From a virus (Duplodnaviria > Caudoviricetes), in IMG/VR virus record IMGVR_UViG_3300021971_000016, positions 1 to 24,936 of that record: a stretch of DNA of 24,936 bases; one strand, given 5' to 3'. Both the position numbers and the translations under genes were made by a program. Position 1 is the first letter of the stretch. Each line of letters starts with the position of its first letter. The notes below the pieces were generated by a model. It saw only the letters and a program-made list of their open reading frames with translations, was not told the origin of the DNA and searched no databases. Below are positions 1 through 24,936 of the stretch, piece after piece.

Positions 1-4
1 AAGT

Positions 5-82
5 AGTGTGGCGAGTCTTTAAGTAGGCTTAGTTCTCTAAGCAGGACGGGTAAGGACGTGGGTTCGAATCCCACTCACACTA
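5..82 (+). ncRNA. Degenerate tRNA / tRNA-like element (possibly Leu-derived, 6-nt anticodon loop)
   Basis: Acceptor stem AGTGTGG(5-11)/TCACACT(75-81), discriminator A82. Perfect T-arm GTGGG-TTCGAAT-CCCAC (58-74). Possible D-stem AGTC/GGCT without the GG motif. Anticodon-like stem GTTCT(32-36)/AGGAC(43-47) has only a 6-nt loop, CTAAGC. 10-nt variable region; no encoded CCA. Confidence 0.6.
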
Positions 83-114
83 TATTAAAACTGATCGCGT
101 GCTTGCACGCCACT

Positions 115-149
115 AGCTGGTAGACATTAGTCTATCGACTTTTTATTTT
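115..149 (+). terminator. Intrinsic terminator-like hairpin downstream of the tRNA-like element
   Basis: GGTAGAC-ATTA-GTCTATC stem-loop (119-136) followed by TTTTTATTTT. A second hairpin GCGTG-CTTG-CACGC (97-110) precedes it. Confidence 0.5.
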
Positions 150-162
150 GGAGGAAAAGAAT

Positions 163-426
163 ATGAATGAGCAAGAATTTACTAAAGTGTGTAAAGAAAA
201 GGTAGTTGAATACGCAAATAAACATCTAGATAAGACTGACAATGCTTCTATCGATGAATCTAATGTTTATATTGTTTGGCAATGTAAGACGCTTCAAAAT
301 AACAAGGCTTTGCTATCAACTACATTAACCGATGGAATGTATTATGAGGCTACTTACAACGGTGACAAGAAGGAATTATATCTTGATGCCTACAAGAAAT
401 TTGATAATATTGAATATGATTTTTAG
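163..426 (+). CDS. Small phage protein resembling the DUF6275 family
   Basis: SD GGAGG at 150-154 favours ATG 163 over TTG 148. Motif VYIVWQCKTLQNNKALLST...DGMYYEATYNGDKKELYLDAYKK resembles DUF6275 (from recall). Confidence 0.8.
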   Translation: MNEQEFTKVCKEKVVEYANKHLDKTDNASIDESNVYIVWQCKTLQNNKALLSTTLTDGMYYEATYNGDKKELYLDAYKKFDNIEYDF

Positions 427-438
427 CTAGAGGAAAAG

Positions 439-535
439 AATGTGACGTTCAGTATATAGATACATGCGGTTACTCTACCGATTAAAAAAGGAGCATTTTA
501 GGCAGGGTCGCCTATTTAAAAAAGGCCCGCACATT
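439..535 (+). ncRNA. Structured RNA: two tandem H-type pseudoknots enclosed by a closing stem
   Basis: Closing stem AATGTG(439-444)/CACATT(530-535). PK1: S1 CGGT/ACCG, loop CTCT pairs with GGAG(490-493). PK2: S1 TAGGC/GCCTA, loop GGGTC pairs with GGCCC(524-528). Both have a 6-nt loop and a 9-nt WTTAAAAAA linker. Confidence 0.6.
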
Positions 536-579
536 TGGTTTAACCCTCAATAACCAGTTATGATAAAGCTGGTTATATC

Positions 580-723
580 ATGTGGAGGTATGGCTACTGC
601 TAAGCAAAGTTTTTTCGTTAATCCCAACTTGTTGCACAACAATTGCAGACATTCCTTTAATTTATTTCAAATACTAATTCCTTTTAAGACTTAGTAATTC
701 GGTTCGATTCCGGATATCCACAT
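580..723 (+). ncRNA. tRNA-like scaffold RNA with a large internal loop
   Basis: Acceptor-like stem ATGTGGAGG(580-588)/TATCCACAT(715-723) with one mismatch. T-arm TTCGG-TTCGATT-CCGGA (698-714). Helix TGCTAAG(598-604)/CTTAGTA(690-696) closes an ~85-nt A/U-rich loop. Confidence 0.6.
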
Positions 724-732
724 TTTTTTATT

Positions 733-805
733 AGTTTGATAGCTCAATAGGTTAGAGCACTCATCTTATAAGTGAGAGACGTAGGTTCAAGTCCTAACCA
801 AACTA
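733..805 (+). tRNA. tRNA-Ile(UAU)
   Basis: Cloverleaf: acceptor AGTTTGA/CCAAACT, D-arm GCTC-AATAGGTTA-GAGC, anticodon arm CTCAT-CTTATAA-GTGAG (anticodon TAT at 767-769), T-arm GTAGG-TTCAAGT-CCTAA, discriminator A805. Two mismatches at the acceptor/T junction; no encoded CCA. Confidence 0.88.
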
Positions 806-812
806 TTTATTC

Positions 813-846
813 GAGATCAGTTAATTATAACTGGTCTTTTTGTTTT
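813..846 (+). terminator. Rho-independent terminator after the RNA cluster
   Basis: GAGATCAGTT-AATTAT-AACTGGTCTT stem-loop followed by TTTGTTTT. Confidence 0.7.
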
Positions 847-858
847 GGAGGCGAGCAT

Positions 859-1005
859 ATGTACAAATATATATTAGATAACTTTTTAAAAATGGCTAAA
901 GATGAACGATATTTCAGTAAATATGTAAACAAAGATATGCAATCCATGAAGAAAGATCACGATAAGTTGAAACAAGATAATGAACGGTGGTTTAGCAAAT
1001 TATGA
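859..1005 (+). CDS. Small hypothetical phage protein (48 aa)
   Basis: SD GGAGG at 847-851, ATG 859. The longer ORF-track start at 772 lies inside the tRNA and is unlikely. Confidence 0.65.
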   Translation: MYKYILDNFLKMAKDERYFSKYVNKDMQSMKKDHDKLKQDNERWFSKL

Positions 1006-1130
1006 AAATGATTCACACATCATGCGGTTATATGACTTCAATGGAAGCTAAGATAATTGGTGACGTTGCTAGAGATGAAAAGAAGCAAAAAAAGAAGCAC
1101 CTTAATAAAACTAAACCAGTTAGAAAGTAG
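1002..1130 (+). CDS. Small basic hypothetical protein (42 aa, MKMIHTSCGYMTSMEAKIIGDVARDEKKQKKK...)
   Basis: ATGA overlap with the stop of the previous ORF (translational coupling); open to TAG 1128-1130. Not in the supplied ORF track. Confidence 0.6.
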   Translation: MKMIHTSCGYMTSMEAKIIGDVARDEKKQKKKHLNKTKPVRK

Positions 1131-1162
1131 GCAATTAATTTGAAAGGAGGGGCGCTGATGTT

Positions 1163-1648
1163 ATGGCAAAAGCTAAGTATAAAGAATGGCTAGAGCCGGA
1201 AGGCTTACTGTTAATCAAAGGGTGGAAAAATAACGGCTTAACTGATGAACAGATTGCAGATAATATTGGCGTCAGTCATAGAACTTTTGAACGTTGGAAA
1301 TCAGAACATAGTCAGATAAGACAGGTAATAAAAAGAGGCAAGGAGCACGCCAATTATGCCGTAGAAAATGCACTGCTTAAAAAGGCATTATCAGGTAACA
1401 CAACGGCAATGATATTCTGGCTCAAAAACAATTACCGTGAGAAGTATTCAGATAGTCAAAAGACACCACTTGAAGAACAACTCACTAAAGAACAAATTAG
1501 GCGTGCTAAGGCTGATGCTGATGTTGCTCAAGCTAAAGCTGACATATTTACAGGTAATAATGGAAGTAACGAAAATACAATTATTATAGATGACATTGGA
1601 GATGATGATGACGGCAGCGAAAGCAACGACAAGCAAGACAATAATTAA
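1163..1648 (+). CDS. terS: Terminase small subunit (HTH)
   Basis: SD AAAGGAGG; HTH LTDEQIADNIGVSHRTFERWK; TAMIFWLKN motif; C-terminal IIIDDI; directly upstream of terL. Confidence 0.9.
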   Translation: MAKAKYKEWLEPEGLLLIKGWKNNGLTDEQIADNIGVSHRTFERWKSEHSQIRQVIKRGKEHANYAVENALLKKALSGNTTAMIFWLKNNYREKYSDSQKTPLEEQLTKEQIRRAKADADVAQAKADIFTGNNGSNENTIIIDDIGDDDDGSESNDKQDNN

Positions 1649-2945
1649 AATGTCAGACTTGGTAAATCCACATTTCAGAAATATGTGGACAACTAACAAG
1701 CCATACATTATCGCAAAGGGCGGACGTGGTTCGTTCAAGTCATCAACTATCAGTCTTAAAGTTGTAACCATGATGAAAAAGCAAATACAAGCTGGACATG
1801 TTGCTAATGTTATTTGTGTTCGTGAAAATTCTGTTAACTTGCGTGATTCGATATATAGACAAATTCAGTGGGCTATCGATATGCTGAACATGACGAACGA
1901 GTTTACTTATCAAGTATCGCCAATGCGCATCATCAATAGACGAACGGGTAGTGCTTTTTATTTTTATGGAGGTAACAATCCCGAACGTTTGAAGTCTAAT
2001 ACGCTACAAAATGTAATAGCACTTTGGTACGAAGAAGCTACTAATTTTGATTCCGATGAAGTATTCGATCAAGCTAACCCCACGTTTATTCGTCAAAAGT
2101 CGCCTTATGTTAATCAAGTGAAAGTCTTTTATTCTTACAATCCGCCTCGTAATCCGTATGATTGGATCAACGAATGGCTAGAACGTTGTAAGCAAGATCC
2201 AGATTATTATATTGATAGTTCTACATATTTGGACGACGAGTTAGGAATAACAACACCACAACAGTTACGATTGATCGAGAGATATAAGGAAAACGATCTA
2301 GATTACTATAAGTGGTTATATCTCGGACAAGTTATAGGATTAGGCGACAACATTTACAATATGAGCCTATTCCATTCTTTGAAAGAAATACCCGATGATG
2401 ACGAATTAATGAACATATATTTTTCAGTCGATAGTGGACACGAAACATCAGCGACAACAGAAGGTTGCTATGGTATCACTGAAAAGGGCAAAGCAATTTT
2501 GCTTGACACTTATTATTATTCACCAGCTCACAAAGCTAACAAAAAAGCGCCCAGTGACCTTGTCAAAGACTTATATGAGTTTGAGCAAAGGAACATAGAG
2601 CGTTGGGACTTAGATCCTTATAAGCGTTCTGCTGATAGCGCCACGGCTGATTATGCGTTAGATAATGAGTTTTACAAAGATTATGGTGTTCAATGGCATC
2701 ATGTAAATAAAACTAAAAAAGTACAAATGATTGACCATGTGCAAGATTTATTAGCGCAAGGTCGATTCTATTATCTAGATACAGAGAACAATAAAATTTT
2801 TATTGAGGAACATAGGCAATACCGTTGGGACGAAGACACGGTAGAGTCCGACAATCCAAAAGTTATCAAGGTTAAAGATCACACATGCGATGCACTACAG
2901 TACTTCGTACTCGATAATCAACGTGACCTTGATTTGAAATGGTAG
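1608..2945 (+). CDS. terL: Terminase large subunit, PBSX family
   Basis: Walker A AKGGRGSFKS, Walker B LWYEEA, coupling motif SYNP, nuclease motif DHTCDALQY. Start ambiguous (ATG 1590/1602/1605/1608); GGAG at 1598-1601 favours 1608. Confidence 0.95.
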   Translation: MTAAKATTSKTIIKMSDLVNPHFRNMWTTNKPYIIAKGGRGSFKSSTISLKVVTMMKKQIQAGHVANVICVRENSVNLRDSIYRQIQWAIDMLNMTNEFTYQVSPMRIINRRTGSAFYFYGGNNPERLKSNTLQNVIALWYEEATNFDSDEVFDQANPTFIRQKSPYVNQVKVFYSYNPPRNPYDWINEWLERCKQDPDYYIDSSTYLDDELGITTPQQLRLIERYKENDLDYYKWLYLGQVIGLGDNIYNMSLFHSLKEIPDDDELMNIYFSVDSGHETSATTEGCYGITEKGKAILLDTYYYSPAHKANKKAPSDLVKDLYEFEQRNIERWDLDPYKRSADSATADYALDNEFYKDYGVQWHHVNKTKKVQMIDHVQDLLAQGRFYYLDTENNKIFIEEHRQYRWDEDTVESDNPKVIKVKDHTCDALQYFVLDNQRDLDLKW

Positions 2946-2954
2946 GTGAATGAA

Positions 2955-4493
2955 TTGAACCTAATCACATCACTAAAAAGAATATTTCAGAAAGGACAGG
3001 TAGTAATGGGAGAGCGTAAATCTTTAAGCCAGATTACTGACGATAGCCGTATTAATATTGACGAACACGAATACGAGCGAATCCGCAGAGATTTTAGATA
3101 TTATCGAAACATTTATCCCGCAAAACATTACATAGATGTTAATGGTGTTAGACGTAAACGTGATTACAATACAATCAATCTAACTAAGCGAGCTTCCCAA
3201 AGAATCGCTTCAATCGTCTTTAATGAACAATGTGAAATTGATTTTGAAGATAAGATTGTTAACGATTTTCTTAATCAAGTTTTGGAAGACAACGACTTTA
3301 AAAACCAGTTTGAAATGAACCTAGAAAAGGGAGTTGTTGCTGGAGGTTTTGCTATGCGTCCATATGTGGACAATGACAAAATTAAGATTGCTTGGGTTCG
3401 TGCTGATCAATTCTATCCATTGCGATCAAATACTAATTCAATTAGTGAAGCGGCAATCGCAAGTAGAACATCACAAGTAGAGAACAATCAAACAGCATAT
3501 TACACATTGCTAGAGTTTCATCAGTGGAACAATGGAAATTATGTTATTACCAATGAATTATATCGTTCAACACAGCCAGATATTATCGGTATGCAAGTCA
3601 ATTTAAGCGAATTGTACCCAGACATTGAACCAGAAGTTATTGTCAACGGCGATGGAATGATTAGGCCACTATTCAGTTATTTCAGAATGCCTGGAGCTAA
3701 TAACATTAGTCTTGAAAGTCCATTAGGTATTGGGATTGTGGACAATAGCAAGTCAACATTGGATAACTTAAATCTTACGCATGATAGTTTCATGTGGGAG
3801 ATTAGAAACGGTAAGAGAACCGTGGCAGTCCCAGAGTCGATGTTAAGATTCGACACACGAAACCATAGACCGATGTTCGATACTGATACCGATGTATATC
3901 TCAAAATGCAATCACAGAACGATGATGTTGATATTAAGGACTTAACGAACGACATTCGAGTTCAACAGTTTACAGATTCGATGAATGCTTGGCTGCGAGA
4001 GTTTGAAGGTAACATTGGTGTGGCAGAAGGTACTTTCAGTTATAACCCTAATAGTGGAATACAAACGGCAACAGAAGTTGTGAGTGAGAACAGTGCGACT
4101 TATCAAACTCGTTCAAGCATATTGACCAACGTCACAGCTTGCATTAAACAGCTTTGTCAATCAATCCTAGAAATAGCAAGCGTCCCAGAGTTTTTCAGTG
4201 ACAGCAAAGCTAGATTCTCTATTGGAGATACATCTTTGAAAGATTTGAATGACATCGGTATCAATGTTCATTACGATGATGGAGTTTTCGTTGATAAAGA
4301 CAAACAAATGGACGAAGACTTAAAGAATGTCGTTGCTGGTGTACTTTCTAAAGTCACATTCTTACAACGTAACTATGGAATGTCTAAGACGGGTGCATTA
4401 CAAGAGTTGCAGAACATTCAAAGTGAAGCTCCAGATCCAGAAACACCGAGCGGAGCAGAAACAACTTTGTTTGGAGGTGGTGAGGGTGATTGA
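2955..4493 (+). CDS. Portal protein (SPP1 gp6 / A118-like)
   Basis: ~510 aa after terL; motifs ADQFYPL, YYTLLEFH, SPLGIGI, TATEVVS. Start TTG 2955 (SD AGGTGA) or GTG 2946. Confidence 0.92.
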   Translation: MNLITSLKRIFQKGQVVMGERKSLSQITDDSRINIDEHEYERIRRDFRYYRNIYPAKHYIDVNGVRRKRDYNTINLTKRASQRIASIVFNEQCEIDFEDKIVNDFLNQVLEDNDFKNQFEMNLEKGVVAGGFAMRPYVDNDKIKIAWVRADQFYPLRSNTNSISEAAIASRTSQVENNQTAYYTLLEFHQWNNGNYVITNELYRSTQPDIIGMQVNLSELYPDIEPEVIVNGDGMIRPLFSYFRMPGANNISLESPLGIGIVDNSKSTLDNLNLTHDSFMWEIRNGKRTVAVPESMLRFDTRNHRPMFDTDTDVYLKMQSQNDDVDIKDLTNDIRVQQFTDSMNAWLREFEGNIGVAEGTFSYNPNSGIQTATEVVSENSATYQTRSSILTNVTACIKQLCQSILEIASVPEFFSDSKARFSIGDTSLKDLNDIGINVHYDDGVFVDKDKQMDEDLKNVVAGVLSKVTFLQRNYGMSKTGALQELQNIQSEAPDPETPSGAETTLFGGGEGD

Positions 4494-5626
4494 TTACTGA
4501 AAACGATATGCAAAATAAAGCGGACAGTATCGCAAGCCTTTATTCAAACTTGCAAAATGAAATATTTAATAGAATTATTTTCTATTTGAAAGATTCAAAT
4601 TATAAGAACGTTGGTAAAGATAATGTCTTAATGTGGCAGACGGAGCAGTTATCTAAAATGGGTATGCTGACAAATGATGTGATTAAAATGCTGTCACAAG
4701 TCACGGGAGTAGCCGAGAAAGACATCAAACAAATGGTTATCAATAGTGGCTTACAAGTACAAGGTGAAATGAGTTCTCAATTAGTGGAATTAACACATAA
4801 GTCTAATGTCACTCCTAATAACCATATGTTGCTTAACGGAATATTGCAGCAGACTTATTCAAATATGAACAACGTTGTTAATCAATCACTAATAAGCCGT
4901 AACGTGACAAGTAATCAAGCCTTGAGAACATATCAAGATATTGTTAATAAGTCTACCGTCGAAACGATTACAGGCCTTAAAACGCACGAACAAGCTGTAT
5001 TTGATAATGTAGTTAAGTGGATCAATTCGGGGATCAAGACGAACCTAGTTGATAAGGGCGGACATAATTGGTCGCTGGAAGGTTATAGTCGCATGGTTAT
5101 TAATTCAACGGCACATAATACTTTTAATCAAGTTCGATTAAGTACCATGAGCGAATATGATGTAAAGCTGGCAACAATGAGCAGTCACGCTGCTGCACGT
5201 CCTGCTTGTGCGCCAATTCAAGGTAAGATTGTTAATCTAGTCCCAGAATCGGATATAAATTACGATTCAAGATATGACAGTATATATAACCATGATTATG
5301 GCAAGGCTAGTGGAACACAAGGTGCTAATTGTCGTCATGAATTGTTCCCGTATATTGAGGGTGTAAGCACTAATCCGTTTCATCACCCTAATACGAATGA
5401 AGCTATTAAAAACGGAGAGATTCAGCAACAACAAAGAGCCTTAGAAAGACGCGTCCGCAAAGATAAGCAATTATTAGCGGCTGCCAAAGAGCTTAACAAC
5501 GAAGAAGGAATTGCACGTTACAAGAGCAATCTTAATAACCACCGTTCCCAGATTCGTGACATAGTAAACAACAACGACTTTCTGTATCGGGATTATAGCC
5601 GAGAGAAAGTCATCATTAAGCATTAA
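4490..5626 (+). CDS. Minor capsid protein (phage_min_cap2-like)
   Basis: Follows the portal; SSHAAARPACAPIQGK and GANCRH motifs; QQQQRALERRVR helix. Confidence 0.88.
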   Translation: MITENDMQNKADSIASLYSNLQNEIFNRIIFYLKDSNYKNVGKDNVLMWQTEQLSKMGMLTNDVIKMLSQVTGVAEKDIKQMVINSGLQVQGEMSSQLVELTHKSNVTPNNHMLLNGILQQTYSNMNNVVNQSLISRNVTSNQALRTYQDIVNKSTVETITGLKTHEQAVFDNVVKWINSGIKTNLVDKGGHNWSLEGYSRMVINSTAHNTFNQVRLSTMSEYDVKLATMSSHAAARPACAPIQGKIVNLVPESDINYDSRYDSIYNHDYGKASGTQGANCRHELFPYIEGVSTNPFHHPNTNEAIKNGEIQQQQRALERRVRKDKQLLAAAKELNNEEGIARYKSNLNNHRSQIRDIVNNNDFLYRDYSREKVIIKH

Positions 5627-5661
5627 TTATTGTCCCGAATATGACATTAAACTTTTCGTTG

Positions 5662-5693
5662 AGTTTTAGACAAAATGTCTGAAACTATTTTTT
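5662..5693 (+). terminator. Terminator-like hairpin between minor capsid and scaffold genes
   Basis: AGTTTTAGACA-AAA-TGTCTGAAACT (11 bp) followed by ATTTTTT. Confidence 0.6.
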
Positions 5694-5708
5694 ATGCAAA
5701 CAATCTGT

Positions 5709-5743
5709 CGCGGACGTTACCGCGTAACAAATAATGTCAGGAG
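5709..5743 (+). promoter_or_regulatory. 5'-UTR pseudoknot abutting the scaffold-gene RBS
   Basis: S1 CGCGG/CCGCG; loop ACGTTA pairs with TAATGT(5732-5737), ending 1 nt before SD AGGAG(5739-5743). Confidence 0.6.
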
Positions 5744-5753
5744 AAATAAGCAT

Positions 5754-6326
5754 ATGGAACGTAAGCAATTGAAAGATTTAGGATTATCAGACGATCAAAT
5801 TACTGGAGTAATGAAGGTCTACAATAGCGACATTGATCCGTTGAAGACTAGCGTAGCAACTCTTACTAGCGAACGAGATTCATATAAGCAAGGCGTTAGT
5901 GATAGAGATGCACAATTGAAGGACTTGAAAGAGAAGTCTGGAGATAATGACGAGTTAAAGAAACAAATTGCTGATCTTCAAAAGTCCAATAAAGAATCGG
6001 CTGAAAAGTACCAAGACGACCTTACGAACGTCAAAAAGGATAGCGCCATTAAACTTGCGTTAAGAGATAGTAAAGCCAAAGATTCAGACATTGTTTTAAA
6101 GAGTTTGGATCTAGACAACATCAAGCTAGGCGATGACGGCAAGCTGACCGGTCTAGACGAACAAATTAAGGGCTTGAAAGAAAGTCACGACTATTTATTC
6201 GACAGTGAAACACCAAAGCCTAATAAACCGATTAACGCATTCGCTGGTGGAAATCCTAATGGCAATCAAGAGGACGGCAAAGATTCAATAGTAAAACGTA
6301 TTGCTGACAGAATGTCGGCAAAATAA
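5754..6326 (+). CDS. Capsid scaffolding protein (Phage_GP20 family)
   Basis: SD AGGAG, ATG 5754; MERKQLKDLGLSDDQI N-terminus, coiled coil, GLDEQIKGLKESHDYLF motif; upstream of the major capsid gene. Confidence 0.9.
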   Translation: MERKQLKDLGLSDDQITGVMKVYNSDIDPLKTSVATLTSERDSYKQGVSDRDAQLKDLKEKSGDNDELKKQIADLQKSNKESAEKYQDDLTNVKKDSAIKLALRDSKAKDSDIVLKSLDLDNIKLGDDGKLTGLDEQIKGLKESHDYLFDSETPKPNKPINAFAGGNPNGNQEDGKDSIVKRIADRMSAK

Positions 6327-6348
6327 AATACACAGGAGATTTTAAAAT

Positions 6349-7236
6349 ATGGCAATCGTATTGGATTCAAAAGACATGGCAACAATTGATGAAAAGTATC
6401 AAGCGGAGTCACAAGTTTGGCAACCACTTACAGCTGGAGCAAAAGGAGTTACAGCTTCTGATTTTGTTGGAGCACATGAAGTAAGAATTAACAAAATGGA
6501 CGGATTTGTTCAAGCACAAGCATATAAGCGTAATCAAGACAATACACGTTCACAAATTAATGTCAGCAAAGAAACAATTTCATTAAAGAATGAAGATTGG
6601 TTTGCTTATGACTTGGACGAACTAGATATGGACGAAAACGGTGCTTATGACGTTGCTAACATCGTTGAAGAACACAATCGTCTAGTTACTATTCCACATC
6701 GTGATAAAGTGGCAATGCAAGCCTTGTATGACAATGCTGGTCAAAAAGTTACTGACACAATCGACGCTAAGAACGTTCTCGATGCTTATGATGCTGCCGA
6801 AGCATACATGCTAGATAATCAAGTACCTGGTGGATATGTGCTATTCGCCTCAAGTGCTTTCTATACAGCATTAAAGAATGCTGCTGGTGTTTCACGTTCA
6901 TTTTCAGTTAATTCAATGGGTATCCAAGGAATTAATCGTACAGTCGCACAACTTGACGGTAGTGTTCCAATCTTGAAAGTTGCTAAAGATCGTCTAGCTG
7001 GTACATCAATCAGTGGCACAGTTCAATTTGCTTTAGCACCTTTGACAGCAGTTGCACCAATCGTTAAGTATGACAACGTTTCTGTAATTGACCCTTCAAC
7101 TGACCGTAATGGTAATCGCTACACAATTAAGGGACTTTCATATTACGATGCTATCGTATTGGATAATGCCAAAGCTGGTATCTATGTCAGTGCCGTTCCT
7201 GCTTCATCAACTGGTTCTGGAAGCACTGGTAAATAG
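6349..7236 (+). CDS. Major capsid protein
   Basis: 295 aa after the scaffold, strong SD AGGAG, C-terminal YYDAIVLDN; synteny. Confidence 0.9.
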
Positions 7237-7262
7237 TCAGCACTTAACAGGGGGCTTGACAA

Positions 7263-7673
7263 ATGGACTATGAAACATATATCAATCTAGGTTTCAAAAA
7301 ATTAGATAAAGATTCATTCGAAAAAGTTGTCACAGATTCGGAATTGCTAATCAGTAATGTGGTACATAATTATTATGATTCACACGACATCAACGATGAT
7401 TTAAACTCCGAAGACATTTTCACAAAATTCAAAGCCACTCAATACGAAAAAGCCATTTGTGTTCAGTGCGAATATGCGAACGAAGTCGGTGGTTCAAGTT
7501 TGCTTGAGCAACAACAATCCAACTTATCTGATGTAAGCATTGGCAGAACTCATTTATCGAGATCAAACAGCCCTACAAATGCGGTTACTTATGCTAATTC
7601 TGGTGTTTATCTACCAGCGTACGCATTGTTAAGTAGTACGGGGTTGCTATATTGTGGGGTCGATAGTCATTAA
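7263..7673 (+). CDS. Head-tail connector / adaptor protein
   Basis: Position after capsid; KAICVQCEY, VSIGRTHLS and TGLLYCGV motifs typical of this family. Confidence 0.78.
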   Translation: MDYETYINLGFKKLDKDSFEKVVTDSELLISNVVHNYYDSHDINDDLNSEDIFTKFKATQYEKAICVQCEYANEVGGSSLLEQQQSNLSDVSIGRTHLSRSNSPTNAVTYANSGVYLPAYALLSSTGLLYCGVDSH

Positions 7674-8019
7674 ACTGCCTACGATCCCTAAGAGCATGGC
7701 TAACCAGTCTGTTGTATTGCAATTGAAGACAGGGCAAACCGACGATTGGGGTAAAGATGAATATACAAAAATACCGATTACAAATTGCGTGGTTCAACCA
7801 CAGACAATTTATTCTGGAGATAGCAACAGCAGATCCATAGTTGCCAATGCTATTGTCTATTTTTATGCAAACGTCACTACTCCAATGCCTGTCTTAAACC
7901 GCAAACATGTAGGATCTATCATTACATTTGAAGGTCAAGATTTTACAATCAATCAGATTGTAGATAATCGTGATCCGTTCAGTAATGATGTATGGTCGTA
8001 TGAAGTCGAGGTTATATAA
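7654..8019 (+). CDS. Head closure / minor capsid protein (Minor_capsid_1-like)
   Basis: Synteny; DDWGKDEY and VWSYEVEVI motifs. Start uncertain (GTG 7654 or a non-canonical codon near 7669). Confidence 0.75.
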   Translation: MGSIVIKLPTIPKSMANQSVVLQLKTGQTDDWGKDEYTKIPITNCVVQPQTIYSGDSNSRSIVANAIVYFYANVTTPMPVLNRKHVGSIITFEGQDFTINQIVDNRDPFSNDVWSYEVEVI

Positions 8020-8382
8020 ATGGCAATAAGCGTAAATATAAACCTTAATGGTTTGAACAATTTAAATGGTCGTATTGATGATGGTCGTAAGTGGGCAGCC
8101 AACCAAGCGTTGGAGGAAATGAATGATTTTGTGCCTATGAAAAGAAGCCATTTACGGGATAGTGGAACGATTGATGATAATGGTTATACTATTCACTATG
8201 CAGAGCCGTATGCACATGCTCAATTTATTGGCTTGATAGATAATAAATATCCAATAAAAAATTACACAACTCCAGGAACTAGTAAACGCTGGGACTTACG
8301 ATTGAAGGGTGATGCTATGAAAATGCAAAATGTAGAAAAAGCACTTATAAACGGGGCGAACTTACGTGGATCTAATAAATAG
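8020..8382 (+). CDS. Neck / minor capsid protein (Minor_capsid_2-like)
   Basis: FVPMKRSHLRDS, PYAHAQF and NYTTPGTSKRWD motifs; synteny. Confidence 0.78.
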   Translation: MAISVNINLNGLNNLNGRIDDGRKWAANQALEEMNDFVPMKRSHLRDSGTIDDNGYTIHYAEPYAHAQFIGLIDNKYPIKNYTTPGTSKRWDLRLKGDAMKMQNVEKALINGANLRGSNK

Positions 8383-8761
8383 ATTATGTGATGCGCTAAA
8401 CACCATTAAGGATTTACCTATGAGGGTCAAAATTGGTTATATGCAACCCGATGACACTATTGGCTTATATCCCTTGCCAGGCTCGTCAGTTATTAGTCAA
8501 GACTGGGCTAACAATCAAACTAAACGAATGAATTATGAAATTGCTATAAGAACGAAAGATTCTGAACTAGCTAACGATTCATTATGGAAAATATCTAATT
8601 TTTTGGAACAAAAAAATAGCATTGAAAGTTCGGACGATAGCTTTCAATTTGAAAAGATTGAGCAGACGGGACTACCTAGCGTGTCGGAACAAGACATTCA
8701 AGGCTACACCGTTTATATGCTTGACTTTTTTGTAAATGTCGTCACAAATATAAATAAGTAG
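8366..8761 (+). CDS. Tail terminator / minor capsid protein (Minor_capsid_3-like)
   Basis: Immediately before the tail tube gene; YPLPGS...YEIAIRTKD and SDDSFQF motifs. Confidence 0.75.
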   Translation: MDLINRLCDALNTIKDLPMRVKIGYMQPDDTIGLYPLPGSSVISQDWANNQTKRMNYEIAIRTKDSELANDSLWKISNFLEQKNSIESSDDSFQFEKIEQTGLPSVSEQDIQGYTVYMLDFFVNVVTNINK

Positions 8762-8772
8762 GAGTATTAAAA

Positions 8773-9312
8773 ATGCCAGCAAAAACATTAACTAGACCCG
8801 AAAACTGGGTCAACAAATTCGAAGTAGATACTAATGGCGGTCAAGATCCAGTAGCAGACGCAGAAAAAGCTAGTTGGGTACCTATTTCACAAGGATTATT
8901 AACTGCAACACCTGCTTCTAATGAAACAGCAGACACACAATCATTCTGGAGTGATAAAGGCTTTTCTGAAACTGATATCACAGGTAAGCGTGTGACATTT
9001 GCAATGTCATTCCAACGTGTTGTTGGAGATCCCGCACAAGATTATATTGCTTCCAAGTTCTTAGCAATGGGCGACCAATTACGCACATTATTCCGCTGGA
9101 CTGATCAAGCAGGAAACACAGTTACTGCCAACGCAACTATGACTGTTATTGTTCCATTCGGTGGTAATGCTAATGCACGTCAAACAATGTCTGTCACATT
9201 CTCATTGAATGGAGTGCCTGTGATTGGTACTGGTGGCACAAATAATGACACTGGCGATGGAGCAAACGGTACAGCACCAGCGCCAAGCCAACCAAAACCA
9301 GTACAAGGTTAA
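8773..9312 (+). CDS. Major tail (tube) protein
   Basis: SD AGGAG; ETDITGKRVTF...RVVGDPAQDYIA motif; synteny. Confidence 0.88.
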   Translation: MPAKTLTRPENWVNKFEVDTNGGQDPVADAEKASWVPISQGLLTATPASNETADTQSFWSDKGFSETDITGKRVTFAMSFQRVVGDPAQDYIASKFLAMGDQLRTLFRWTDQAGNTVTANATMTVIVPFGGNANARQTMSVTFSLNGVPVIGTGGTNNDTGDGANGTAPAPSQPKPVQG

Positions 9313-9413
9313 ACATCTACACCTAAATAATTTTATGATTAAATAGCAATAATCGCCTAAGAAATAAACAGTATTCGGCAAACGAAGGCGGTCTTTAAGA
9401 AAGGATTTTCAGA

Positions 9414-9809
9414 ATGGCAATCAACGTAAATATTGATAATCAATTAGCACTTAAATATTCATTTATCGTAGGTGGTAAGCAGCGCAATTTAACTTTTGAT
9501 GATACTTGTGCTTTGGAATTGGATCGAGTTCAAATTAAAGTTCAAAAGATTGTCGCTAAAGTGGACAAGCTAGAAGCTAAAGACGTAGAAAAGAAAACAG
9601 TAGATGAACAAGTTAAGCTAGTGTCCGAATTGTATAAAGAAATTCGAGAAGCTATTATTCCGTTTTTCGATAAGTATTTTGGCAAAGGTCAAGGTCAAGA
9701 AATTTACGAGTATGCTAACCATTCAACACGAGCATTAGCAACTATCTTTGGTAAGATTGCAAGCTACTTAGATAAAGTCGAAATTGCAAGCAATAAGAAC
9801 AAGAAATAG
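9414..9809 (+). CDS. Tail assembly chaperone
   Basis: First of two genes between tail tube and tape measure; FFDKYFGKGQGQEIY motif. Confidence 0.7.
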   Translation: MAINVNIDNQLALKYSFIVGGKQRNLTFDDTCALELDRVQIKVQKIVAKVDKLEAKDVEKKTVDEQVKLVSELYKEIREAIIPFFDKYFGKGQGQEIYEYANHSTRALATIFGKIASYLDKVEIASNKNKK

Positions 9810-9818
9810 GGTGCAATA

Positions 9819-10457
9819 GTGCTGTCATTAACAGAAGGATTAGACAATACAATAGAAACCAAAATAGGTCTATTGAAGGTCAATCTACCTTTTAACAATG
9901 TTTTGAAATGGTATGAAATTCTTGATAAAGACGACATCATTTTGACCGAAAAGTTTCGTATAGGCTGGAACTTATTCTTAGGTGCTGATACGTTGAGTTT
10001 TAATGATCTTGAAGATTATGAGGTATCGGCGGACGCTTTAAAGTCCATTACTGACTATATATCCGAAGATCCATATCAAAAAGTAAGTAAAGACGATGAT
10101 TATAATGAGTTGGATCAATCAAATATCGAACCGACAAAATGGTTCAGTTATCAACAAGACGCAGAAGCAATTTATGCATCTTTTTTGTTTGATTACAACA
10201 TCGACCTTCTGGATTCTATCGACAAATTGCGTTGGGAGAAGTTCAGAGCGCTTTTTAACAACTTGTCTAGTAAGTCACCGCTCATGAGAATTATTGACAT
10301 TAGACAAACAGATACGAGTGAGTATGAAGGCAAGGCATTAAGCGACCTTGTTCAAGCACAACAATACTATTCATTGAATGATTCAAGCGTCGATTCGCTT
10401 AATCAACAGGTTAATGATATGTATACAATGCTAAAAAATATGGCGAAAAATAATTAA
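9819..10457 (+). CDS. Gp15-family tail assembly chaperone (A118 gp15-like)
   Basis: FSYQQDAEAIYASFLFDYNIDL...LRWEKFRALF...IIDIR motif; directly before the tape measure gene. Confidence 0.85.
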   Translation: MLSLTEGLDNTIETKIGLLKVNLPFNNVLKWYEILDKDDIILTEKFRIGWNLFLGADTLSFNDLEDYEVSADALKSITDYISEDPYQKVSKDDDYNELDQSNIEPTKWFSYQQDAEAIYASFLFDYNIDLLDSIDKLRWEKFRALFNNLSSKSPLMRIIDIRQTDTSEYEGKALSDLVQAQQYYSLNDSSVDSLNQQVNDMYTMLKNMAKNN

Positions 10458-10490
10458 GATACTTGGTCAGAAAGGGAGTGAAATTAATAA

Positions 10491-13400
10491 ATGTCAACAG
10501 AAGCAGACGGAACAATTAATATTGATCTTGTTTTAAACAAGGATAAATTCACACCCGACCTCGAATCTGCTAAGGCTTTAATCCAAAACTTTGGTTCGAA
10601 TGCTGGGGATCAAATGGACAGTTCGTTCAGCGAAAATGCGTCAAAGGTTTCGAATAAAGCTAAAGAAACACATGAAAAGGTCAAGTCTGATTTAGGCGAC
10701 AAAGTAACACAAAAAATAGACGCTGACGATAATCAAGCTAAAGAAGTTATTAAACGTATTAAGAGTGAAGAAGAATCACTCAAAAAGCCTGTGGAGGTGC
10801 GAATCAAGGCGAATTTTTCAGAACTAAATCAAAGCATTGGTTCAGCTAAGAATAAATTCACACCCGACTTAGAATCTGCTAAGCTCTTAATCCAAGATTT
10901 TGGTTCAAATGCTGGAAATAAAATGAACATTTCATTTAGTGAAAATGCGTCAAAGGTTTTGAGTAAAGCTAAAGAAGCACACGAAAAGGTCAAGGCTGAT
11001 TTAGATAAAAAAGTAACGCAAAAAATAGATGCTGACGATAAGCAAACCGAAGAAGCTATTAAACGTATTAAGCATGAAGAGGAAGCCCTTAAAAAGCCCG
11101 TTACGGTACGAATTAAAGCAAACTTTTCAGAGTTCAAGCATAACGTTGGTTCAGCTATGGACAAGATCCGAGATTTACGTGATCAGTCAGTAAAAGTTAA
11201 GGGTGCATTTAGTGGAGCTTTCGGTGGTGCTTTCTTAGGCAATTTGGCTTCTAATGCTTGGGGTACAATTACCAGTCACATTAACGAAGCTAAAGATGCA
11301 ATCGTTGAATATAACAACAAGCAGCAAGTTATGAACGCTACTTGGAAAACCTTAACAGGTAGCGCTAAAGACGGTCGCGCTATGGTTGATATGGTCAACG
11401 ATATGTCTACATCACTTGGACAAGATGTTGATGTAACAGACGAATTGGCTCAACAGTTCTATCACGTTTACGACAATAAACCACAAACAGAAAAACTGAC
11501 AAAGTCATTCCTAACAATGGGTGATGCAATTGGTATGTCTGGAGATAGATTAAAACAAGTTGGACTTGATTTTACACATACAATGTCTTCTGGCATTATG
11601 CAGCTTGGCGATTTTAACCAAATGACTGATGCTTTTCCAATGTATGGTAAAGCATTATTAGATTATGAAAAGAAGTTACAGCATAATTCTAGTTTGACCA
11701 TGAGTCAGTTAAGAAAACAAATGTCGGACGGAAAGATTTCGGCACAAGATGCTGCCGCCGTATTCAATAGTTTGGGCGACAAGTACAAGGATTCAGCCGA
11801 AAACTTAATGCAAACGTTGCCTGGTATGACACGCAAGTTGAAATCACAAATACCAAAATTGTTTAATGATATGGTTTCACCTATTCTAAACGCTAGAAAT
11901 CCTATCTTTGAGCAAGTTTCCAAATGGTCGTCGGATCCAAAGACTGAAACAGCATTCCAAAAACTAGGCACTAAAGTTAGTGGAGGAATGACTAAAGTCA
12001 TGAAAGCGTTTGGAAGTCAAGCGGGTAATAAGTCATTGTCTGATATTCTCGATGGCTTGATTGGTAAAATTGGTAACGGTTTGGCAAGTTCACTTGATTG
12101 GATTTCTAAACACGCTAAAGCAATTACAGAAATATTCAAGGGTATTGGATCAATCGGATCTAACTTGACAATTGGATTTATTGACGGTCTAACTGGAATG
12201 TTCAAGGGTTTAACACATGCTAAGGGTGATGGCGTAAATGCCATTGCTGATGGTATTTCTAGGATTGCAAAACATAAGACGGCTATTCAAGTCATTGGTG
12301 CCGTGCTTGCTGGTATGTGGGCAGTATCTAAGGTCACAAACTACATTCTGAAAGTTCAATCGTTGATTAAAGTATTGGGAGCGTTAAAGAAAGTTGCTCT
12401 AGGATCAACAGTGGCGCAAGGTGCAGAAGGTGCAGAAGCCGGTGGTGCTGGATTGCTTGGAAAGATTGGCAGTTCTAGTAAACTTGGCAATGCTTTAGCT
12501 ATTGGTAAAAGTATCGGTGGCAAGTTAGTAGCTGGATTAACGATCGCACTTGATGCATTCGATATTTATAAAGGGCTAACATCGAAGAGCCGTAATTACA
12601 AATTTACTGAAACTGGTAAAGGTATCGGTGGTTTAATTGGTGCTGGTATTGGTTTCGCTTTTCTTGGTCCAACTGGAGCAGTTATTGGCAGTATTTTGGG
12701 AAACCTTGCTGGTAAGTGGGCTGGTATTGCAACGCTTAAATTCTCAAATGGTTGGAACGATTGGGCAAAAGGATATAAACCTAAAGGAATCATTGCTAAA
12801 ATTGGATTCAATACACATGAAGCTATTAATAACTGGAACAATATCATTGCTAAGATGGAACGTAATCACCCAATAATTTCTTTCGGGATTCGTGTTACAA
12901 AGGGAAGCATTGTAAGTGAGTTTAGCCTCATCAAAGATATGTTTAAGGTTTATTTTGGTATAAAGTCTTCTATTTGGGATATTCTTTCAGACGCAATCAC
13001 AGGACGATTTGACAAGATCTTTCCAGATTTAAAGAAACGTTGGACTGGACTATTTAAGAGCTTTGCAGATGATATTAACAACATTAAAAATGCGTTCACA
13101 AGTGATAATTCAGAAACTCGCAGGGGTCAATCAAATACTCATGCTAGTAAAGGCGCTGTTTCAAGTCTTTCAGATCCAATGCGTGGCAATGGAGCTGGTA
13201 ATGGATTTAATCCAAACATAAATTTGGGTACAGTACCCAGAAGAAGAAGTTCAGCTCCTAGAGTGTCAGCACCAAAGAGAAACCAGGGTGCAAGCACTGA
13301 AAGAACCATCAAAAAGGTTGCTACTGAAAGAACTGTAACATCTAAAGATGTTGCGAATGTCAAGGCAATGGCTAAGGCTATTGGGACGTATGACCGTGCT

Positions 13401-15578
13401 ATTAAGACACTAAAGAAAGATGTCAGACACTTCCCAGCTTTAAAAATTGGTAACAGTGCAAAACAAATCAGAAAACAAATTTCATCAATCAAAAAGTATG
13501 ATGGACAGATTAAAAGATCCGAACGTACCATGAAGAAATATTCGAAGACATTTTCGGGTGTTAACAAGTCGCTTAGATCTATCACAAGACAATTTACTTT
13601 GCTAGAGAAATTCAATAAGTCTTTTGGTAAGAAAGATGCTTTCAGCAAGTTAAATTCTGATTTAAAGACTTTACATAAGACTTTGAGAAAAAATGATATT
13701 GTCAAGGATTTCAAGAAACTTAACACAGGGTTAAAGAAAAACAATCCTAGCAAAGTAATTGATAAGATTAATCGTGAAATTAAGAAAAGCATACCTATAT
13801 GGAGAAAGTTCGCTCGACAAGTCAATATAGTAAGCAGAGCGTTTAAGACGCTAAATACTTTCAGCAGTAGAATGAGCAAGACTGATCCTTTTAGAAAGCT
13901 CAATACCGATTTGATGCGCTTATCAAGGACATTAAAGAAATATGACTTCGGTAAGATGCTGCAAAAAGAGGTCAACGAAGCTAATAACGCTACTAAGAGA
14001 GCTAAGTTTGCTAACCAGTTCGATTCACAAGTTACAAAGATCATTAGAAAGCTAAGTAGTTTCAGAAGGACATTTATTAGAGATTGGGGAAATGTTTGGA
14101 CAAAAGCTGAAAGCGAAGAAAAGTCAAAGACAAGTAGGCTAGATCCAACATTTTCTAATGAAACAAATAAAATTCTTAGTACAGAAAGCAAGTTTTCTAG
14201 CAAGTTCTTAAATACTTGGAGTTCATGGCTTAATTCAATGACTAAGTCGTTCAAGAGTGCTTTCGATAGTTTGCCTGGAATGGCAAGTAGAGAAATGAGT
14301 AAGGTTATCGCTCAAATTAATAAAGGCATTGGAAGTGTCAATACCGTTATTGGTGCTTTTGGAGGTAAAAAGCTAGGACTTGCAAAATATGCAACTGGTA
14401 CATCTGGTACTGGCGGTGGTCTTGCTGTCGTTGGTGAGCAAGGTTACGAGCTAGCTTATGACAAGCGACATGGTATCTATCCAGTAGGTACAAAAGGCGA
14501 AGAGATTCGTTACTTGGATAGAGATACATCAATCATGCCACATGATATGTCTAATCAATTCATGTCTATGGTTGCTGGATTGCCACACCATGCAAGCGGT
14601 AAAGGCGATGCTAAAGGCGACATGATGGATTATTTGATTACTCACTTAGATAAGATCAAAAAGAATCCAATGCCGTTGCTAACTAAAACATTTAATAAAA
14701 AAGCTAAGTTTTCCGGAAGTGAGTTCGAACGTAAATTTGGACCAGCACTAGAAAAAGGCTTTTTAAAGGCTATATCCGAGCCGTTTAAAAAAGAATTAGC
14801 TGACATGGACTTTTCCATGGGTGGCAACTACGATCCTAAAATGATTAAGGCCGCTGCCGCTATGATGAAAGTTAATCCAAGTGATTCATTCATTAAGATG
14901 CTACAATCCGTTATCCAATCAGAATCGGGTGGACGTAACGTCATTCAACAAATTCATGATCAGAACTCTGGTGGTAATGAAGCTCGTGGTATCTTGCAAT
15001 ACACGCCACCAACATTCGGTTACTATGCTGTTCCAGGTCACAAGAACATCATGAATCCATTTGATCAATTGCTAGCATTCTTTAACAACTCCGATTGGCA
15101 AAGTTCCATTGGTCCTACATCAATTTGGGGACATGCTAAGATTGACTGGCTACATTCTGGACCACAAGGCCGTCCAAGATTTGGTAATGGTGGCTGGTCT
15201 GATAAAGAAGCTATTTTTGGAGAGATTCCAGGCGAACCAGAAGTCGCTATTAATCCTAATAGAAATAGTGCGGATCGCTTAATCATGGAAGCAATCCAGA
15301 AGCGTGTTGAAAAGAATCCTAACGGTATACTTGCAAGAACTATCAGAACGATTCACAATTCTAGAAACCAAGCATATGAGTTTGCTGGAAAGAGTATCGC
15401 AAACAATAATGCTGCGGTTGCAAGTGGAAACATTGGAATTAATTCTAAGAGTCTTGGCAATATTACGGTCAACACGTTGCTTGACAATGGTGTGATCGTA
15501 CAAGGTACATATCCACTAATAAAAGCAATGCAAGCTAAAGAAATTAACTTACAGGCTAAGAAAGGCGGTCTACATTAA
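10491..15578 (+). CDS. Tape measure protein with C-terminal lytic transglycosylase (SLT-like) domain
   Basis: 1695 aa; N-terminal ADGTINID; tape-measure domain (NATWKTLTGS...); Gly/Ala-rich hydrophobic segments; catalytic IQSESGG and GILQY motifs near 14900-15000. Confidence 0.95.
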   Translation: MSTEADGTINIDLVLNKDKFTPDLESAKALIQNFGSNAGDQMDSSFSENASKVSNKAKETHEKVKSDLGDKVTQKIDADDNQAKEVIKRIKSEEESLKKPVEVRIKANFSELNQSIGSAKNKFTPDLESAKLLIQDFGSNAGNKMNISFSENASKVLSKAKEAHEKVKADLDKKVTQKIDADDKQTEEAIKRIKHEEEALKKPVTVRIKANFSEFKHNVGSAMDKIRDLRDQSVKVKGAFSGAFGGAFLGNLASNAWGTITSHINEAKDAIVEYNNKQQVMNATWKTLTGSAKDGRAMVDMVNDMSTSLGQDVDVTDELAQQFYHVYDNKPQTEKLTKSFLTMGDAIGMSGDRLKQVGLDFTHTMSSGIMQLGDFNQMTDAFPMYGKALLDYEKKLQHNSSLTMSQLRKQMSDGKISAQDAAAVFNSLGDKYKDSAENLMQTLPGMTRKLKSQIPKLFNDMVSPILNARNPIFEQVSKWSSDPKTETAFQKLGTKVSGGMTKVMKAFGSQAGNKSLSDILDGLIGKIGNGLASSLDWISKHAKAITEIFKGIGSIGSNLTIGFIDGLTGMFKGLTHAKGDGVNAIADGISRIAKHKTAIQVIGAVLAGMWAVSKVTNYILKVQSLIKVLGALKKVALGSTVAQGAEGAEAGGAGLLGKIGSSSKLGNALAIGKSIGGKLVAGLTIALDAFDIYKGLTSKSRNYKFTETGKGIGGLIGAGIGFAFLGPTGAVIGSILGNLAGKWAGIATLKFSNGWNDWAKGYKPKGIIAKIGFNTHEAINNWNNIIAKMERNHPIISFGIRVTKGSIVSEFSLIKDMFKVYFGIKSSIWDILSDAITGRFDKIFPDLKKRWTGLFKSFADDINNIKNAFTSDNSETRRGQSNTHASKGAVSSLSDPMRGNGAGNGFNPNINLGTVPRRRSSAPRVSAPKRNQGASTERTIKKVATERTVTSKDVANVKAMAKAIGTYDRAIKTLKKDVRHFPALKIGNSAKQIRKQISSIKKYDGQIKRSERTMKKYSKTFSGVNKSLRSITRQFTLLEKFNKSFGKKDAFSKLNSDLKTLHKTLRKNDIVKDFKKLNTGLKKNNPSKVIDKINREIKKSIPIWRKFARQVNIVSRAFKTLNTFSSRMSKTDPFRKLNTDLMRLSRTLKKYDFGKMLQKEVNEANNATKRAKFANQFDSQVTKIIRKLSSFRRTFIRDWGNVWTKAESEEKSKTSRLDPTFSNETNKILSTESKFSSKFLNTWSSWLNSMTKSFKSAFDSLPGMASREMSKVIAQINKGIGSVNTVIGAFGGKKLGLAKYATGTSGTGGGLAVVGEQGYELAYDKRHGIYPVGTKGEEIRYLDRDTSIMPHDMSNQFMSMVAGLPHHASGKGDAKGDMMDYLITHLDKIKKNPMPLLTKTFNKKAKFSGSEFERKFGPALEKGFLKAISEPFKKELADMDFSMGGNYDPKMIKAAAAMMKVNPSDSFIKMLQSVIQSESGGRNVIQQIHDQNSGGNEARGILQYTPPTFGYYAVPGHKNIMNPFDQLLAFFNNSDWQSSIGPTSIWGHAKIDWLHSGPQGRPRFGNGGWSDKEAIFGEIPGEPEVAINPNRNSADRLIMEAIQKRVEKNPNGILARTIRTIHNSRNQAYEFAGKSIANNNAAVASGNIGINSKSLGNITVNTLLDNGVIVQGTYPLIKAMQAKEINLQAKKGGLH
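10543..11160 (+). repeat. 309-bp (103-aa) diverged tandem duplication in the tape measure N-terminus
   Basis: ATAAATTCACACCCGAC at 10543 and 10852; both copies end in TTGGTTCAGCTA; protein KFTPDLESAK...RIKANFSE occurs twice. Confidence 0.92.
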
Positions 15579-16405
15579 TGGCTGAAAGTATTCTCGTTCA
15601 AAGATTAGACGGAACAACATATAATCTTGATGATCTAGGTATTCGTGTCATTAGTTTTGACCCGCCTAGTCCGAATTATCAATACACTTTTACTCAAATT
15701 CATAAGTTAAAAGCAACATTGACAGATACACAAGTACAGCAAACAACGATACCGCTAGTTGTAAGGGTTAAAGCTAAAAACGTATATGACTATGAATTAA
15801 TGCGTCAAAGAGTTATGAAGATCTTTGCTGGCTACGAATCGTTTTATGTCATCAATATGCGGATTCCTACAATGCGTTGGAAGGTACGTGCGGAAGCGTT
15901 CGGCTTTCCAAGACAAGGGAACTTTTGGTATTCACAACCAATCACGATAAACCTTGTTTGTGGAGAAGGATTCGCAGAATCGACATTTACAACTGCTGAC
16001 AATGATTTCACAGTTCCAAGTGGTTCGATGAGTTGGGGAATTGGCGTTCCGAGTGATGAAAAGATCACTTATAAGTTTGCTAATCAAAACAGTTTTAATT
16101 TCTGGAACTTGGGACATATTCCACTCAATGCTGATGAGCGACCAGTCCTTATTGAATTTAACGGCAATGTTGGATCACAATTGACGATAGAAAATAAAAC
16201 CACCAATCAGACGCTAACTTTTAGTAAATCGTTGAATAGTGGCAATAATTTAAAGATTTATGGAATGAAACCCGTCTTAGATGGAGCGCCCGCGTTCCAA
16301 TATAGTAGTCATGAATACCTAGATTTTGCAGTAGGAAAAAATGAGATTGTTGTAAGTGGAGCACAGAACTGGTCTATGAGCTTCACTACGAGATTTTATT
16401 ATTAG
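15578..16405 (+). CDS. Distal tail protein (Dit)
   Basis: Follows the tape measure with TAATG overlap; Sipho_tail-like, ending GKNEIVVSG...FTTRFYY. Confidence 0.88.
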   Translation: MAESILVQRLDGTTYNLDDLGIRVISFDPPSPNYQYTFTQIHKLKATLTDTQVQQTTIPLVVRVKAKNVYDYELMRQRVMKIFAGYESFYVINMRIPTMRWKVRAEAFGFPRQGNFWYSQPITINLVCGEGFAESTFTTADNDFTVPSGSMSWGIGVPSDEKITYKFANQNSFNFWNLGHIPLNADERPVLIEFNGNVGSQLTIENKTTNQTLTFSKSLNSGNNLKIYGMKPVLDGAPAFQYSSHEYLDFAVGKNEIVVSGAQNWSMSFTTRFYY

Positions 16406-16434
16406 GGGGTGCAATTATCTTATACATATCAGAT

Positions 16435-17577
16435 TTGGTTGGAAACGTCGAACCATTGCTTGTCAGTGATGTTCATATAACACAGCAACTAAACACAGTG
16501 GAACAAATCGACTTTACAACGATAAATGTACCAGAGAACGAATCCGCATATAAGATGCTAAAACCTCGATCGATTATCACAGTCCCAGATACGGGCGAAC
16601 AATATCGTATTTCTCAAAATGATGGAACGACGTTAGGCAATCAATACCAAAGGACTATCACGGGATTACAAGTCTTACAAGATCTAGGTGAACACATGGT
16701 TGCTTACAAATTAACAGGATCACAAAGTCTTGATAATGCTATGAAATTTATTACAAACGGAACAAAGTTCACGTATACAATTCATGACAGTTTTGATAAT
16801 TTTGATTTTGGAACAGATGGTATCGGACAAGAAAAGTCGCTAAGTCTTTTCACTGATACTCTAATGAAAGACTACAAGTTTGAGTTCACGGCACATGGTT
16901 ATCACATTGACATTTACAAGTCACTTGGTAGTCATGATAAGTTTGTTTTCTTGGCTGGGAGTGATGTCTATACACTTGCGGACACAGGCGATTATACAAA
17001 GATCAGAACACATATTGTTGGAACAGGTAAGACAACAGATACAAGTTCTGGAGGCGATGATTCTAAGACGTTATCTAGCACGATAACGGCTGAATATACA
17101 AGCCCTAATTCTAAAATATATGGAATTATTGATGCTGACCCTTTCAGTGATGACAATGCAACGACACAAGATCAATTAATTGCTGAAATGAAAGCAAGTT
17201 TACAAGATTACCCAGATATTCAATACACGGCTAATGTTAACAAGTTCGAAAAAAATAGCCCTATGAGCCAATTCAATGATTCAACGATTGGTAATTGGGG
17301 CTATTTACGTGATAGAAATGGTTTAGATGTCGAAACAAGAGTAATACAACGGGACTTATATCCACAAAGCAATCAAGAAGATACGTTGACATTTGGTAAT
17401 TTTATTCTTGACCCTAATAAAATGATCGCTGAAATGCAATTTAATCGCAGTAGTGATAATAATACTATCAAGGAATTACAACAAAGAATTTCACAAGGTG
17501 GCAGTGAAAGTGGCAGTGGAAGTGGAAGTATAGAACAACAATTTACAATTACGAAAGTTGGTGAAGTTAATGACTGA
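16435..17577 (+). CDS. Tail-associated protein (Tal / prophage tail endopeptidase-like, short form)
   Basis: Follows Dit; TKIRTHIVGTGK and YTSPNSKIYG motifs. True start may be ~18 nt upstream (SD GGGGGTG at 16405-16411). Confidence 0.82.
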   Translation: MVGNVEPLLVSDVHITQQLNTVEQIDFTTINVPENESAYKMLKPRSIITVPDTGEQYRISQNDGTTLGNQYQRTITGLQVLQDLGEHMVAYKLTGSQSLDNAMKFITNGTKFTYTIHDSFDNFDFGTDGIGQEKSLSLFTDTLMKDYKFEFTAHGYHIDIYKSLGSHDKFVFLAGSDVYTLADTGDYTKIRTHIVGTGKTTDTSSGGDDSKTLSSTITAEYTSPNSKIYGIIDADPFSDDNATTQDQLIAEMKASLQDYPDIQYTANVNKFEKNSPMSQFNDSTIGNWGYLRDRNGLDVETRVIQRDLYPQSNQEDTLTFGNFILDPNKMIAEMQFNRSSDNNTIKELQQRISQGGSESGSGSGSIEQQFTITKVGEVND

Positions 17578-18250
17578 CATAGTCCAAATGTCGCAGAATG
17601 GAACAAGTTTCTATCCACAGACTCATGCAAAAGCTGTATTAGGACTTCCAGACTTTTCGTCCTTTGCAAAAAAAGGTGAAATAGTTACCGAAGGAACAAT
17701 AGCGGCTAAGACGCCTTTATATAGAAGTACGAATTTATGGGTACAAAGTAAGAATAATTGGCAGAGTCCGAAGGATATGAGAACTGGCACTTCATTCCAA
17801 TTAGATACTTATTTTTATCCCGATGATTTAAAGCATGGAATTTTTATAGGAATTGACAAACATTTACTAACTGATAATACAACATATCCCGTTGCTTATA
17901 TGCCTTCATTTTCTGGATTAATTATCCCCGAAAATGTTGCTAAGTTTAGTGAAACTAATTTTTATTATTTTATGAGTAAAGAAGAAATTTATGCAGCCGT
18001 TATAGCTGGAAATTACATATTAGCTAATGAACCAATTGATGGATGTTCTTTAAGAGATGGAAATGGTGATTTAGCAGGAGATGGTAGTTGGAGTCGTAAT
18101 AGTGGTCAAATTAAATTAAATTTCGGTATTAATACAGATGGAAAAATCGGAAGTTTATATGCTGACTTATCGTTACCATCAATTTCGTATTCTGGTTTAA
18201 CAATCAATGTTATGGAGTTTCCAGTAATAGACGAAGTAATTGCAGTTTAA
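17570..18250 (+). CDS. Baseplate / tail-associated protein of unknown function
   Basis: SD GGTGA at 17560 favours ATG 17570; N-terminal FYPQTHAKAVLGL motif seen in phage tail accessory proteins; overlaps the Tal stop. Confidence 0.65.
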   Translation: MTDIVQMSQNGTSFYPQTHAKAVLGLPDFSSFAKKGEIVTEGTIAAKTPLYRSTNLWVQSKNNWQSPKDMRTGTSFQLDTYFYPDDLKHGIFIGIDKHLLTDNTTYPVAYMPSFSGLIIPENVAKFSETNFYYFMSKEEIYAAVIAGNYILANEPIDGCSLRDGNGDLAGDGSWSRNSGQIKLNFGINTDGKIGSLYADLSLPSISYSGLTINVMEFPVIDEVIAV

Positions 18251-18268
18251 AGAAAGAAGGAGTGATAA

Positions 18269-20941
18269 ATGACAAAAATAGCAAATATTAACCTTGACAT
18301 TCGTAAAAATAAGGCAATTGATAATGAACCAATAGTTTTGCGACAAGGCGATTCTGATGTGACTATTGAAGCATCAATTTCTAACGATGGTTATCCAAAT
18401 GTTGAAATAGACTTTGCAACTTTTGCAGCAACGAAACCCGATGGCACAATTATTTCTAATGACCCAGCCAACGTAAATGGGAACGTGATTAGCTATCCAA
18501 TTAGCAAGCATTTAACTGATTCCGTTGGCAAAATTCATGATGCTTATTTCATGATCAATAACAAAATCACTACATCTGGTTTTGATATTTCAATAATCCC
18601 TAGCGCACAACTTGATAGTACTTCGGTTAACTACCTTCCAGGACTTGAGAATATCAATAAGTTTTTGAAATCCACCGAAGATGATTGGCTCGGAAGAATC
18701 CAACAAATGAAAGCTCAAATTGCTGGTCTAGATATTCCAACAGAATTCAAGTTGCTTATGGATAAGGCTTTGAGCGATGCTAAGGCTCAATATCAACCAA
18801 TCATAGATGCAGCTCAAGAAAATGTCGAAAGCATTGCCGCTGATTTGGCATCTAAAAAATTGGATTTGGAAAATAACAGCGATGAATTAAATAAAACAAT
18901 TGCGGATATTAAGGCACAATTAGCTTCTGTAAACTCATTTTTGGATAGCGTCCAGAAACAAATTATTGACGCCAACACCAGTTTTACAGCTGGACAACAA
19001 GCCCAAATCTCTCAATCAATTGCGGATAGCCAAAAGAAATTAGCAGATTCAATAGCTTCTATGCAAAGTGAAGCAGCTCAAACGATTACTGATACTAAGG
19101 CAAGCGTCCAACAAATTCAGCAAAGTGCTAAGAACGCCAATGATTCCATTCAAAATGCAGAATCGTATTTGAAATCAATTACAGCACTGCCCGAGACTTT
19201 TGCTAATTTATCGGCTATTAAAGCTAAATACCCAAGTGGCAAAAACGGTTTGATGGTAGCGGCTGATAATGGTCACAAGTATATTTGGGCAAACAATTCA
19301 TGGGTAGATGCAGGTGTTTATCAAGCGGTTGGTATTGCGGACGAAACAGTGACACCAGAAAAGACCACATTTATAGATAATAGGCTAGATTTTGAGATAG
19401 AGATAGGTACAATCTCAGGTGGTGTAAATAATACATCTGATTCGTCTAAGCTAAGAACTAAATACACGCTAAAAAATCCACACGGTATAACGATAGTACG
19501 TAAAAATGAAAATTTGTTATATGGAGTATCTAAATATGTAGATGGCGTATGGGACGGTGTAGATTATGGTTGGATGAATGTCAACGAAACTTACATTGAG
19601 CCGGGAAAAGATGTCCGATTTAATATTAAAAAGGCTGACAATTCGGAGTTTACTTCGGACGAAATCAAAAATATTCACAATGATATTGAGGTTAGATTTT
19701 CATTTAGAATTGCTGATTATTATGATTTAGAAGATTTAAAAACCGAAGTTAGCGAGGGACTTTTAGAAAATAAAAATGTTAGTTCGTCTGAATTTGAATA
19801 CGGTTCTATTTCTGGAAACACACAAAGTACTAGTTACCCAAATAGAGCACACTCAAAAGACTTTATACAATTAAATAAGAATGACAAAATTATATTCAAC
19901 AAAGACAGAAATATTTTTAAGTACGGAGTATCTGTTTCTAACCTAGACGGGACATGGAACGGTATAGACTATGGGTGGATAAACGATGATGAATTTATTG
20001 TCCCTAATGACTCTATCGTGAAATTGATTATTAGTTATGCCGATAATCGAGATATTACTGAAAGTGATTTTAACGATGTAACAAATAATGCATTTACTAT
20101 AGAAAAAACGTTAAAAAACATGGTTGAAACTAACACTAAACAACTAGCAGACAATGAGGAAATTACAGAAAAAAAAGAAGCAATCAACTCAATATCTGTA
20201 GAATACGGTAGATTAAGTGGAGCAAGCTATGTGTTTGCACGGATTCCAAAAATAACCAATACTGGAAAGAGATTGTTCCCTAAGTTAACTTTAACATCTA
20301 GTGATGGAAGTTTAAGCGGAAATAAAAGACCAGCCTTGCGCTATGCTAAGGATACTGATTCTATTTTTACGGTAAATGCGGGGCTATTCAACGTCTCAAC
20401 GATTGAACCAGTTGGACAATTAATTATTGACGGTGTAAGTCTGGTCAATACACCGATGACAAGTGATAACGGAGTACCGATTAATCCTGACGAATGTTAT
20501 CCACTTGCTATTGACGGTAATGGTGATTTAACTACTTATCCACACAATGCCGATACAGCCAATATGATTGCTGCCGGTGTGAAGTACGCAGTAACAGCTT
20601 GGGGCAAACTAGTGGATAATTTTGAAATAGCGACAACAGATATTGAGAATGAAATTGTCCACAACGGGCGCTATATTAGACAATCTATTGGACAATACCA
20701 GAATGGAGATTATTGCGTATGTACTGTTGATATGACAAGGGGTTCAGTAACTAATGAGGCGGGATTATATTATAAAGATTTAGCTCAAATATTCGTTGAT
20801 AAAGGTGTTAAGTTTGCTTTTTCTCTTGATGGTGGTGGAAGTGCTGAAACAGTTTTAGGCAAGAGGCAACTAAACCCGATTTATGAAGGGTCAGAAGGTA
20901 GAGCGGTACCGACTGTTATAACTTTTGAAATTGATGAATAA
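18269..20941 (+). CDS. BppU-like baseplate / tail fibre protein with C-terminal phosphodiester glycosidase (NAGPA-like) domain
   Basis: N-terminal LRQGD...KPDGT...AYF (BppU/DUF2479-like); coiled coil; YPSGKNGLMVAADNGHKYIW module; two internal repeats; C-terminal VNAGLF...RQSIGQ...AFSLDGGGS signature. Confidence 0.85.
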   Translation: MTKIANINLDIRKNKAIDNEPIVLRQGDSDVTIEASISNDGYPNVEIDFATFAATKPDGTIISNDPANVNGNVISYPISKHLTDSVGKIHDAYFMINNKITTSGFDISIIPSAQLDSTSVNYLPGLENINKFLKSTEDDWLGRIQQMKAQIAGLDIPTEFKLLMDKALSDAKAQYQPIIDAAQENVESIAADLASKKLDLENNSDELNKTIADIKAQLASVNSFLDSVQKQIIDANTSFTAGQQAQISQSIADSQKKLADSIASMQSEAAQTITDTKASVQQIQQSAKNANDSIQNAESYLKSITALPETFANLSAIKAKYPSGKNGLMVAADNGHKYIWANNSWVDAGVYQAVGIADETVTPEKTTFIDNRLDFEIEIGTISGGVNNTSDSSKLRTKYTLKNPHGITIVRKNENLLYGVSKYVDGVWDGVDYGWMNVNETYIEPGKDVRFNIKKADNSEFTSDEIKNIHNDIEVRFSFRIADYYDLEDLKTEVSEGLLENKNVSSSEFEYGSISGNTQSTSYPNRAHSKDFIQLNKNDKIIFNKDRNIFKYGVSVSNLDGTWNGIDYGWINDDEFIVPNDSIVKLIISYADNRDITESDFNDVTNNAFTIEKTLKNMVETNTKQLADNEEITEKKEAINSISVEYGRLSGASYVFARIPKITNTGKRLFPKLTLTSSDGSLSGNKRPALRYAKDTDSIFTVNAGLFNVSTIEPVGQLIIDGVSLVNTPMTSDNGVPINPDECYPLAIDGNGDLTTYPHNADTANMIAAGVKYAVTAWGKLVDNFEIATTDIENEIVHNGRYIRQSIGQYQNGDYCVCTVDMTRGSVTNEAGLYYKDLAQIFVDKGVKFAFSLDGGGSAETVLGKRQLNPIYEGSEGRAVPTVITFEIDE

Positions 20942-20985
20942 AAAGGGAGGATACTAAATTACGATTTATTCGATTTAAAATTCTG

Positions 20986-21777
20986 ATGATTAAGGCGATG
21001 ACAATGCTAAATAAAATCAGAGATAACCCGACACATGCAGCACTGGCCATTGGCATGAGTTTTGATTTAAGCGAATTTTTAACAGAAGGGTTAATTGAAA
21101 GCATTAAAAATGGATTGATTCCATCGGATTTAGCAACTGTATATGCTGGCAATTATCTAGTAAAATCATTGATTACCGAAGCCCAGATTACTCAAGTATC
21201 AGATGCAATTACAGCCTACAAAGCTGTGCAGATAGCATCAGCAACACCAACAGCTTCAGTAGCATCTGCTGGAGGTTCAGTGGAAACGCCTACTAATTTA
21301 AGTAAGGAGAAGTCACGAGTCCAAATGAAATTTACATTAATGGAGAATGAAACAGCTTACCCTGATTTCTTGCAAACCAATGACGATAATTTCAAGTTGA
21401 CTGCTAGTGAATTGGGGAAGATTTGGGATTTATTATCAAGTAACTATCTAGTTAATCAAGATGTGATTCCAAAAATTAGTTTCAAGCCGTTGTATGCAGT
21501 AAAAGACGATTCTACTATTTACAACAATTGGCTATATGATTTCGATACACTCGAAAATTTGATTAACTATTTGATCCTACACGGTTTCAAAGATAACGAC
21601 ATCATAAGAGCGGATTTCACTAATTATGAGATTTTTGAGATTGATGTACCAGAAACAATTTATTTTACAAAAGATTATATAAATACCGTAAATGCGGACT
21701 GGGCAAAGGTTGACAAGATAATTTCTGACTTACATTCCAGTCTTGCTTTTTATGGTTTCGAAAGGAAAGATAACTAA
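20986..21777 (+). CDS. Hypothetical tail-region protein, apparently chimeric
   Basis: 263-aa ORF with several in-frame ATGs, an Ala/Ser/Thr linker and an internal SD-like AAGGAG at 21304-21309. Start uncertain. Confidence 0.6.
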   Translation: MIKAMTMLNKIRDNPTHAALAIGMSFDLSEFLTEGLIESIKNGLIPSDLATVYAGNYLVKSLITEAQITQVSDAITAYKAVQIASATPTASVASAGGSVETPTNLSKEKSRVQMKFTLMENETAYPDFLQTNDDNFKLTASELGKIWDLLSSNYLVNQDVIPKISFKPLYAVKDDSTIYNNWLYDFDTLENLINYLILHGFKDNDIIRADFTNYEIFEIDVPETIYFTKDYINTVNADWAKVDKIISDLHSSLAFYGFERKDN

Positions 21778-21779
21778 AA

Positions 21780-23693
21780 ATGGACGAAAGCAGAGAAAAC
21801 ATTCTCAACCAAGATAGTTGGCTACCAGTTTCTCCAGATTCTGTTGGTGGATATTTAAAGATCGACTTGAATAAGACTGATTTAGTTTCATATTCACTTA
21901 ACAAAAGATTCAGACAAGGTGAAAACGGCGCCGACCTTAAAATATGGTTCTATGATGGAAACATTCCTCATCAATTAGACCCAGCCAACTCTTCTGTAAC
22001 GCTTTATGGAAAAGATTCAAATAGTAAGTACAAAGTAGTTTCAGCTCAACCAGATTCTGATTGGCAAAGTGGTCGGGTCGTTATGTATCTACCGTCACAA
22101 TGCTTTGCTAGTGCGGGTCAATACAAGCGAATGGTTATTGAAGTCAAAAATAGCGATCAAGTGATTGCTACAATCAATTTTAGTCTTGATGTATTGCCAA
22201 ACGATTTCTATAACATGAACATCGGTTCGATCAATTTCTCAAGTGAATTGAATAATCAACTGATTAAGGCTTTGAATGATGCTAACGAACAAGTTGCTAC
22301 AAATGCTAATGCTGCCGATAATGCTACAAAAAAATTCCAGTCTGATTATGATTCACTGAGCCAAATTGCGGCGAATATTCAAAAATTAGTCAATGACAAT
22401 AATGTTGTCACAAAATCCGTTTTTGATAAACACGTAGCGGATATGACTACAAAGACGTACAAGGCTAGTGAAATTAATTGGCAAGTGCCATTTACATCAT
22501 GGAGTGAAGCTGGTGGATCTAGTTTAATTTTGCGTGATGGAGTTGTTGAAATGTCCCTTGTAGCAATAAATACTTCGCCAGGTGGCGCAACTATGTGCCT
22601 ATTGCCTATGGATTGCCGTCCTCAAGTTGAAAAGGCTGGGGTAGGTATGGCAATGGATATAAACGGACATAATGCCGAACCCGTATTTATTTCAATTTTG
22701 CCAGATGGACGTGTGATTGTACAAGATACTACACACCCAACAGCTAAAATCGTATTTACTACTGCTTACTCACTAGCAATGGACGAAAGCGAAAAGAATA
22801 GCAATGATTATGCACCAATTGATGGCGATCAACCGTCAGTACCAAAGCCACAGCTAGTAAAAGATCAACAGTCAGTAACAGGTGATCCAGTTGTTGGTGT
22901 ATATAAGCCAACTAATGTCTATGCACCTGATGGAACAATCGGACGTGCATTGACGGTTGGACAAACATATGCAGTTGATATGACTGGTACAATGAATGGT
23001 CGAAAAGTGTTGCGTGTTTCTACAAATGAGTGGGTTTATGCTGATAGCGTTGCGTATTCATATGTTGCATCTGGTGAAATTAAAGCAATTGGAAATTCTC
23101 AAACTGGCTACCGTGAAAGCGGACAACAATATAGTTTGGCTCTTACAGATGGAACTCCATATGTTATCGATCGTAAGATGGAAATTGCTGGTAAAATTGC
23201 TTACAGAGTTGCCACAAACCAATATCTAGATAGCTCAAATGGAACTATGGTCGATCCCAAGGACTCAACTGGTGATGGTGGTAGTAAACAGTCAGTAACA
23301 AATGAACAGCCAGTAACAGGTGATCCAGTTGCTGGTATATATCAACCAACTAATGTATTTGCATCTGATGGAACACCTGGACGTGCATTGGCGGTTGGAC
23401 AACCATATGCGGTTGACATGACAGGATTCTTGAATGGCCGTAGAGTGCTACGTATTTCTTCAAATGAGTGGGTTTATGCTGATGAAGTCGCATATTCATA
23501 TGTTGCGTCTGGTATAATTAAAACATATAAAGCTGGTCAAACTGGCTATCGAGAAAGCGGACAACAAACCAACTTATATCTTGATGAGGGAACTCCATAT
23601 GTTATCGATCGTAAGATGGAAGTTGAAGGCAGAATTGCTTATAGAGTTGCCACAAACCAATACTTAGATAGCTCGGACGGAATACTTCAATAG
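21780..23693 (+). CDS. Second BppU-like protein with RBP-head-like domain and duplicated SLAP/SH3-like cell-wall-binding modules
   Basis: N-terminal RFRQGENG...FASAGQY (BppU-like); LLPMDCRP...ISILPDGRV head-like segment; repeated LRVSTNEWV and YRVATNQYL motifs. Confidence 0.8.
   Translation: MDESRENILNQDSWLPVSPDSVGGYLKIDLNKTDLVSYSLNKRFRQGENGADLKIWFYDGNIPHQLDPANSSVTLYGKDSNSKYKVVSAQPDSDWQSGRVVMYLPSQCFASAGQYKRMVIEVKNSDQVIATINFSLDVLPNDFYNMNIGSINFSSELNNQLIKALNDANEQVATNANAADNATKKFQSDYDSLSQIAANIQKLVNDNNVVTKSVFDKHVADMTTKTYKASEINWQVPFTSWSEAGGSSLILRDGVVEMSLVAINTSPGGATMCLLPMDCRPQVEKAGVGMAMDINGHNAEPVFISILPDGRVIVQDTTHPTAKIVFTTAYSLAMDESEKNSNDYAPIDGDQPSVPKPQLVKDQQSVTGDPVVGVYKPTNVYAPDGTIGRALTVGQTYAVDMTGTMNGRKVLRVSTNEWVYADSVAYSYVASGEIKAIGNSQTGYRESGQQYSLALTDGTPYVIDRKMEIAGKIAYRVATNQYLDSSNGTMVDPKDSTGDGGSKQSVTNEQPVTGDPVAGIYQPTNVFASDGTPGRALAVGQPYAVDMTGFLNGRRVLRISSNEWVYADEVAYSYVASGIIKTYKAGQTGYRESGQQTNLYLDEGTPYVIDRKMEVEGRIAYRVATNQYLDSSDGILQ
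22873..23674 (+). repeat. Two 364-bp direct repeats (22873-23236 and 23311-23674; period 438 bp)
   Basis: Both start CAGTAACAGGTGATCCAGTTG and end TAGATAGCTC; in frame. Confidence 0.92.
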
Positions 23694-23710
23694 TGTTCCG
23701 TTTTTTATTT
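23676..23710 (+). terminator. Rho-independent terminator overlapping the stop of the last tail gene
   Basis: GACGGAATACT-TCAAT-AGTGTTCCGTT followed by TTTTATTT. Confidence 0.7.
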
Positions 23711-23738
23711 TATAAATTTTAGGAGGTGAAATATAGAT

Positions 23739-24167
23739 ATGTATGGAACATTACCAAACGCAGGCTTTACCCAGTGGGAGTTTGCAATTGCACACATGGG
23801 AAGCAACACTTTATTAAACACGCTGTTTATTTTGATTATTGCCGATGTGATCACAGGAGTAGCAAAATCAATCATCAACCATTGCGTGGATAGTTCGATC
23901 GGTAAGAAAGGATTAGCAATACACTTCACAATCATTTTGCTGGTTGCTTTGCTTTATCCATGGTCAATAGCAATCCACTACCAGTGGCTAGGCGATTCAG
24001 TTTTAAGTTTATGGACTTTCATGTATGCAACTTCAATTGTTGAAAATGTAGGTCAAATGGGGTTGCCACTACCGAATTTTATTAAATACAGACTAAATAA
24101 ATTTGGTCAAGACATGGAAACTCAAGAATCAAAGCAAGAAAATGATAGTGTTAAAGGAGATAAATAA
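23739..24167 (+). CDS. Holin (Phage_holin_4_1-like)
   Basis: SD AGGAGGTG; DVITGVAKS...SSIGKKGL and SIVENVGQMGLPLP motifs; hydrophobic segments; upstream of the lysin. Confidence 0.9.
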   Translation: MYGTLPNAGFTQWEFAIAHMGSNTLLNTLFILIIADVITGVAKSIINHCVDSSIGKKGLAIHFTIILLVALLYPWSIAIHYQWLGDSVLSLWTFMYATSIVENVGQMGLPLPNFIKYRLNKFGQDMETQESKQENDSVKGDK

Positions 24168-24936
24168 ATGAATTTTAATATCGACAAACAATACGAGTTG
24201 GGAGAAGATGAAGGATCATCTACACCCACAAACAACTTATTTATCATCTTGCACGAAACGACAAATATTGGTGCTGCCGCTAACGCAAGTTATTTCAAAA
24301 ATAACTGGTCAACAACTCAAACTTATGTCCAATATGTTATTGGAGATGGTGGAAAGATCTTTCAAGTTGGTGCTGATGGCTACGAAGCTTGGGGAGCTGG
24401 ATCTTATGCAAATGCAAATTCTCCTGTTCAAATTGAACTTGCTCGTACGACTGATAAAGGAACATTCAAAAAGGACTATGCAACTTTCGTAAATTTCGCA
24501 CGTTATAAAGCTCAACAATTCAGCATTCCATGTACATTAGATGCTGGCGGTATGTATGATAAAGGAATTAAAACCCATTATTGGGTATCACAAAATATTT
24601 GGGGGACCCATGATGATCCAGTTCAAAGTTATTTAGAGCCGTTCTGGGGGATTACACAAGAACAACTGGCGCACGATATTGCGGTTGGTATTGAAGATGT
24701 AGTAGAGCCTAAGAAGACGTTTACTAACATTAATAATGTTGTCACTGTATTAAATGGCAATATTAAAGGCTATACGACATATAAGAAAGATGGTTCAGCC
24801 AATGCTACTACTAATATTGCCCCTAACACAGGTTGGATTTCAGCCGGTATTGAGATGATTAATGGTGAACCACATTATCATATTGGTGGAAATATTTACA
24901 TTCCACAGTCAATCACAACCTTTAAAGACAAAGTGC
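24168..24936 (+). CDS. Endolysin, N-acetylmuramoyl-L-alanine amidase (Amidase_2), truncated by the window end
   Basis: SD AAAGGAG, ATG 24168; translation MNFNIDKQY...IILHET...AWGAG...VQIEL...IKTHYWVS...THDDP carries the Zn-amidase residues. Absent from the ORF track because there is no stop in the window. Confidence 0.92.
   Translation, partial: MNFNIDKQYELGEDEGSSTPTNNLFIILHETTNIGAAANASYFKNNWSTTQTYVQYVIGDGGKIFQVGADGYEAWGAGSYANANSPVQIELARTTDKGTFKKDYATFVNFARYKAQQFSIPCTLDAGGMYDKGIKTHYWVSQNIWGTHDDPVQSYLEPFWGITQEQLAHDIAVGIEDVVEPKKTFTNINNVVTVLNGNIKGYTTYKKDGSANATTNIAPNTGWISAGIEMINGEPHYHIGGNIYIPQSITTFKDKV

What the first reader, a model, noticed from the sequence alone, without database searches (positions are those of the whole stretch)
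580..723. tRNA-scaffolded RNA displaying anti-Shine-Dalgarno-like motifs
Seen: acceptor stem, stemless D-region, a 7-bp helix and a T-arm (topology like the tRNA-like domain of tmRNA) enclose an ~85-nt weakly structured loop. The loop contains ATTCCTTT twice (651-658, 677-684) and AATCCC (620-625). Its reverse complement reads like translation starts, e.g. AAAAGGA-ATTAGTAT-TTG and TAAAGGA-ATG. Established: the Firmicute 16S 3' end is CCUCCUUU, sRNAs use exposed C/U motifs to block RBSs, and P1 C4 and P4 CI are RNase P-processed phage antisense RNAs. Inference: a stable multi-target antisense RNA silencing host, defence or competitor mRNAs. I noticed no long complementary target inside this window.
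Basis: partly seen in the sequence, partly recalled or inferred. Interest (0 to 1): 0.85.

Follow-up and report, generated by a model that had tools for sequence, protein, structure and literature searches.

The report
tRNA-shelled phage RNA displaying anti-Shine-Dalgarno loop
A phage, likely of Companilactobacillus bacteria, carries a conserved tRNA-shaped non-coding gene whose anticodon arm is replaced by a long open loop with motifs complementary to ribosome-binding sites, so it likely silences bacterial messages (the CRISPR gene cas1 is one predicted candidate), although neither the RNA nor any target has been shown by experiment.

Summary
The element is real. Bases 582-722 form a tRNA shell (acceptor stem, GG-bearing mini D region, 7-bp helix, T arm, no CCA) around an 85-nt G-poor loop. 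They lie in a non-coding cassette array upstream of terS in a phig1e-like phage. Relatives occur in 19 of 41 Companilactobacillus genomes; the helices covary, loops are swapped between scaffolds, and Rfam has no match. Across 18 loops, anti-Shine-Dalgarno motifs exceed dinucleotide shuffles (combined p about 2e-4; loops not independent), but the window's own loop does not (p 0.27). Only the first ATTCCTTT is conserved, inside a seed at 643-658; start-codon complements are not enriched. Among 1808 start regions of one host, the seed pairs best with cas1 (ranks 1-7 for five loops; p 0.03 for the common allele, 0.28 for the window's), but yslB and prmA compete and nothing covaries across hosts. 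It is not a tmRNA, Y RNA, tRNA or C4 member. Best reading: an RNase P-released, multi-target antisense RNA (0.5). Expression is unshown. The scan noted the same kind of RNA before in other phages, including a Lactiplantibacillus prophage.

The parts
582..722 (+). tRNA-shell RNA, predicted mature form (141 nt), no encoded CCA
   Evidence: sequence; covariation; CM score 168 bits, by construction
582..588 (+). acceptor stem 5' strand, pairs with 715-721 (6 of 7 pairs; position 3:70 is G-C)
588..597 (+). mini D region: 3-bp stem with a GG-containing loop, predicted to dock on the T loop
   Evidence: GG in 21 of 21 members; 4-5 bp stems in distant members; elbow contact inferred
598..604 (+). 7-bp helix in place of the anticodon stem, pairs with 690-696
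605..689 (+). 85-nt cargo loop, weakly structured, 17 C and 7 G
   Evidence: fold z +0.76; composition
620..625 (+). 5' C-cluster (AATCCC); close relatives usually carry a TCTCCC-type cluster a few bases further 5'
643..658 (+). conserved seed containing the first ATTCCTTT; predicted pairing region
   Evidence: kept in 15 of 15 close members, partly in L102/L166, and in the divergent L292 scaffold
677..684 (+). second ATTCCTTT, not conserved
698..714 (+). T arm with canonical T loop
551..575 (+). leader hairpin with a conserved ATGATAAAG loop, just 5' of the shell
   Evidence: 6 of 7 pairs change on both sides; fold z -5.0; similar hairpins precede divergent shells
466..495 (+). predicted H-type pseudoknot 1, which pairs off an SD-like AAGGAG
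   Evidence: 14 distinct copies with paired changes in both stems (regular-expression match, read by eye)
501..528 (+). predicted H-type pseudoknot 2
   Evidence: paired changes among relatives seen by eye; not counted by a tool
733..805 (+). tRNA-Ile(TAT), next cassette of the array
   Evidence: ARAGORN, Rfam 58.1 bits
813..838 (+). terminator-like hairpin closing the array
1163..1648 (+). terminase small subunit, downstream anchor
   Evidence: PHROG 309, E 1.7e-44

Best explanation
This is a conserved non-coding gene in the leader array of a phage late region, and its product is likely a stable tRNA-shaped RNA, cut out by host RNase P and a 3' tRNA nuclease, whose open loop would pair with the ribosome-binding sites of several bacterial mRNAs and lower their translation. 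Shown: the anatomy, covariation of the shell, exchange of loops between scaffolds, position between an ArpU-type gene and terS in relatives, and enrichment of anti-SD words at family level. Inferred: transcription from the late promoter, processing, stability conferred by the shell, and mRNA pairing. Predicted candidates for the conserved seed, in one host clade, are cas1 of a cas9 locus, yslB (DUF2507) and prmA; none is established.
For: Shell covariation. Eighteen loops on differing scaffolds have C > G in 15 of 18, and the top enriched words are CCCC, CTCC, CCTT, TCCT and TCCC (TCCTT 8 against 1.6 expected; CTCCT 7 against 0.8, base shuffles). Anti-SD score combined p 9e-8 (base shuffles) and 2e-4 (dinucleotide shuffles). 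Divergent scaffolds carry 6-8 nt exact matches to the host 16S tail read (L259, L296, L291; L001, L100, L010, L029, L151). Top-100 sites fall on SD positions more often than for dinucleotide shuffles in 10 of 10 loops. The seed's complement occurs at only 2 places besides the RNA gene in 85% of the G029 chromosome, both overlapping a start codon (cas1, prmA, pattern drawn up after cas1 was seen). cas1 ranks 6, 1, 3, 4 and 7 of 1808 for the W, L093, L095, L102 and L292 loops. Precedent: RNase P processes the phage C4 antisense RNA (PMC11143913, passages).
Against: The window's loop alone is within chance (anti-SD p 0.27), and its cas1 helix has p 0.28 because C646 mismatches. The 18 loops are not independent (five share ancestry, seven were found with a model trained on such loops), and the control stretches also gave p 0.04-0.05. 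Start-codon complements are not enriched. No loop's best helix beats the best of its shuffles (10 of 10). The five cas1 ranks rest on one shared motif. The matching cas1 start region exists only in G029, G008 and G007, with one change in G001 (4 of 28 cas1 starts read). G037 carries the RNA with a non-matching cas1; G005, G020 and G019 show no cas1 and G030 only a weak hit (drafts). yslB matches only in the same four genomes. No long complement was found for three loop segments. Three short loops lack any anti-SD, and loop-less shells exist. No transcript is shown.
Confidence: 0.5

Rival explanations
1. Decoy: the RNA titrates a host protein, such as a defence nuclease that cuts tRNA or the 16S anti-SD tail or a pyrimidine-binding protein, by showing a tRNA elbow and an anti-SD mimic; no mRNA pairing is needed.
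For: Explains C-cluster enrichment without start-codon enrichment and the lack of a covarying target. The array also carries true tRNAs and pseudoknots, which fits a counter-defence cassette (inference). That anti-SD-cutting toxins exist is recalled, not from a call.
Against: Loop motifs vary (TCCTT, CCCCC, CCTCC, CCTCT) as the SD variants of different mRNAs would, rather than keeping one 16S copy. The conserved seed extends beyond the anti-SD part.
Confidence: 0.2
2. Processing signal (t-element): the shell exists so that RNase P and RNase Z cut the array and release the flanking RNAs (pseudoknots, leader hairpin, tRNA); the loop is secondary.
For: Loop-less shells with the same leader hairpin occur in G003, G016 and G027. 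The leader hairpin and pseudoknots covary strongly. t-elements are known from plant mitochondria (PMC1920247, search listing only).
Against: A 16-nt loop seed is kept while its flanks diverge, also on a different scaffold, and loops are non-randomly C-rich; a pure cutting signal would not need this.
Confidence: 0.14
3. C4-like regulator of the phage's own genes (lysogeny module or tail genes).
For: The G029 RNA has a 15-bp match to the start of a lysogeny-module membrane gene found in 3 prophages, and a two-part 8+17 nt match in its own baseplate gene.
Against: No own-prophage start ranks consistently high among 538 starts from 12 regions (the window's best own rank is 45). The two-part match is found in 1 of 41 genomes. 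The cassette sits in front of unrelated late modules. The window lacks the early region, so its own early genes were not tested.
Confidence: 0.08
4. Miniature tmRNA or SmpB sponge: the shell is a tmRNA tRNA-like domain, and the frame ADIPLIYFKY* at 645-677 is a tag.
For: The topology is similar; the window has a GCA-started 10-codon frame in the loop; a TLD-only tmRNA is known in phage DS6A (PMC4131195, passages).
Against: Position 3:70 is G-C in 16 of 17 members and never G-U; the first codon is GTA in 16 of 17; the frame length varies and runs out of the RNA without a stop in 4 of 17. No CCA. No ARAGORN or Rfam tmRNA call beyond a T-loop fragment. Hosts have a normal tmRNA.
Confidence: 0.04
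5. Decaying tRNA pseudogene with a neutral insertion.
For: The window copy has an acceptor mismatch and an unremarkable folding energy.
Against: Compensatory changes in all helices, presence in about half of the genus's genomes, and a conserved seed.
Confidence: 0.03

Closest known systems
C4 antisense RNA of phages P1/P7 (Rfam RF01695) and CI RNA of P4 (CI recalled)
   Same: Small phage RNA in a precursor that RNase P cuts (shown for C4: PMC11143913 passages; inferred here); single-stranded segments proposed to pair with mRNA.
   Different: No RF01695 hit. The c4 motif is listed for Proteobacteria and their phages (PMC2864571 passages). C4 acts on its own operon (recalled), whereas no own-phage target was found here. 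This RNA has a true T arm and one large exchangeable loop, and lies in the late leader.
T4 RNAC and RNAD
   Same: Small RNAs from a phage tRNA region, late-expressed, function unknown (PMC3014915 and PMC9697503 passages). Their tRNA-like ends and sizes of about 140 and 120 nt are recalled.
   Different: No sequence or structure comparison was run; no T4-like hit over 580-723 among the 40 listed rows of the phage BLAST. No anti-SD loop is mentioned in the passages read.
TLD-only tmRNA of mycobacteriophage DS6A
   Same: Top half of a tRNA closed by a helix, phage-encoded.
   Different: No G3-U70, no conserved tag frame, no CCA; a GG mini-hairpin instead of the tmRNA D loop.
C-rich antisense sRNAs of Firmicutes (RsaE/RoxS, FsrA, FasX; recalled)
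   Same: Unpaired UCCC/CCUCC-type motifs proposed to pair with G-rich ribosome-binding sites.
   Different: Those are host-encoded and have no tRNA shell; here the carrier is a phage tRNA mimic whose cargo is exchanged between scaffolds.
Engineered tRNA scaffold for recombinant RNA (recalled; also named in earlier finding e1-5845871)
   Same: Anticodon arm replaced by a cargo RNA inside a tRNA frame.
   Different: Natural, D arm reduced, no CCA, cargo under selection.
RNA-based anti-CRISPRs (Racrs; reference title seen in PMC12737573)
   Same: Would be a phage RNA that weakens CRISPR, if cas1 is a true target.
   Different: Racrs mimic crRNA repeats (recalled); this would act by antisense block of cas1 translation and affect spacer acquisition rather than interference.

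Membership tests
tRNA (RF00005) | cloverleaf with a 7-nt anticodon loop; ARAGORN or Rfam call | tested here: not met
   no call at 580-723, while 733-805 is called; the loop is 85 nt
tRNA (RF00005) | 7-bp acceptor stem and T arm with TTCRA loop | tested here: met
   (6 of 7 acceptor pairs in the window; 7 of 7 in 18 of 21 members)
tmRNA / TLD-only tmRNA | G3-U70 alanine identity pair | tested here: not met
   G-C in 16 of 17, A-C in 1
tmRNA / TLD-only tmRNA | conserved resume codon and tag frame | tested here: not met
   GCA only in the window; frameshifts; no stop in 4 of 17
tmRNA / TLD-only tmRNA | Rfam RF00023 or ARAGORN tmRNA match | tested here: not met
   only an 11-nt T-loop fragment, 7.1 bits; none by ARAGORN
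tmRNA / TLD-only tmRNA | SmpB binding | not testable with these tools
   needs a binding assay
C4 antisense RNA (RF01695) | covariance-model match | tested here: not met
C4 antisense RNA (RF01695) | complementary target in the phage's own transcript | tested here: inconclusive
   no consistent own target in 12 regions; the window's early region is missing
C4 antisense RNA (RF01695) | RNase P processing | not testable with these tools
   substrate-like shape only
Bacterial Y RNA (YrlA, RF02553) | model match at the gathering score | tested here: not met
   19.1 bits against 69, spanning this T arm plus the next tRNA's D arm
Bacterial Y RNA (YrlA, RF02553) | Ro60/TROVE partner in host or phage | tested here: not met
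   not found in 5 of 5 genomes searched (some are drafts)
SD-targeting antisense sRNA (functional class) | unpaired motifs complementary to SD, above chance | tested here: inconclusive
   met for the family (p 2e-4), not for the window alone (p 0.27)
SD-targeting antisense sRNA (functional class) | conserved or covarying mRNA target | tested here: inconclusive
   cas1, yslB and prmA match in one clade; no covariation across hosts
SD-targeting antisense sRNA (functional class) | expressed as a discrete RNA | tested here: inconclusive
   only contigs were available; partial cover in two metatranscriptomes

The most novel reading that the evidence does not exclude
Temperate phages of lactobacilli use natural tRNA scaffolds as modular carriers for exchangeable antisense loops, and this one is an RNA anti-CRISPR of a new kind: its seed covers the Shine-Dalgarno sequence and start codon of cas1, so the host cannot acquire new spacers during lytic growth.
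Probability: 0.13. Interest if true: 0.92.

Novelty: new variant of a known kind. Interest (0 to 1): 0.64.

Why it matters
Phage tRNA regions have long been known to make small RNAs of unknown function (T4 RNAC and RNAD). This family is common (about half of the Companilactobacillus genomes searched), sits in tractable food bacteria, and separates a fixed tRNA shell from an exchangeable loop, so the question can be tested with seed mutants and reporters. If the antisense reading holds, it shows a phage way to make stable silencing RNAs with the host's own tRNA-processing enzymes. If cas1 is a target, it is an antisense route to blocking CRISPR adaptation that my searches did not find in print. 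Annotation tools miss the whole family.

Tried and rejected
BLAST of 430-860 against annotated phages: the 40 rows listed, of 133 records, cover only the tRNA-Ile. Exact window patterns in viral contigs found nothing. Long complements: L001 24-mer in its own genome, window 22-mer in 41 genomes (three stray 3-mismatch hits), L288 20-mer in 41 genomes: no target. SD plus ATGAAAGTAAT patterns gave unrelated genes that share a common N-terminus. Unrestricted duplex folding against prophage starts was not discriminating. Duplex energy against one SD consensus was not better than dinucleotide shuffles in any of 21 family members (lowest p 0.105). hsdM ranked 2 of 1808 for L093 but 1074 for the window and does not match L093's own host, so it was rejected. 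A two-part match in a G029 baseplate gene is a single case. No spacer of the one G029 array examined (9 spacers) matches the held phage DNA beyond 15-nt chance hits. A reverse-strand ORF across the loop is not conserved (read by eye). RNA runs: only contigs; X20 and X22 each gave 2 partial contigs over about 522-608, and X15 and X17 may be DNA, so this is no evidence of expression. One CM hit (G036, L294) is a tRNA in plastid-like context and was dropped; three weak hits in the family-wide sample are ordinary tRNAs. One cas1 locus (G027) gave no start and the second cas1 of several genomes had no locus; 28 starts were read. Literature searches listed no paper on this family, judged from titles and abstract starts; most subscription papers are outside the library, and I read no supplements (the consensus diagrams of PMC2864571 are in its additional files).

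Full report
Setting. The window is a 24.9-kb virus record holding the late region of a siphovirus: terS, terL, portal, head and holin. TerL is 62-64% identical to Lactobacillus phages phig1e and phiEF-1.1. The closest TerS in named genomes (77%) lies in a Companilactobacillus futsaii contig, so the host is inferred to be Companilactobacillus and the phage temperate. The finding lies in a non-coding stretch (427-858) that ends with tRNA-Ile(TAT) at 733-805 and a terminator-like hairpin at 813-838.

Observation. All described features are present at the stated coordinates: acceptor 582-588 / 715-721, D region 589-597, helix 598-604 / 690-696, an 85-nt loop, T arm 698-714, no CCA. Folding alone does not prove the structure (z -1.29). 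Neither ARAGORN nor Rfam recognises it, nor its relatives in 30 loci.

Family. BLAST hit 15 of 41 genomes of the genus, and 11 full elements from 10 genomes were extracted. Scaffold patterns gave 16 viral-contig loci (11 duplicates of known elements, 5 new variants) and 14 metagenome loci, of which 6 are family members. On 18 aligned members 95.0% of cells pair, 11 of 25 pairs change on both sides, no shuffle of 500 reaches that, and slid controls give 25-38%. A covariance model hit 20 of 41 genomes; one hit is a tRNA, leaving 19. In 151 genomes sampled from the whole family, only three Companilactobacillus handles scored well, with few candidates scored per genome. The new members lie in phage context upstream of terminase-like genes (12 of 13 loci inspected by eye). 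The upstream gene was confirmed as ArpU-family for L001 and recognised only by resemblance elsewhere. The arrays hold several shells, true tRNAs and hairpins in varying order, in front of unrelated late modules. A second scaffold lineage with the same layout occurs in other phages (L011, L013, L025, L026, L029, L147-L160), and one more in a Limosilactobacillus contig (L010 = L086). A stricter shape finder gave 38 distinct hits in 1.2 Mb (two look spurious) and none in 0.41 Mb of locally shuffled sequence.

What is conserved in the loop. Logan contigs and genomes show a constant shell with a variable loop. The seed at 643-658 is kept in 15 of 15 close members and recurs in L102 and in the divergent L292 scaffold. 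The second ATTCCTTT is not kept. Over 18 loops the most enriched words are C clusters in pyrimidine context, and the anti-SD score beats shuffles (p 9e-8 and 2e-4). Limits: the loops are not independent, some were found with a model trained on similar loops, control stretches gave p 0.04-0.05, three short loops have no anti-SD, and the window's own loop is not significant (p 0.27). Start-codon complements are not enriched (3 of 15 against 2.4; spacings over 16 nt from the GG were not counted). Loop-less shells with the same leader hairpin exist in three genomes.

Targets. No long complement exists for three loop segments, and no consistent own-phage target among 538 starts. I scanned 1808 predicted starts from 85% of the G029 chromosome, whose prophage carries a close member (the genes come from my own simple caller). 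Top sites fall on SD positions more often than for shuffled loops in 10 of 10 loops, but no best helix exceeds the best of its shuffles. The best partner of the shared seed is cas1 (PF01867), in a cas9-cas1-array locus (cas9 and csn2 named by resemblance): an 18-bp helix over SD and AUG for the common allele and 14 bp for the window's. cas1 ranks 6, 1, 3, 4 and 7 of 1808 for five loops. With the anti-SD core fixed and the rest shuffled, p is 0.03 for the common allele and 0.28 for the window's. The seed's complement also overlaps the prmA start, and yslB (DUF2507) ranks 2 for the window and 1 for L102 and fits the window's C646 better than cas1 does. All three matches belong to the G029/G008/G007/G001 group. 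The cas1 allele is absent from the other 24 cas1 starts read, the yslB match from the other 17 of 21 genomes read, and four lysogens with the seed show no matching cas1. Targets therefore do not covary with the RNA across hosts. cas1 is a lead, not a result.

Mechanism. Most likely (0.5): the late transcript is cut by RNase P at 582 and trimmed at 722, the acceptor/T/GG elbow keeps the RNA stable, and the loop pairs by short seeds with several ribosome-binding sites. Shown are shape, covariation, context and family-level motif bias; processing, expression and pairing are inferred. The RNA runs gave only partial contigs and prove nothing. Rivals: protein or nuclease decoy (0.2), processing signal for the flanking RNAs (0.14), own-phage regulator (0.08), mini-tmRNA (0.04; G3-U70 and tag frame fail), pseudogene (0.03). 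A Y RNA reading fails on model score and on the lack of Ro60 in 5 of 5 genomes.

Known kin and novelty. It works like C4 (RNase P substrate; PMC11143913, passages) but is no member of RF01695, which is listed for Proteobacteria (PMC2864571, passages). T4 RNAC and RNAD are late RNAs of unknown role from a tRNA region (PMC3014915, PMC9697503, passages). The DS6A TLD-only tmRNA (PMC4131195, passages) and allo-tRNAs (PMC5389517, passages) differ as listed or keep an anticodon arm. Seven literature searches listed no description of this family (titles and abstract starts; no supplements read). Earlier notes of this scan describe the same kind of RNA in other phages without a specific target; they are leads, not support, and none matched this sequence or the cas1 wording. 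Verdict: a real, undescribed RNA family, a new variant of the processed phage antisense RNA kind, with function unproven; interest 0.64.

Noticed in passing
window 5-82 (+): A second tRNA-like shell without a D arm (fold z -4.1), followed by a terminator at 118-137; relatives in L100, L101 and L109 have a fuller form, two of which score as tRNA in Rfam (34.8 bits) with a TAA-centred anticodon-like loop.
   Followed up: partly
window 466-495 and 501-528 (+): Two tandem H-type pseudoknot-like elements with paired changes among relatives. The first pairs off an SD-like AAGGAG with no ORF behind it. Their layout recalls type III antitoxin pseudoknots (from memory) and the tandem STAXI pseudoknots sometimes found near c4 RNAs (PMC2864571); no Rfam hit.
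   Followed up: partly
window 551-575 (+); L288, L289, L291, L292, L297: A hairpin with loop ATGATAA(A/C)G or TGGAA(A)G sits a few bases 5' of most shells and covaries strongly; possibly a protein-binding or antitermination signal.
   Followed up: partly
L263 1501-1589, L287, L293: Loop-less 'empty' shells (acceptor, GG linker, T arm) behind the same leader hairpin.
   Followed up: partly
L001 3538-3625; similar in L100, L101, L102, L109: A further conserved non-coding block of about 90 nt beginning AGCCGTGAA between cassettes; no Rfam match.
   Followed up: no
L097 loop (G030): Tandem duplication of an internal loop unit containing the seed, giving a 124-nt loop.
   Followed up: no
L095 and L098 upstream of the element: Three other kinds of tRNA-like shells in a row, one with a shrunken anticodon arm.
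   Followed up: no
window 118-137 and 813-838 (+): Terminator-like hairpins lie between the array and terS, so late transcription needs further promoters or antitermination; no convincing promoter was seen at 427-580.
   Followed up: no
L294 (G036:C18): The contig around this hit carries photosystem-like and rps14-like genes, suggesting plastid contamination in that assembly (recognised by eye).
   Followed up: no
window 163-426 (+): An 87-aa gene of PHROG 918 (unknown function) recurs between cassettes and terS in several relatives.
   Followed up: no
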